In this document: piece after piece, positions 1 to 64,000 of the stretch
How positions within the stretch are numbered: position 1 is the stretch's first letter
Layout of the letters: each line of letters begins with the position of its first letter
Source of the DNA: Mayamaea pseudoterrestris
Taxonomy: Eukaryota
Direction of reading: 5' to 3'
Assembly: GCA_027923505.1 (NCBI GenBank)
Contig: BROI01000008.1
Location: forward strand, 558,001-622,000
DNA length: 64,000 nucleotides
Made by a program: the position numbers and the translations under genes
The notes under the pieces: generated by a model
The model's database searches: none
What the model saw: only the letters and a program-made list of their open reading frames with translations
Told to the model about the DNA's origin: nothing

Positions 1-606
1 CAGCCGTCCATCTTCCTGTCCTTAACTCTCCCGATCCAGACATTGAATGATCCTCCGTGTTACGTTCCGGATCCAACCTAGAAATAGTGGCGTTTTGACG
101 CTTCTTTCCACGTTTGTCTGAAAGCTTTGTCTTGGCTGCTTCCGCTTGCGCTTTGTCTAGTTCGTCAAACGACATTGGCAAGAGTCTCATTGAGCGAGCT
201 GGCTTTTGGCAAACTGGGCAAGATGTCATGGGGACGTTTTCGTGGAGAATCATGCAGCGCTGCAGGAAGACAACTGTTCGTGTGAGCTGCTGGGGGCATG
301 TCGTCATGCGTCATGCGCCATTAGCCTGAGATGATGCGAGGATTCGAAACGTACCGCATGCAGGCAGCAATTACAGTCCAGAATTTTAATGTCGCATCCA
401 GCAACTCCGCACCTGCGGTTATTAATAATGGAGTAAAAGTAAGCGGCGTGAAAGTTGTCAAACATACAGAGACTGGTGATGACGCTCTTTTCGAAACAAC
501 TCGCTAACCTTTTGCAACAGCAGCAGTCCGCCATGATATCCAAAGGAGCCATTTCACAAGCAGCAGCCGATGTCATTTTCGAAGGAACGCCGGCAGATGT
601 AAACAT
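1..606 (-). CDS. RING-finger protein with a downstream Myb/SANT-like motif (3' part lies outside the window)
   Basis: Spliced model: 606-509, 412-355, 259-<1, with GT-AG introns 508-413 and 354-260. This yields CCCCKRCGVAGCDIKILDCNCCLHARC...CPVC (RING-like) and ends in ELRTGRWTA, resembling the start of the stramenopile R(R/T)G(K/R)WTxEE Myb-like motif. Confidence 0.7.
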
Positions 607-943
607 GTCTATTCAAAAGTCAATCTGATACTATATAAACACGCACGAACACACAGTCACATTCGAACCTCAGTGTTCCCATGGTGGGTTGCCTCTGCAA
701 CCTCGCGCGCAAAGGAGCCAAACGAAAATCGACGTTTTACTGTGATATTTGGAGTACTCCACTTTCTAGCCCACAGTGATATCCGTGAATCTTTCGCTGG
801 CAGCTGCGTCAGAACGCGCCACGTGTGTCGCTTGTGAGTACCGCTAAGACAGAATTTCGCTATTCACCCTCCCTCCGACTGCCATGAGGAAAAATAAATG
901 AGCCGCTGCATCTTTGCGACATGCATTCACAGTCATCGTTTAC

Positions 944-2869
944 ATGACGCTCCAAAGATGTTGGTTTATAATCCTCTTACTACCATGGATGGTGCTGTCA
1001 AAACTGCGGAAAAGTATTGTGGATATGTTTTGCACAACGATCCGACAACCGCTGAATCACTTTGCAACTCCTCGACATTCAGTTCCCCACTACGATCAGC
1101 GTTATTGCGCATATGATTTCTCGAGTCCGCAAAATGCCACGTCTCCCGTCTTTTTCTATACTGGAAACGAGTCTCCGCTGGAGACTTACATTAATCATAC
1201 TGGTCTCATTTGGCAGCTAGCGGAGTCGATGCAAGTGACCGTCGTCTTTGCGGAACATCGCTATGAAGGGATTAGTCTTCCGTCTCCAGATATTCCTAAC
1301 TGCCTTGCATATTCATCGTCAGTGCAAGCGATCGCAGATTATGCTCGATTAATTGAGTTACACTACAAACCTCGACCAGTCATCCTCTTTGGAGGGTCGT
1401 ATGGCGGCATGCTCAGTGCTTGGATGAGGATGAAATATCCACACTTGGTGGCGGGAGCCATTGCGGCATCGGCTCCGATCTGGGGATTGCCACTCACGTC
1501 TAGCAAGATTGATGGAGCATCTTCTGCTATTTCGCGAGGCCTCCGACAGTCATACCCTCCAGTACTTGGTGAAGCGATTGTAGACGGAAATAACGCTCGA
1601 CCCGAGCAAGACGGAAACAATTGCGCCAACAATTTGCTTGCTGCATGGCCTTTGGTTCACGTACTGGGAGAATCAACGCGTGGAAGACACTTATTGGCCT
1701 CTTCATTCTCACTTTGCTCGCCCATGACGCACGGCGACGCGGCCACCCTGCTTCGGTGGGCGCAAAGTCCTTGGTTTGATTTAGCGGAAGGGAGCTTCCC
1801 GTATCCAAGTTCGTACCTTCCCTTTGCCTTGACGCACAATCAAAATGTCAGTCTACCAGCGTGGCCTTTGCAAGCTGCCTGCTGGAAAGTGAGCCATTTG
1901 CATCGACATTTGGGCGTCAGTTACGAAGGAAATATGTCGGATGTCCGTTTTAGAATTCGGTATGGAGATAGCAATTTGACTTTGAACGTTGACTGGGAAA
2001 AAAATACTGCAATTTCATATAACTTAAGTCGAATTGATTCATCACTGACGATTCGCAATTTGTTAACGAGCGTTCGCGATGCGGTGGGTGTGTGGTTCAA
2101 CATGACGCGTGACGTTCAATGTTACAATCTGACAGTAGCGCCAAGTACTCGTACTATTTTGCGCAAGCCATTGGCTCGAAATACTCAATTTCGTGAGGAT
2201 ATGTCTGTATCCGTGACACCAGGAGCTATCATCGACCAACGACAATTAACTAACTCTGAGTCTGGCGTCAATCGTACGGCACTCTGCGAACACCGCATCA
2301 GTAGTAGTGGCAGTTGGCCAGCGCTTTGCTGCAACGAAGAAATGAATCTGATCATAACCGACGCTTTTGGGATGGGCAGAGACGTATTTTGGCCGCCGTC
2401 GCATCCTCGAGGGACGCGAAGTTACCGAGACATAGTTACTTACAATCGACTTAACAATATGACAAATGATGACTCCTGCAGAGATAAGCATGGTGCTTTT
2501 GGTCTTTCTAACAATTCAGGCGATCCATGGTCAACTTGGCTAGACACAGTTTACGGAGGAACTCGGATTAAGTCGCATTCAAACATTATTTTTTCAAATG
2601 GTCTTCTCGATCCATGGTCCGCAGCTGGAGTTTACGACGTCGACCCGAGCGACGAGCGCTTTCGCGATGCTTCGAGCTCGCCCGTCCCTGGTGTCTTTAT
2701 GCAGAACATTTCGAATCAAGGCATGATCGCTCTTATCATGGAGCTTGGTGGTCACCACACTGACACTATGTACGATGACAAGGCAGATCCGCCTTCTATA
2801 CGCTTTGTCAGAGAGGTGGAACGAATTAATATTGTTGAGTGGATTAGACAATGGAACAGCCAAGGGTAG
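944..2869 (+). CDS. Secreted/lysosomal Pro-X carboxypeptidase (peptidase family S28, PRCP/DPP7-like)
   Basis: Motifs FFYTGNE, FAEHRYEG, GGSYGGML (catalytic Ser), LLDPW (Asp) and GHHTD (His). A hydrophobic signal peptide follows the first in-frame ATG at 944. Confidence 0.9.
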   Translation: MTLQRCWFIILLLPWMVLSKLRKSIVDMFCTTIRQPLNHFATPRHSVPHYDQRYCAYDFSSPQNATSPVFFYTGNESPLETYINHTGLIWQLAESMQVTVVFAEHRYEGISLPSPDIPNCLAYSSSVQAIADYARLIELHYKPRPVILFGGSYGGMLSAWMRMKYPHLVAGAIAASAPIWGLPLTSSKIDGASSAISRGLRQSYPPVLGEAIVDGNNARPEQDGNNCANNLLAAWPLVHVLGESTRGRHLLASSFSLCSPMTHGDAATLLRWAQSPWFDLAEGSFPYPSSYLPFALTHNQNVSLPAWPLQAACWKVSHLHRHLGVSYEGNMSDVRFRIRYGDSNLTLNVDWEKNTAISYNLSRIDSSLTIRNLLTSVRDAVGVWFNMTRDVQCYNLTVAPSTRTILRKPLARNTQFREDMSVSVTPGAIIDQRQLTNSESGVNRTALCEHRISSSGSWPALCCNEEMNLIITDAFGMGRDVFWPPSHPRGTRSYRDIVTYNRLNNMTNDDSCRDKHGAFGLSNNSGDPWSTWLDTVYGGTRIKSHSNIIFSNGLLDPWSAAGVYDVDPSDERFRDASSSPVPGVFMQNISNQGMIALIMELGGHHTDTMYDDKADPPSIRFVREVERINIVEWIRQWNSQG

Positions 2870-3074
2870 TTATGGTAAATGTCAAGAAAAATATCTAAAC
2901 TTATATGTATCAGGTAGCAGCACGCTAAGTACAATATCGCAATAGTTCGCTCCAACTTCGGAATATATCACAGCGCCGAACCGAAGAGTAAGCCCGATCG
3001 CAAGCGCCTGTTACTGCATCAGAAATGTACATTTGATATGCGAATAATGCAAGCGACTTAAGCACCGATTCACT

Positions 3075-4166
3075 TTAAGACGTTCGAGTACCATCGATAT
3101 CCACCCCTTCACGGTCTTCCGTCGAGACAGATCGAGCAAGATCCTTAGCCGCAGGTTGTCCTCTGTTGCTTGATAGCAAACTAGGGCCTGTGGAAACTCC
3201 GGTGACGCTAATAGGCGAGAGCGTCCGCTGCTGTTCCGCGGCTGCCGTGTTTTGAGCAGCCAGTTCGTGCAGTCGATGTCGGCAAAGCTGGAAGCTCTCA
3301 ACATCCAAAAAACTCGGTAGCTGAACTTGGATAGTAAGCGATAAAGCCGCCATGGCAATGATGGAAGGCTTCTGTGCTGAAAAGAATGAATCTACAACAG
3401 AATGCTCGACCAGAAACGTTGCAGTGTCGAGGATATCCTGATGATCAGCCGCCGCAAAATCGTTTGCATGAACGACGAGACCTTTCCAGTAATGATAGAG
3501 AAAGTCAATCGCAGTAGGCGGATGTACAAGCCACTCGAGTGTTGCGAGTATCTTGTATTCCATATCGATGATTTGCTGCTTGGTAAATCGTCCTTCAATG
3601 TGATGAGCCATGCAACTGACGGGAAGGACTCGCGCATTGCCGGAAAGTTTCATGGCAAGGAAGACACTACCGACGGAGAGCAGCTGATAATCATGGCAGG
3701 ATGTGCAAGGCTTCGAAATAATCATTCGATCAATATAGTTTAAGGCAACCGAGACGCATTCTCGAGGAAAGTTGTAATGATCCATGACTGCATAGTGTAA
3801 ATTATGAGATTTGAGACGACAGCGTGAGGACGTGAGAACCCTCGCCAATGTAGACTAAATATCACTACCAGGTAATCATGACATCTTCTCGTCGAGTAGT
3901 AAGAACCGACGCGGCAGCGTTTAGCTCAAACGATTACACTTACTCCGTAGTGCCCATTCACCAATCTTGTTGCGAGCTACAGGTGTCGGTATCCACGTGA
4001 CTTTGCTTTCTGCTGCATTCGCAGTCGAGGTCGAGGTACAGGAAGCAATCTCGCTAGTCACAAGCTGGGAGTAGTAGCGACATTCTTGATGGAGGAGAGC
4101 TTGCATTAAAGTCGGAGTCAGGTTACTGCGCTGTTGATTGTCGGCCGTAAATTTATGTGGTGTCAT
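3075..4166 (-). CDS. Cyclin (diatom-specific cyclin type)
   Basis: Two exons, 4166-3944 and 3787-3075 (intron 3943-3788, GTAAGT..CAG). The join gives the cyclin box RNKIGEWALRIMDHYNFPRECVSVALNYIDR...YQLLSVGSVFLAMK...MEYKILATLEWLVHPPT. Confidence 0.88.
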
Positions 4167-4556
4167 GGTAAAGATTCAGTTGACAAATGACAGCACACGG
4201 TCAACGCAAGATCGATCAAAGTAGGTTTATTACTGGCTCATGAGGAGGCTAGCCTTTTATCAGAATTAAGACAGGTAGAGTGCATACCAATAGACTGTAA
4301 TGCAATGCTCAAGGGCAGCAGGGAAACATGAAGGCACACCTCGTCCTCGTGAGGTTTCGGTGCGAACGAAGGCCGTCGAGATTTTGTTCGCTTCCGTGTT
4401 CCGTTGACGCGTCTTTTCATGCACGCATGTGACACCTTTCATTCACTGTCAAAACAAAACTTCGACGGGAGTCGTCGAGCTAGAATAGCAATGCGAAGTG
4501 GATACAAGTACAGTAACATAGTAGCAAAATAGGAGTTACTCGTCCTAACTACAAAA

Positions 4557-5771
4557 TTATAAGCCAGAGAAATCAACAAAGGACGCCAAATCCTCGTAGC
4601 ATGCTGCCCGAAGCTTCTCGCTGACCAGTTGTCGGACTGAAGACCACTGCTTGCCTTCAAGCGCAGCGATATCTACAAGACTATTGACTTCATCAATGAT
4701 TGATTGGTCCAAAGTTTTACCATGTTGAGAATCCTCCCGCTCCATCTCTTTTATCTTGTCGTAAAATGTCTTGAGCTTCGTGAGAGCTACATCTGTCGGA
4801 TCAGAAACGTCTGCAACTTGCGCAATGACAGCCACTTCTCGCAAATCTTCTCGAAAAAATCCAACAGTTGAGAGCGGAAGGTGAAGGCACATGCGCGCCG
4901 CATCGCGTGCTTCTTCTTCGCGCTGAGAAAAAGATCGAAGTAGCTTGGCATACGACAAAAAAGTGGATCCAAAACCGGGCAGCTTCCTGCTGGCAGTTTC
5001 GGCAGCGATAAGAGACGATCGTTCGTCACCTTTGCTAGCGTGCTGCTTTGACATGTTCTCATAAAGATCAGGGAAGGGTCCTACGCGGAGTAAAACGTAC
5101 TTATCGACGCCGTATCCCAATTTTTCGACAGCACCCGGTGTGTACGGATCGTCGAGCCCTTCTTTTCCCAATGATCCTGCTCCCAGTCCATCATTGTACA
5201 ATTCCACAACATCAGCGTCCGTTGCTTCAGCGTCGCATTCGCATACAATGCGTCGCATCAAGTGCTCTGAGTTAAGTGCCAGCAGTCTCATACCTGGCGC
5301 CCCAGCCGCCGATTCAACGATTGGCCAAGGTTGATGGCGGTTATCGTCGAGACTATTATCAGCATGTGGGTCACGATATGCGCAAATGTAGTTTCCCGAT
5401 TTACTTGACTTAGCAATTGGGTACAGAAAGGGATGTAGATTGTATAGTTCGTCGGATGCTATTGTCGTTGCTCTATCCATGGAAGAAATGAGCTCTGGCG
5501 TATCTTGGTTAGATAATGGCAGGGTTACCGGAACCATGTCATTCTTAAAGTCGCAGCCAATGCTTCCTGGGGCACCTCTACGGGATAGTAGTTGCTGCAG
5601 CTTGCAGAGACGCGAAATATAGTTTTCGACAGGTGAGGCCGAGGTCGACGATGATGCAAGCAAGCGCGTCGTTGTGCAGCGATTTGATGCCGACAAGCGG
5701 CATGCAAAGCCCCCGACAGTGATTGGTCGCACCGTTAATAAAGTCAGTAGCATGGTGGCCTCTCTTATCAT
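4557..5771 (-). CDS. Plastid-targeted homologue of plant PROTEIN IN CHLOROPLAST ATPASE BIOGENESIS (PAB-like)
   Basis: Signal peptide ending GG-FAC, then a Ser/Thr/Arg-rich transit peptide. Motifs LHPFLYPIA, YVLLRVGPFPDLYE, LPGFG and EARDAARMCLHLP occur in the same order as recalled for plant PAB. Confidence 0.7.
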   Translation of the reverse strand: MIREATMLLTLLTVRPITVGGFACRLSASNRCTTTRLLASSSTSASPVENYISRLCKLQQLLSRRGAPGSIGCDFKNDMVPVTLPLSNQDTPELISSMDRATTIASDELYNLHPFLYPIAKSSKSGNYICAYRDPHADNSLDDNRHQPWPIVESAAGAPGMRLLALNSEHLMRRIVCECDAEATDADVVELYNDGLGAGSLGKEGLDDPYTPGAVEKLGYGVDKYVLLRVGPFPDLYENMSKQHASKGDERSSLIAAETASRKLPGFGSTFLSYAKLLRSFSQREEEARDAARMCLHLPLSTVGFFREDLREVAVIAQVADVSDPTDVALTKLKTFYDKIKEMEREDSQHGKTLDQSIIDEVNSLVDIAALEGKQWSSVRQLVSEKLRAACYEDLASFVDFSGL

Positions 5772-6108
5772 GGTGATTTCCGCCTTGTGTACTCAGTTTG
5801 TGAATCTGCTAGGTAGCCGTGGGCCATGGCGGTAGAGGGTAACTCGATGGTCGTCGAAGGTACAGTATTGTGATGGCAAGCGACTGACGCATTTCATGCG
5901 AGCGTCGTAGCGGTACTTTTAAGCCAATCAGAATACAAATTTGAGTTGGTAGAGCCCTTCACATACTGTAGTTAACTGCAAGCATGAACAAGTACAGTAC
6001 AAGTCTCCGGTGTTATAATCCATGCCATAATTATGTTCGGTTCCGTCTACCTATATGATAGCTTAATGTCCCGCATACTCAGAAAATGAGTGTCTCTCAG
6101 TTACACAA

Positions 6109-7170
6109 TTACGGAAGGCTCGGGCCCTCTATGAACGACATGTGTCGCTCATTTTCAATTAATTCGATCATTTTCAACTCAAGAAACTCCTCGAGTTGCT
6201 TGTATGGAGGAGGTGATTGTTTATCGTTGCTTCCTGACATAAGAGAAAACTTCTTTCTCGTTTCAGTGTCAATAAAGTAGCGAATCGTCGTCCATACCCA
6301 GCCAAACATGTGCGGAATGGGATAAACAAGTGCAGAACCAAGTCGCTCGGGAAAGTTGGATAATAACAAAGGAATTGTATGTTTTGCGAATGATATGAAG
6401 CCTGTTATTGGCATGTTGGGCCAGCCAACACCTGATCGCACATCGACAATGACACAAAGACGTTCCAGTGAATCGCGTTTTAATTTTTGGTCGCAGTAAA
6501 GAGCAATAGCGAGAGAGTACACCATAGTATCTGCGATTTGATCATCGATCAAACCAGGTAGTATTTGCAATATCCTATATTCCTGTCGACAAACGGCATT
6601 GGAGGGCATACGAGCCACGCGAGGCAAGTCAATAGCGAGTTTACCATGCGCATGTAGAGCCCTCGCCGCAGCAAGGTTCCATTCACCATGATCAGCATCA
6701 GCAATTGCAGTAGACATTATGTTGATATCTCGCGGCAATGGCTCATACTGGCTCTTCCACTGAATGTAGGAAGCGAGGGAGTCTGTCGATCGCTTCATGT
6801 CGCCGTTTCGTGCCGCCAAGAATCTAAATCGCTCTTCCTTTGTTGACTCTGAAACAGCTTCCTCAAGCATTGCTTGAGCCTCATCTTGAGCTTGCTTCAA
6901 ATGAGTCGTTTCGTCTGGTTGTGATGCTTCGTCCTCTGAATCCGAGAGGGTCGATTGGTGAGGGACCTCGTCATGTCGAAGCAAGAGCGATTTCGAAGCT
7001 TCATCCTGCACCTCCAATGTAGATAGCTGTCGTCGGAGTTTCCAGGACCATAGCGATACCAGGAAAGCAAGCAGATTGGTAGTTACAGCAACCATTGCAA
7101 AAACAAGGTTCATGTTCGTGGGTTCTTCGCTTCGAGTCTTTCGATTTGTTGGGTGATTGGCAATTGGCAT
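6109..7170 (-). CDS. CRAL-TRIO/Sec14-like lipid-binding protein with N-terminal membrane anchor
   Basis: ERFRFLAARNGD (CRAL-N-like), CVIVDVRSG, and LLSNFPERLGSALVYPIP...WTTIRYFID. The start could be 7170 or a nearby downstream ATG. Confidence 0.85.
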   Translation of the reverse strand: MPIANHPTNRKTRSEEPTNMNLVFAMVAVTTNLLAFLVSLWSWKLRRQLSTLEVQDEASKSLLLRHDEVPHQSTLSDSEDEASQPDETTHLKQAQDEAQAMLEEAVSESTKEERFRFLAARNGDMKRSTDSLASYIQWKSQYEPLPRDINIMSTAIADADHGEWNLAAARALHAHGKLAIDLPRVARMPSNAVCRQEYRILQILPGLIDDQIADTMVYSLAIALYCDQKLKRDSLERLCVIVDVRSGVGWPNMPITGFISFAKHTIPLLLSNFPERLGSALVYPIPHMFGWVWTTIRYFIDTETRKKFSLMSGSNDKQSPPPYKQLEEFLELKMIELIENERHMSFIEGPSLP

Positions 7171-7292
7171 CAGGCATCGCAGAATTTCGGATTCTGTGTT
7201 GTTAATAATAGCTAAAATTTTCGCACGTCGCCGTCACACATTCGGCACCTTCACCATGAGAAAAAATGACCGCGCTCTGCCGAGAGTCAAAC

Positions 7293-8876
7293 ATGGCCAC
7301 ACCTACCGGTGGTGAGAAAGAAAGCTTTAATCTAGTAATAGAGACTGTCAAGCTATTTCACATTGGTATTCCATCGGCAAGTGGCTGACGGCGCGTGGCA
7401 AACGTTGATTGACCGTCTATTCATTCATCGCTTCATCGCCGTACCTCACACCTCACATTACTACTTAATGTCACACGTCTGCAGGTAGCTGTACAGTTCA
7501 ATCTCTATGTCATATTCCCCATAACAGCCAGTGCCGTCGGCAAAACACTGGGAGCGCAGGATCTCGCAGCCTTTTCACTGGGCTCACTCGTCGGAAGTTT
7601 AACGTGCCTTTCCGTCATTGTTGGATCGCTTTCGGCTGCTGATACTCTCATGCCCAGAGCCTATGGTTCAGGTCACTACGATGAAATTGGTCAACTGGCA
7701 ATCCGCAGTTTTGTAGTATGTGGAGCAATCATGCTCCCTTTGCTTGTTGCTTTATCGCAAGCAACCTGGATCGAATCCTTGTTGAGCAGTCTTGGACAAG
7801 ACGCAACTGTTTCCGCCAAAGCAGCTACCTGGATCCAAATTTATCTCATTGGAGTCCCACCCAATATTCTTTTACGAATCATTCAGCGATTCTGCGTCGC
7901 TCAGCATCGACCTTGGCCGCCCGTAGCGGCCTCAATCATGCCAAGCGTCATCATGTTTCAGTTCCTGGTGCAGCGGTGTATACACTGGTTTGGATTCTTG
8001 GGATCTGCAATTGCCATTGTCACCTGCCAGTGGATGATGTGCTTTATGCTATTGTTACACATGCGAATCTTTCGCGGAACTGCATACGTGTCTGCTTCGT
8101 GGCCAGGCATGTCGTTGTCTTATCTGAGGGAGTCGCTCGCTCTGGAGCCGATGAAACATTTCCTTCACTTGAGTCTCGGAGGAGTGGCAGCTCTCAGCGA
8201 ATGGTGGTTTTGGGAGTGCATGTGCCTTGTTGCGGGTACCTTTGGCGTCGTTGAACTATGCGCGCACAGCATTGCCTACAACATTATTCCACTTTGCTTC
8301 ATGCTACCCTTGGGAATGAGCATTGGTCTTTCTGTTCGCATGGGGGCAGTTTTGGCTTATGATCCCTCCGTTGCAAAGAAGATGGCTGCCTATACGCTGC
8401 TGCTTGCAGCGATTGCTGGTGTGCTAATGAGCATACTACTCTACATGTTCCGAATGCATGTGATTGAATTATTTACCAGCGATCCTGACGTGCGTCAGCA
8501 ATGTCTTACCATCTGGGGCAGAGTTTGCTGCTACGTTGTTGTTCTATACGTGTTTGGAATCAATGGAGCTATTCTGAGAGCGCTCGGCTTGCAATGGACC
8601 ATGGCTGCTGCCTTGGGTGGGACCTTGTGGGCGGCGGCCCTGCCAACAATTCTCTGGATTTCTGTACACAACGAAGGTGGATTGGTCAGTCAATGGACTT
8701 TGCTGCCGATATTCTACATGTTGCTGCAACTCTTGCTCGCGTCATGCTACACATCATTCGATTGGGAGGCCCGTCGTGCTCAGATACAGCCCTTGACGAT
8801 TCACCAGTTGATGGATAATGGTAACGGTGAAGAGCAGCTGCCACTCTTGCCTGCGGCAGGAATTGAAGTTTTATGA
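7293..8876 (+). CDS. MATE-family efflux transporter
   Basis: Exons 7293-7376 and 7485-8876. Motifs LAAFSLGSLVG, DTLMPRAYG, SEWWFWE and GLSVRMGAVL, with multiple TM segments. Confidence 0.9.
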
Positions 8877-9134
8877 CGATCATGCGTAAATCTCTGCGTA
8901 ACTTTCTCAAATTCTCGTTTGCCAAGCAGCAACACCCAAATTATATTGGTGATGCTCATATCGCAGTGACGCACAAATTATTGCGTGTGATGGCGAATAT
9001 AACACGTTAGTAACTTCATTTTTCAATAGTTCAACAGAACTACTAACTCAGAAGTACCATCAGGTATCTTGGTACAACTAAGTTAGCTCGTTGAACGATC
9101 GAATCATTCCATTCGTCACAGCGTCACCGATCCA

Positions 9135-9428
9135 ATGAAGATTCTTGATACAGAAGACGATATGCAGACACGTCCCAGCGGCGGCTTTGGCGAGCGACCC
9201 GTCTACGAAACGCAAGCGTACATTGCGAGACCTGCAGGAGATCTCGGCGACTGGAAGGATTTTACTAGTGCGGAATTGAATGACGCAGTCATGCAGAGTG
9301 GAGATAAAATAATGGAGGAAGGTATAGTTATCGTTGTGGCTAATACTGGCAAGATTATTCGACGAGGCGTGGGCAAAATTCCATGGCGGCAAATCGTAGA
9401 TGAGCTGGAGGAGGCCGTCAGGGCATAA
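9135..9428 (+). pseudogene. Orphan C-terminal fragment resembling LPA1/DUF3493-type plastid proteins
   Basis: The 97-aa ORF ends GIVIVVANTGKIIRRGVGKIPWRQIVDEL, similar to the LPA1 C-terminal GxGxPxW motif. There is an in-frame stop at 9084 and no room for a full N-terminus after the MATE stop at 8876. Confidence 0.4.
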
Positions 9429-9829
9429 AGATATAAGCGTCGCCGTTCCATTAAACCGTACCGGTAGAGCATGATCATTGTATTGCGCAGCACGCACCAT
9501 GTGGCGAAGCAAGCATTATGTGTACCTTGGTTTTGTGAACCGAACGCTCCAATAATATGATGATGATGCGTTGAAGGCCTAAAGCAAGAAAAGCAGTTAG
9601 TCAATGTTGCTCTTGATAATCCCAGAATGCGGCTGCACGAATTTGCAATACACTCTCCCTTTTATGGCAAAAGCCGAATCGCCCATGCGTTGACGGCACA
9701 GGTTGAATCGTGTCTATCTCGCACCCATTGGAAAACTTTCCACTCGTAAATAAAGAGGGAAGGCCTAGTAAGGATGCTTGCGCGAGCTGCGACCCATAGT
9801 GCACTTACCAGGTGCTTGCGTTTTTTTCC

Positions 9830-10696
9830 TCAACCTCCACTGATCGACTGCATCATCGTCTCCTCCACAATCGCTGACACATCGTGAGGAGTAACAGATC
9901 CGCGCTCAATGACAGCAGATGCAATCGCAACCAGTTCATCATGGTCCAAAAACAAGAAACATTCTTCATTGTCAGATACGCCTGTCAACCTTTCTTCTTT
10001 AAGCAAGGTCTTGATACGATTACCGATTGTACTAGCAGGAATTCCAAACTCGTCTGCAATGTCACCTACATTTACGTATTTCTTAGCCTTGGCAAGATCA
10101 GCAAACTGGTCAACACTCATGGAGCTCGTCGGCGTTGACAGGAAAGTGTCCCATTCCTTTAACGTAGCCTCTTCCCGCGCTTTCATCTCTTTTTTCTTTC
10201 GAGTCGCTTCCTCCTGCTGTCGTCTAGCTTCGTCGACTTCCCGTTGCTCCTTGTCCTTTCGCGCTGCATCTTGCGCTAGTCTTTGCTGCTCCAAACGATC
10301 AGCCTCGAACAGCTTCCGTTCTGTCTTTTCCTGTGCTTTTGCAGCTTTTTGACGTTCCTTTCTGCTCATAGTAGCATGTTGTTGCGGTTGAGTTGGACTC
10401 TCCCATCGCCCATCTTGGCCTTGGCGTTCCATCCGTCGCTTCTCCTTCATTATGACGTGTGCACGAGCTCGTCGCTCTGCTCGAGTGAGTGTGGAAACAT
10501 CGGATCGCTTCAGCCTGTCTTCGTAAACTTCATCGTTGCCGATTTCCCCGTCAAGCTCTGCAGACGTCTTGAGGCGAACTACAATCACACTGAAAATGGT
10601 GGCGGCGAGAGCGACGAACCCGCAGGCGGAAACAATAAGCAGAGCGGCATTAGATAACGGCACATCAACGGATCCGCCAAGTGGCCCGTTAGTCAT
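9830..10696 (-). CDS. DDRGK1: DDRGK domain-containing protein (UFM1 E3 adaptor, UFBP1-like)
   Basis: N-terminal TM anchor, a long charged coiled coil, and a C-terminal winged helix FADLAKAKKYVNVGDIADEFG...NRIKTLLKEERLTGV...ELVAIASAVIERGSVT. Confidence 0.8.
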   Translation of the reverse strand: MTNGPLGGSVDVPLSNAALLIVSACGFVALAATIFSVIVVRLKTSAELDGEIGNDEVYEDRLKRSDVSTLTRAERRARAHVIMKEKRRMERQGQDGRWESPTQPQQHATMSRKERQKAAKAQEKTERKLFEADRLEQQRLAQDAARKDKEQREVDEARRQQEEATRKKKEMKAREEATLKEWDTFLSTPTSSMSVDQFADLAKAKKYVNVGDIADEFGIPASTIGNRIKTLLKEERLTGVSDNEECFLFLDHDELVAIASAVIERGSVTPHDVSAIVEETMMQSISGG

Positions 10697-11083
10697 GGCA
10701 ATAATAAAATCACGGATGTTATCCGTCACATTCAAGCGAAAGGTTTGAAGACTGGTCCATGGCGTGGATGAATGGCGCGCCGCGACCGCCGCGATTGTTT
10801 TCAATCGGCTTCAGTACCAGTATGATTTAAAAAGTTATTCTACATAAGCCTCACTTTTTGACACGACAGCCGTTTTGCGATGAATGACCGCGTGACTTCG
10901 TGACGACCACCATGCCTCCCAATTCCCGTACATAACTGTGCATGTTACACATCTTCCAGACGCCCTGCTCCGTCTTTGTCAAATCTTTGGCTTACATACA
11001 CAAGCAGGACATTCTGGACCTGCTTGTGTTACTGTCAACGATCGATTGACATCACTGTCAATTTGATTCTGCACGCGTCCAAC

Positions 11084-13615
11084 ATGGTGAATGGCGCCGA
11101 TCGATCAGCGCCACGGAAGAAGAAAATCACACGGTTGGTGCCACCAGAAGAAGCATTAGCTCCCATCGAAGAAGTCACTGATCGATCCGAGGATTCTTCT
11201 ATTGTCTCAGAGAGTCATGTGAGTCCTTACCGGCCATCCGGGCGTCCGGCTCCGAGGTTTAAGGTAACCGCAGAATCTGTAGAACGCAGCGAATCGTCAT
11301 GCGCTACGGAGCAAGACAAGAAGAGCAGCCAACATTTACCAGCACTTGCCAATGCCATAGTTCCAGATAAGGCCGGAGAAGCCAAAGATGCCGCACCAAA
11401 ACCTCCTTCATCGAGATCCCGAGAGCATAAAGCAATAATCGCCACAGATGTACCTCCTCGTGTGACAGATTCGGCAAGGACACCCGAAACGAAACCGTCC
11501 CACACTACATCACTTTCGACCGGTCAAGAACTGTTGGCGCCAACCACTATTGCAGTTACAGAACCGGGAATAATAATAGTAGATGCAACTGCAAGCTTGG
11601 CTTGTACCGACGGATCACCAGTGCACGAGACTGCAAAAGACGAGTTGGTGGAGCAGGTTGCCGCGCCATCAATCGATAGTCAAACGTCTGCTGTCGTTGA
11701 TGCGGAAGTAATCCACGACGATCAGATTATCTCACAATCTAATACATCGGCGAACGGTAAGGAAGTAAGAGCCGGCGATGGCAGATCTCATTCACGCGTT
11801 CCTCGCAGAAATAGCCTGAAGAGATCGTCACATAAACCTTCCAAGCCTATCGATACGGAAGATGATAAACCCGCCAAGAGCGACCAGGGAGCTCAAAGTA
11901 GCCGACGCATCCCCGAGGTAGATGGAAGAGTAAGAGCTCGGGTATCGAGCAACGACAAACAAAAAATCTCTTCGCACCAGGAAATAGGCGACGATGCGTC
12001 GTTGGACGGCCACCAGGGCGAGGGCAGTACGATATCTGTTGACAATTTGAATGGTAATCCAGCAGAGCTAGAGGCGTCTAAGGCCGATTTTGCTTCATTG
12101 CTTGGAGATAGTACCGGTCTGAGCAGTATGAATGACGAGTCCGATACGAGTGACGGCCTGTTTGATTTTGATGACGATGACGGCGAGCAGAACACTGATG
12201 AGGACAAAGATGATGAGCGTCTTACATGGCGGTTAGATCCTTCGCTGAGTCTGAGCGACTGGGCCCTTATTGTGCGGAATAAGAAGGACGGGACGACACA
12301 AAGTTACCATGTGCACAAGAATATGCTGGCAGTCGGGCCACGAAAGTGTGAGTATTTTGTCAAGTCATTTCAGAATCTAGCCAAAGCATCAAATCAAAGC
12401 AATACGGCTTGGCCAGTATCATGTGACATCGAACTTGACGATGTTGGCGCCAGAGTTATTCCGGCTTTTCTCGACTATATTTACTCGCCGGATGGAGCCC
12501 TGGAGCTGAAGACAGAAAATGCTACTGGCCTCCGATATCTTTCCAATTTTTTTGGTATTCGCGCACTCTTTAAGCAGGTCATGGAATTTGTTCAGAAAGA
12601 CTTGACGCTTGCCACCATGCCAGTTTACTACAAAGATTTGCACATGTTAAAGGATGAAAAACTATTGGCAAATGCCGCCAAGTACTGCGCGAAGAATATC
12701 ATGAAGATTGAGACAAGTTTTTCTTCCTTGAAAAATTGGGAATCCTCCTTCTTACTGCAAATTATGCAATCCTCTTACATCGATTCCAAGCCGCGGCATC
12801 TCCATGTCAGTCTACTTTTGGCCGAGTATTGCCGGCTGAGAAAGGGGAAAATGCAAGCCAGCGAATTTGCTACGCTGACAGATGAACATGTATTGCCAGC
12901 AATTCACTACGATGCTGCGCTGACTTTGTTGGAAGCTGAGTCAGATATTGTTGTGGCAACCTCATTGAAGAATATGATGGAAATGTCAAGTCTTCAGAAG
13001 CGCTGCGTAATGGATCTTTCGAATCATTGGAAAGAGCTCTGTGACATGGATGAGGGATACGTATCGCGAGTTTGCCGTAAGCTACCTTGCAGCGTTGTTG
13101 CTGATTTAATGATGAAATCTCTATCCAATGCAAAGCGACGGACGCATTCCGATCTTTCTCAGGATGGTCTGGCTTCGGGTGATGCAGCTGCCAGCAAGAT
13201 CCGAAAAGGGAAGAAGACCATGGATCCAACCGCAAAGGTCAAAAAAGAATACGAAACAAAGGTGGAGGAGCTCAAGAAATCATATGACGATCAGTTAGAT
13301 AAGCTGAAGAAGGAGTCGGAGGCTAAGCTATATATGGCGCGACAGATGCTCGCGCAGAGAGACAAGCAGATCTCTTTCCATGTTCAAGAACTCCGCAGCT
13401 TTGAGCGCCTTCCGAACTCGCACGAAGGGAAGCTGATGCCGACAGGTAGAGCTCACGAGGTGTCGCTTCTGCCCGAATTCGCTAAAGACAAGGCAGAAGG
13501 GATGTTGTTGGTGTCAAAGAAATCCGCTTTGAAATATCCGCTATTTTACTACAAGCGAGAAGAACCGGACCTAAGTCATGCAAGCGAGTCAAGCAAGAAG
13601 GAGCAGAGGCCATGA
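11084..13615 (+). CDS. BTB/POZ-domain protein (diatom-type) with disordered N-terminus and C-terminal coiled coil
   Basis: LTWRLDPSLSLSDWALIV...YHVHKNMLAVGPRKCEYF...IPAFLDYIY, followed by a helical BACK-like region. Confidence 0.8.
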   Translation: MVNGADRSAPRKKKITRLVPPEEALAPIEEVTDRSEDSSIVSESHVSPYRPSGRPAPRFKVTAESVERSESSCATEQDKKSSQHLPALANAIVPDKAGEAKDAAPKPPSSRSREHKAIIATDVPPRVTDSARTPETKPSHTTSLSTGQELLAPTTIAVTEPGIIIVDATASLACTDGSPVHETAKDELVEQVAAPSIDSQTSAVVDAEVIHDDQIISQSNTSANGKEVRAGDGRSHSRVPRRNSLKRSSHKPSKPIDTEDDKPAKSDQGAQSSRRIPEVDGRVRARVSSNDKQKISSHQEIGDDASLDGHQGEGSTISVDNLNGNPAELEASKADFASLLGDSTGLSSMNDESDTSDGLFDFDDDDGEQNTDEDKDDERLTWRLDPSLSLSDWALIVRNKKDGTTQSYHVHKNMLAVGPRKCEYFVKSFQNLAKASNQSNTAWPVSCDIELDDVGARVIPAFLDYIYSPDGALELKTENATGLRYLSNFFGIRALFKQVMEFVQKDLTLATMPVYYKDLHMLKDEKLLANAAKYCAKNIMKIETSFSSLKNWESSFLLQIMQSSYIDSKPRHLHVSLLLAEYCRLRKGKMQASEFATLTDEHVLPAIHYDAALTLLEAESDIVVATSLKNMMEMSSLQKRCVMDLSNHWKELCDMDEGYVSRVCRKLPCSVVADLMMKSLSNAKRRTHSDLSQDGLASGDAAASKIRKGKKTMDPTAKVKKEYETKVEELKKSYDDQLDKLKKESEAKLYMARQMLAQRDKQISFHVQELRSFERLPNSHEGKLMPTGRAHEVSLLPEFAKDKAEGMLLVSKKSALKYPLFYYKREEPDLSHASESSKKEQRP

Positions 13616-13648
13616 GGACGCTCTAGTCGCAAATACTTGACGTTGTAT

Positions 13649-15684
13649 TTAGAAGATATACGTTTGTTCTTGCTCGTCCGTGATGACAATTGTTTTCAGT
13701 ATCTCGTTCCCGGACTTGATATTCCAAACGTGGCCAGCGAAAGTGTTGACAGAAACATCCTGACCAGGCACAAGTAATCCAAAATCACCTGCTTCGTCAT
13801 ACCAAAGCTCGGCATTCTCGTATATCGGGTCTGTTCCTGTGTTACGAAAAGTTGCGAGTAGTTGCAGAGGATTGGTTGGTGTCGAGTCGTCCTCAGGCCA
13901 TTTTAGCGGAGCAGTGTCGTATTCTGCCCGAGCCGCGTTCCAAACCCAAAGATTTCTGTGTTAACAGTAAAACGAAAAGACGCAGCGTTAGCTTAACACT
14001 CGAGTCTTCCGTACACTGAATTTTCGCTGTACTTACGCGGCCCATTTCGTCCCTCGCAGGACCGGGCATCCCCCATGAAGCACTGACTTATCCTCTGCAT
14101 GCAAAAATTCTGGTTAGGGATAACTATCAGTCTGGCAATTCGTCAATGCAAACAGATGCCACTGCCACACTGACCTGTTCCGTTGGGCAGCTGGGAATAA
14201 AATAAAACAGCCCGACCGCGACTAGGCCTGACCGCCAATCGGGACTGACAAAGAGCTGTCATTTCCTCCTGCCATGAGCCCTTTGTTAATAGCGTACCTT
14301 CCGGCGACGCCCGTAGCTGTCGGACAGCTTCCAACTTAGAGATGCGTTGATCATCGGGAAGCCCGACGGGCCATCCATGCTCAAATACAGTCTCACCACC
14401 AGCATTAACCTCCAAGTCGGACATGTAAAGCAAGACTGTCGCAAAACGGTTGCCACCGATGTTCGACGAGTTATAGTTGTAGTTCTCTTCCGTGTCGATA
14501 TCCAAATAATCTGGATGTGTTGTGTACGCTGCCAGGTGTTGCGACTGATAACGCAATATCTGCAAACCATCCGTGTGGGATTCCCAATACTCGTCCATTC
14601 CCAGCATGGAGAGACAGCGACGTTTAATTTTCAAAGCTAATTTACCATGCGTATCCCAAGCATTCTCCGAGGTACGTTTCGAGAAAACTTGCCCTTGCGT
14701 CGCTCCAGTTGTACTTCGATGGAGTTTGTGTGTTGCTGATTGTTCGTTCTCTGCTTTTCCAATCAGAGCATCCGCTTCCGTAGGCGAAAAGAAGTCGTGA
14801 ATTTCGAAAACGCGAGGATACACGCTGTGTAGCAAGTCAGAAGGCGAGTGGAGGAGTGAGTGATTCATTGGGAGAAGGAGACAGTCTGGCAAATCTACGT
14901 ACCTTATCGTTTCAATGACAATAGCCTTGCCATCTTCGTCCAAGTCAGTCACATGGCCAAGACGAAATGTTTCTCCGATATATGAAGGTGCCAGCATGAA
15001 CATGCGACCAGCTGGAACGGCATACAAGTGTACTGTAGCACTTGTATCACATATATCTTCCACGTTGCCGTCGTTCTTGACGCATCGCTGGGCATTAGCT
15101 TTAGCTTCCTCGACAAGCTGCAACAGGTAATCCAATGATGAAATCCTTTCCCCTTCTCTCGTGTAAAACCGACACGGCAAACTTCCTGATGACGTCGAGA
15201 CGAGTCTATCGTGGTCGGGTTGTATTGTGGTTCGTTCAGGTCCCATGTCACAGTGGCCAATCAAGCCTGGCGTCGCGGTTGAATCATCAGCCGATCCGCA
15301 TGCAGCTTCTGGTAATTCTTGATGAAACAGAGTCGTCAAGAATGCCTCAATTTCGTACTTAGAGAGGGACGACTTCTCGCAAAGATCGAGAGCTTGGAAG
15401 ATTTGTTCCATGGCCTTGTTCGTGACAGACGTGACTCCGCCACATGGCTCTGGATCTCCATTTCGATGTATTTTGAAGAATATATCGTCAACGATTACAC
15501 CATCATTTGATCTACTAAGCTCTTGCAGTGTTGCCAGACAGCCGGAGGAGCTGATTGTCCGTGTTGTGTCTTGCAAACTGCCATCCACATCAACTTGAAT
15601 TGATTGCACTTGTTCTCTTCCATGCAATACCGGTAGGCACCTGCAAAGAATGACTGCCTGAAGCAACAAATTGTTGAGTTTCAT
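13649..15684 (-). CDS. Secreted prolyl 4-hydroxylase-like 2OG-Fe(II) dioxygenase (paralogue A)
   Basis: Exons 15684-14903, 14824-14175, 14094-14037 and 13955-13649. Signal peptide, RTSENAW, DGLQILRY, HPD (HxD), NRFATVLLYMSD, LHGGCPV...KWAANLWVWN, and a C-terminal beta domain (VNTFAGHVW). Confidence 0.88.
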
Positions 15685-15973
15685 TATCGTGTGATATCTT
15701 TTGTTCAATACTATTTAGAACTGAGTTGTTTTTCACTGACAGTGAAGATCCATGAATGAAGTCATTTTGCGCGAGGGCGCAGTGCGGTGGTTGTCGAGCG
15801 ATGCTGGTCAATACCGTTACGACTTTGGACTACGACATCGGTCGAATACCGCACGACGCGCGCGGGCTTTGGTTCGGATCGTCCGCTGCTCCGCCATGGT
15901 GCAAGCTAACGACTCTTCCTCCTCGCACCCACTGTTTTATTATACCGTGAGCTATACGAAAGTCAAGCAAACA

Positions 15974-17917
15974 ATGAAAAAATTTCTGCTGTTAGTGGTA
16001 CCAGCGATTGCAACTTCCTCTAGTGATGGAACTTTTCAGCAATCTGAGATTACTAACGTTTTGGATCATCAACATGCCAGCACAAGCAGCAATGGATCAA
16101 TGGCAAATCACCATACAGCCTGCCTAGCACTGGCATCGTTTTCTCTTGAAAACTTTGACTTCATGATGCATCGCAACGGCGAACCAGAGGCGTGCGGAGT
16201 CGCTGCGTCGTCTCATGCAGCATGGGAGAAAGTCCTTCGCGATGCATCCTTGTGCGACAAACAACAAGTCGACAAGTTTGAGCTGGAAGCTGTCATGACG
16301 AGTCTTTTGATGAACATTCTAGATACAAGCTCGTGTGGATCGACAGATGACGCTACTGCTTTGCCAGGCTTGCCGGGTTTTTGTGACATGGGCCCGAACC
16401 GGACAGTCGTTCAGGAGGACCACGAGCAACTTGTACGAACTACATACACCCAGAGTCTGCCGTGTCGGTTCTACACGCGGGAAGGCTTGCGCATCACGTC
16501 TTTGGAGCAATTGCAGCAAGCAGCTACGACGGTAAATCAGAATGAATGCGCATTGGTGACGGATTCCGATACACACACTTGCTCCGTTGCAGCTACCTCA
16601 ACAAATACAACAATTCACGTGTATGCTGTCCCTGCCGGCCGCGTTTTCATGTTTGCTCCGGCAAAAGTCGGCGAGGAGTTTCACATTACGCATGCAGGGG
16701 CTCCGGATGCAGCCCCAATTGTTTTGGAGACTCTAAGCATCTCACCCCGAGTCTTTGAAATACACAATTTCTTCAACCTCTCGGAAGCTGACGAACTTAT
16801 TGAAAAGGCACTCTCGGAAACCTCTGACACGATGGGTTTGCATCGATCGACGACTGGATCGATTAATGCTACCATTAATAGCAAGCGCACGAGCGAAAAT
16901 GCTTGGGATCAGCATGGTGTCACGGCCATGCGACTCAAACGGCGTTGCATGGAGACTTTGGGCTTTGACGAGTACCAGGAGCACTTGACGGATGGCTTGC
17001 AAGTGCTGCGTTACAAGCATTTGCAGAGTTACAATTCTCACCCAGATTATTTGAGCGACGCTCCCAATCACTGGTACAATTATGATAGCGGTGGGGTTGG
17101 TGCGAACAGATTTGCCACCGTTCTGTTGTATATGAGCGATGTGGGTACGTACGCAGTTTCTGTATTTGACGCGATAATGCGTCGCGTGTATGCGGGCCAA
17201 CTCATGCGCCAACACTTGCTTCACACCAGCTGAAAATGATGGAGGTGCAACCATGTTTACCAATGCCTGGCCGCACGATGCGCCACCGGAGGTGACATCT
17301 CTCACGCACAAGCAAGAACTCGATTTGTTTCGATCCACAGATGATGCTCCCTTGTTTACACCGGGTAGCTGGGAGGAAGCACTCGCGGCAATGTGCCAAC
17401 GACGCTTCAGTGTTAAACCCAAAAAGGGAAAGGCTGTTTTGTTTTACTCACAGTTTTCAAATGGAAAGGAGGATAAAAGCGCGATACACGCTGCATGTCC
17501 AGTCATGCGAGAAAGTATTAAGTGGGCAGCCAACCTTTGGGTTTGGAGCGGTCCACGTGCCGAGAGTAAAGTAGCGCCGCGGAAATGGCCACCGAGTGAG
17601 GATGAGCTAGAGGCGGCCAAGCCAAAACAATTGCAGGCATACTTTTACAATAGCAAGAATGATCCAGCAATGGCGAATGCGGAACTATTCTGGACGGAAT
17701 CTTCATTCTGGAGCAAGCTCGGTCCAGGCGAGTCCGCAGGCGTTAACACGTACAAAGGACACGAATGTAAGTCTCCATAGTTTTTGCAATGGGCCAGCTT
17801 GTGAGGCTTTTTTGTGGCTCACGCCTTAATCATTCCACAGGGACGATCCAGGTCAACGGTAAAATTGTTCAGCGAATCTCGATTACAGACGAGTTAAAAC
17901 AAAGTTACCACATCTAG
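15974..17917 (+). CDS. Secreted prolyl 4-hydroxylase-like 2OG-Fe(II) dioxygenase (paralogue B)
   Basis: Exons 15974-17144, 17230-17766 and 17841-17917. Same motif set as paralogue A: HPD, NRFATVLLYMSD, IHAACPV...KWAANLWVWS, VNTYKGHEW. Confidence 0.88.
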
Positions 17918-17946
17918 CTTAGCAAATAAATTACAGAAAAGTAATA

Positions 17947-20232
17947 TTAATCTCTAGGCGGTATGATCTTGACACATGCCTTGGCGCGAAGAGGTATGCA
18001 GAAAATAGTGCCGTCGTTGGACAAAACGCCACCCTCGAATTTGTCCTTAACGCCACTCATCGGTCCGCAATCCAAAATATCGACATGGTCATCTTGCCCG
18101 GTCACAGCCGCAGGCGTAATCCTAAGTACTCCCGTGGCACGTTGTGGAACGCCGTAACAACATCCGTCGCGTCCAGTAAAGCCGTTCTGAAACTTGTTAG
18201 GACCGTCCATGAGGAGAGGACCGACGAGTTTTAACTCCTCGGCAAATATATCGACGCGTAAAACCTGTTCGGCATCGCAAGGGACCAAGAAAGCGTAGCG
18301 GCCGTCCAAAGTTAGTGATCCTCCCAGATATTTATATTTGTTGGTGCCTTTATACACACGATGCCGTCCAGAACGCAGCGCGACCTTATTTCCAGCATCG
18401 TCCTTCAATCCAATGGTATACACACTTTGCTCCAAGACATTTATTACGAGGACGTCATCAGCGTTGTTAGGAAACCCAATGATCTTGTCACCAGCTCTCA
18501 GGCCGCCATGCCACTTCCATTGATTATTTTGAAATATCTGGCAATTAGGATTGTCCATTACCGTTACTTCGTCGCAGGATGGATCAATCTTTAACACAAA
18601 GCGTGCATTATGCGGTATTCCATAGATTGAATTATCGACACCGCTTATGCCACCGTACCATTTCTGCAAGCCGTCACCAAAGTCAGGTCCGATCAGGACA
18701 CAATCTTCTGTTACAGGATGAAACCGAAGTACCCTGCGAGCATTGGCGGGAATCGCGTATATATATCCATTGGTGGCCAAGTTTCCGCCGTGATACAGCC
18801 ATCCGTTCCTTGTACCACAATCTTTGATTGTTTCGTTGCCGAATGTTGAGACGTTGTTGTTGTGTGGATTTATTTTCAGCAATGTCGTCGCATTGCAGGG
18901 GAGTGCGAAGCAACATCCGTCAGGATATCGCTCGTCGTCCATGACGTTAGCTGGTACTTCTACACCTCGCAGCCATTTGAATTTACCGGGAAGTGGGGGT
19001 CCAATGAAATCAATGGCACCCGACTCGCTATTTATTCGCAAGACACGCTTGGCCGATCCTGGTACACCGTAAACAAATCGCCCACACGGCGATGCCATGC
19101 CGCCCAGATACTTGTCTTGGCCCACCATCTCTTCTCCGTCACAGTCGTTGGCGTAAAGATACTCCAATCGAGCCGCGCTTGGTCGAATTCTTGGCCTAGT
19201 CGGCATGTGCTCGGGTTGGAAGCGCACTCCCTGGACAAGGGCGCGCTCTCGGTCTACAGGGTCATCGGAATACGGAAGTAGTCCGTAGAGTTTCGCCTGA
19301 CGAACGGTCACTAGAGGAGGACTAGTCCTATAAAAGGGCCGGCTATGATCATGCGAGTGATACGATGTGCAACAGATCTCCTCGTCAGGTCTGTGATCGC
19401 CAGTTGCTCGAAGCCTATACGCTTCAACCTTTCTTGCCATCACCGACGGAGTCGTCAATTTTGAAGGTTGTATTGTACAAAGAAAACTCGGTCGAAAAGT
19501 CGGAGTGACATGTAACGTTTCGTTCTCGCACAAAGTCATGTCAGATTGAAATAGTAAAACGTCTCCCCGCATCATGGGTAAAAACGTCGGATTAACGTGA
19601 CAATCATTGGTCAACCCTGAGTATATCCCGACACTCTGATCTTCGAAAACCACAAGAGCTCTAGTGTAGAGGCGACTAGAGTAACAATTCTGCGCTTTGC
19701 TGATTGTTCGTACTAATGCCGACTTGTGGCAATCGATTTCGTGCTTGGGTCTCCGAAATATGAACCCTTCCTTCGAGCAATGAAGCCGATCCGTGTCATA
19801 TAGAGGACCAAAGACACGCTCAGCAAGTATCTCGCGTACACTTCCAAGCAGCCAACCAGCGCCGTTACAATCAAATCTGTCGTTTGATTCATGATTCTCG
19901 CCAATACTCCGACAGCTAGGCCATGGCTCAGGTGCGTCATCAACAGATTTTGAGCTTGCATTGAAGCCCTTTGACATGTCCGCGTACCAACTCTTTGCGT
20001 TGTTCCGATCCACTTCACCTGATGAAGTATCTTCCACGAAGTCCCACATGAGCGAGATCGCTTCGGAACATTCTTCCTGTGAAAGTATACCCGACAGAAT
20101 TATAAAGCCATCAGTTTGCAGGGCCTTTAATGTCGCATTCTGCTCGTCCGCATGCTCTACGTCTTTATCGCTGTTAGCAGTCACTCCAGTGGTGGATTCC
20201 ATTAAAGTATCTTTTTTAACAGTAATTGTCAT
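17947..20232 (-). CDS. Degenerate PhyH-like dioxygenase domain fused to a beta-propeller repeat domain
   Basis: The N-terminus LQTDGFIILSGILSQEECSEAISLMWDFVE is PhyH-like. The C-terminal half has about 7 repeats of the type K(W/Y)xGG...G.IYGIP.NA..VL(K/R)I.P. Confidence 0.65.
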   Translation of the reverse strand: MTITVKKDTLMESTTGVTANSDKDVEHADEQNATLKALQTDGFIILSGILSQEECSEAISLMWDFVEDTSSGEVDRNNAKSWYADMSKGFNASSKSVDDAPEPWPSCRSIGENHESNDRFDCNGAGWLLGSVREILAERVFGPLYDTDRLHCSKEGFIFRRPKHEIDCHKSALVRTISKAQNCYSSRLYTRALVVFEDQSVGIYSGLTNDCHVNPTFLPMMRGDVLLFQSDMTLCENETLHVTPTFRPSFLCTIQPSKLTTPSVMARKVEAYRLRATGDHRPDEEICCTSYHSHDHSRPFYRTSPPLVTVRQAKLYGLLPYSDDPVDRERALVQGVRFQPEHMPTRPRIRPSAARLEYLYANDCDGEEMVGQDKYLGGMASPCGRFVYGVPGSAKRVLRINSESGAIDFIGPPLPGKFKWLRGVEVPANVMDDERYPDGCCFALPCNATTLLKINPHNNNVSTFGNETIKDCGTRNGWLYHGGNLATNGYIYAIPANARRVLRFHPVTEDCVLIGPDFGDGLQKWYGGISGVDNSIYGIPHNARFVLKIDPSCDEVTVMDNPNCQIFQNNQWKWHGGLRAGDKIIGFPNNADDVLVINVLEQSVYTIGLKDDAGNKVALRSGRHRVYKGTNKYKYLGGSLTLDGRYAFLVPCDAEQVLRVDIFAEELKLVGPLLMDGPNKFQNGFTGRDGCCYGVPQRATGVLRITPAAVTGQDDHVDILDCGPMSGVKDKFEGGVLSNDGTIFCIPLRAKACVKIIPPRD

Positions 20233-20412
20233 GGTCGAGGGAACTACTGGGTTTCATATATCTATCGTCTACATTTCATCCACATGGGGGAAATAATGAT
20301 GGGCTCATCATGTCATGTCGCGTGAGTACCGTTACGACCTAGGTGATCATGGTGCGATCGATCGACACAAAATTGCCAAACACAAAACTCTTGCGTTGAG
20401 AAGCAAAAGACA

Positions 20413-20910
20413 ATGGTAGTGTCGTCGCATACGCTTGAATCACATGCCAAAGTACGAGGTCTTGCGCTAGTAAGCGGTTCACTCGGAGCATTGGCCTCAT
20501 GTTTTGGCAAGGGAGCCTTTGGTGACGTAAAGCACGACGAGGACGGCGGCGTGATGGCAACATTTTTGTCAAATCCTCTCGCGCAACTCGTTTGCAGTGC
20601 CGATAAAAGTGAACACTGTCTCTTTGCATTCATATTAGCATATCGATGCATTTGTCTATTCGCCATGATTGGCTGCAATGCTCTTATGCTAGGTTCCTTT
20701 GTCCAAGGCATGCATGAGTCTGGAAGCGTCGCAGGAACGGCGCTCGCCAATGCAGCAAATTTCATAGTGTCGGCTGCCATGGGCTGGCTCGTGTTTAACG
20801 AAGAGTATAGCTTGCAGTGGTTCTACGGCTTTCTCATGGTGTTGGTTGGTACAGTGCTCCTCTCCAGCGTTCAATCAACCGATGCCGAAAAGCTGACCAA
20901 GAGAGATTGA
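20413..20910 (+). CDS. TMEM42-like small DMT/EamA-superfamily membrane protein
   Basis: Four TM helices: SGSLGALASCFGK, CNALML, ANFIVSAAMGWLVFNE, and WFYGFLMVLVG. Confidence 0.75.
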   Translation: MVVSSHTLESHAKVRGLALVSGSLGALASCFGKGAFGDVKHDEDGGVMATFLSNPLAQLVCSADKSEHCLFAFILAYRCICLFAMIGCNALMLGSFVQGMHESGSVAGTALANAANFIVSAAMGWLVFNEEYSLQWFYGFLMVLVGTVLLSSVQSTDAEKLTKRD

Positions 20911-23900
20911 ACGAAAAAGGTCTAGGCTTCCTGCTTTAGGATGCTAGAGATTCAATTTGTCGCCTCCGTTTATTGCTTAAATGGACTTTAGCTGGGGATT
21001 AGGCAGCACCAACACGCTGCATCGACTTTACTGTCCACCCAAAAGCGCAAAATTGACGGCATTCGCTGGCCGCTGCGCGCCGGCGACAATTTGGAACTTT
21101 TAGACAAGTTTACTTGGCCTATATTCAACAATGACTACTGTCACTTGACGGCCGATACACTTTATGCTTCGACTCATGATACAGCGACTTTGTGTCTGGA
21201 TACGCGACGTCAAGTGGATCCATTCTGCTGAGCCATCCTTCTCATTGTAAAGTGACGAATCTATCAACGAGCAAGCCGCGGGAGAGAGTGACGATGATAA
21301 TTTTTTGTCTTGACCTTGATGCGGACTTGGTTGATGACGACGATGACGACGAAATCGACATCGATCGCGGCCGGAAAAGAAGACGCAGCAATCAACTAAT
21401 GAATCGCTTTACCTGTCGAAGCATTGGCCTTGACAGCGACAACGATTTACAGCTTCAAATACATTGCACAACCATTAAAAACTGTAATGGGAGCAATGGC
21501 GTGAAAACTGATATCAGTCTGCATAGGAAAAAACTCCTCACGGCAGAATGGCGTCCGTTCCAGCGTGCCTTCGACGGTCTTCGCACGTGTTTATCATCCT
21601 CGCGCAGACACCCGCTGCTACACTATTAACTGGGCATCAGATTGCTAACAATGATGAGCTGCTTGCTGTTGCGACCCTCGTGTTGCCTGGCTCGAGTTCA
21701 AATACGCCATGCGGTAGTAAGGCCGACCCTAGATGCTGGTAGACGAAACTTTTTCCAGCAGGTTGGCGCAGCCATCTATTTTTGTACCTTTACAAAGTGA
21801 TGTGCAGTTTGAAATAGACCAGTCTTTTCTGAATCGAGAGGACATTTAATTTCAATCTACACAGAAACGACGTTCGGACTTTCCGCTCGAAAAGGGCCAC
21901 TATTACGAACCGCCTTGTGTCGTAAGGTGTACGCATACAATGCGGAAATTGACCGATGTTTGAGTAAACCAAACCACAACCTCGAGTACTTTATTATACA
22001 TGGCTTTGATTTTGCCCGAATACGTCACGACGGAAAGCCCAGTCGGCTACGCGCTCCCACTGCGATTGAATTAATGCATCTATCTGAATATTTAGACAAA
22101 ATAGATAGCGAAATTGGACGATACTGGCCCTTGTCTCACTCTGGACACAACTAATTCAGCCAGATGGAAACATTTCAATCGTGAATGTCGCGCCTACGAG
22201 GAAAGGAAAGGATCAACATTTGTCACTCAATTTTGTCAAGTGCTATCAGTGCCAATGTCAAAACGATGACAAGGCGGATCTATCGTTGCGGAACGAAAAG
22301 TCGCTATATGATCCGTTCGGTGTGATCACATCATTTCTGATACGATTCCGAGGTGATTTGTCACAAGCATCCTTTTCAAACGATTTTAGGTTGAAGCGCG
22401 GTCGCGTTGACTGGTAGGCTGACACCGTCAAACAATTTCGATTTATCCCTAGACTTTCTCGTCTGCTGTTGCAAGTGTTGAAGCTTGGTTGCTACCCATT
22501 GATTCCAAGTTAGTCAGGTGTGCCACTGCGTTTGTGATTGGTTAGGAGACACAGGATCGCTCTCGACACCTCGATCTGCCACCTGCTATCATCGTCGCTG
22601 AGATTGAGCGGAGAAACTAGGAGCAAAGTTCTCGCGAACTACCTCTCTTTGTCACAAGACGTGGACAAAATATCTCATTACTTTCAACCCAAACTGCAAG
22701 TGCGCTTCGGCAGCCGATGTCGCCCCTTGTCCACGGTCCAGAAAGGACAGCTTTAGCTGGAGCATCTACAGAACGGCAACCTCCCATTGACGAGAAAGAT
22801 TCTCGCATGGACACGAAAGCGATCTAGTCCGTGATGAGTAAGAAAGGTCTAAGTTTCGGTTCAGCGACGATGAGTGAGCACGATGTTAATACCGGTAGGA
22901 AGCTTGCTACACAAAACACGAACCTGCGATCAATAATTTTGTGTTTGCAAGCAAGTCGATTGGCAATCGCCGGTCGATGATTTGGATCCAATAGGATACA
23001 TTTCGCCGACGATCATGAAGAGGCTTGGCAGAAGCGGTGGAAGGGTTCCAGCTCCATTTTAACGTATATACTGATCTTTAGGAAGTGGGCAGCCTTAAAT
23101 GCCCACGTTTTCTCAAGAAAGTACGTTGTTGCCAATCATACGAAGGACGAGCGCTACTTGGTTTTGCGTTTGGACATGGCAGTGGTACGAACGTAAATCC
23201 TTATATTAGCTAATCGGAAACCAGCGTTACAGGTGATCAGACGAGTTCTTGCGACGCAAAGAGACTTCCGAACTGGCTTAAACCTACTATCTCGAGGCTC
23301 ATATGAAACGCGTACGCTGGGAGTAATCGCTTGGTTTTGATCTTTAAATCTCGATTGGGGAGTCGTTGCGTCGACGCGTGAGGCGTATGACGCAACACCC
23401 CAGAAGGAAACGTCTCGTAATGAAGTGCAACAAAGGAATGTTTACTAATATTCTGACGGCGGAACCTCCGCCAGCTACGCCAGAATTAAGGCCCAAGGCG
23501 AAGGTATGAAAGGCTATGACAAAAGAAGTTTCCTTGCTTGTTACACAATATTGCGACAATATTAAGATACGACTTGCTGCAACATGAATTTTTCGTACTA
23601 TCCCTGGTTGATAAATTGCGCTGCGAGACGCTCAATGCAATCCACACACTCCTCGTTCAATATGAGATCAATTGCACTGGCAATGACATTGCGTCTGTGC
23701 TGCGAAAGAAAGAAAGCATAGTCTATTGGAAGTGTTGACTGGAAACATTTAACTGCAGCAGTGCAAGGCGCAGCTCAAGCGCAAGCATCAACAAGCTTTT
23801 CCTCCGCTACAGCCACCACAATAATGTGCACCTTAACGAAACCAACAGCACGAGTATTGGGGCACCTGATTCACAGACTAAAAGACTCATATAATTTAGT

Positions 23901-24046
23901 AAAAACAATTACATCTATCATATGTTATAAGCAGTCGTTAAATCTTGTAGTCGTGGACAGGATTGACTCGACTCGCCTCCACCGTAAATAAACTGAACAA
24001 ATAAACGACATCAAAAAGAGACGGTTGAAACTGTTCAACTTTGATT

Positions 24047-25006
24047 CTACAGAAACGCACTGTTCCCACAGTAACGCGCCATCATTCGTCCAGCCATACG
24101 ATCACCCGCTTTCGATTGCTCGGCAAGTCGCTCGAAGTCCAGGAGCTTCCAAACAAATTCCAGCGGTTGAGTTTGGCTATTGTATCTCAACAACTCCAAA
24201 CGACCGAGACATACGTACGGACCAAACGTTTTTGTGGCGCTCGAATATTCACGACACCACAAAATTACTCGACCCTTGTTCAAAGGATGCTGCAACCGTT
24301 GAACAACGGGCGTCTCACTGTGCATACTGCTCCCCCCGAACCAAATGACTTGCTTGCCGTCATCGTAAAATTCGTTCACCACTTGATTGTTGAGGGCTCC
24401 AAAATTGACCCACAGAAAGAAACAATTTGCCCATTCCTGGACGCCGGAATACTTGTTGAACGAAACTTGCACGACAGTCTGCAGCTGTCGCGGATCTGAG
24501 GCAAGATTGGCAGACGTGTCCATGACTGCAGCCTTACCCGTCATTGCCAAAGGTTGGCCCAACATTCCGTTATCTCCAAACAGCAACTCGTTGATATCCA
24601 AATGTATCTGTCGAGCCGATGATGATGGAAGGAGACTGACGGGATTTGCTGAAGCCGTTGACGTTGAAGCTGAACGTGACCTGGCGATCTTTGATTTGGC
24701 TCCTTTATCAAGACGACGCTTCTCCGTCGATTCAGTAATATATGGCTCACTAGTCTTTCCTCGAGACGCTCTCGTTGATCGTCTGATTGGCTGCAGCGTG
24801 ACGGACATATCCTTTCGCTGCTGGCGTAGTTTCGGTGCTGAATTCGTAGTTTTGTTGGCCGCCGCTGGGGGTGGATCATTCAAAAGGCCAAGTTCTCGCA
24901 GCCGCGCTTGATTTCGGGCAATCTTGGCCGCTCGCAATGCCAAATAGGAGTTTTCTGAGTCGGCTGAAGCTACACTAGCTTCATCATTGTCGTTCTTGGA
25001 AGCCAT
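24047..25006 (-). CDS. Putative nuclear protein with N-terminal YxxLRxxKIxRNxxxLxxLGL helix and C-terminal DUF3427-like (PUA/SRA-superfamily) domain
   Basis: The C-terminus reads FFLWVN...NEFYDDGKQVIWFGGS...VILWCRE...PYVCLGRLELLRY...PLEFVWKL, which parallels the DUF3427 pattern. A basic, disordered linker precedes it. Confidence 0.6.
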   Translation of the reverse strand: MASKNDNDEASVASADSENSYLALRAAKIARNQARLRELGLLNDPPPAAANKTTNSAPKLRQQRKDMSVTLQPIRRSTRASRGKTSEPYITESTEKRRLDKGAKSKIARSRSASTSTASANPVSLLPSSSARQIHLDINELLFGDNGMLGQPLAMTGKAAVMDTSANLASDPRQLQTVVQVSFNKYSGVQEWANCFFLWVNFGALNNQVVNEFYDDGKQVIWFGGSSMHSETPVVQRLQHPLNKGRVILWCREYSSATKTFGPYVCLGRLELLRYNSQTQPLEFVWKLLDFERLAEQSKAGDRMAGRMMARYCGNSAFL

Positions 25007-25271
25007 GACGTGCAGCGAAAGGAACTTCTCTCGTCGCGATGAGTAATGTGACGACGATGCGACGGCGTTAATCAATCCACGACTAGTCGTACCGGTTATG
25101 TTTTGGAGTCTGACCGCGACTAAGTAAAGTCGCGAAGCCGACGGCGGTCGTCGTCCATCACCATGGCGTGCATACTATACCGTAAGCGTGTGAAGGACGC
25201 ACAATCGATGCAATCCTCTTGATGGTCTTTGCAGGAACCAATGATTCTATTCTCTTTTCGAAATTACAATA

Positions 25272-25682
25272 ATGAAAAGAGCAAATTCTAATCTCTCCAG
25301 CGGCAATAACAACGTCTCCAGCAGCAGTAGCAAGCCATGGTTCAGTTCGTATCAATCGGGCGGCTACCAACCACCAGTGCACTACGCTTCGGATCAAACT
25401 CATACGCTCCAAGATACGGCCAAAACGTATTATCAAACGGACGAAACTGCGAACAATGTTCTCCAAAAAATGACGATCCAGCGATCACAGCTGCAATCAG
25501 CGCATGGGAGCGTTCATGAAATGCAACAAGCAACTGCAGCGGCGAGACGACAAATTGAGGAGCTTCAACGGAAGAATAGACAGAAGAAGCAACGACTGTA
25601 CGTCATGATTGCCGCTGTTGGCTTGGCTGATTTGTTGCTGTTTTTCCGGATGATTCAGTGTCGAGGAGGTTTCTTCTGTTAG
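25272..25682 (+). CDS. Small tail-anchored Qb-type (Vti1-like) SNARE
   Basis: Heptad SNARE motif ETANNVLQKMTIQRSQL...ARRQIEELQRK, followed by a C-terminal TM helix. Confidence 0.6.
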   Translation: MKRANSNLSSGNNNVSSSSSKPWFSSYQSGGYQPPVHYASDQTHTLQDTAKTYYQTDETANNVLQKMTIQRSQLQSAHGSVHEMQQATAAARRQIEELQRKNRQKKQRLYVMIAAVGLADLLLFFRMIQCRGGFFC

Positions 25683-25983
25683 CAATTGTGCATGGGCCGG
25701 ACGCCGGACGGCTAGTTTATTCGAGTTTCGTGATAATATGGACTAACCTTGTTTACGTAATGCCTATCTCTACTATGTGATTAGTAGTCGTTCTTTATTA
25801 AGTTGAAGTAATAAGGCCGCAATCGAAATGAATGAGTCTACGCCTGGCAAGCTGCAATTGAAAGTGAAGTAGAATCAATGTGGTTTTCATGTATAATGAA
25901 AAGTTGGTGGTGCCGGTAGATGCCAATGTCAAATAAAAGCCCAAATGCGACAACAAAACTCTGTAGACCCTGTTCCGTGTTGC

Positions 25984-28382
25984 CTACTCGTCTTCGCTCG
26001 GTGGATGGCCCATGACGGGGCTCGGCGCAGTCTTTTTCTGAATAATGGTCAAGACCTTCTTGCTGCGTGACTTGTCAAAATGCTCGCGAACATGGTCCCA
26101 TTCGTTCAATTCGCCTTCATCCAGGTTCTCGAGAAGGAGGGCACGCCAACAATGCTCCTTTTGACGCTCAAACTCGTCCAATGGCTTGTGACGAAGCATG
26201 CATGATGGCAATTTCTTGGAGATAAGTGGCAGCGTGCGATCCAAGTCAAGAGGCAGACCAGCCGCAAGCTTCTGAAAGATGGGAAGGCGTTGACCAGACT
26301 TGTTCACGGTCGACTTGGTCGGGTACATCGTTTGCTCGTCATCGTCGAACGTGGCGGTGACAAACGAAGCCCAAATGTCCTTCGTTGACGTACCCAATCG
26401 ACCTGCAGCATCGCCAAACATGTATTCCCCTTCAACGGGTGGAACAGGAGTCTTTTTGTCGACCTTTTCGCGTCCAGCATTGATTGGCCAAGCCCAAGCA
26501 GCCCATGACTTCGCCATATCGCTGAATCGCAGATGAATGGCCTGCTTTTGCCTTTCGAGTTTGCGAAGCTCCTCAAAACGAAGATTCATGTCACCGATGC
26601 GCTCTGCCTTAAGAACCGCGATCCGGTGCGCGAGTGTGTTTCTGACAAAGTCGAACGCCACCATGTCATGCGGACGGATCATTTCAATGCTATCGAGCAC
26701 GTCAAACTTGGACGTCGGTTTCGCCTTGTCATTTTCGCCTTTCATGCCTCGCTTCCAACGAAAACGCTTGGCTTGCTGAGACGTACACATGGCGACATCG
26801 CTTGCCTTTATGTTGAAAAAGAGCGAGACGCCCCGGACAGTCGCTTCACCATCGGGCCCAAAGGCAATCTCTGTCACTCGCACCTGGTTAATCGAGGCCG
26901 GATTAAAGCTTTCGAGCGGAATCTCGACGACATTTAGTTCGTCTGTCAGGGCGAACGCTCGATCTTGGAGCACCATGCAGAGTTCGTCGTGGATCGCATG
27001 CTGCGGACGGTACTTGTAGTAGGAGCGATCCGATGATCCCATCATCCAGAGCGCAATCTAGAATCAAGTACGATGCAATGTGTGAGCAAGCGTCGATAGA
27101 TGAGCGTTAAAACCGCATAATGTTTCGGCAAACATACCTGGAGCTTGAACACTGGATTTATTACTTGCTGCTTGACGTGTCGACCACCTTTGGGAAGCAC
27201 TTTGGTGAATTTGATATTGCAAATAGTCTTATAGAGATCAGCGAACGAGTCGTTCTTTAGATCGAACTTGTGTCCGAAAGGTGTGTCAAAGTTAATTTCA
27301 TTGCTGCGTTTCTGATGAAGGGCGTCGACGTTAATGTCCGTCGCTGTGCTATTTCCCTGCGTTTCCGTATGCGGCAACCATGACGGACTCGTCCCTTCCA
27401 CGCGAGGATCGTGAATGCATGTACAGCGTATACCAAATGGACTGCGGACGTATAAAGAACATGGACAGTGAGATGTCTTAAAAGCTCTCGCATGTCATAA
27501 TCGCGCGATATCCCGCTTTTTCAAACCAACTTACCACGATCCCGTCATCACCCACGCAAAGCAGGGCTTGATGCGGTACGTTTCAGCGTCGACGAGACCG
27601 GCTGAGTCAAGATCAAGGAGTTTAGTCATCTGCAGCTCCTCCTCTCCGTGCGCGTAAACGCAATTGGCACCCCACGGGCACGGCGTTCCACCAACGTAAT
27701 GCATACACATTTCCGTCTTGATGCGCGTCTTACGAGCGGCTTCATCATCGACAGATACAGCGAAGGGTGACTTGCGTCCATTAGTTGTAGGTGTCTTGGG
27801 TCGAGGAGAAGGTGTGCGGTATGAAGTTGGCGTCGGTGGGCGTGACGAACGCGAGGGAATGTAGGCAAACTCGCGAGCGCATGGGTTCGGTCGAAAGAGG
27901 GGCGGAGGCGTCATTGACACCGTTGATGGGCTCATGCTTGACCCGAACGTCGTCCCAAGCGTTTCTACCGTCGTGTCGGTCGCGACACTCATCATGGACG
28001 GTGAAGGGTCTGGCTTGCGAAAGTCATAGGGCGACGGACAAGGACTGACAAAGCGCTGCTGACGACCTTCCTCGATTGGAACGAATCCATACGGAGAGCT
28101 GGTTCGAGCAACCATGGGAGACGTAAACTGGTTGTTTCTTCCGTGCCGCGCGTTTGGACCACGGGTTACAAGGTATGGACTGAAGTAGTCGATGAAACCT
28201 CCTTGTTCGAACTGTGAGTCGTTTTGAATCTGGCCCGTGAGAGTTACATACTCGACATTTCCCGGATATTGTCCGACAGACTCTGCAACCTTGTCTTTAT
28301 CAACGGTAGATGGGCTCGTCATGGCTGGTTGACGGGGCAGAGAGGGTCGTTTAGCCTGCGGTGTTGCTTTCGAAGATTTCAT
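25984..28382 (-). CDS. Tandem CCCH zinc-finger (TTP/TIS11-like) RNA-binding protein
   Basis: Exons 28382-27535, 27441-27138 and 27057-25984. Fingers are [25 protein letters not shown] and [25 protein letters not shown], the second completed by splicing. Confidence 0.85.
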
Positions 28383-28988
28383 CGCAGCGGAGGTGCGCGA
28401 GAGTCCGTTTCGCAGAATTGTGTCGACGGCAGCTTTTGAGTCACTTTCGAGTCGGGAAAAAAGAAGAATGCTTCGAAGGAAAGTACGAATGTGTCATGCA
28501 TGTACATCGTGCATGTACATCGTGCATCATAGTCAATAAGCAAACAAGCGACGCGTCACTTTTATGACGGTTTTCGTCATGCCGAATGCGAACTTGCGGT
28601 GCGTTCTCTTCTCAACCGTGACTGACCAGGAATGACTTGTCGTTTCTGCATAGCTGACTATTGCAATTACTGTATGCGCATGGATTTTAAAGATAGAAGA
28701 AGCATTTCGAATGGATAGCAGGCCCTTCTTTGTGGTCCGAACTCCGAAGGTGCAGATGACTGATGACAGTTCCAAAACTCCGCGCACGAAATGGATTGAT
28801 GCTGACATCGCTCCGGTTTTAAATTGACGTCATCGAGCATTTTGCGCATGCACTGTGCATGGATGATGATGGCATTCATCGGCACAACTACAAGCTACTG
28901 TCTCATCTGCCTTCACCCATGCTACTCCAGTAGCCAAGCAGCGTCCTTGTTAATAGAGTGCACAACTATGCGCATACAGCTATTCGAA

Positions 28989-30095
28989 ATGAAACTCGGA
29001 ATGAAGTTGCTCTTTTGTCTTGTCGTTCCTTCAATGGCGCTCACCACAATCGCATCAACCAAAAGCCAGCTCGCTCAATTGGCATCCATGACAACATTGT
29101 CTATTGATAGTGGGGACTTGAACGTCATACGAGATTTTGCCGATTCTGGGTACATTACAGACGCTACGACGAATCCTCTGTTCGTATCTCAAGCTGGTCT
29201 GAGTGGTGATCCGATGTATGGCAACATGGTAGACGATGCCGTAAATTATGCCGTAAGCTACAGACAACCTGATGTTGATTCCACTATTGCACTGGCCATT
29301 GATCGACTGGCAGTCAACCTTGGCAAAGCAATATCCGAGTTAGTTCCTGGTTACATTTCGACCGAGGTGGATCCACGGCTGAGCTTTGACGTTGAAGCCA
29401 CAGTAGAAAGAGGAAGACGCGTTATTTCCATGTATGAACAAGTTGGTGTAGACAAGTCGCGAATTCTCATCAAAGTTGCCGCAACATGGGAGGGAATTCA
29501 AGCTGCTGAAATTCTGGAAAAGGAGGGCATACGATGCAACTTGACTCTGGTTTTTTCAGTGGTACAAGCCGTTGCATGTGCGCAACATGGCGCGCATCTC
29601 ATCTCGCCCTTTCCGGGCAGAATCTTGGACTGGAATAATGCGCAACTGCGCCGACTAGGGGGCGTTGCATCCCCGAACGAAGACGAAGGAGTCATTGCAT
29701 GTCGCGAAATGTATAATTACTTTAAATGCCATAGTCACGATACCATTTGCATGCCAGCTAGCTGGCGCCCGTCGCGCGGAACTGGGCACGAGCTGGACGA
29801 AATTCAAGCATTAGCGGGGACAGATCGCATGACAATTCCAGCACCACTTCTCAACAAGCTTGCCAAATGTCAGGATCCGCTCGAACGACAACTTGTTCCT
29901 TCCTCGGCAGGCGACATTCCATGGATGGGCAAGGGCGGCAAGCGAATGGAGGAAAAGGAATTTAGATATCGATTAAACCTTGATGGATGTGGAACCGACA
30001 AGCTTGGCGAAGGTCTTCGTGCGTTCATCGTCGAAACGGAGAAACTAGAACAGGTACTGAAAGTGAAGCTAGGAACTGGGTCAGCAGCTATCTAA
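28989..30095 (+). CDS. TAL: Transaldolase, probably plastid-targeted
   Basis: IDSGD, DATTNP, STEVDPRLSFD, ILIKVAATWEG (Schiff-base Lys), CNLTLVFS and ISPFPGRI. N-terminal signal peptide (start at 28989 or 29001). Confidence 0.93.
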   Translation: MKLGMKLLFCLVVPSMALTTIASTKSQLAQLASMTTLSIDSGDLNVIRDFADSGYITDATTNPLFVSQAGLSGDPMYGNMVDDAVNYAVSYRQPDVDSTIALAIDRLAVNLGKAISELVPGYISTEVDPRLSFDVEATVERGRRVISMYEQVGVDKSRILIKVAATWEGIQAAEILEKEGIRCNLTLVFSVVQAVACAQHGAHLISPFPGRILDWNNAQLRRLGGVASPNEDEGVIACREMYNYFKCHSHDTICMPASWRPSRGTGHELDEIQALAGTDRMTIPAPLLNKLAKCQDPLERQLVPSSAGDIPWMGKGGKRMEEKEFRYRLNLDGCGTDKLGEGLRAFIVETEKLEQVLKVKLGTGSAAI

Positions 30096-30167
30096 GTAGA
30101 TAAATGTAATTCAACAGCTATTGCTCCTTGTAAAGTCTAAATACTAAGGAGAGTCATCACTGTAAGT

Positions 30168-31220
30168 CTATGAACTTCCCTGAACCACAAAGCACGGCGG
30201 CAAAACGCCCTTTCCTTGCTTGCGCATAACTGTTCTTCCAGGAGCAAGCAGCCGATTCATTTTGTTCGAGCGCACCCACCCCTCCGTCTCAATGTTCTTA
30301 CGACCAGCCTTTTTCGCCTGCTGACGTTTCTTGTCAGATATTTTGTCCTTTCCATCAATTAATTGACTGCGGGAGTACAGTAAAGCTTGCTGAGAGAGGG
30401 ACGGCTGTGCCTGTGCTTTCGCATCTTCCTCTATCATCGGATTAAACACGACAATTTCGATGCTTTCATTGACTCTTATTGCTGCATCAGCAACTTCGTC
30501 CCCTTCGACGACAAACGTAGTATGCTTGCCCTTGAGTTTTGTGTCAGCCTCAATAGCAGCAGTGCGTTTCTTTTTACGCTCATGGGCCAGCTCAGCGTCA
30601 AGCTCTTCAAAGAAAGCACTCGGCAAAGCATCATCGCCACTATCATCGTCATCCCTGCTTGCATCTTGCAGTTTAGACTTTCGCTTGCGTCTTTTGTTAG
30701 TGTTTGCTGCCGCCGACTTGCGTTCAATTAGCGTTTGTGCTTGAACGAGTTCCCTAGCTGCCGTTTGCTTGACTTCTTCGACAGCGTCATCATCATCATC
30801 ATCATCATCGTCGTCGTCGTCGTCATTATCATCATCATCAACAACAGAAGCCTTGGATACTTTGGTATCTCTGTCGTGGTCTCCGGCTTGTGCAAGCTCG
30901 GACGGTAACTGGCCCTTCACTACCTCATCGGTGTCGGCATCTGTACCAGTTTCGGTGTTGAACACAGTCTTCCGGTTCGACAACTTGTCGCTACCAGTAG
31001 GATCCTTGTCAACGGAAATAGATAGTCCAAGTCCAGTTGATTTAAGTCGCAATGCATGGTCGCGTTCCTTCTGACGACTCCGTTTCGCGGCTGATACAGA
31101 CGGTGATGATTTGTTCTTTAATTGCTTTTGGTCGGAGGTTGGCGTAGAATCATCTACCGATGCCTTCTCCTTTTGTAAGCTGGTAATGCCAGTTGTTTGA
31201 GACCTACGAGTTGCTACCAT
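30168..31220 (-). CDS. Highly charged hypothetical nuclear/nucleolar protein
   Basis: Starts MVATRRS and contains a poly-Asp tract followed by AVEEV plus NLS-like KRRKRK. It loosely resembles U3 snoRNP-associated NOL7/Bud21-type proteins, but that assignment is weak. Confidence 0.6.
   Translation of the reverse strand: MVATRRSQTTGITSLQKEKASVDDSTPTSDQKQLKNKSSPSVSAAKRSRQKERDHALRLKSTGLGLSISVDKDPTGSDKLSNRKTVFNTETGTDADTDEVVKGQLPSELAQAGDHDRDTKVSKASVVDDDDNDDDDDDDDDDDDDAVEEVKQTAARELVQAQTLIERKSAAANTNKRRKRKSKLQDASRDDDDSGDDALPSAFFEELDAELAHERKKKRTAAIEADTKLKGKHTTFVVEGDEVADAAIRVNESIEIVVFNPMIEEDAKAQAQPSLSQQALLYSRSQLIDGKDKISDKKRQQAKKAGRKNIETEGWVRSNKMNRLLAPGRTVMRKQGKGVLPPCFVVQGSS
30786..30839. repeat. (TCA/TCG)n trinucleotide tract encoding poly-Asp
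   Basis: Imperfect triplet repeat, directly visible inside the CDS. Confidence 0.9.
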
Positions 31221-31453
31221 CTTGTCCCCGATTGTTGTGATCTGGTGCTGTTTGCGTCGAAAGCGGCTCAATACCACTTGGCTAATGACGTGATGGTTGG
31301 TCGTCGAAGAAAGAAGCAAATGTCGCTACGGTACTCGTTGCGAACGCCGCGCGTCAAACGCACAAGGCACAAGGCGACTGCGAGCGTTGACAAAATATCA
31401 CCATGAGAGCAACGCGTATTTTGTGACGATATATATTGCTTGAAAGTGACAGC

Positions 31454-32474
31454 ATGCCTCCTCTTCGCTTAGATCCCTACCACGGTCTGTTTGTGCATCT
31501 TTTGCTGTTGGGAATACCCTACAGATTTGGACTGCTGCCGACTGGCCATGGGCGGTCTTGGTTAATTCCAGAATCAATGCTTGATGCACCATGCACCATG
31601 TTCAACGAAAAGGACAACTGCTCCGCTCTCGAAATTTTTTGTATTCGAGACTTTGGCATGCGATTCATATTGCATTATGAATTGGCATGGATCGTTTGGT
31701 TTACCATGCGAAGGTCGCCGTCGACTACTGTCGCCTTTCACAAGATTTTACTGGGAACAACAACCGTGTGCCTGTTAGCAATTGTGGGTCTGCAAAATCA
31801 TTTCCATCCTGCACCTGCATCTTTTCAGTTCAATCAAAGGTTTTTCCAAGAGTCTTTGATCTTTCATCTACTCGCGATTGCCGTCAGTGTTTGGGCGATT
31901 CTCACGTCGCCAGCTCCAGCACTTCCGTCTATGAAATGGTCCATTCCTGGAAACGCTGTATTTATTGGAGGGGTAAGTACATATCGCACTTTGATGCTCG
32001 CCAGGCCTCTGACGCGAACGATAAGTTTACTCACAAACATGCCGCCGTTCCTCTCTTTCTTCACAGTTGATCAATGCTGGAATAGCAGTAGCTGCATTTC
32101 AAGCTCTTTGGTTCCAAAAGGACGGGATTGAGCACTACTATCGATCGCAACAATGGTTTAGAGGACTTTCCTCGTTGGTGCGCATCTGCTTCTCATTGGC
32201 TGCGGTTCACACGGTGATTCATTCGGTCATTATGTTTCGTATACGCACCTTTCTCAACATGCCGCAGTTACGAACCATTTGTCTCTACAAGCTCCTTCTT
32301 AACCTTGTATTGCCATTTATCTGGTTTCCCGAGCTGTCGCCGCATACCGTCGTTGATCAGCGGACTAGCTTTGCTCTGCGAGGAAGTCTGATCATGACGT
32401 ATCTACTCGGTTACGTTTTGGCAGGAAAAGCCGAAGGGATTAGCCGAATCCTTTCGTCCGAAAAAGACGATTAG
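31454..32474 (+). CDS. Hypothetical multi-pass membrane protein
   Basis: Exons 31454-31972 and 32067-32474 (GTAAGT..CAG intron, phase 0). Several hydrophobic helices; no recognised family. Confidence 0.6.
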
Positions 32475-32751
32475 ATAAAAGTTTCTTTCGTCTGATAGAA
32501 GGCTGCGTATTTTACTTTCTTTGTAGACATAAATCATCGGTGTTACATTCAAGTACGGTAGGTACTACCGGCATGCGGTAGCCAGAACAAGATCCAAGCA
32601 AGAGATTCGACGTCGTCATGATTCGTGACAAATCAGTCCCACAAACTTACCGCATTACTTGAAGCTGCCGAGCCGCATGTTCGTCACGAAATCATCGCGG
32701 TAAATTGCATGTTGTGGACTTGACCATTAGCACTTGCTTAACAAAACAATC

Positions 32752-33459
32752 ATGAGCGTGCAGAAGATTAGAAAGAGTGGAGGTGTAAGTGGGATATAGT
32801 TTTACTCTTGTCGACAAGATTTGCCTTTCCTGTCAATCTGTTTCGCTTAACCATTTTGGCTGCGAGTTGTTGTCGCATTCTGCATGGCTCACCTCGACTT
32901 TCTACTACTTGTTACAACATAGGCCGAGCCGGATGAATTCGAAGCTTCTGTGGCTCAGGAGCTTCTCAGTTTGGAGGTAGGATCCACTGACTTGAAGGCT
33001 TCACTCCGAGACTTGTACATAACTGCCGCTAAGGAAGTTGACTGCGGCAATGGTCGCAAAGCGATTTTGATTTACGTTCCATACAAGCTTCGCAAGGCAT
33101 TTAACAAGATCCAACTGCGACTTGTCCGAGAGCTCGAGAAGAAGTTTTCTGGCCGTCATGTGCTCATTATCGCACAGCGCACAATTCTCGGCAGCTCGTT
33201 CCGACGTAGCCAAAAGACCAAGGGCCCGCTGCCTCGGTCCCGTACCTTGACTGCCGTCCAGGACGCCATTCTGGAGGACATTGTGTACCCCACTGAAATT
33301 GTAGGCAAGCGCACGCGGGTAAAGGTCGACGGAAAGCGAATCTTGAAGATCTTTCTCGACGCAAAGGACCAGGCCAATGTTGAACCCAGATGCGAAACGT
33401 TTTCGGCTGTCTACGGCAAGCTCACCAACAAGATTGTTACGTTTCACTTTAACGCTTAA
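32752..33459 (+). CDS. RPS7: 40S ribosomal protein S7 (eS7)
   Basis: Exons 32752-32784 and 32923-33459. Motifs [31 protein letters not shown] and [11 protein letters not shown]. Confidence 0.97.
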
Positions 33460-33659
33460 ATACTAATACAATTGAATGAAGCGTATGGTGCTGTTTTACC
33501 GGTAGTTTAATCTCTTTTTAACACCTGGTAGTTGTTAACGTATTTGTCACCTCGCAGGCTACTTAAGTGTAGGAATGCAATGTATAGAGCCGTAATGATT
33601 CTTGTATATATCGATTAAACATTGTCATTGCGCTATGTATACTTGCTTCATCAAAGACT

Positions 33660-34501
33660 CTAGTTCTTCTTCATCTTTGAAATGAGCGGAGCTAGGATGA
33701 CAATGAGAATGACAACGATAATTCCTCCGAGCAACAAAGTCATCTTCATGTTCTTCCAGGCCATTTGCTTTCTCAAGTCTCCCGACTTTTTCTTGAACAC
33801 TGATGCTTGCTCATTCAGTTGGTCAGACTTTTCTGCCAAGGCATCCGCTTGTTCCGTGTTTTTGAGCATGTTGGCAATGTTCGACTGCATGGAAGCCTTG
33901 ACTCCATCGACCTTTCCGAGGAGCGATGCCGCCTTGTCCACCTTGCTCAAGTCATCATACTTGGCGCAGCAATCCGTAAGAACCTTCTTCCCCTTTTTTG
34001 AAAGAGCTCCTTCCGAAGCCGTCTTGGAGTCCTTGCCAAAACTCTCCATAAATTGCGTGTAGAGGTCTTGGAGCATTTGAATGGCGACGCGAGACGGATA
34101 TCCAAGACCAGTAATGACTCCCATGCCTGCAAGAATAAAAAGAGAGCGCATCATTAAGGATGTTCCTAAAAGCACAAGTACACTAGCAAACCTGACGCAA
34201 GTTGCAACGTACAAATGCCTTCCGAATCAGCTCCATAAACGACCTGGTGTTGATCCGACTGAACAACCTTGAAACCACCAATGGTGCCTGCTTCAGACAG
34301 ACCCGAAGGCGGATCATTGGCAATTACTTTGGCAACCGCTTCGGCGTAACTCTTGTCCTTGCCTCCATACAAGGACGTTTCGTCCGTCGCAGCACCGCCA
34401 TGCGATTCGTACTGGCTCGCATGATCGTATTTGGCAAGGTTCACAGTCTTGCCCGCTTCCATTCGGTACACGAGAGCACATCGGAGCTTTTGGTCAGCCA
34501 T
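33660..34501 (-). CDS. Longin-type R-SNARE (VAMP7-like synaptobrevin)
   Basis: Exons 34501-34213 and 34126-33660. Longin region (YPSRVAIQML), synaptobrevin coil KVDGVKASMQSNI...ASVFKKKS...WKNMK, and a C-terminal TM. Confidence 0.85.
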
Positions 34502-34826
34502 AATTGTAATATGTGTGGTAAAGAAGATGCGTTATAGTAATGGTGAGATCGACAGTGGTGGAAGATACACCGGCGGTTGAGGCAGTCATCCAATTTGGAG
34601 GAGAGGAAACGGATCGATGACCACGCGTGCGCGCCGCGCGTTGGGATCAAATTCTAATGTCGTATTGCGAATGAAAAGTACCAGATGAGCTATGTCATGC
34701 AATAATAAATAGTCTTCTAGCACCAGCGAGGCGACAATTGCGATAAGACTTGGAGCAGACCAATGAACATGAAATGACATTATACATTTATATACGAAAT
34801 GATTAACAGAGCTGTTCACCGTGCGT

Positions 34827-36627
34827 CTACCTTCTCTTTTTCAAATTCTTGAGGAAACCTGGAATATTGTCAGGTGGATCCAGCGACGACGGACTCGGGA
34901 TGTATGGAGCTGGTGCTGGAGCTGGAGGGCTCTCGCGCGGAGGAGTGTACTGCTGCTGCTGCTGCTGCTGTTGTTGCTGTTGTTCCTGTCGGACGTCGTT
35001 GAATTGATCCAAGGAAACGGATTCTTTTATATAATTTTCATACCCTCTCTCAGTAAATCCAGTCGCAAGGACTTACAGTTTATTAGATGAGAAGAAAGGG
35101 TTGAGGGACAATCAAAGTGACGGCGGCCGGCACTAAATATTTGACTTACCAGTGATACTAATGTTGTCGTCAAGAGTATCATCAACCAAGGCTCCAAAGA
35201 TGACGTTAGCGTCGGCCTCCACGGTCGAGTAGATAAGTCTGGGAAAATAATCATGAGAAACACGCCTGGCAAATCTTTCTACGCAAAACGCTAGGACACT
35301 TACTTTGCAGCCTGATTAACTTCGTTCAGAGAGAGGTTGGGTCCACCGCTAATGTTGAACACGACACCCTTAGCGTTGTCGATAGTGGAATCCAGCAATG
35401 GACTGGAGATTGCAGCTGCCGCGGCATCTTGTGCAGCTGTCTTGCCGGCTCCAATACCTAGACAATGTAAACACGAGATTGAGCTTATACAAGGAGGACT
35501 AGCAAAGCTACCGGATAAGCGAACGTACCGATGCCCATCAGGGCAGTTCCAGCGTTGTGCATAATTGCTCGCACATCGGCAAAATCAACATTGATGAGAC
35601 CCCTGTCGCAATATGGTTGATAATATGATGTGAGACCAGCACCAAGACTGCAATAATCGCCACATGTGCGTTCAGTCATACGTACGGTTTGACAATAATG
35701 TCACTTATACCAACGACACCCTGTCGCAATATGTCATCAGCCACAGCAAATGCGCGCTCAATCGGAGTATCATCTGGAATTATTTCAAGCAAGCGATCAT
35801 TCGAAACGATAATGACAGTGTCAACGTTATCACGCAGACGCTCAATGGCGCCAATGGCCTGTGTCATTCGTCGCTTGCCCTCAAAAGCAAAGGGCTTTGT
35901 CACGATGCCGACCGTGAGACAACCCTGCTCCCTGGCAACCTCTGCAACGACAGGAGCGGCACCAGAACCCGTACCTCCGCCCATGCCGGAAGTGACGAAA
36001 CAAAGGTCCGTTCCAGTAACACATGCTGCAATCTCCTTCCTTGATTCCTCTGCTGCGAGACGGCCAATTTCTGGATTTCCTCCAGCACCGAGTCCTCTTG
36101 TGACACTGGCGCCAATATTGAGTACTTTGGCCCCCTTAACTTTGGACCGTCCGAGTGCTTGGGCATCGGTATTCAAGGCCCAAAACTCGACGCCGCCAAC
36201 GGCTGTTTCCAACATTCTGTCGACCTGTTGATGCAAGACGGTATATGAGAATGGAACTACCGGTAGCAAAGGAGTGCTGCAAATTCCGCCTCCAACCGTA
36301 GAAAACGCGCATACGTACAGCGTTACACCCTCCTCCGCCAACGCCAATCACTTTTATTACACAAGGGCTAAGGCCTCCATCCGGCATGAGAGCCGTCGGA
36401 GAGCTGGATTGAATCAATTTGCCGCTTTGCTTGTGTCGAAACCCTGTAAACTTCCAGTGGGCCGGAGGGTTCCATGATGACGAGCTGCTGGTGCTGTCAC
36501 GGCTGATGGCCGACAACGCCGAGGCCGGTCGAAGTGTTGATCGATGTTGTCCACCATTCCATGCGGCGGCCCCTATTAAAAATGCAAGTAGAGTTATGTG
36601 TGGTTTCATTGTCAATATTGCTGCCAT
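34827..36627 (-). CDS. ftsZ: Plastid division protein FtsZ (nucleus-encoded)
   Basis: Six exons (introns 36318-36225, 35685-35603, 35528-35458, 35303-35239, 35149-35072). Motifs IKVIGVGGGGCNAV, GMGGGTGSG, GLINVDFADV and ITVLATGF, C-terminal core peptide IPGFL, and a bipartite presequence (AAA-W). Confidence 0.96.
34950..34982. repeat. (CTG/TTG)11 tract encoding poly-Gln in the FtsZ C-terminal linker
   Basis: Directly visible triplet repeat. Confidence 0.9.
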
Positions 36628-36867
36628 TCTCTATCGGACTGATTATCTTTGGAGCGTAGGCAACGATTTGATTTGAAAAATCCGCCCTCCATGGTCAAGG
36701 TGCGGTGTCGCCTCGTGACGTCATACGATCGCCGACTCGCTCTTCAAGTACCGTTACGACTGTGACGCAACTTGCCACGCGAAGTCTGCCGCGACCATGA
36801 GATACTGATGGTATATCTTTCGGCAACGAACGATCCGCATGCATTCGTTATCGGCATCAGTAATACC

Positions 36868-37875
36868 ATGAATCGAGTCGTCCTTGCCGCTCTGACCGTT
36901 CTATTCGTCGGCTGTAGCATTTGCGCTGGCTTTGCTCCACGGTGGCGGCTCACAGGGTTGGCACGTAATGACCCCATTTCTCACGCATTCGATTCGCCAA
37001 CATCAGTTCACTCAAAGCATATCCCGGATCCTTCGTCGCAAATTATCGATGATGGCGCTGGTCGCTTTGGATCCAGGTTTCAGCATGCAATCTCTCGACT
37101 CGACACTGTTAAGTCAGCTCGTTTGATGAAAGTTCAGACACAAGGAGTAAGCATCAAAAGTGTTTGGAACACGGCAAAAAAGGTTTGGAATCCAAGGACA
37201 TACCTTGCTGTTATATTGCTGAGCGGCTTTCGATACAAATGGTGCTTCAATTCTGTCTTTTACTGGTTGGCTGTCGCGTTTGGAGTCAAGTGGTATCGCG
37301 CCCGTTACGTTTACAAGATTCCAGTCATGGATCGTCAGCCGAATTGGAACAATGTTATCACCAGCAAGGACCAGGAGAAAGATTTGAAAGCATACACATG
37401 CAAAACTTGCGGTTCGACACTGTTCATGGCCAAGTCGAGAGAGTTTTTGTTCGAAGGCAAGACAGGTATCGGTGGTCTTGGTTGTTTCAACTGCGGTGCG
37501 TCCGGAAAAGATAACTTTGTTAGCGATCGCGATCGCATCGTCGAGGATGTCGGCGATCTGGACGACTATTTTTCGTACGAGAGGCCGTTGGACTTTGTCT
37601 CTGCTGCCGAGAGAAGAAAAGTTTTGAAGGAAGCTGGCGGTGACGAAGAGAAGGCGAATCAATTGCTAGTGGAACGATCAGCGCAGGGAGAAACGAACGC
37701 GTCGTCAGATGCATCTTCGGTTGTTGATGCTGAAATAGTTGATCCGTCGCCACCAGCCGAGTCAAGGCCACCAAAAACTAAGCCGTCACGACCTAGCAGT
37801 CCACCTAAACAGACGAAGACAGAAGACGATGTTGACGACGACGACGACATTTTGGATATATTGGATATGGACTAG
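36868..37875 (+). CDS. Plastid-targeted membrane protein with rubredoxin-like CxxC...CxxC domain
   Basis: Signal peptide ending CAG-FAP (ASAFAP-like), two hydrophobic segments, and YTCKTCGSTLF...GCFNCGA. Confidence 0.7.
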   Translation: MNRVVLAALTVLFVGCSICAGFAPRWRLTGLARNDPISHAFDSPTSVHSKHIPDPSSQIIDDGAGRFGSRFQHAISRLDTVKSARLMKVQTQGVSIKSVWNTAKKVWNPRTYLAVILLSGFRYKWCFNSVFYWLAVAFGVKWYRARYVYKIPVMDRQPNWNNVITSKDQEKDLKAYTCKTCGSTLFMAKSREFLFEGKTGIGGLGCFNCGASGKDNFVSDRDRIVEDVGDLDDYFSYERPLDFVSAAERRKVLKEAGGDEEKANQLLVERSAQGETNASSDASSVVDAEIVDPSPPAESRPPKTKPSRPSSPPKQTKTEDDVDDDDDILDILDMD

Positions 37876-37960
37876 TAGTGCTTGATCAATAAAGCTAATT
37901 AAGCTCGGTCACCAGGTTGTCTATTATACAGATTGCGTTGGTTCGCCTACTGGTTACTCA

Positions 37961-38659
37961 TTAGCCAATATGCGTTACAGAGAGCAAGCAAAACCGACAT
38001 GCTGCTGGACAATTCGATAGCATGAACAGCCTGTTGCTTTCGCATTCCCCAACAGCGGCCCAAAATGAGCACAGCTCATTTCTGTTCAAGCTAAAAGCCA
38101 CTTCCGTGAGATGTAAAGTATCATATGGCGAATATGACAGAGTGTGGACAAAATTGTGAGCCGCCGCGACGCTTGTCGAACTTACCATCGATATCGAACA
38201 GACTCGTACTCTGGCAACGCGTAGACCTCCCGCAACATGTACTCGTCCTGTTTCCTTATCACTTCTCGAATAGCATTTTGCTCTGCTTCTGAACCTAGAG
38301 TGGTAGAGTGACGATGACAAGGACAAGATGCAAAGTGTCAAGTGTCAGTGTAAAGAACATTGATTCGAACGAAGGCCACAACGAGGCATACCATCAATTC
38401 TTTGCGCTATCGCGGCACTAATGCGTTTATTGTTTTTGCGAAAGGGTCGACCGGTCTCGTCGTAGGTGAAAGGTATTTCTTCATGAGTGCAATGGAACTT
38501 GGGTTCCTTGTCCGTCGTCGCCCCAAAATTTACCGTCGACATACAATATCGTTTCTCTCGATCCTTGACCAACACCGGGACTTCCTGACCGAAAGATGAA
38601 TATACAGGGAAGGTGCATAATAGCCATAGCACAAGTTTGCGGCGACGGGTCGCCATCAT
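37961..38659 (-). CDS. Small secreted protein with one ShK toxin-like (ShKT) domain
   Basis: Exons 38659-38392, 38294-38186 and 38090-37961. Signal peptide, then CLNRNELCSFWAAVGECESNRLFMLSNCPAACRFC (six-Cys ShK pattern). Confidence 0.8.
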
Positions 38660-39010
38660 GCCTGAATGCTGGAACAAAGGTGCAGTGATGATGTTGTGCA
38701 CATTGCACATTTTGCACATCGCATCTCGCGTGACGAAATGCGATGTGGATAACTGGTAAAGCGTGAATGAATTCTACTTTTCCAGGCTGTGGCTGATCGT
38801 CATTTCGACTCTCATCACACACGAGCACCATGAGCGATTGTTGCTCTTGATGCATCGCAAAAGGTCCGGCAAAGTTGGCGCACGGATAAAGAAGCACTTA
38901 TAAAAGAGCTGCATTGCTTTTTTATTTATATTCAGTGCTTGTACGCGTCACACAACAATTGTTACTATAAACATCAACGAGTGCACCGACAAAATCCTAC
39001 CGCGTCGGAT

Positions 39011-40057
39011 ATGGACCTCATCGTCGCCGCCAATGATGTTCTGCTCTCTCCAACATTGACTCATGCTGTCGTTACGCATCCCGGAAATTTGGCTTTTAGT
39101 ATTCTGTGTCAATCTTATGCTAGCAAGTTTCCACCGAACGGTGTGCAAGTCAATGTTCACCCTGCAGCAATAGCAATTGCTGCAGAAACTCGCGAGCGAG
39201 GCGGACGCGTTATCCGACTCAAGGATCAGTCACTGGTACCAGTCGCAGTACTTTCAGACGACGAAATCATTGATCGCATTGTTTCTATTCTTGCCACCAT
39301 TCGATCTGTCAGTCGGGTGGAAGACGCCATGCAAATGAGCGTACCAGAAATAATGTTTGCGCTAAACAAGTCCATGCCATTAGTTGCAAATCCAACAGAA
39401 CCTGCCAGTTTCCCTCTCTCTTTTTGGTTCAGAGAGGAATATGACAACGAATTAGAAAGGGACTACATTGTGGTTATCGCCCCTCCGGAGCTACCCCATG
39501 GAGATGATCAAATGGAAAAGGCTGGAGCTCTTCAACCGTTGACGCCGCGGCTGCCAACTAGCTCAGATCCAGAACTAACATCCCTCAGAGCCAGCAGCAA
39601 GTCCCCGCCAAGGATTACAGGAGAGCTTATTGAAGATTCCATGCCAGATAATGCGAGCAGCGTCTTTCACCTGTTTGATCGCCGAGTCAACTTTGATCAT
39701 CACGCTGCAGATGCATCAATCTATTCGCTCTTACGCTCATGGGTGCAGGATGACCCACATCGAATGATACCGACTCCAGGAGTCGACATGAGTTGCTACG
39801 ATAGCGTCACGTTGGAGTCGCCCACAAATGACGACGTTGATGATGATGCCACTGCATGTTGTCGACACGTTCCAAGACGTCGAAAAGATGTATTAGGGAC
39901 TTTAGCTGAGGATCCTACCGCAGTACCGTCCACTGATACCATTCGCATTGGCTTCGTTAATTACGCCAAACTAATCCGCAAGCACGCAACTAATCGAATG
40001 AAACGCCGTCACGCGGAAGCTGAGGACAGTCTGCGGCGAAGGGGTATCAACTTGTAA
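39011..40057 (+). CDS. DUF6824-like domain plus LIN37-like (MuvB/DREAM) CRAW motif
   Basis: N-terminal NDVLL...HPGNLAF...RERGGRVI. The internal FHLFDRRVNFD...SIYSLLRSWVQDDP resembles LIN37 KLFDRSVDL...LYPICRAW. Confidence 0.6.
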   Translation: MDLIVAANDVLLSPTLTHAVVTHPGNLAFSILCQSYASKFPPNGVQVNVHPAAIAIAAETRERGGRVIRLKDQSLVPVAVLSDDEIIDRIVSILATIRSVSRVEDAMQMSVPEIMFALNKSMPLVANPTEPASFPLSFWFREEYDNELERDYIVVIAPPELPHGDDQMEKAGALQPLTPRLPTSSDPELTSLRASSKSPPRITGELIEDSMPDNASSVFHLFDRRVNFDHHAADASIYSLLRSWVQDDPHRMIPTPGVDMSCYDSVTLESPTNDDVDDDATACCRHVPRRRKDVLGTLAEDPTAVPSTDTIRIGFVNYAKLIRKHATNRMKRRHAEAEDSLRRRGINL

Positions 40058-40608
40058 ATGTGTACTTGATTATAGAATCAGTAACTACCGGTATGATGAA
40101 TGATTATGATTATACTAAATGCAAACAACAGCTTTAGCTACCAATAGGTACGGCAAGCAAGTGGTTGCTTCGAAAAACCGTGCGAGGAACGAGAGAACGA
40201 CACGGAACTTCTGCCTCTACTCTTTTCGTCACAGTCATCAAATTTTGGGACATCGGACATTTCCGAGGCGACGCGCGCGCAGCCACACACATTCTATTGT
40301 TGCAACACGCGGTGCCGTTGTTCGTTTCGAACCCTTTCTCCTTGGTCCTTCCACTCTTCCAACGTTTATTGCTCCCTCAACTCGGATTGGCATGCTATAG
40401 CATTCAGAAACAGAAGGGTTGTGAAAATCCTATTCGATTGTGGCGCTACAGTAGTTTGCATCTGCTATATTGCTCGTCTTGTTCTTCTCAGCATCGTCCG
40501 TTTTAAAAATTCTCGGATTAACCAAACGCTTACACGTATCGAAGTGGAAGTGCAACAAAAGCTTTGGCATACACCAATTACCAACTGCTCTATCGATTAC
40601 ATATTATA

Positions 40609-43506
40609 ATGGGAGACTCAGCTCCTGACGCTTTTATGCGACAGCTGCGACACGACACGGAGTCTAGCAGCAGCAGTAGCGAGGACGAAGACGACGACAA
40701 GCGCAAGGCAAGCCACCCTGGTAGCCATTATAACGACGAAGGTGTCATTGATCGAAGCTGGTGTGAGAAGGATAAGTTAGTATTGACTGTTGATCAAGCG
40801 AGACAAAAGGGCGGTATTGATTTCCCATGCACAAATGGGGGTGCCTATGTTAAAACTGTCGCGAACGGCCATGACCAGTCTCACGCGCCGATGGAGTTTC
40901 ATCGTTGCAGCCATCCGATGGAATTCGAACACGAAAGTGAAAATGGAGGAAAGCCCAGGTTCACGAGACAATCGGTTCTCCAAGGACTGAGTGAAGCTCT
41001 GATGCGACGATCCTTGACAAAGGTGAGATGGTGATAGTGCATGGTGCTATTATTTCCCACATGCATCCAATGTTTTGGATCTCACTTACGCATGCATGGT
41101 CCTTTCTATACTCAGATTGATTTGTCTCAACGGGGATTGCGACCTGTGGATGCTCGGCTGATAAAAATGGTGCTTGCTCAAAACACACAAATCAAAGTTC
41201 TTAAATTGGGATACAATTCTCTTGGAGACGAAGGTGTACAGATGTTGTGCCCAGCGGTTGCCGAGCACGCAACGCTTGAATCACTCGACATTGGTTTTAA
41301 TCAAGTTGGAAATATTGGTTGCAAAGCTTTGATGGATGCTATATCGGAGAATAATAGTCTGGGTGTGGCAGACGAAGATCAGCGAACTTGGACTTTGTAC
41401 CTGGCTGGTAACCTAATAGGCGAGGACGGTGCATTGTCAATTGCTGATTTAATCGCGCGACAAACTCTAGCTAAGAAATCATGCGTCGTTCGAAGGTTAT
41501 ATCTGACCGGCAATAAACTTGGTTCAACTGGGGTGAGAGCGATCGCTGAAGCAATTCTACACGATGAGCTAACACGGCGACAACAGTTACCGGAATGCCA
41601 CGAGACCGAAATGGAGATAAGCAATCATCCGTTGAACGATATAGTTGGCGGGCTCGAGGAGCTGTTTCTAGGTGGAACACACATGGGTGACGAAGGATGT
41701 AGTGCGGTGGCTCGCTTGCTGGCCCAAACGCAACATATCAAAACGTTGTCGCTGCCAAATTGCGACATTACCGACAATTTGCTATGCCAATTGGCTTCTT
41801 GTATTAAGTCGAACCGCGCCCTGCTACCACTAGAATCCTTGCATTTGTCTTTTAACCGAATTTCGTGTAGGGGTATGGAGGCACTGACGAATGCGGTATG
41901 GGCGTCCAGGTCTTTGAAGGAACTCCTGGTTGACAACAACGAAATTGGTGACTCGGGGGCGCAGCTTCTTGCGACTATAATGCCAGGCCTGAAGGGGCCG
42001 CTGGAAATATTGAATGTTGGGTTTAATAAGATTAAGTCGTCGGGCATGCGGGTTTTGATGAAGGCAGTGGCCGAATCGCGTTCGGTTCGCTCTGTGTCGG
42101 TTGCTGGTAATGCTGTGGACACGACGTCTGCCAAGTTCATTGCGTATGCTTTAGCACACAATCATTCACTGCTCTCTATATCATTAGATCACTGCTCGAT
42201 TGCGCAAGAAGGAAAGCGACAGATTGTCGCAGGGATCGTTTCGAACAGTCGCACTATGCTACGCGAAGTACGCGGTTTCGATGTTGGACCAGTCGTTGTT
42301 ACGTTGGGCTTTCCCGCCGTCATGGAACATTGGAACAATGAACATGTTGTCAACTTCATCCACGTCATGTGGGAGCGGTCAAACATTGATGAGACCGGAT
42401 CTGTGCTCGACACAATGGATCCTCTGCATTTTTTGGGGTCACCCGAGGGCGCTAATGAAGGCAGTGGCAGGGTTGGTCCTCACGAGGCAAGCGTGGTAGT
42501 AGACGTGGCGAAGAAAGCCTTCTCGTCTTTGGTAGAGGAAGGTGTGGACGTTTTTTCTCGACGACAGGGTCGAATTTATGGCTATACAGAATCTTCGCCA
42601 ATCATGCACGGCGACGACGTGAATGCAACAATCAACCCATCGACTAGTCCACAGATGAGGTCCGAATCAACCAAGAATTTGTTATCAGTGCACCCGAATA
42701 GATCGTTTGTGGCGCCACCCGAATCGTCAACGTCAAAATTGGTTGATCCGACCCGTAAGAAAAGAATAGTGGAGTGGCTTTGCGTCAATATTCAGCATTT
42801 GAATAAGCTCGGACAACGACCATTTAGTTCTGCTGAGCTGTGGAAGTTGCATCAGCATTATTTTACTCCGGTGGTTAATGAGAGTGGTGGAAAAGTCGCT
42901 CCATCTCCGAGCCCATCTGCTGACCCACTGTCGCTCGCTATGTCCAGCGTACCAGAAGTATCAATCACATCGACCAACAATGCAGGCGATACGTTTAACG
43001 ATCCCATGGACGATGAACTAACTGTTCCCAAGAGCGATCCTTCATTGAAAACCTCGCCCTTTGTTGGGATTTCACCGCTTCCGTTGCTAAAAAGAAAAGT
43101 CTCGTACCGTTTTCTGGGGGATGCCGCCATTCCTACCACGTCCCGAATAGAAATGGGCAACACTGACGAAATGCGTCATGCTTGCTCGGCTCCACCATCG
43201 CAGATTGCTTCAGTTGCCATTATGATCGAAGGGGGACCAATAAGTCACACAATGCCTTACAAAACGAAACGAGCGCGTCGAAATCGTACGCGCATTTCGT
43301 TTCTACCGAAAGTGAAAGGAAAATTGGATTCTTATCTTGACGTTTGCCACGAAAAAGCGCTTGTCACTATGCGCCAGCTTTTTTACGTTGAACATGCTAT
43401 TTTGAGTGGCCAGGTGAACCCGATTGATCCTGCTACGACTGCCAGAACGCACCTTTGTGGAAAGTTTGCACTGGATGCCGAAATGATAGTTTGTGATATG
43501 ATATAG
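40609..43506 (+). CDS. Ribonuclease-inhibitor-type leucine-rich repeat protein
   Basis: Exons 40609-41022 and 41116-43506, with multiple roughly 28-aa LxxLxLxxNxIGxxG repeats. Confidence 0.88.
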
Positions 43507-43866
43507 CCTGCCCAGTTAAAGTGTAGCAAAGAACTACATTATCTTTCTTTTCGGCTCGCATACTCGCTACTTCTCACGGCATGTACATTAGTCTTTCGAG
43601 TGAGCTCACCTCGACTTTAAATGAGATTTTGTTTCCACATGCTTCAACTGCAAATAGGGTCAGTTGTGACCTCGAGAATTAAACTTTCATAATTGGAACA
43701 AATAGCGCATTCGGAGAACGATAAGTCTCGTTAAGAAGCTAATCTCTTTCGCCAAAGACGGTTAAGAGCTGAGAAATCGTACCCTCGAGACAGATGGCGC
43801 GACTAAAGTATAAAAGAATTACCTAGACGGAGCATTTGAACTCATAGTTTAAAAAATTCGAATATG

Positions 43867-45015
43867 CTAGAGCTTGTCAGCAACAGCGGCCAATGTTGGG
43901 CCAGCTGGCGACACCAGCTTTAAAATACCTGGTAAACCTTCCGTCTCGGCCCGCGTCTCGCCGACATTCAGAATCGCGACAGGGATGCCTCGCTGACAAG
44001 CAGATCGACAGTGACGAAAGGCTGAATGGACCGCCAGCGACGACCCAACTACCAGTAGACCATCACAAGCATCGACGGCGGCCGAAACAAGAGCTACGCG
44101 CGAGGAGCAAACCGTGTCGCCAAAGAAAACAACGTCGGGTTTGATGAAACCGTTGCATCGGTCACAAGACGGAACTTTGAGCTGCTCAAATTCAAGTGAT
44201 ACTTCTGCGTCACCATCGGGTCGCATGACTCCATCGGCTACTTGGCGCTTGGCTTGTTCGAGCCAGTCTCCATTCATGCTTTCCAAGCGAGTATGAAAAT
44301 CGTGTCGATAACTTTTGATGCCGCAGCTCATGCACTTGACACGGCTGATGGAGCCGTGAAGCTCAACCATGCTGCGCGAACCAGCTCGTCGGTGCAAGGA
44401 ATCTACATTCTGCGTCACTAAAGCCAACTGCCGCCGCAGGGAGGTGGAAGACGACCTTGGTGAGGATGAGTACTGTTGCAGTGTGGCGCTATGTTCCGAG
44501 TCGAACTGATCGTCCTCGTCAAAAAACGAAATATGCTCTGGCAACTCCACTCCCAACCGCCCACTTTGCTCGAGTCGCGCCAGCGCCAAATGTCCCTGAT
44601 TCGGTTCCTTCCGTTCCATTGACCTCCATCCTACCATGGATCGTCCCCAGTATCGCTGGCGCTGATATTCAGACGAAGTAAATTGCATGTGAGTCATTGG
44701 CTTGTGACCCTTATGATAACTTCCATTGTGGCCCCTATAGTCGGGAATACCTGATTCCGTCGATAGTCCTGCTCCTGTCAATGTCAAGACGTTTGTTTTG
44801 TCGGACCACCAATCCAGTAGCCGATTGACTTGTTGTTGAACGTGAATTGGGTCTTCCGACAAGATTTCGTTAGGATCCGACGGTGGAGGCGTCATCCAGT
44901 TGTTGTGACGCGCTCTTCCATGCGAGGATAGAGAGACCATGGCTCGCGCCGCCTTGCTTTGTAAGGCTAGCAGAGAGGCCGCTGTTGCTGCCATGGTATA
45001 TGTTTTAGACTGCAT
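43867..45015 (-). CDS. SIRT4: NAD-dependent deacylase, class II sirtuin (SIRT4-like)
   Basis: TGAGLSTESGIPDYRG, RQRYWGRSMVGW, TQNVDSLH, ELHG, CxxC...CxxC, KPDVVFFGD and VGSSL. The N-terminus resembles an organellar presequence. Confidence 0.92.
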   Translation of the reverse strand: MQSKTYTMAATAASLLALQSKAARAMVSLSSHGRARHNNWMTPPPSDPNEILSEDPIHVQQQVNRLLDWWSDKTNVLTLTGAGLSTESGIPDYRGHNGSYHKGHKPMTHMQFTSSEYQRQRYWGRSMVGWRSMERKEPNQGHLALARLEQSGRLGVELPEHISFFDEDDQFDSEHSATLQQYSSSPRSSSTSLRRQLALVTQNVDSLHRRAGSRSMVELHGSISRVKCMSCGIKSYRHDFHTRLESMNGDWLEQAKRQVADGVMRPDGDAEVSLEFEQLKVPSCDRCNGFIKPDVVFFGDTVCSSRVALVSAAVDACDGLLVVGSSLAVHSAFRHCRSACQRGIPVAILNVGETRAETEGLPGILKLVSPAGPTLAAVADKL

Positions 45016-45500
45016 CAGTGCTTGTGCTGCTTACTTAGCGGCGTGTTGCTTCGGCCTTCGTAGTGTTTGTTGATGGTTGAATCGATAAATCGATATTCAG
45101 CTCACGTCGGTATACTGGCGGTGAACGTTCACTTTCGCCGTAGACTTGTTACCTGATTAGATCGTTTACTGACACAAATGTTTATCTACTGTTAATACCA
45201 AGAAATGATCACGTAAATAGCATCAGATAGCGCAGCGTCGGAAGGTCGCTCAGTCTTCAAAATGGCAGCATGACAAACTGAAACGTCGCGATGTGCAATG
45301 TCACAGCACGACTCCAAAGACGTCATCCGTTTTTCGCTCATTGTTTTTCTTTTCCACATCCATCCATCACAAACCACAGCAAACATCCAGTTACTGATTT
45401 CTGGCCGCCCCAATCAGCCTCTGACCAAACAAACATTTGACCTACGGATTGCAACACTATAAGGCAAAATACTAGACTGTGTGCCCCGGAAATTAAACTC

Positions 45501-47078
45501 ATGGCATCCAAGAACAATGATGCGTCCGACGCGCACGCCGTTCGAAACAGCCTCAAGGTTTTGCTCGTGCGACACGCCGAGTCTCAAAACAATGAAATTT
45601 ATCGCAACGCTAGATATATATATCGAGGAGGCACCAAAGACTTTGACTTGCAGGGCTGGACTAGCTACGTGGACGCGCATCGATCAGCGGACCCAGGGTT
45701 GAGCGAGATTGGAGTCGAGCAAGCCGATCGATTAGCGGAATACTTGGTTCCATACCTGCAGACGCATGCGGCATCACCCGTGTCTGTAGTCTGTTCGCCC
45801 ATGCGACGGACTTTGGAGACAATACGTCCGGCCATACAGAAGCTGCTAACAAAGAGTAGCAATGAAGGAGGTGCAGGCACTCGGCTGGTGCCTCAAATGC
45901 TTGTCAATGCCTTTTACTTTGAGAGTGAAGGTTGTCATACCAAGGACAAGGCCGAATGTGGCATGACTCCGGCACAGATACGGTCTACTCTCATGGAAGC
46001 AAGCATTATGCAAAATGCGGATGACGCGCGAGTTGATTCATGCGACAATTCAATGTCACCCAACTACAACGACGACGACGACTCAGCTCCATGCGACTGG
46101 CTTAGGTTTACCGGCTTTTCCGATGCATCCAAAGGCTGGTACGCTCATGGGAAGGCAGCCGAAACGCGCGCCGAAAGCGAAGTACGTGCTGCCAAGTTTT
46201 ACGTCTGGCTTCTGGAGCATTTGGATCAACAACTTCAGCACGTGGGCAGGATCGAATTGAATGACACGATGTCCAATGATGCATTATCATTGTCACCCGC
46301 GCAACAGCAGCAAGCAGGTCGTAGAAACAGACGAACGACTGTGCTCGTCGGTCATGGAGATTTCATGTCGCTAGTACTTAAGCGAATCGTTGCTGGGTTT
46401 GGCCATGCCGTCGAGACGGAAGGTATTCCGCATCGGTCAGCTTTTGTTCACTTTAACACTGGGATTACGGAGTTGGAATATTTTGGAAAAGGCCGCTTTC
46501 TACTAATGGGCCAAAATCATACACCACAGTTTAAAGTCGATGAATATGACCGCTTGCGCACGGGCGGGAGCTTGAAAGATGGATGGAGCTATTTGATGCC
46601 CAACGACAAATTTTTGCTGGACGCCGAAGTCTCCGTTTCATTTTCGGATGAACTGGAAGGTCATGTCATTGAACAGGCAACAGCTCTGAAAGCACTATAT
46701 TTGTCAAGTGAAGCTTCCGATAGATTCCACGCTGATAATATGCGCTATTCCGTGGAGCACCAGGACGACGCACTGGCTTCCGAGCGCAGTAGTCAGGTGA
46801 AGCATTTTATCGTCAAACACGGCCTGCAAGTTGTTGGAGTGGCCAGCTACAGCGAAGCTACCGGACGACTTTTTGATGTTGCTGTGCGGCCATCAGCGGA
46901 ACACAAGGTGAGCGAGACTTTATTTGATGCGGTCAAGCAGTATTCTAAAACGCTTGGTCGATCAAGCAGTCTTCTCATCACGCCAAGGTCAACAGATAAT
47001 AAGAAACTTTTTGAGAGGATGGGATTTGAGGAACTGGGAGACAATGCCAGCTCTGATACAATGCAACTAAAGCATTAG
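45501..47078 (+). CDS. Histidine phosphatase (PGM-like) fused to a C-terminal GNAT acetyltransferase-like domain
   Basis: LLVRHAESQNN, CSPMRRTLET, VLVGHGDF and HFNTGITEL. The C-terminus is VVGVASY...LFDVAVRPS...KKLFERMGFEE. Confidence 0.8.
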   Translation: MASKNNDASDAHAVRNSLKVLLVRHAESQNNEIYRNARYIYRGGTKDFDLQGWTSYVDAHRSADPGLSEIGVEQADRLAEYLVPYLQTHAASPVSVVCSPMRRTLETIRPAIQKLLTKSSNEGGAGTRLVPQMLVNAFYFESEGCHTKDKAECGMTPAQIRSTLMEASIMQNADDARVDSCDNSMSPNYNDDDDSAPCDWLRFTGFSDASKGWYAHGKAAETRAESEVRAAKFYVWLLEHLDQQLQHVGRIELNDTMSNDALSLSPAQQQQAGRRNRRTTVLVGHGDFMSLVLKRIVAGFGHAVETEGIPHRSAFVHFNTGITELEYFGKGRFLLMGQNHTPQFKVDEYDRLRTGGSLKDGWSYLMPNDKFLLDAEVSVSFSDELEGHVIEQATALKALYLSSEASDRFHADNMRYSVEHQDDALASERSSQVKHFIVKHGLQVVGVASYSEATGRLFDVAVRPSAEHKVSETLFDAVKQYSKTLGRSSSLLITPRSTDNKKLFERMGFEELGDNASSDTMQLKH

Positions 47079-47148
47079 TCTTGCTTATCTTAAATTATAC
47101 ATGTACTATGTAGTGCAGTGGATCACTCTCACCACTTTAAGGGATCAG

Positions 47149-49774
47149 TCAGTCAAAGTCATCAACATCGTCGTCGCCTATGATCATCGTTCCGCTGCCA
47201 CTCCGTACCATCAAGCCGCCCGACTCTGACCATGTCGAATCAGAATCGACATCCGATTCACCAGCCAGAAACGTCCCATCGTGCTCATCGGCACTATCAA
47301 CCCGAAGACACTTAAGATTGGGAAGCTCATTTTGGAGTGTAACCAAATGACGCGAATTATCGATACCTCGGCAGCCATAAATGGCCAGCGATTGGAGTTG
47401 AACAAGTCCCGAGAAAAAGCTCAACGCTGTCGAGGTTATTCTCGTATTTGAAAGATTCAAAGTCTTGAGTTTAGTTAGCGCTCCCAAAGCCACGGCACCG
47501 CGATTAGTAATTCTGTTATTCTGAGCAAGGTTCAGCGTTTCCAACTTGTCCAGCTTTGCTAGCTCTCTACAACCAAAATCTCCTACGCCGCCACCACAGA
47601 GCTCAAGGGACTCTGCAACGTGATTAACAATTAGAATCATCACAATCATCCCCAAGCATGCTCGCCATATTGCATCTTACCAAGAGATGTGATGTTAGCA
47701 AGGTGTCCGCATCCTATATCGGTGATCCGCCCAGCAAAGACATCCAGACACTTCAGCTTCTCGAGGTTCCTTAAAGGAAGCAAACCATCATCTGTGACCA
47801 ATCTACAATCCAAGTTCAACACCTCTAGATCAGTCAGTTGAGACAAATGTCCTAGGCCAGCATCCGTGATGTTGCAACAGAAAAGCGATAGGCGCACTAG
47901 CTTGCGAAACTTGGCGATCTTGGCCATTCCCGCATCCGTCAAATCGTTACAATCGGCCATATCAAGAGACAGCAAGTTTGGACACACATCATTATCAGCC
48001 AGGTATGTAATTGCTACATCACCGACATCGCAAGAGTCCAGATTCAATTCCTCAAGTGCAGGAAGTGTCGTAAATCGGAGAAGGTGCGCGTTTGAAACTG
48101 CCGAGTAGCGCAAGTCCAAGACTTTCAAACTCTCGACACGCCCTTGAAAACGGGCCCGCCTGTACATGCAAATTGAAAGACATGCTTGAGAGACAACTTA
48201 TTATCAGTGACACTCACAAACAAAATGTCTGTGACTTACAAGATACCAGGGCAGTACGAAGCGTTTAAGTTTGTCAGATGCATTAATCGTCCGACGGTTG
48301 TCGCCAACGCTGAGCTCGAAATGTTGTTGCACCCATTCATGTCAAGTTGTTCCAAAGCCTGTAATCGCCCAATAAATTCCACGCCAGTGTTGGTGATTGC
48401 ACACCGAGCCACATTCAAGACGCGTAAATTGCGCTCGCGATGCGGTTGGCGAGTGAAATAGTCCATGCCCGCATCAGTGATGCGTCGACACCATCCAAGA
48501 CTCAGTTCCTCCAATGCACTAAGATTCTCAAGACTCTCGAGTCCCTCATCAGTAATGAGATCACAGCGACTAATATCCAATCGACGAAGACTGCACAAGT
48601 CTTCGATTGCTTTCATTGAGCGGTCAGTTAGGCATCGACATCCCCCAAGAAACAAATTTTCGAGACTTAGCAAGTGCGAAATGCTGATCACAGCCTCGTC
48701 CGTCAAACGACGGCAGTTGAAGAGCGAAACAGTATGCAGCGACATTGATGATGAGCAAACCAAAAGTCCGTGTCCGACGAGCGAATGGCAGCTGCCCAAC
48801 CTAACTTCCTTCAGACAATTCAAGCCTGTCAGCTGCAAAAGACCATGATCAGTCAGATGCTGCGACCCTCGAAGATCCAGAACAGCTAAATTTGAAGCTG
48901 CACTTGTTTGCCATCCATTAACCTTACTTTGTAGCTCACAGGGAGGTTGAGTATCCTCCATTGGATGATCTTCATAGGCCGAGACGAATGACGTGTCCGA
49001 GTTCTGCGAAGACTCCTCGATTGAGAGTTTTGGCGACTCAAGAACCAAGTCCTCTATTTCCATCTCGTTCACCGGCGAAGCCGATTGTACAGCGGGCGAA
49101 GAGTGATGGCTTCCATTCGGCGTGTTCCAATTTCTGAGCCATTCATCCGTTACCAGACGGCAATGAGCCAGGTTTAAAGAATGAAGCTCACAATTGCGGA
49201 GGGCGTGTAGCGTAGTCGCATTCAAAGCTGAATGACCGATAAGTGAGTTGACAATATCGTCCACAACTTCTTGAGGTATTCCATGAGGAAGTTCATCGTG
49301 GTAGAGCGTGAGGTTCTTGCAAAGAGTGTTTAAAGCAAGGTTTGCTAGTGACTTCGGCGAGTAAAGTCCGTTAGCCGTCGTGTAGTATTCATCGGCCGTA
49401 TACAGACCGACAATTGTCTCGTCAGGAACCTGAGAGTCAAAGATTGGTTATTACGGGTTAATGGCCTTTAGCTTTATTGAAACGAAGGAAAATCTCAAGA
49501 TACTGCAACATCATGTCATAATAGACCTACCGCAGAAGACACCGAATGGCGTAATGGCCGTCGCACTGATCCATGTACTGCCGTCCGCATGGTGCCACGA
49601 TCTGTTGTCTGGGACTGCAGAAATAGTGGAAGGATGAGACAGCAGCTTCAATAGAACATGGAAATCCGAGTTGACACTCGGCTGAAACTGAAGTTTCGGC
49701 GAGCTTACCCTCGATCCGTTTCTAGCTGGAGCAGCTGATTCACTTTGTCTTTTTGAAGAGCAAGCACTTCCCAT
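47149..49774 (-). CDS. Cysteine-containing LRR (AMN1/FBXL14-like) protein with N-terminal myristoylation/palmitoylation signal
   Basis: Exons 49774-49709, 49614-49531, 49429-48240, 48159-47681 and 47612-47149. Starts MGSACS and carries many LxLxxCxxITDxG repeats. Confidence 0.85.
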
Positions 49775-50113
49775 CATCCATGCTAGTCGTGCTTTCCAAG
49801 TCAAGTCTAAAGAGGGCAACACGTTTGACAGGATCGAAAGTCCAAAGGAAGATCTCGCACAGAACTTGGTTGACGCATCAAGCTCTCATCCATCGCGCGC
49901 TCGATGTGACGCCCCATCGTCATTCGTCGACTATTGCCCCACCACGGAAACGACTATATTTGAAACGTCCTTTCATCGCTGCGTTACTCGGAGACAGGCT
50001 CGCTCCCGCAACTCGTTTTCGATCACATTTTCGTCGAGCGAGCAACTTCCGACACGACCAAGCAGTCCTCGCACAAGGCAAGTTAGAGCGTTTACGACGC
50101 TACAACATCAATA

Positions 50114-51721
50114 ATGAGGCGTATACAATTAAAAACAACAATTGGAGCCTTTTTTCTGTGTCAGAGGACTCGAGCAAGGTCATGGAGAGAGATTGTTCCA
50201 CTGCACGACACGGAACTTCCAGACCATCAAGGTCAAGTGTTCCTCGCTGAGCCGGACGCCCTTGTCACACATACTTCTGCGCCTACAATGAAGCCAATTA
50301 CTCTAACTCCAACCAGAGGGCCCACATTATATGTAGAGACTACGGCTTATCCATCTTATCCGTTGCCGCTGCAAACAGCTCCGCCATTGGCCTCTGTCCC
50401 CATGCCAATGGACTTGACTCCAGCACCGACAAACGCCCCATCCACAGCAGCATCGGTGTCACCGACAAACTTATATCCTCCTGTTAATCCTCCACTCGAT
50501 CCGGATCCTTGGTTTTTCAACTATGACACTCGTCGATCAAGCAAGTATGGACCAGGCTATCCGAGCTTGCAGGATATTAATGGCTCGCCCATAATGGGAT
50601 ACAACAATAATGCATGGGGACAAGTGGAGAAACAACCATATTCATATTGGGAAGAATTTACCGATAATGGGTTCGGGCCTTGGCAAGGTGTCTTGCAGAA
50701 TCGAGATATTTTGCGCAACATGTGCGGCCGGGTCGGTATGCAAAGTCCAGTCGATATTCGACCGAGCGGTGGAGCTGTGTGTAGGGAGCACCATGAAATT
50801 CGAACAAGGGTAAGTAGTGGGAGCATACTGTACATATAAGAACGATTGAATTCCCCAGTTCGCTCACGCGTTGATGGATCTGCTTCCCAGCCAGGGGACT
50901 TTCGTTTGAGGACGCCAAGTATCATGAAACAGATTCTGCCCACGAAGCTACGTCTGTTGTACCAGCGACGAAATTGTGCGGACCTCAGTGATCCACATTG
51001 TGCGCAGCCTGATCCTCCTAAAGGTGACTTCCCCAGCGGATGGGGTGGCTTTGCAGATGTGTTGCATGTCGATTTTAAGGTGCCAAGCGAGCACATGTTA
51101 AATGGCGAGCGTTTCGACGGAGAAATGCAGATTGTGCATTTAAATCCGCAAGTCCAGCGTCTAGCAATACAGGTTGCGTTGATAAAGGCAACAAACTCTG
51201 GCTTTAACTACTACTTTGAGCAAGCACTGCAGGCTTTCGAGGAGCAATACCAGGCAGACCAAGCTGAGTGCTTGCAAGGCTTGCAACGTGAACGCAATTT
51301 GAATTCACATGGGAACTATAACTTGACAGATGAATACTATATGAACGCAAGTAATTATACGACCGATGAGCAGAAGTCTGGACGTCGCATGCAAAATTCT
51401 CCTTCCATCGGTGTATGGGACCCGCATCATGAGATGCTGGTGCCAAGCATATATTTTTGGCGGTACGATGGTAGCTTGACAGAGCCTCCATGTGGCGAGT
51501 TTGTTACCTGGTTTATCTCGGACAAGGTGATGAAGATCAGCAAAGACCAACTGCGTCGGATGAAACATGTGCTATTTACGCACATTGACCAGAAATGTGA
51601 GCCGACAAGTGTTCAATTTGACGAAAGCGTTGCACGTCCAGTTCAAGCCACAGCAGGGCGACCAGTGTGGCATTGTACACAAGATGACTTTGCCGCCGAC
51701 ACTGGAATTATTACGTCTTAA
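50114..51721 (+). CDS. Alpha-carbonic-anhydrase-like protein, probably secreted and acatalytic
   Basis: Exons 50114-50809 and 50891-51721. QSPVDI, PSEH, GEMQIVH, YDGSLTEPPCGEFVTW and ARPVQ, preceded by a Pro/Thr-rich linker. Confidence 0.88.
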
Positions 51722-51761
51722 AGTACTGATGTTATTGGCGACTGTGTTAAATCTCCAACTC

Positions 51762-52964
51762 TCATTTCTTCTTTTGTAGCTTGTCAAGGACGGGGCCTGC
51801 GCGTTTGTTCTTACCCAGAACAACAACTTTCTCCAAAGCCAAGTCCACTATAGCGACACGATGTATATCCCCATCCACCACGACGGTGCTTACCAAAGCT
51901 AGCTTTGCCGCCGTGTTGAGTCCTCTCACGAAACCGGAAACATCGTAGGCCGACAACAATGCGAGCTGATTGGCACTTTCGCTGCATTCGATGCGCAGGC
52001 CAGCAAACGCATGGCATTCTTCCCTGGACGCATTGTAAAGCAAGAAATCGCTTCCAAACTTTGCGCCGCATGAAACTTCTAGTGTTTCTGCTTGATACAA
52101 GAGTTGGACAACCGCGTTCGCCGTAATATTGTAAATAGAGTCGTTGCTAATGGGCTGAAGTTGCCCAAGCGACCACGATTTTTCCTCATAAGCCACTCCA
52201 ATTGGATTGCTAACATTTACAGTACTAGGCTGAGCAAGTTTCGGCTGCATCCTCGTCCATGCTTCAGGATTTAAAATGTATGGCATAGTTCGCATATCTT
52301 CTGAAGCTCGAACATGTTCTGCCGACGCCATGTTTTGTTTGAGCAGCGACGCCCATTTCCTGGACAGTTCCTCGTCATACACGACGTTTAGTTTGGAAGC
52401 CACTGGATATCCAGGTAGCAATCCCTGCAGTGCCGCCTGCCTTGCGCTTGCAGGTGCGAGTGCCACTGGTGGTACCCCATCACGCAGCCCTTTCAACTCG
52501 GTGAGCTCATCAGCCATGAGTTTATGGTCAACATCGAGTTGAAAGTATTTCTCATTGTTCGCAAGCTCAGTTTTCAAGCAAGACGTTGACCTTTGATTGC
52601 TTTTTGCTTGCTTTTTACGTTCCTTTTTAAGATTGGCAGCCTCAAGTCTTGCTTGCTTCTTTTCGAAACTTGTCATTCGTCGTTCCAGACCAGTCTCATC
52701 ATCAATCACCGTGTACTTTACAAGTGGTTGTCGTGGAAGGCTGATACTACCCGCATTGTTGCTCTTGTCCACTGCTGCCGCAGTGCCGCCGTCTAGTTGC
52801 GTCTGTTGAAGAGCGCATTTGACAGTGTGACTACTTGGTCGAACACGACGAACGAGGCCTATGTAGGTTGGCGGAAAGCGATTAGCAGCGAGTCTTCTTG
52901 ACAAAGAAGCCGAGTAAATTATGGCTGACGAAGATATGATTGACTTATCAACGTTGTTTGACAT
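51762..52964 (-). CDS. tRNA-splicing endonuclease catalytic subunit (Sen2/Sen34-like)
   Basis: C-terminal CGAKFGSDFLLY...CHAF...FVRGLNTAAK, with the Tyr-His-Lys triad pattern. Confidence 0.8.
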   Translation of the reverse strand: MSNNVDKSIISSSAIIYSASLSRRLAANRFPPTYIGLVRRVRPSSHTVKCALQQTQLDGGTAAAVDKSNNAGSISLPRQPLVKYTVIDDETGLERRMTSFEKKQARLEAANLKKERKKQAKSNQRSTSCLKTELANNEKYFQLDVDHKLMADELTELKGLRDGVPPVALAPASARQAALQGLLPGYPVASKLNVVYDEELSRKWASLLKQNMASAEHVRASEDMRTMPYILNPEAWTRMQPKLAQPSTVNVSNPIGVAYEEKSWSLGQLQPISNDSIYNITANAVVQLLYQAETLEVSCGAKFGSDFLLYNASREECHAFAGLRIECSESANQLALLSAYDVSGFVRGLNTAAKLALVSTVVVDGDIHRVAIVDLALEKVVVLGKNKRAGPVLDKLQKKK

Positions 52965-53085
52965 GATACTGTGAACAGAAAAAGGTGGATGATGCGAAAC
53001 TCGAGTGAGTGATGATGCTCATTCAAATTTTGTTGTCGAGAGTGGAAACGATGTCGGTTCGGGACTCAGGACGACGTCCATCAAC

Positions 53086-53353
53086 TGTTGATGCCTCTAT
53101 GGGGAGACACTAGGAATGATCAAAACGATTGACGTGAATTATTATGAGCGGCAATTGTCGCACTGCCTGCCGAGTTCTATCGCTACTTGTGACCGGTGGG
53201 AACCTCGGTTGGCTCGCTGATCTAACCGGCTGTCGCTGAGGCATAACTAAAACACATGTGCTAGGCAACGGTGGAGGCTTCACTTAGGTGGAAGCCGAGC
53301 CAGTGCAGCTTCCTTGGATACCGGATAAGGAACCCGGAAGTGGAGTATCAACA
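53086..53353 (-). repeat. 3' LTR (268 bp)
   Basis: Identical by eye to 58644-58911. Preceded on the sense strand by the short PPT-like CCAGGGTG (53361-53354). Confidence 0.97.
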
Positions 53354-56300
53354 CACCCTGGCAAGGAAGGTGTCTCGGTAGAGACTGTTGCCTTGGGAGG
53401 ATCCTTTACGTAACGGGAGCGCATCTTGCGGTGATGAACTGCAGGATGGTGCTTGGTAAAGTAATCCGCTAAATTGTCGCAGCCGCGGCGCCAATGGAGA
53501 ATAAATTGGCCTTGAGCGATGCGATCTTTGATCCAGTAGAAACGCATGTCCATGGCTTTGGAGCGCTTGTGCTTGACGGTTCCGTTGGCAATGCCAGCGG
53601 CACAGCTATTGTCTGTTTGAATGGGCGTTGGCGGTTGAGGATGGCCGAGCTCTTCAAGTGCTGTGCGGAAAACGGTGGCGTCTTTGGCACAATGGAAGGC
53701 GCCGCCTAGCTCCGCCTTGGCGGCGGAGGAGACAACGCATTTTAATAGCTCGCATCCAACATGGATCGCTCCATTTTCAGGAGGAGGAGGAGCATCAGGA
53801 GATGGTGCTTTCAATGATTCCGCTGGCATGGAGCTGAGGAAATGGAAAGCAGCGATGCGAGAGCGGGCTTTTGCAGCCGTCAAGTAGGAGGCGTCGGTGT
53901 GACAATGGAGGACCATATCACTGGCGTGAAACACAAGAATGGCATCTTGATGACTGGCGGCGTAATCAAGGAATTGAATTAAAGCTTTCTCAGTCTTCTT
54001 GGTGCCTTTGGCCTGTGCCGCTCCGAGTTCATTAACGGCCGTTAGCATGGTATTGTCAATGGCGCGTCCATAGAATAGAAACTTGCCGCAGACTCGCTGG
54101 ATAATGACGCGGCCTTCAGGTGGAAGGGGATCTGTGCAATCATCATCAACATATTGTTGTTTGGCGCCATAGACTGGGGCAGTCCATGGATGAGGCGAAT
54201 CTTGGGGCTTGGACGGCGGCGGATGCTGGAGCTCGTTCAAGGCAGTGGCGACGTAATTGGGCATGCTCATCTCAAGTATGCGCTTGTCATAGTCCCACTT
54301 GAGTGTCATGCCACAGAAGCGGGTGCCTGCGCGATCGACTGTAATGGTATACTGAGAGCGGAGGACGTCAAGTAAGTGCTCGGCGTGGTCGTCTCCAACG
54401 TAGCGGATGCCGAAGTCGTCAACAATGAGCGCAAAGGCAACTGGACGAGTCTTGTGCTTGAAGAGACCAGGAACATGTTCAGAGTCATTGTAACCATTGG
54501 AGCGAAGGAGCTTGCGTAGTCGTAAATAGGAGAGGTAACCAGCTTGTTGTAATCCGTAAATCGTGTTGCTGAGTTCCGCTACGACGTTTCCTTTGCGTTC
54601 AATTTGGGCGATATTGTATTCTGCCTTGATGCATTCGGGTAGAAGGCGAACGGGGATATTCATGTACTCTTTGTCAGGCATTGGTGTACCGAGGTAGAAG
54701 TTGCTAATGTCGGCTGCCATGAATTTTGCTCCTGGGGTGGAGAGCACGCTGTTGAGAAGGAGCTTGACAATGGGTATGTCGGCGCACGGAGACGCTGTGG
54801 TGCCTTCATAAACAAGCTTGTCACCGCCTGCTGTAATGCGAACGCGGTGCTTTTCAACTTTGTCGGGTTTAATGGCGACGACGACGCGAGGATAAGTGAC
54901 TTTGCGCCCGGCAGGAACGGCGTTCGGGCTGATGAGTTTCATGGTATTGGTCCCTTTGGTGTCGTGCTTGGCGCATCCTTGAGCCAGGCGGCCGATTTCC
55001 ATGGCCATGCCTCTGTCCCATTTTGCAGCATCGGGGCCCTTGATGAGGTGGCGATACTCGAGAGCGGCGCCGGTGACTGGATCAATAACGGTGTTGGCTT
55101 GGAGCTTTTTGGCCGACGGACAACTGATGCCACGCGCGCCGCGAGTGACGCGTTTGGAGGCCGTATAATCAGCCTGTGTGACGCCAACTGGAAGGTAAGT
55201 CGTTGCTTTGGTGCTCTTGTAGGGACTGGAACGACGGAAATTGGATCCTTCGTTGGCAGTGAGCTGGGCGAGGCGGGCGGCCTGATCCTTTTTCTGCAGG
55301 CGGCGCCGCTGCGCAGGATTCTTCGTTCGACTGACATACGTCCAGGGCTCGTCGGATGATGTATGGTCCAAGTTAAAACGGACGCGAGCGACGGTGGGCG
55401 CCATGGTGGATTCGGCCAAAGGATCGGCCGCGGCCACCCTGGGAGGTGTCGCATCGGTGGTTGAAGTAGGTGCGTTCGCGTTCGCATCCGGCACCCTGGG
55501 AGGTGTCGCAGTGGTGAGGGAAGGAGGTGCGTTCTCGTCTGCCACCCTGGGAGCTGGCGCAGTGGGCGCTTCTGTAGCTGGAGCGGGCTGAAAAGGCAAT
55601 TGTGATGGGGCCGCCGCTTCTGGTATGCTTTGTGGATCGGCATGAGGCGTTGGCGTGGCGGAGTCGGCGGTTGCTGGTGTCGGAGCGCCAACCTGAGTGG
55701 CTAGTGCCGCGGCGACACGCCGGAGCTCCTCCATGTGGCCAGCGTCGCTGGCAGCAACGGGACCACCTGTGGCGGACCAATTGCGTAGAGCACTTGTCAT
55801 GTCTTTAACTGCTGCGAGGAGGAGTTCCTGGTTGGAGGCGACTGGCATATTTGTCTGAGTAGGAAACCAGGCAAGGGTGTCAGCAATGCGTTCGGCATTT
55901 GTGTCGGTTGCATACACTCGATAGCAGCGGTAATGCTCAAGAGCTGGACCAAGATAATAACCATCAACACCATGAGGTGTGTGCGAGGCGCGGATGCTTG
56001 GTTTTTCATGTATGATGACTCGTGTGCCAGCGGGCGCGAGCGGCGTTTTGTTAAAGTCAAATGCGCCATGGAGCTGCGCGTGGGCCGAGAGCTTTGGATT
56101 GATTCTGGAGCCTCTTAAAAGATTAAGAGTCAAGACGCATTGTGGTAGCAGCTTGTCCCAAAGGTGCAATGGAAACTTGGGATCCGTGCCGCAAAGGGTC
56201 GCCGTGAAGTGATTGATGAACGTGCGAATGGCGCGCTCTGCAGCATTACGCCGATGAATGTGAGGCGGAGCAAGCTGGTAATCAACTGATTCAGACGCCA

Positions 56301-57348
56301 TGTAGTCTTTAAGAGCTTTGGAGGCTTCGTTGTCAAGGCGCTGCAGTTGTGGTTTGAGGCCGCGAGCGCAGAGCAACTTGTGAATCTTGGTATACGCTGC
56401 AAGGATGCTGGCGCCGCTCTTGTTCTTCATTGGTTCGACTAGTATGGCGTTGCTATCTTCATCATAGACAACTAGCATAACAGTGTTGCCAGAGCTGGAC
56501 GGTAACATGAAACGGCCAGTGAGATCGGAATGAATCTTTCCTGTCGCTTCGGTATAATTGGCGTAAACACGCATGGAACGAGTCGTGGGCGGGTCGTTCG
56601 GTGGCGGGTTCATATCAGTTGCTAGCTCATCATCAGCGACTGTAACTGAGTTGGCCTGTTTGGTGCTGCGATAGTTCTTGCGAGTTTGGTCGAGGTGTCC
56701 TTTTGCTGTGGCAGTGGAACGCGGGGGATAAGCTTTAACTTGGGCCGAGGTGACGGCTGGGAAAGTAGTTAGCCGGCCGGCGTCCAATGCTTTGCAAAGC
56801 GTAGAGACTGTAGGATAACCCAGACAAGCGCTAACGTAGGCGACTCGGTCGGCCACTGTGTTGAGCGGTTGATACATGTTGAGCGCGTAATTGACGCTGG
56901 CGGCTGGGCTGCCAGTGGGACGCTGCATGTTGACGGTCCAAAGCTTGGTGTCGGAGCTGCGAGTGCCTGCTAGAACAACTTTATCACCCTTTGTGACTGT
57001 AACTGCAGTGTCTGTAAAGATGGCGGAGCATCCATCGTCACACAATTGACCGATTGAAATGAGAGACTGCGTCATGTCGGGGAAGACGTGTGCTGTACAA
57101 GCCTCAAAGGAGCAACCGGGAAGGTCGAGTTGGACTGTATGAGTTGAATGCATTGTTGTTCCGTTGGGAACGTGGACTGTAAGACTTGGATTGGCCAATT
57201 GCTTGTCGGTGTATGGCAAGTGGCACGAGATGTAGTGTCCAGTACATCCGGTATCGGCTATGGCTAGAGGTATAGGCGGGGAGGAGACATCAAGTTCATT
57301 TAACTCAAGCTTATTAAATGAACTACTTGTAGATGCCGTCCCTCCGGC
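53284..57348 (-). CDS. pol: Retrotransposon Pol (protease, integrase, reverse transcriptase, RNase H), in frame with gag after a UAG
   Basis: PR IADTGCTGHY (upstream of the ORF-track start). IN SDLTGRF/LDNE/NAAERAIR. RT AADISNFYL, IYGLQQAG, LIVDDFG. RH HTDASY, AELG, QTDN, NLADYFTK. Confidence 0.95.
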   Translation of the reverse strand, partial: AGGTASTSSSFNKLELNELDVSSPPIPLAIADTGCTGHYISCHLPYTDKQLANPSLTVHVPNGTTMHSTHTVQLDLPGCSFEACTAHVFPDMTQSLISIGQLCDDGCSAIFTDTAVTVTKGDKVVLAGTRSSDTKLWTVNMQRPTGSPAASVNYALNMYQPLNTVADRVAYVSACLGYPTVSTLCKALDAGRLTTFPAVTSAQVKAYPPRSTATAKGHLDQTRKNYRSTKQANSVTVADDELATDMNPPPNDPPTTRSMRVYANYTEATGKIHSDLTGRFMLPSSSGNTVMLVVYDEDSNAILVEPMKNKSGASILAAYTKIHKLLCARGLKPQLQRLDNEASKALKDYMASESVDYQLAPPHIHRRNAAERAIRTFINHFTATLCGTDPKFPLHLWDKLLPQCVLTLNLLRGSRINPKLSAHAQLHGAFDFNKTPLAPAGTRVIIHEKPSIRASHTPHGVDGYYLGPALEHYRCYRVYATDTNAERIADTLAWFPTQTNMPVASNQELLLAAVKDMTSALRNWSATGGPVAASDAGHMEELRRVAAALATQVGAPTPATADSATPTPHADPQSIPEAAAPSQLPFQPAPATEAPTAPAPRVADENAPPSLTTATPPRVPDANANAPTSTTDATPPRVAAADPLAESTMAPTVARVRFNLDHTSSDEPWTYVSRTKNPAQRRRLQKKDQAARLAQLTANEGSNFRRSSPYKSTKATTYLPVGVTQADYTASKRVTRGARGISCPSAKKLQANTVIDPVTGAALEYRHLIKGPDAAKWDRGMAMEIGRLAQGCAKHDTKGTNTMKLISPNAVPAGRKVTYPRVVVAIKPDKVEKHRVRITAGGDKLVYEGTTASPCADIPIVKLLLNSVLSTPGAKFMAADISNFYLGTPMPDKEYMNIPVRLLPECIKAEYNIAQIERKGNVVAELSNTIYGLQQAGYLSYLRLRKLLRSNGYNDSEHVPGLFKHKTRPVAFALIVDDFGIRYVGDDHAEHLLDVLRSQYTITVDRAGTRFCGMTLKWDYDKRILEMSMPNYVATALNELQHPPPSKPQDSPHPWTAPVYGAKQQYVDDDCTDPLPPEGRVIIQRVCGKFLFYGRAIDNTMLTAVNELGAAQAKGTKKTEKALIQFLDYAASHQDAILVFHASDMVLHCHTDASYLTAAKARSRIAAFHFLSSMPAESLKAPSPDAPPPPENGAIHVGCELLKCVVSSAAKAELGGAFHCAKDATVFRTALEELGHPQPPTPIQTDNSCAAGIANGTVKHKRSKAMDMRFYWIKDRIAQGQFILHWRRGCDNLADYFTKHHPAVHHRKMRSRYVKDPPKATVSTETPSLPGCVDTPLPGSLSGIQGSCTGSAST
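57280..57345 (-). promoter_or_regulatory. Candidate readthrough-stimulating RNA stem-loop 3 nt downstream of the gag UAG
   Basis: Perfect 11-bp inverted repeat at 57293-57303 / 57314-57324 with a 10-nt loop, flanked by further pairings GGCAUC/GAUGUC and GGAGG/CCUCC. Confidence 0.65.
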
Positions 57349-58470
57349 CTATTCTCCTTGCGCGCGACTGCGTTGGTTGCGGTAGACGAAATTGGTTTCG
57401 TTGCCGCCCATCTTGTTGGCACTGGTGGCTGCCTCTTGGTGGCCTGGACTGCGACGGTTGCACTGCATGCTTGTATGTCCACAGTAGCCATGAGAATGAC
57501 AGTACTTCTTGACGCGAGGAGCGTTGTTGCCGTTGTTGTTGTTGCCTTGGTTGTTGTTGTTGCCATGGTTGTTGTTTGGCGGTGGCGGCGGATTTGCCGG
57601 CGCACGGTGTGTCGCAGCGATTTGCTCTCGGACAGCAGCTGCGACAGCGGATGCAAAGTTTGCCTGCGCCAAAAATCCAGCGTCTGCAACAGTCTTCTCT
57701 TGGCGGCGAGCTTTGTCCACACGCTTGAGCCAAGAGACAAAGGCTGGCCAGGTTTCAGCAGCTTGCCCTGGGATCTGTTGCTCAATGGCGCGAGCGTGCA
57801 AGTCGGCTTTGAACTGGCCAGTTGCAGCCATGGCGGCCACGGCAAAACGGATGGAGGTGGCGTCCGACATCGGGTCGTTGGTTGCTGCAGCAAGGCGACG
57901 AATGCGCTCCATCTTGCCAGTGTACGTTTCGACAGATTCACTGAGGTTGAACGGGTCGCTCGCCATGGCGTAGTTCGCCTCGATTTGCTGCGGCGTGGCG
58001 GTGCCGTACTCGTCCTTGATGTGCTGGCGAAGCTGAAGAATGGTGACTTCCTCCATACCCGTGGCTGGGTCCTCCAAAGACTGAAGATAGATGGAAGGAA
58101 TCGCCTTGACGACTTGCGCGATCAAAGCCGTGGCGACCAAGTTGTTCTTGTTGAAAGCAGTGAGGTCGGCGTTGAACGCGCGGTTGGCCTCGGCGATCTG
58201 TGCGCCAGTAGCTCCTGCTGGAATGTCGAGCACTGGGAATGCCACAGGAGCATAAACTTGCGCAGAGCGTAGAGCGTACTCAGCTGGTGTGACTACCAAG
58301 TGAACGTGGCCAGCGCCGCCGTTGCCGTACTGACTGGTGACGGAGCGCGCGTTCTGGAGGAGCTCCTTGTCAAACTGGAGCGCCTCATCGAAGGTAATGG
58401 TGCCAGTAGAGCCAAGAACGGTGAGAGTTTCCAGCGGAAAGACAATCTTGGGGCTGCTTGAATCCGTCAT
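57349..58470 (-). CDS. gag: Retrotransposon Gag
   Basis: 373-aa ORF with GGAGHVHLV (CoDi-like), an Asn-rich tract and the knuckle YCHSHGYCGHTSMQC. Confidence 0.92.
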   Translation of the reverse strand: MTDSSSPKIVFPLETLTVLGSTGTITFDEALQFDKELLQNARSVTSQYGNGGAGHVHLVVTPAEYALRSAQVYAPVAFPVLDIPAGATGAQIAEANRAFNADLTAFNKNNLVATALIAQVVKAIPSIYLQSLEDPATGMEEVTILQLRQHIKDEYGTATPQQIEANYAMASDPFNLSESVETYTGKMERIRRLAAATNDPMSDATSIRFAVAAMAATGQFKADLHARAIEQQIPGQAAETWPAFVSWLKRVDKARRQEKTVADAGFLAQANFASAVAAAVREQIAATHRAPANPPPPPNNNHGNNNNQGNNNNGNNAPRVKKYCHSHGYCGHTSMQCNRRSPGHQEAATSANKMGGNETNFVYRNQRSRAQGE

Positions 58471-58631
58471 GGTGACGAAGGGAAGAAGAGCGGAGGATCA
58501 CACTCGGAGGGAAGAGCTGTGGTGGCTCGATTCGTTCAGTCGCTGGATGCAAAAGACGAAGGTGGTAACGTGAGTGCTCTTTAGATTGTTAAACGAAAGA
58601 GTCAATGATGTTACTTGCCGGATATTATCAT

Positions 58632-58643
58632 ATAATTCACGTC
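58632..58643 (-). promoter_or_regulatory. Primer-binding site complementary to the element's own 5' LTR (candidate self-priming PBS)
   Basis: Sense GACGTGAATTAT directly abuts the LTR end and is the exact reverse complement of LTR segment 58700-58689. Confidence 0.75.
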
Positions 58644-58911
58644 TGTTGATGCCTCTATGGGGAGACACTAGGAATGATCAAAACGATTGACGTGAATTAT
58701 TATGAGCGGCAATTGTCGCACTGCCTGCCGAGTTCTATCGCTACTTGTGACCGGTGGGAACCTCGGTTGGCTCGCTGATCTAACCGGCTGTCGCTGAGGC
58801 ATAACTAAAACACATGTGCTAGGCAACGGTGGAGGCTTCACTTAGGTGGAAGCCGAGCCAGTGCAGCTTCCTTGGATACCGGATAAGGAACCCGGAAGTG
58901 GAGTATCAACA
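58644..58911 (-). repeat. 5' LTR (268 bp)
   Basis: Identical by eye to 53086-53353 and lies upstream of gag. Confidence 0.97.
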
Positions 58912-59034
58912 TCAACACAATCGCGACAATCCGCGACAGCTGTCAATCAGCATGATGGAGCGAGTGTGGCGTTTTAGGCAATATCTAACCGCACTACGTG
59001 ACATAGACAACGACGTGAAACATCAACTATAATC

Positions 59035-60420
59035 ATGTACATTCTTGGTTTGATTCTCTTGCTTTCCACCACGTTTTGCGTGCGCTCCAAACTGCGGAAC
59101 GTCGCACAAGCTGATGGAGCCCACGTCGGCCCCAACGACGACTCTACAGACATAATATCATGCCCTCATCATTGTCTAGAACAACAACGTTCGAATCATT
59201 CGACCAAAAAGCAAAATGGCCATCGTATTTTCTATCTCGTTGTGGTTCACAACAACCGGACGCTTCATGACGCAGTGCATTTATTGCGTGCTATTCGAGA
59301 CCCAAGAAACATCGTTGCTATACACGTCGACCAGAAAGCGAACGATCTGATAAAGAACAACGATTCCATTTTGCACAAGGAAGTAAAAGAATGTAGTTGC
59401 GGAAGCATCATACGTTTGGAGTCTGTCTACAATGTCAAGTGGAGTGAGTGGAGCATGAATTTGCCGACTCTATGGGGGTTGCAGCTGGCAGTGACAGAGT
59501 ACAAGGATCAGTGGGACATCTTTATCAACTTGTCTGGTGACACTTTACCAGTATACTCGACTGACATTATGGCGACGGTGCTTTCCGACCTTCCTTACAA
59601 CTTTGTCACGAGCAGCTCTTGCGAGACTGGCCTGCTGCCGACAAACGTTTATACCTTTCCTTCCTACTGGCACAAGCGCGCGCATTACACGCAATCAGAC
59701 ACATTGGCTGATCCCATCTTTGAGCACATTGATCAAGTAAATAAATCCTGGCGGAACACGACGATACAGACATATTTTGGCAGCCAGTGGATGATTCTCC
59801 AGCGCGACTTTTGTTCATGGGTGGTACAGCAACTTGGTGACCCGCAGAGCCTAGCGTCGCAGTATCGGGATTATTTGGTTAGTTCTGGGTTCTTAATGAC
59901 AGACGAAACCTTTTTTCCATCGCTACTTATGCAGGTCGACGAGTTTGCACAGTCGCTGCCGCAGTTGGGTGTGGAGGGTCATCTCTTGTGGCGGAATGGA
60001 TCGTCGTCGCAGATCAAGGCGGTGCGCTACGAACGCATGGATGAACATGTACCATCCGCTTTTGGTTGCGTTCCATTGAACCAACGATATGAAGTGCCGA
60101 ATGACACGAATGTCGATCAGCCTCGCCCATGGGGACCATACTTTCTTGGTGTGTACGACCTGGCTGGTGTTCGTGATTCTGGTGCCTTGTTTCTACGCAA
60201 AGTCTCGAGCCTCGTCGACCATAACATGGTTAACCTTTTCCCCGTCAAGCATTCGAGTCTGATCCCGAATATTTCTTGGCCATTCCATGTGGAGCTAAGT
60301 GGCAAGCCTAACTGGGAACGGATTAAGGCGAAAATGATGTTAGCACAGCGACAAGCGGCTGCCCATGACTTGAGCGAGCAGGATGAAATTGCTGAGGACA
60401 TCGATGAAGAGGAATTGTAA
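59035..60420 (+). CDS. Core-2/I-branching family glycosyltransferase (GT14, xylosyltransferase-like)
   Basis: Signal/anchor sequence, then FYLVVVHN, AIHVDQKA, WDIFINLSGDTLP, YFGSQWMIL and TDETFFPSLL. Confidence 0.88.
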   Translation: MYILGLILLLSTTFCVRSKLRNVAQADGAHVGPNDDSTDIISCPHHCLEQQRSNHSTKKQNGHRIFYLVVVHNNRTLHDAVHLLRAIRDPRNIVAIHVDQKANDLIKNNDSILHKEVKECSCGSIIRLESVYNVKWSEWSMNLPTLWGLQLAVTEYKDQWDIFINLSGDTLPVYSTDIMATVLSDLPYNFVTSSSCETGLLPTNVYTFPSYWHKRAHYTQSDTLADPIFEHIDQVNKSWRNTTIQTYFGSQWMILQRDFCSWVVQQLGDPQSLASQYRDYLVSSGFLMTDETFFPSLLMQVDEFAQSLPQLGVEGHLLWRNGSSSQIKAVRYERMDEHVPSAFGCVPLNQRYEVPNDTNVDQPRPWGPYFLGVYDLAGVRDSGALFLRKVSSLVDHNMVNLFPVKHSSLIPNISWPFHVELSGKPNWERIKAKMMLAQRQAAAHDLSEQDEIAEDIDEEEL

Positions 60421-61155
60421 GCAAACGAATTATTATAACCTTAATGCAAGCCTGCTGGTCTAGGAGATTGCTCGTCAAGGAAGCAAGAGTGATGCTTAAA
60501 CGAGTTGCAGTGCGTCGGGTCGCGGCGATTATTCAAACGAGTTGGAAATACAACTCCAAGCCGTAAAGGCTTACTCAATTTATTAAGTGCTTTGCGCGGT
60601 CTCTTCAGAGTGCTTTGTTCTAAAGCACGTTGGGGGCACAACGAAGCAGCGTGCTTTGTTACCGTTCTTCCGGCAACTGCTTTCCCAGCTTTAAGAGAGC
60701 TACTGGAGGGTTGGGCGTGTGTCACACTTGTCCCGACTGATGTACCATCAAGCAGTCCATATCTTTCAAAACATATACGCCTGGTAAACAAGTGGATGAT
60801 ATATTGGGAGGCGCAGCTGCATGGGAGATGTGGATCGTACCGCAGCTGTGTGTCCCTCCTGCGATAACCGAGATGCATACTTAATGCAAATACAAATTCG
60901 GAGTGCCCACGAGCCCATGAGCAAATTCTACAAGTAAGTTTTGCAGCTGCGGAAATCAATGGAATGACAAGTAATGATGCATTTCTTAAGGAATAGCGAT
61001 GAAATACATTAAAGTACAGTGCAAAAAACTTTTGTAGTGGACTGCGCGGCACCGCTGCACCCTTGGGCATTCTTCAAATTCACTCCCTGGTTGTCAACCC
61101 ATCTCCAACGACCATGAGCTCCGTAAAACATGAGAAGTGTCGTCTCATTAAGCGA

Positions 61156-62052
61156 CTAATGAATCGACAATGCCCAGCGAAGGAAACGTTCGCCAACACC
61201 CTGCACGCGTTCGTCCTTTGGCTCCATCGTTTCAACTTCGTCGTTTTCCACAGGAATGAGAGTCGGTCCTCCGGTAAGTTGTGGCAAATCGTCCTTTGAC
61301 CCGTCAAACAGTATGATGGGATCGTTATCGCTTAATCGTTTGACTCCGCAGTAGACTCCACTGTCAATCTGGATATCGTCGTGGCAGAGTGCTTTCTCTG
61401 CCTCCAATCGACTCTCATACTGCAACGCCAACCAGTTTTGCCGACTCTCACCACTTGGACTCTTGTAATCAACGACGCGACCGTAGCTACTAAACTCGTT
61501 GAGCAAGGTTTTGAATTGCTCATGGGTAGTGTAGCCGTATACAAGGATCCAACAACCACTCGTGCCGACGATATCGCTTGAAGCAGAACCCAACAGGAGA
61601 AGATTGCTCTTGCTAGGCTTAACATTCTGATAAATGATGAAAAGGAGCTGCTGAGTCGTTCTTGCTACGATTGCAAAAATACAACAAGAGAGTTACTTTG
61701 CATCGCGACTCACCTCATTTGTGCCTGCATTAATGCTTCCAAAGTCACCACCATTTCCTAGGTAAATACTCGACTTTGGCGGCACAGATTTCTGATGGAT
61801 GTTCTTCCGGTTGCGTAGTTCATTGGTTGGCGCAATCTTGAGTGGCATTTGGAGCGATTGAGGAGTCGAGATGGGGCTGCTGACAGGGCTGTTGCTTTCG
61901 CCCTTGCTCGTCCGAACCAGGGGAAGTCCACGAGCCAGGAACGGATTCTCGAGTGAATTAACATCTTTCTTCTCGGACGAGGCCAACGGGGACTTGGAAC
62001 GCTGCTTGAACAGAGCCGATGGCGGCGGCGAGGAGAAGGATGTGGACGCCAT
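61156..62052 (-). CDS. NUP35: Nucleoporin Nup35/Nup53 (MPPN RRM domain)
   Basis: Exons 62052-61714 and 61626-61156. SP-rich N-terminus, WILVYGY...FSSYGRVV...NWLALQYESRLEAEKAL...CGVK, and a C-terminal amphipathic helix. Confidence 0.8.
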
Positions 62053-62345
62053 GGCGAAAAATAAAGTGCTGCACCTCTCACTGTCAGTCCGTTGTCGGAC
62101 GGCTGTCGCACAGTCACTTGAGACAACTGTATGAAAAAGAGTGGCGTCAAATGACTTTAAATACATATGCCTAGCTCTTTGACATTCGCCTTTGAATGAC
62201 CGATCCAACCATCCGGCAGAATGGGCACCATGATGATGTCGGATCGAACAACCTGTATCGGTAGCTCCGCATTCTATAACAACCGACAAGAGTATCGAAA
62301 GGAGTGCTTGTAGCAAAAGTGTGACTGGATCTCCACCAACTAAAC

Positions 62346-64000
62346 ATGTCATTCCCGTCCCCACATTCGACCGCACTGGACGCAACAGTAGCAACCGAAC
62401 CAACAGGGTTGCGTAGCTCAGCGGGGAGCAATCGAATTATCAACATGTTTCGACGGACAGCTCCTCCGCGACGTCAAGCATCCAATAACACTGCGGTCAG
62501 CAACTCTGCAACAGTGAGGACTACGCGAGAAGGCGACTATCAGCTGGGCCCGGAAACGTCCAGTGCTTTGGCTCGACGGAACATGTGCGCCTTGTTTTGG
62601 TACTATTCCATCTATCCAGGGGATGATCGCAAAACGTTCTTGCAACATGTTTTAGACAATTGCATATGGAGGACACTGCTTATCGTATTGACGTTTATAT
62701 TACTCTTTGGTGCACAGATTCGCGATATTGCCATACCTCCTGACGGTGATGCAGCTTGCGACGGAATCTTCATGACCACATTTGTTTTATTGGTTATTGA
62801 CATGCTTATGCGCATCGACTGTGAGCCTACCTACTTTGTGTGTCGCTGTGGAGACAATGGGCACGATGGTGCAGAACGAACTTGGTTTAACAGCATACAA
62901 GTCGGTAGCTTTCTCTTTTGGTGCGATATACTTTCGACAATGACGCTTCTTACGGAAATATCTTTCATTAACAAAAGCGGCTTTGCGGCGGCATCGATTA
63001 CTATTTACTTGGACCAATTCGGAATTCCGGTGAGTACGAGCTGCATATCAACGCTTGTCGAGCGCAACATAGTCATGTGCACTGATTCTTTGAGTCGCAA
63101 TTTCGACAGTCGGATGGTCTCGACGAAGTTAATCAAGCAGTGCCGGTGGAAGCAGATCTTGTTCTCCTGGTTGCCATTTGCAAGACGGCTCGGGTCGCGC
63201 GGTTTATTCGGTCCAATACGGCTCTCACAATTTCCAGCAAGGTTAATTGGTTCGCCTTGGTCAATCTCCTCAACCCATGTTGGTATTTGAGGGCCGTGAT
63301 CCGGGCAATGGTGCTTGTCTGTGACTCCTGCGTCTCGTCGCGACGTAAAAATCGCAATGACCGACAGTCATCGGCGATGGACGATTTTTCGTCCAACGGT
63401 CTGGGAAAAGAGGACGAATCCCGCTTTCGACGCTCATCTTGGGGTGCGCTGGGGCTTGGAGCTCTGGCTGCCATACGCGAAAAGAATAGCACACTGGCAG
63501 ATGTCCAGGTTGGTGTTAAATCTTGGCCGATCAGGGCGATGCGATTTATTGGATTGGCTCCTGCCAGTGATGAACAGTGGAGGCGCCATGTGGCTGCGAC
63601 TAAAATTCAGCGTCTATGGCGACGGTACAAAGGAATGGACCCTGACTACCTTCTCGAGAGTGGCACAGGCTGGAAGCCTCTTGGTCGCGCGTCGAAGACA
63701 ACGGATCAGGCATTACAGAAGAAATCGTCCATAATGCACTTCTCTATCTCACGCGCTTTACCTGGTAGACGAGGCACTACCACAGCATCAGCTGCTGCAA
63801 CGAAACCCTTAAATAGAAGTGGACGAAAGACTGTCAACCGGGAGTCCCAGGTTGGTACGGCTATGCGCGAGCTGACTGGACAGAGAGTCGCCATTGGCAT
63901 CATTATTGGTTTGCTTTTGACTGTGCTGTTTACCTACACGGAGGTTGATGCGACACGCCCAGCAACAATGATCGTTCTGCATAATCAGACGTCTTATCCT
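62346..64000 (+). CDS. Partial gene: voltage-sensor/ion-channel-like N-terminus of a probable ACalpha-type adenylyl cyclase, with an IQ motif
   Basis: Exons 62346-63029 and 63110->64000. TM helices with FLFWCDILST, S4-like KTARVARFIRS, IQ motif AATKIQRLWRRY, and ESQVGTAMRELTGQRVAIGI. The cyclase domain itself is not in the window. Confidence 0.65.

Follow-up and report, generated by a model that had tools for sequence, protein, structure and literature searches.

A candidate stop-codon readthrough signal with a conserved 3' stem-loop at the gag-pol junction of diatom copia-type retrotransposons

Readthrough of the stop codon between gag and pol is a textbook strategy of gammaretroviruses, and a few cases have been noted among retrotransposons of fungi. 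In the gammaretrovirus MuLV, as in the diatom element described here, one UAG separates gag from pol; a purine-rich tract follows the stop and an essential structure lies downstream, each with a putative counterpart in the signal proposed below, and a low Gag-Pol/Gag ratio results (PMC3159437). The MuLV structure is a compact pseudoknot located 8 nt after the stop, in contrast to the predicted irregular stem-loops of 71-113 nt with a 4-nt spacer in the diatom elements, and MuLV is a retrovirus, whereas the present element is a diatom copia-type retrotransposon. The diatom signal, folded with tools that predict no pseudoknots, is not filed with the MuLV-type pseudoknots.

The closest mechanistic analogue is formed by the 3' stem-loops of alphavirus, tobra-, peclu-, furo-, pomovirus and coltivirus (Firth et al. 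2011, PMC3159437). In these viral signals and in the diatom ones, a long-range stem closes a region of 100-150 nt on the 3' side of the leaky, or putatively leaky, stop, and the stem is kept by compensatory changes while the enclosed region varies. According to the same source, extended 3' stem-loops of alphaviruses boost readthrough 3- to 14-fold. The viral signals have spacers of 7-12 nt and mostly UGA-C (PMC3159437), in contrast to the 4-nt spacer, variable following base and G-N-GGG of the diatom elements; there is no sequence relationship, and the diatom signals belong to another kind of genetic element.

Retrotransposon precedents are fungal. Tca2, a Ty1/copia element of Candida albicans, also has a single in-frame stop (UGA) followed by a predicted 3' structure, and its Pol is made from full-length RNA; it belongs to another lineage, and its predicted structure is a pseudoknot (PMC2194720). 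The statement of an earlier note on this DNA, that copia-type elements typically use other strategies, is therefore fair as a generalization but has an in-frame-stop precedent in Tca2. The fission yeast Ty3/gypsy elements Tj1, Tcry1 and Tosmo1-3, which differ from the present element in superfamily, carry an in-frame UGA between Gag and Pol that is conserved among species and taken as programmed readthrough, with a strict 8-nt signal, GAA-UGA-CU, and no reported downstream structure (10.1101/2022.12.06.519325).

Among diatoms, the CoDi elements of Phaeodactylum and Thalassiosira are of the same kind as the element studied here (Maumus et al. 2009, PMC2806351). The main text of that paper contains no analysis of recoding or RNA structure, and its per-element table may already record in-frame stops. 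A full-text literature search, which included PMC2806351, PMC2774666 and PMC6875170, found no conserved readthrough signal in diatom elements.

The element and its gag-pol junction

The window, which is the whole 64-kb stretch of DNA that was analysed, contains one copy of an intact Ty1/copia element on the minus strand (53086-58911). A repeat search with inspection of the termini delimits a 5' LTR of 268 nt (58644..58911; TGTTGAT...ATCAACA) and its copy, the 3' LTR (53086..53353). The two LTRs are 100% identical; the repeat finder pairs 58643-58911 with 53085-53353 and thus gives a length of 269 nt, since the adjoining base also matches. The flanking sequence shows a target-site duplication, GTTGA, with its upstream copy at 58912..58916 and its downstream copy at 53081..53085. 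The identical LTRs and the 5-bp duplication indicate a young, apparently intact copy. The element is present in multiple copies in contigs of sequencing runs. One diverged contig in these runs (X6), which comes from another organism, spans 57272-57418. Among the joints listed for these runs, which are not RNA runs, none crosses the stop.

The gag ORF comprises 373 codons from the ATG at 58470 (57352..58470). Its product, which contains an Asn/Gly-rich stretch and an atypical Cys/His knuckle (YCHSHGYCGHTSMQC), matches no Pfam family. The pol ORF comprises 1354 codons (53284..57348) and ends with a TAA at 53286-53284, inside the 3' LTR. Motifs in the translation, from DTG through a D..D..E region to VDDF, suggest the domain order PR-IN-RT-RH. 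The Pfam model RVT_2 matches pol residues 826-1034 with 30.2 bits, slightly under the cutoff of 31.6, and the Pfam models for PR, IN and RH find no match in pol. The best named matches of pol are proteins of Phaeodactylum tricornutum and Fragilaria crotonensis (43-53% identity). Placed by these nearest protein matches, the element is a diatom CoDi-like, copia-type LTR retrotransposon.

A single in-frame UAG (57349..57351, minus strand) separates the two genes. The 3' end of gag reads CAA GGA GAA TAG, and the same frame goes on with GCC GGA GGG ACG. The stop-to-stop ORFs are 57349..58497 for gag and 53284..57348 for pol, and the 1729 codons from the gag ATG contain two stops only, the UAG at codon 374 and the terminal TAA. 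The reading of the junction in the earlier note, a gag stop at 57351-57349 with pol open in the same frame to 53284, is thus confirmed on the minus strand. Its placement of the protease motif IADTGCTGHY about 30 codons past the UAG and ahead of the first pol ATG is equally correct: the active-site D-T-G occupies codons 32-34 after the UAG (57247..57255), and the first in-frame pol AUG is codon 66 (57151..57153), 3' of the active site. A Pol initiated independently would consequently be without the protease active site.

A stem-loop immediately 3' of the stop

Folding of 57360-57255 with ViennaRNA gives one long irregular hairpin (MFE -37.8 kcal/mol, z = -4.71), and none of 200 dinucleotide shuffles is as stable. 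The unit of stop and stem-loop, 79 nt from the UAG (57273..57351, minus strand), has an MFE of -32.1 and a z-score of -5.17, which 0 of 500 shuffles reach; compared with 40 control windows of the same element, its z-score of -5.02 lies under all of them. The long hairpin that had been proposed after the UAG is therefore real as a predicted fold, with a z-score of about -5. Raw folding energy does not reveal it: the 120 nt after the stop have an ordinary rank of 340 among 1688 codon positions. This ranking is uninformative because GC-rich parts of the element fold more strongly, and the hairpin signal is seen only after correction for composition.

The stop is followed by 4 nt, GAGGG, a 2-nt bulge, a 6-bp helix, an internal loop and a 12-bp apical stem, all on the minus strand. 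GAGGG, at +5 to +9 after the stop (57340..57344), forms the 5' arm of the basal helix, and its last three bases are the GGG codon common to all seven elements compared below. GGCAUC (57332..57337) is the 5' arm of the second helix. The apical stem (57293..57324) pairs 57324-57313 with 57304-57293 and is closed by an 8-nt loop, AAGCUUGA (57312-57305). The 3' arms, GAUGUC (57291-57286) and UCCUC (57285-57281), are contiguous (57281..57291), and UCCUC falls within codons for Ser-Ser-Pro-Pro. The apical stem described in the earlier note is present, but with 12 bp and an 8-nt loop instead of 11 bp and a 10-nt loop, the closing U.G pair having been left uncounted. The second helix and apical stem together have a computed energy of -16 kcal/mol. 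The basal helix starts at +5, after a spacer of 4 nt and not of 7-12 nt as in the structure-dependent signals characterised so far (PMC3159437), and the second helix starts at +12. A search of Rfam with the signal yields no relevant family, with two sub-threshold chance matches on the opposite strand.

Conservation of the stop, the stem-loop and a GGG codon

Related elements keep a stop at this junction. Three paralogous Gags named Mayamaea pseudoterrestris share 92, 86 and 64% identity with the Gag of the window when the proteins are compared, and the alignment places the C-terminus of all 3 non-self Gag homologues found at one residue, an invariant E. Stray contigs in bacterial MAGs supplied six distant relatives, whose PR-IN identity is 27-46% both among themselves and with the element of the window; each contains one in-frame UGA at the gag-pol boundary (L003, L004, L007, the second element of L008, called L008b, L011 and L029; L029 was the one further junction obtained from a search of 13 MAGs with stray diatom-like contigs). 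These six and the element of the window are the seven elements compared here. Two further loci, L001 and L002, belong to one family with pol in the -1 frame. An open gag-pol frame is found at none of the 8 relatives' loci with a readable junction. These stops and the common end of the paralogous Gags point away from a sense codon in sister copies, the case that would have told against the earlier note, and agree with its argument against a random nonsense mutation.

Protein data agree with this picture. None of 79 pol relatives in the protein database exceeds 1385 aa, and 77 of them begin no more than 96 residues from the match to the pol start of the window; these lengths and start points suggest that a separate gag ORF is the rule. 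A protein search with gag returned no longer, fused gag-pol homologue, which is weak evidence. Scans of viral contigs with a gag alignment, the pol N-terminus and a pol alignment gave no match. The two closest named pol relatives, Phaeodactylum gene models with 48 and 53% identity, fuse gag to PR-IN without a stop, which could reflect a sense codon at the junction or a modelled intron.

A single extended hairpin of 71-113 nt lies behind each of the seven stops and begins no more than 7 nt past it. The z-scores of the exact segments are -5.0, -4.1, -2.5, -5.2, -3.0, -3.9 and -7.8; 280 control windows from the same elements, none of which reaches -4, have a mean of -0.19 (sd 1.12). With a fixed, unselected stretch of 120 nt, the seven z-scores are -2.7, -4.1, -2.2, -5.6, -1.6, -3.5 and -6.9, compared with a mean of -0.46 for 175 controls (Mann-Whitney p = 2.5e-7). 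Two junctions are weak in this second comparison, L008b (z -1.55) and L004 (z -2.16, matched or beaten by 3 of 25 controls), and the raw MFE rank of L008b, 342 of 748, is unremarkable.

G-N-GGG is located at +5 to +9 in six of the seven elements, and its partner is a C-rich tract 60-100 nt downstream. MAFFT alignments of the hairpins are out of structural register; the pairs were tabulated from individual MFE folds anchored on the stop. In this gapless alignment on the stops, positions 8 and 10-12 are paired G except in L011, which has a paired U at position 8, and L008b, whose G at position 12 is unpaired. At position 9, three elements have an A-U pair that is replaced in L029 by U-A, a compensatory change, and positions 15-20 show 3-4 pair types per column. 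The inner helices thus vary in sequence among elements and retain pairing. When the first 30 nt of each element were folded with its own next 90 nt or with those of other elements, the mean energy was -25.7 kcal/mol for the native arms and -18.9 kcal/mol for the swapped ones; 2 of 5040 permutations were as good, the native assignment being counted among them. The pair table, the z-score controls and the arm swap agree on a structure 3' of the stop that is kept with compensatory changes in the six distant relatives, in line with the check on related elements suggested in the earlier note. Of these six, a covariance model built from the hairpin of the window alone recovers L003 only, with E 0.084 in a search of 100 kb and E 0.0007 in one of 835 nt; with filters off, L003 is also unlisted.

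All seven elements have GGG as the third codon past the stop. GGG makes up 4-26% of the other glycine codons across the elements, 4% in the window, and the product of these shares is 8e-8. The base that follows the stop is variable (G, U, C, G, U, G, G). Part of the conservation of the 3' arm may be at the protein level, as this arm overlaps the S/P-P-P motif that is conserved ahead of the protease.

The -1 relatives, L001 and L002, have the heptamer A_AAA_AAC immediately before the gag stop. A stem-loop lies 3 nt past the heptamer and likewise begins with GGG (z -3.79, a stability that none of 200 shuffles attains). This arrangement resembles retroviral -1 sites, in which X_XXY_YYZ is combined with a downstream structure. 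The element of the window, in contrast, needs no frameshift: its gag and pol share a frame, and the layout of a -1 site is thus lacking. The heptamer and stem-loop of the -1 relatives suggest that the clade is characterised by translational recoding at this junction.

Proposed mechanism, alternatives and implications

The UAG at 57351-57349 is probably a site of programmed readthrough stimulated by the conserved 3' stem-loop. The structured readthrough signal put forward in the earlier note is supported by comparative data, namely the stops, the stem-loops and the GGG codon, from which we infer readthrough itself. Several observations speak against it: the 4-nt spacer, the ordinary raw folding energy, the two weak junctions, the narrow reach of the covariance model, the possible protein-level conservation of the 3' arm, the stop-less Phaeodactylum models, and the failure of the Tca2 junction alone to give readthrough in S. 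cerevisiae (PMC2194720). Most ribosomes would terminate at the UAG and release Gag. A minority would insert an amino acid, presumably that of a near-cognate tRNA, and continue in the same frame to give Gag-PR-IN-RT-RH. The stimulator would be the extended stem-loop that begins within a few nucleotides of the stop. When the stop occupies the A site, GAGGG would be located inside the mRNA channel, akin to the sequence-specific spacer of MuLV, and the second helix and apical stem may stand at the channel entrance. A broader and tentative possibility is that an extended stem-loop, opening with an invariant GGG shortly past the recoding site, constitutes a hitherto undescribed recoding module throughout the diatom copia clade, which sister lineages would use either for readthrough (UAG or UGA) or for -1 frameshifting. 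The 4-nt spacer would then place GAGGG in the mRNA channel instead of presenting it as a roadblock, and such signals would form a distinct class of eukaryotic stimulators.

The alternative that survives best, although we consider it unlikely, retains a conserved functional stop but makes Pol by a spliced mRNA, a separate transcript, internal initiation or reinitiation, with the hairpin serving another role such as packaging, dimerisation or RNA stability. Tca2 lends it some weight: the junction of that element alone is insufficient for readthrough in S. cerevisiae, and a minor internal promoter is described (PMC2194720). The apical loops of the window and of L007 are palindromic (AAGCUU and UAUAUA) and could make loop-loop contacts, but such loops occur in two of the seven elements only. 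Initiation within pol is opposed by the protease active site, whose codons precede the first pol AUG. Splicing is not favoured by L004, in which the 30 nt that precede the stop contain no GT dinucleotide, so that no conserved donor site is evident there. The sister lineage, moreover, has a translational solution in the equivalent place, the -1 heptamer with its stem-loop. The fixed spacing between stop and structure and the invariant GGG in seven elements suggest that the structure is tied to the stop and not to a general RNA function.

Still less probable is genuine readthrough beside an incidental hairpin, with protein constraint on the Gly after the stop and the Ser/Pro-Pro ahead of the protease, together with AU-rich palindromic coding sequence, accounting for the fold and the stop and its neighbours accounting for the leakiness. 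The 3' arm does coincide with the S/P-P-P motif, which the Phaeodactylum models also contain, and the raw folding energy is ordinary. AA precedes four of the seven stops and is said to favour readthrough in yeast (10.1101/2022.12.06.519325). However, protein constraint leaves unexplained why the rare GGG recurs in all seven elements, why A-U is replaced by U-A in L029 by a double change, and why the inner helices differ and remain complementary. The outcome of the arm swap (2 of 5040) and z-scores far past those of the control windows also speak against an accidental fold, and the unconserved base after the stop does not fit any of the short leaky contexts that are known.

It is very improbable that the element is dead, its UAG a nonsense mutation of this copy alone and the hairpin a product of chance. 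The window does hold one copy only, but the paralogous Gags (64-92% identity) terminate at the corresponding residue, and the gag-pol boundary of six distant relatives likewise carries a stop. Identical LTRs, an intact target duplication, the lack of any further defect in 1729 codons and the multiple copies in sequencing runs do not suggest a dead element either. Reassignment of UAG (or UGA) to an amino acid by the host, for which the open frame alone speaks, can practically be dismissed, because UAG occurs once in 1729 codons and exactly at the gag-pol boundary, relatives have a single UGA at the same place, and annotated Gag paralogues terminate there.

Programmed readthrough at a structured stop would, if the signal works, provide the first candidate recoding element in diatoms, and the seven natural variants would be a ready-made mutational series. 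It would mean that readthrough and frameshifting can replace each other at one junction, and it would account for the split made by gene callers, in which a "hypothetical protein" Gag stands beside an unannotated pol. A working signal would also give diatom engineering a compact natural device that keeps two proteins at a fixed, low expression ratio. Copia elements account for a large share of the genome in some diatoms and are stress-responsive (PMC2806351); given this abundance and stress response, control of the Gag:Pol ratio would bear on the activity of these elements in diatoms.

Organization of the gag-pol junction

The gag gene of the copia-type element (minus strand, 53086-58911) reads CAA GGA GAA TAG at its end, with the TAG at 57351-57349, and pol continues in the same frame for 1354 codons to the TAA at 53286-53284. 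Across the 1729 codons from the gag ATG at 58470, only two stops were observed, the terminator and, at codon 374, the UAG, which bears out the earlier note's claim of a lone in-frame UAG. The protease motif IADTGCTGHY lies 32 codons 3´ of the UAG and the first pol AUG is codon 66; the motif thus precedes the first pol AUG, as that note had also stated. Identical direct repeats (58643-58911 and 53085-53353) flank the unit. On close reading, the LTRs are 268 nt long with the ends TGTTGAT...ATCAACA, and the target duplication is GTTGA (5 bp). The segment just after the 5´ LTR (58583-58642) is unlike the usual tRNA-iMet primer-binding site.

The closest named proteins are from diatoms: the Gag paralogues are named Mayamaea pseudoterrestris, and the pol relatives from Phaeodactylum and Fragilaria share 43-53% identity. 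Pfam matched no family on Gag and only RVT_2 on pol (30.2 bits, slightly below the threshold of 31.6); the protease, integrase and RNase H domains of pol (53287-57348) all went undetected by Pfam, although the motifs are clearly present. The sub-threshold RVT_2 match and the lack of a Gag match indicate that the element is distant from the usual copia models. In the annotated genome, Gag appears to be listed as a hypothetical protein, and there appears to be no pol of 744-2370 aa. The classical CCHC knuckle is absent from the Gag C-terminus (57352-57480), which instead carries a conserved YC(H/W)(S/T)HG...HTS..C motif and, after it, (K/T/I)(M/L)GG, a pattern also present in Phaeodactylum and several relatives borne by metagenome-assembled genomes (MAGs). 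Upstream of this motif is an Asn/Gly-rich low-complexity tract that differs in length among paralogues.

The stop codon in paralogues and related elements

The window holds one copy of the element, and whether the stop is copy-specific was assessed with the protein database and the DNA of relatives. Three further Gag proteins (92, 86 and 64% identity) consist of Gag alone and terminate at one shared alignment position, so that the predicted retention of the stop position in sister copies holds at the Gag protein level. The protein database search returned no longer, fused gag-pol forms, which is weak evidence. The 79 pol relatives are at most 1385 aa long, and for 77 the stretch matching the pol start of the window begins no more than 96 residues from their own N-terminus. 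The two exceptions, seen as protein models only, are Phaeodactylum gene models joining Gag to the protease-integrase part of pol, for which a sense codon at that point or an intron placed by the gene model may account. The family is multi-copy, with contigs of 80-100% likeness in sequencing runs from at least three coded organisms in two studies; one contig of another organism spans 57272-57418 and shows 18 differences from the window as well as 7 gap letters.

DNA of relatives came from a metagenome scan (two contigs belonging to a single family, L001 and L002), from a prokaryote-genome scan (17 loci, mostly diatom-like copia contigs binned into bacterial MAGs) and from a search of those MAGs, which added one junction (L029). 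The junction was readable in eight loci. In six, gag and pol share a frame that is interrupted once, by UGA: L003 (1372-1374), L004 (1518-1520, followed by a frame change within a run of 12 C), L007 (2089-2091), the second element on L008 (L008b, 5269-5271), L011 (3690-3692) and L029 (1005-1007). In the remaining two, L001 and L002, pol is in the -1 frame, and an open gag-pol frame was observed in none of the eight junctions read; an in-frame stop is kept in six of the eight, the pattern that the earlier note had proposed to check for in related elements. Because protease-integrase identity over the first 330 pol residues is only 27-46%, both among these elements and relative to the window, the stop arrangement is old. 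The codon itself differs (UAG in the window, UGA in the others), as would be expected if selection keeps a stop and not one particular sequence.

The frame change in L004 (about 1600-1625) lies 3´ of the UGA and stem-loop in the 12-C run, which encodes poly-Pro in both frames; a homopolymer indel or an error in the assembly is the probable cause. L008 (1-6412) holds two elements in tandem. The junction analysed here comes from the second; pol of the first is interrupted by an in-frame TAG (467-469), apparently a nonsense mutation. All 17 MAG loci matched the pol alignment and come from MAGs labelled bacterial (Gloeobacterales, Sphingobacteriaceae, Alphaproteobacteria, Variovorax, Propionivibrio and others), with at least four such copia contigs in one Sphingobacteriaceae MAG. 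Most of these loci are eukaryotic, diatom-like copia contigs, which points to binning contamination.

A common stem-loop 3´ of the stop

The hairpin proposed directly 3´ of the UAG was recovered by folding. RNA 57360-57255 forms a single long irregular hairpin (MFE -37.8; z against dinucleotide shuffles -4.71; 0 of 200 shuffles as stable), and the 79 nt starting at the UAG give a z of -5.17, with none of 500 shuffles as stable. On the minus strand, the fold comprises a basal G-rich/C-rich helix (GAGGG 57344-57340 with UCCUC 57285-57281), a second helix of 6 bp (57337-57332 with 57291-57286) with an internal loop beyond it, and an apical stem of 12 bp with an 8-nt loop. The basal helix in the register that matches the relatives is about 1.5 kcal/mol worse than the best fold of the same stretch. 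By raw folding energy the site is unremarkable, ranking 340 among the 1688 codon positions of the element, since GC content is higher elsewhere in it; once composition is controlled for, the hairpin lies beyond all 40 equal-length control windows of the same element.

One extended hairpin was observed at each of the seven stops (the window and the six UGA junctions), starting no more than 7 nt after the stop, spanning 71-113 nt and containing 24-35 pairs. The z values of the exact segments are -5.0 (window), -4.1, -2.5, -5.2, -3.0, -3.9 and -7.8, compared with a mean of -0.19 (sd 1.12) for 280 control windows, of which 2.5% reach -2.7 or lower and none reaches -4. For six of the seven junctions, all 40 controls from the element concerned score higher; at L004, 3 of 40 controls equal or beat the junction. 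Since the segment ends had been picked after folding, every stop was retested with a fixed 120-nt window, giving -2.7, -4.1, -2.2, -5.6, -1.6, -3.5 and -6.9 against 175 controls (mean -0.46, sd 1.26; one-sided Mann-Whitney p = 2.5e-7), with L008b and L004 as the weak cases.

The hairpins also share a sequence feature. When the stops are aligned gap-free, positions +5 to +11 read GAGGGAC, GAGGGAC, GAGGGGA, GAGGGGC, GAGGGAA, UAGGGGU and GUGGGCC, and this tract pairs with a C-rich tract whose sequence varies by element (UCCUC, CCCUC, CCUC, CCCC or GCCCAC). All seven elements have GGG as the third codon 3´ of the stop, a codon that makes up only 4-26% of their other glycine codons (product of the fractions, 8e-8); its invariance despite this rarity indicates a constraint at the nucleotide level and not a protein one. 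A caveat is that the 3´ arm coincides with codons for a conserved Ser/Pro-Pro-Pro motif. In a table built from single-sequence folds, a basal-helix A-U pair is replaced by U-A in L029 and the next helix shows three or four pair types per column over the seven elements, in line with the covarying hairpin expected of related elements; MAFFT alignments of the hairpins were out of register. Swapping arms between elements (first 30 nt against the next 90 nt) raised the mean energy from -25.7 to -18.9 kcal/mol; of 5040 permutations, just 2, the native one counted among them, were as good as native. A covariance model from the window hairpin alone recovered L003 in the correct register and nothing besides, and Rfam contained no family matching the junction hairpin. 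The apical loops of two of the seven elements contain 6-nt palindromes, AAGCUU in the window (57305-57312) and UAUAUA in L007, which could make loop-loop (kissing) contacts by analogy with retroviral dimerisation sites.

Readthrough as the proposed mechanism

Gammaretroviruses have an in-frame stop between gag and pol. By analogy with MuLV and with the extended stem-loops of alphaviruses, UAG readthrough is the most likely route to Gag-Pol here: most ribosomes would stop at the UAG to give Gag, and a few would decode it with a near-cognate tRNA to give Gag-Pol, so that protease, integrase and reverse transcriptase would enter the particle at a low ratio. In alphaviruses, extended stem-loops raise readthrough 3- to 14-fold (PMC3159437); the spacers in such signals are 7-12 nt, whereas only 4 nt separate the stop from the basal helix here. 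When the stop occupies the A site, GAGGG would be within the mRNA channel, and the second helix and apical stem (-16 kcal/mol by themselves) would sit at the channel entrance. Given this short spacer, GAGGG is proposed to act as a sequence-specific spacer and as a lock for the structure between ribosomes.

In the -1 frame relatives from a marine metagenome (junctions at about 575-660 in L001 and 284-365 in L002), a canonical A_AAA_AAC heptamer ends right at the gag UAA and is followed after 3 nt by a stem-loop (z -3.79; 0 of 200 shuffles as stable). L001 has a TGA within the Gag Cys/His knuckle and therefore looks like a decayed copy. The presence of a similar GGG-opening stem-loop in this family as well suggests that the structure persists while one type of recoding event can replace another.

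In-frame gag-pol stops are also known from the Candida copia element Tca2, whose junction by itself gave no readthrough in S. cerevisiae (PMC2194720), and from the Tj1 and Tosmo elements (10.1101/2022.12.06.519325). Full-text searches turned up no paper about readthrough in diatom retrotransposons, as judged by titles and abstracts, and by passages for PMC6875170. The comparative evidence supports the earlier note's reading of the gag-UAG-hairpin-pol arrangement as a programmed readthrough signal. The candidate signal is carried by a clade that will be under-annotated by standard domain scans.

Follow-up and report, generated by a model that had tools for sequence, protein, structure and literature searches.

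A stretch of 64,000 nucleotides of the genome of the diatom Mayamaea pseudoterrestris was analysed; it is referred to as the window and is numbered from its first base. It contains an intact LTR retrotransposon that is read on the minus strand. The parts of the element, with the evidence by which each was placed, are as follows.

53086-58911, minus strand: intact LTR retrotransposon, 5826 bp, defined by its LTR pair and target duplication
58911..58644, minus strand: 5' LTR, 268 bp, TGTTGAT...ATCAACA, a direct repeat (100% identical copies) with its boundary set by the target-site duplication
53353..53086, minus strand: 3' LTR, 268 bp, 100% identical to the 5' LTR
58916-58912 (upstream copy) and 53085-53081 (downstream copy), minus strand: target-site duplication GTTGA, 5 bp, read directly from the sequence
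58470-57349, minus strand: gag ORF, 373 aa, stop codon TAG at 57351-57349, in frame with pol
53284..57348, minus strand: pol ORF, 1354 aa, extending into the 3' LTR; the translation contains protease ADTG, integrase D,D,E, reverse transcriptase VDDF and RNase H TDAS
53354..53358, minus strand: GGGTG, a polypurine-tract-like end that abuts the start of the 3' LTR

The Pol motifs (ADTG, D..D..E, VDDF, TDAS) were found in copia order and were invariant across a 33-sequence Pol alignment. An initial annotation of this DNA had called the element copia, and the order protease-integrase-reverse transcriptase-RNase H agrees with that assignment. Integrase precedes reverse transcriptase, which is the copia and not the Ty3/gypsy arrangement; this sets the element apart from the Tf1/sushi chromoviruses, which combine the gypsy order with a chromodomain. 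The TG...CA ends of the LTRs and the 5-bp target duplication are those of Ty1/copia elements. Against Pfam RVT_2 (PF07727) the window Pol scored 30.2 bits (cut-off 31.6), and PF07727 is present in the precomputed annotation of many Pol relatives at 48-60% identity. Three named relatives of Gag were found (92, 86 and 64% identity), all of them from Mayamaea pseudoterrestris, and the named relatives of the element's proteins come from diatoms only (Mayamaea, Fragilaria). No Gag relatives were found among viral contigs, and no second copy of the element was found within the 64-kb window by tblastn or blastn.

The sequencing data covered were contigs from four runs of one study, and an empty-site contig was present in runs X1 and X2. 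It joins 53078 to 58910 and skips exactly 5831 bases, which corresponds to the 5826-bp element plus the 5-bp duplication. There is thus an allele without the element, which makes the insertion a recent one that is heterozygous or polymorphic. The identical LTRs and the empty-site contig indicate that the element has apparently been active recently. The element was placed in a gap of ~240 bp between two divergent ORFs, ~120 nt from either start codon, and its insertion site is, judged from the predicted ORFs, the promoter region of this divergent pair. One flanking ORF (59035-60420, plus strand) carries a Core-2/I-branching enzyme domain, and the other (52964-51762, minus strand) was without a Pfam match.

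The junction between the 5' LTR and the internal region contains the following features.

58705-58701, minus strand: initiator-like motif TCATA, matching YCAHW/TCAHW upstream of the 5' arm; predicted start at A58703 or T58702
58700-58689, minus strand: predicted self-primer, 5' arm ATAATTCACGTC within the LTR, from its perfect complementarity to 58643-58632 and the fold
[quoted passage not shown]
58643-58632, minus strand: predicted primer-binding site, 3' arm GACGTGAATTAT, from the first base after the LTR onward, placed by complementarity, fold and register in relatives

The initial annotation had paired these two segments in a perfect 12-bp complement, extendable to 16 bp with one bulge, and had placed the binding site against the LTR end with no spacer. 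Each of these points was recovered. The arms are perfect 12-nt reverse complements that stand 45 nt apart. The LTR was shuffled 20,000 times (mononucleotide); an anchored complement of 12 nt was reached in none of the shuffles, and the longest, of 10 nt, was seen 6 times. The LTR end was set by the GTTGA target duplication and is thus known independently of the hairpin, and the binding arm starts at the next base. For the 86-nt RNA 58705-58620 the folding energy was -24.4 kcal/mol, a z-score of -5.61, which was not equalled by any of 200 dinucleotide shuffles. This fold is a 16-bp stem with one bulged A, in which pairing beyond the 12 bp continues on the 5' arm up to 58705, across the bulge, and on the 3' arm to 58628. 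TGG, the start of a tRNA-type binding site, is absent after the 5' LTR, as had been stated. No tRNA genes were found in the 64-kb window or among the 20 of the 80 related loci that were scanned, and 58450-58950 gave no Rfam match at E<=1. Neumann et al. recognised candidate self-primers as stretches of the LTR that can pair, over 10 bp or more, with sequence beginning 0-5 bp beyond the 5' LTR (PMC6317226); the window element has 12 bp starting at 0 bp.

Related elements were collected by Pol similarity. The RT-RNase H region of Pol had 1579 relatives in the protein collection, two of which are named (Fragilaria crotonensis) and most of which sit on metagenome contigs of ~5.5 kb. The comparison set was 80 metagenome loci with 35-54% Pol identity, obtained via the 33-sequence Pol alignment. 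Among the 81 sequences (80 loci and the window), 35 were without the Pol N-terminus and 8 had it less than 900 nt from the contig start, leaving 38 that were analysable. Hairpins with perfect arms and a loop of 15-90 nt were searched for 600-2300 nt upstream of pol, and 20 dinucleotide shuffles of each region served as control. The best perfect arm was at least 9 nt in 30 of the 38 sequences, at least 10 nt in 24 and at least 12 nt in 17; in shuffled regions the mean best arm was 6.6-8.6 nt, with maxima of 8-13. Eight regions had arms below 9 nt. Five of these were only 328-575 nt long, and the others (L074, L078 and L079, which belong to the most distant group) had the region but showed no hairpin with arms of 9 nt or more at the junction. 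Two of the 30 were dropped: L050, in which the hairpin lies 951 nt from pol without an LTR-end match, and L051, which has its junction, with a 12-bp stem, at the opposite contig end.

The resulting 28 of 38 sequences (the window and 27 loci) have a perfect stem of 9-14 bp with its 3' arm at the expected place, 1109-2034 nt upstream of pol. In 18 of the 28, the heptamer that precedes this arm agrees with the inverted LTR start at five or more of its seven positions, for example ..TCAACA against TGTTGA.. and ..TCTAGCA against TGCTAGA... Where an LTR pair defines the boundary (the window, L070, L025 and L012), the 3' arm follows the LTR directly, with no base between them, in 4/4 cases; the target duplication of L070 is CTCCT. 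Whole sequences were also screened by a stricter rule, under which a hairpin had to have arms of 9 nt or more, a preceding A, an initiator-like motif on its upstream side and agreement with the inverted LTR start at 4/7 positions or more; 34 of the 81 sequences qualified, from 144 hairpins of that size overall. The junction hairpin of L010 is ambiguous. In related elements the LTR-abutting sequence can always pair with a segment of the same LTR 18-74 nt upstream, and the loop is 29-74 nt long in the 27 related loci, with many relatives at 29-32 nt. The initial annotation had also drawn a U5 stem within the loop. In the window the minimum-energy fold does include an inner stem (~58668-58662 with 58655-58649), but the second helix that had been proposed (58646-58650 with 58677-58681) was absent and the structure was not conserved in relatives: loop interiors of the 28 elements were not significantly structured (mean z -0.6; 2/28 below -2), and no inner helix was common to their minimum-energy thermodynamic folds.

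Three further observations were made on element ends in this sample. GGGTG followed by TG occurs in 75 of the 80 related loci, mostly once per contig, and the inspected cases have it at the pol end, as a marker of where the 3' LTR opens; GGGTG, conserved at the DNA level despite 35-54% Pol identity, probably marks the plus-strand primer end. Several metagenome contigs have identical ends, or an LTR that runs directly into the binding site. In L077, a distant relative with repeat copies at 16-214 and 5876-6081, the 3' arm of a 13-bp stem and five further bases lie inside both copies; either the LTR ends later there than in other elements, or the downstream copy precedes the leader of another element.

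Covariation of the two arms in related elements had been set beforehand as a check on the self-priming interpretation, and the outcome was clearly positive. Among the 28 binding sites there are 25 different 9-mers, each matching its own LTR. Pair 1 of the nine is mostly C-G (22/25) and pair 2 is T-A or A-T only, while each of the remaining seven positions is occupied by three or four Watson-Crick pair types. A binding site has an anchored complement of 9-14 nt in its own LTR and of at most 8 nt in the LTRs of other elements (600 non-self pairs). Choosing the best hairpins makes pairing within a locus true by construction; independent support comes from the LTR-end position together with the distance to pol, the cases defined by LTR pairs, the initiator motif and the non-self control. 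The stem and its register are conserved across the clade while its sequence is not. A host tRNA primer would keep the site constant, so the 25 distinct 9-mers argue against a tRNA primer shared by the clade. The conserved tRNA-complementary site of a tRNA-primed element was likewise not found, since TGG is lacking and the binding sites vary among the 28 elements. Within L075, two copies (300-420 and 6314-6434) are 98% alike, with five differences in 121 aligned positions. Two of these compensate for each other, a G>A change on the 5' side of the stem and a C>T change on the 3' side.

A transcription start near the 5' arm was predicted from an initiator-like motif. Kadono et al. proposed, as a consensus only, TCAH+1W as the diatom Inr-like motif (PMC4686930). 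Within the 10 nt ahead of the 5' arm, 26 of the 28 elements have YCAHW, at a distance of 0-8 nt; TCAHW is present in 20 of 28, compared with 6.6% of background windows. Nearly all elements have CTCATAA, CCCATAA or CTCACT just 5' of the 5' arm. The motif puts the predicted start 3-4 nt before the arm, both in the window and, as the commonest offset, in relatives, and would leave 2-4 unpaired bases ahead of the duplex. For the window the start is predicted at 58703 or 58702, within the range 58700-58705 that the initial annotation had given. No poly(A) end was found among the 80 fetched loci, and no contig beginning at the predicted start was found among the loci listed.

On this comparison, in which 28 of the 38 analysable sequences carry the stem, the self-priming interpretation of the initial annotation is supported. 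We consider it most likely that this intact, recently inserted Ty1/copia-type element primes its minus strand with the 5' end of its own RNA and not with a tRNA. The mechanism that we propose runs as follows. Transcription would begin at the initiator-like TCATA in the LTR, at about 58703/58702. Transcript bases at roughly 3-15 (58700-58689) would then fold over the 45-nt loop onto 58643-58632. By analogy with Tf1, the element's RNase H would cut after C58689 and so provide the primer 3' end at that base. The freed 3' end would be extended across 58644-58688 to give a strong-stop DNA of 45 nt. In the general model of reverse transcription, the primer is itself copied when the plus-strand strong-stop DNA is made. 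Here this step would rewrite the binding site from the 5' end of the transcript in each cycle; with the site rewritten from the 5' arm, the arms would stay complementary in each copy and drift together between families.

Other explanations of the stem were weighed. It could be a 5' leader structure for packaging, dimerisation or translation control, in an element that uses some other, unrecognised primer. The stem is stable, and retroviral and Ty1 leaders do have functional stems around the binding site. Its 3' arm, however, starts immediately behind the LTR in each of the four cases that have an LTR pair, and this is the one position that priming dictates. There is also no other conserved sequence after the LTR (25 distinct 9-mers among 28 elements, with variable sequence downstream), so no alternative primer site is visible. 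We regard a leader role in place of priming as unlikely.

A second possibility is that CTCATAA, which is A/T-rich, acts as a TATA-like box with the start ~25-30 nt beyond it. In that case the 5' arm would belong to U3, the RNA would contain only its 3'-LTR copy, and priming or cyclisation would proceed via the RNA 3' end. The motif nevertheless fits the proposed diatom initiator TCAH+1W (PMC4686930). Many loops are 29-32 nt long, and a start 25-30 nt downstream would leave under ~20 nt for R and U5 together. We hold this arrangement to be very unlikely. Short loops also count against self-priming from the predicted start, because loops of about 30 nt would leave little room for R.

Priming of the window element by a host tRNA fragment or another small host RNA, with the LTR complementarity merely masking or regulating the site, has a precedent in the half-tRNA priming of other copia lineages (PMC6317226). 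A host primer would fix the site, whereas the binding sites of relatives are unrelated to one another and are each matched by their own LTR; the TGG start is also missing. This explanation has, in our judgement, only a very slight chance of being correct. Chance complementarity, for which nothing speaks beyond the A/T-rich composition of the arms, was rejected as having next to no probability, given that no LTR shuffle in 20,000 reached 12 nt and that the structure recurs with covariation in 27 related loci.

Self-priming is established for Ty3/gypsy elements of the Tf1/sushi group (Tf1 and Tf2 of S. pombe) and is usually treated as their hallmark. To our knowledge, self-priming in copia elements has been predicted for one plant lineage only. 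[quoted passage not shown] The window element resembles Tf1 in that the 5' end of its own RNA, as predicted here, is complementary to a site abutting the 5' LTR, and in arm length (9-14 in the clade, 11 in Tf1). It differs in having the copia instead of the gypsy domain order, and in the 2-4 bases that would be left unpaired before the duplex at the predicted start, whereas the first 11 bases of Tf1 pair. The description as Tf1-like in the initial annotation holds for the pairing of an LTR segment with the LTR-abutting site; it does not extend to the 'pretzel', as thermodynamic folds gave one long stem without the two extra duplexes.

The plant lineage is TAR of Ty1/copia, including Houba and Osr-1, for which Neumann et al. 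predicted self-priming and credited Capy 2005 with an earlier self-primer proposal for Houba and Osr-1 (PMC6317226). The window element shares with TAR its Ty1/copia membership and the complement of at least 10 bp within 0-5 bp of the LTR, and the TAR prediction used the same kind of sequence evidence as is used here (PMC6317226); the host is a diatom in one case and a green plant in the other. Fungal GalEa copia elements also are without a tRNA-type binding site and have a Conserved Hairpin Site there instead, formed by a short palindrome and a nearby repeat downstream of the LTR, for which the authors describe finding no U5/LTR complement (PMC5445492). The likeness to GalEa lies in the copia type, the missing tRNA-type site and a hairpin at that position. 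The difference is that the stem partner here is inside the LTR, next to the predicted start. Elements primed by half-tRNA-iMet (Drosophila copia and Ty5; Osser and Bryco in plants) likewise have a non-TGG site directly after a copia LTR. Within each such lineage the site stays the same, since a host tRNA serves as primer (PMC6317226), whereas here it varies with the element's own LTR. The diatom CoDi elements Blackbeard and Surcouf (Maumus et al. 2009) resemble the window element in near-identical LTRs, one or no gag-pol stop and insertion polymorphism, and the main text of that founding paper does not discuss primer binding sites (PMC2806351). The initial annotation had left novelty to a literature check. 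The concept itself had already been predicted for plant TAR (PMC6317226); no published report of self-priming in diatom or CoDi copia elements was found in the literature covered, which includes few subscription journals. The diatom elements are a new clade within a known kind of priming, not a new kind.

Among the repeats of diatom genomes, copia elements predominate. In M. pseudoterrestris they account for most of the 19% repeat content (PMC9724779). If self-priming is the rule in a large clade of diatom copia elements, then it arose repeatedly, or it is older and more widespread than has been thought. It would also explain why binding-site finders based on tRNA would miss such elements. For annotation, element ends could be recognised by GGGTG|TG at the LTR start, the initiator and the complement of the arm at the LTR end. 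The window copy, intact and apparently active in a culturable diatom, offers a tractable test system.

The arrangement of gag and pol was compared in the same elements. The two are in the same frame, with one in-frame stop between them, in 26 of the 28 elements. The window has TAG (57349-57351) at this position, and the other elements mostly have TGA. A G-rich motif (GAGGGA, GGGG) usually lies ~6-9 nt 3' of the gag stop (in the window, down to 57335). This arrangement suggests stop-codon readthrough as the candidate Gag-Pol strategy of this copia clade. We think it likely that a widespread clade of diatom Ty1/copia elements, present in many aquatic metagenomes, replicates without a host tRNA. 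A single stem of 9-14 bp would form between the first transcript bases, set by the initiator, and the LTR-abutting site, without the accessory duplexes of Tf1. The binding site would be rewritten in each cycle, with the arms co-evolving fast as a family-specific barcode, and Pol would be made by readthrough of the in-frame stop. For diatom elements, no description of any of these features was found in the literature covered.

Two minor observations concern the window element itself. A contig from run X3 joins 53085-53563 to 58485-58642, in the order pol end, LTR, binding site and leader. Two tandem copies with a common LTR, a one-LTR circle, or no more than the route taken by the assembler through the repeated LTR could each account for it. 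At 55435-55589 a 47-nt unit is present as three degenerate direct copies (identity to the reference copy: 100, 85 and 62%), which encode part of a Pro/Ala-rich linker between integrase and reverse transcriptase.
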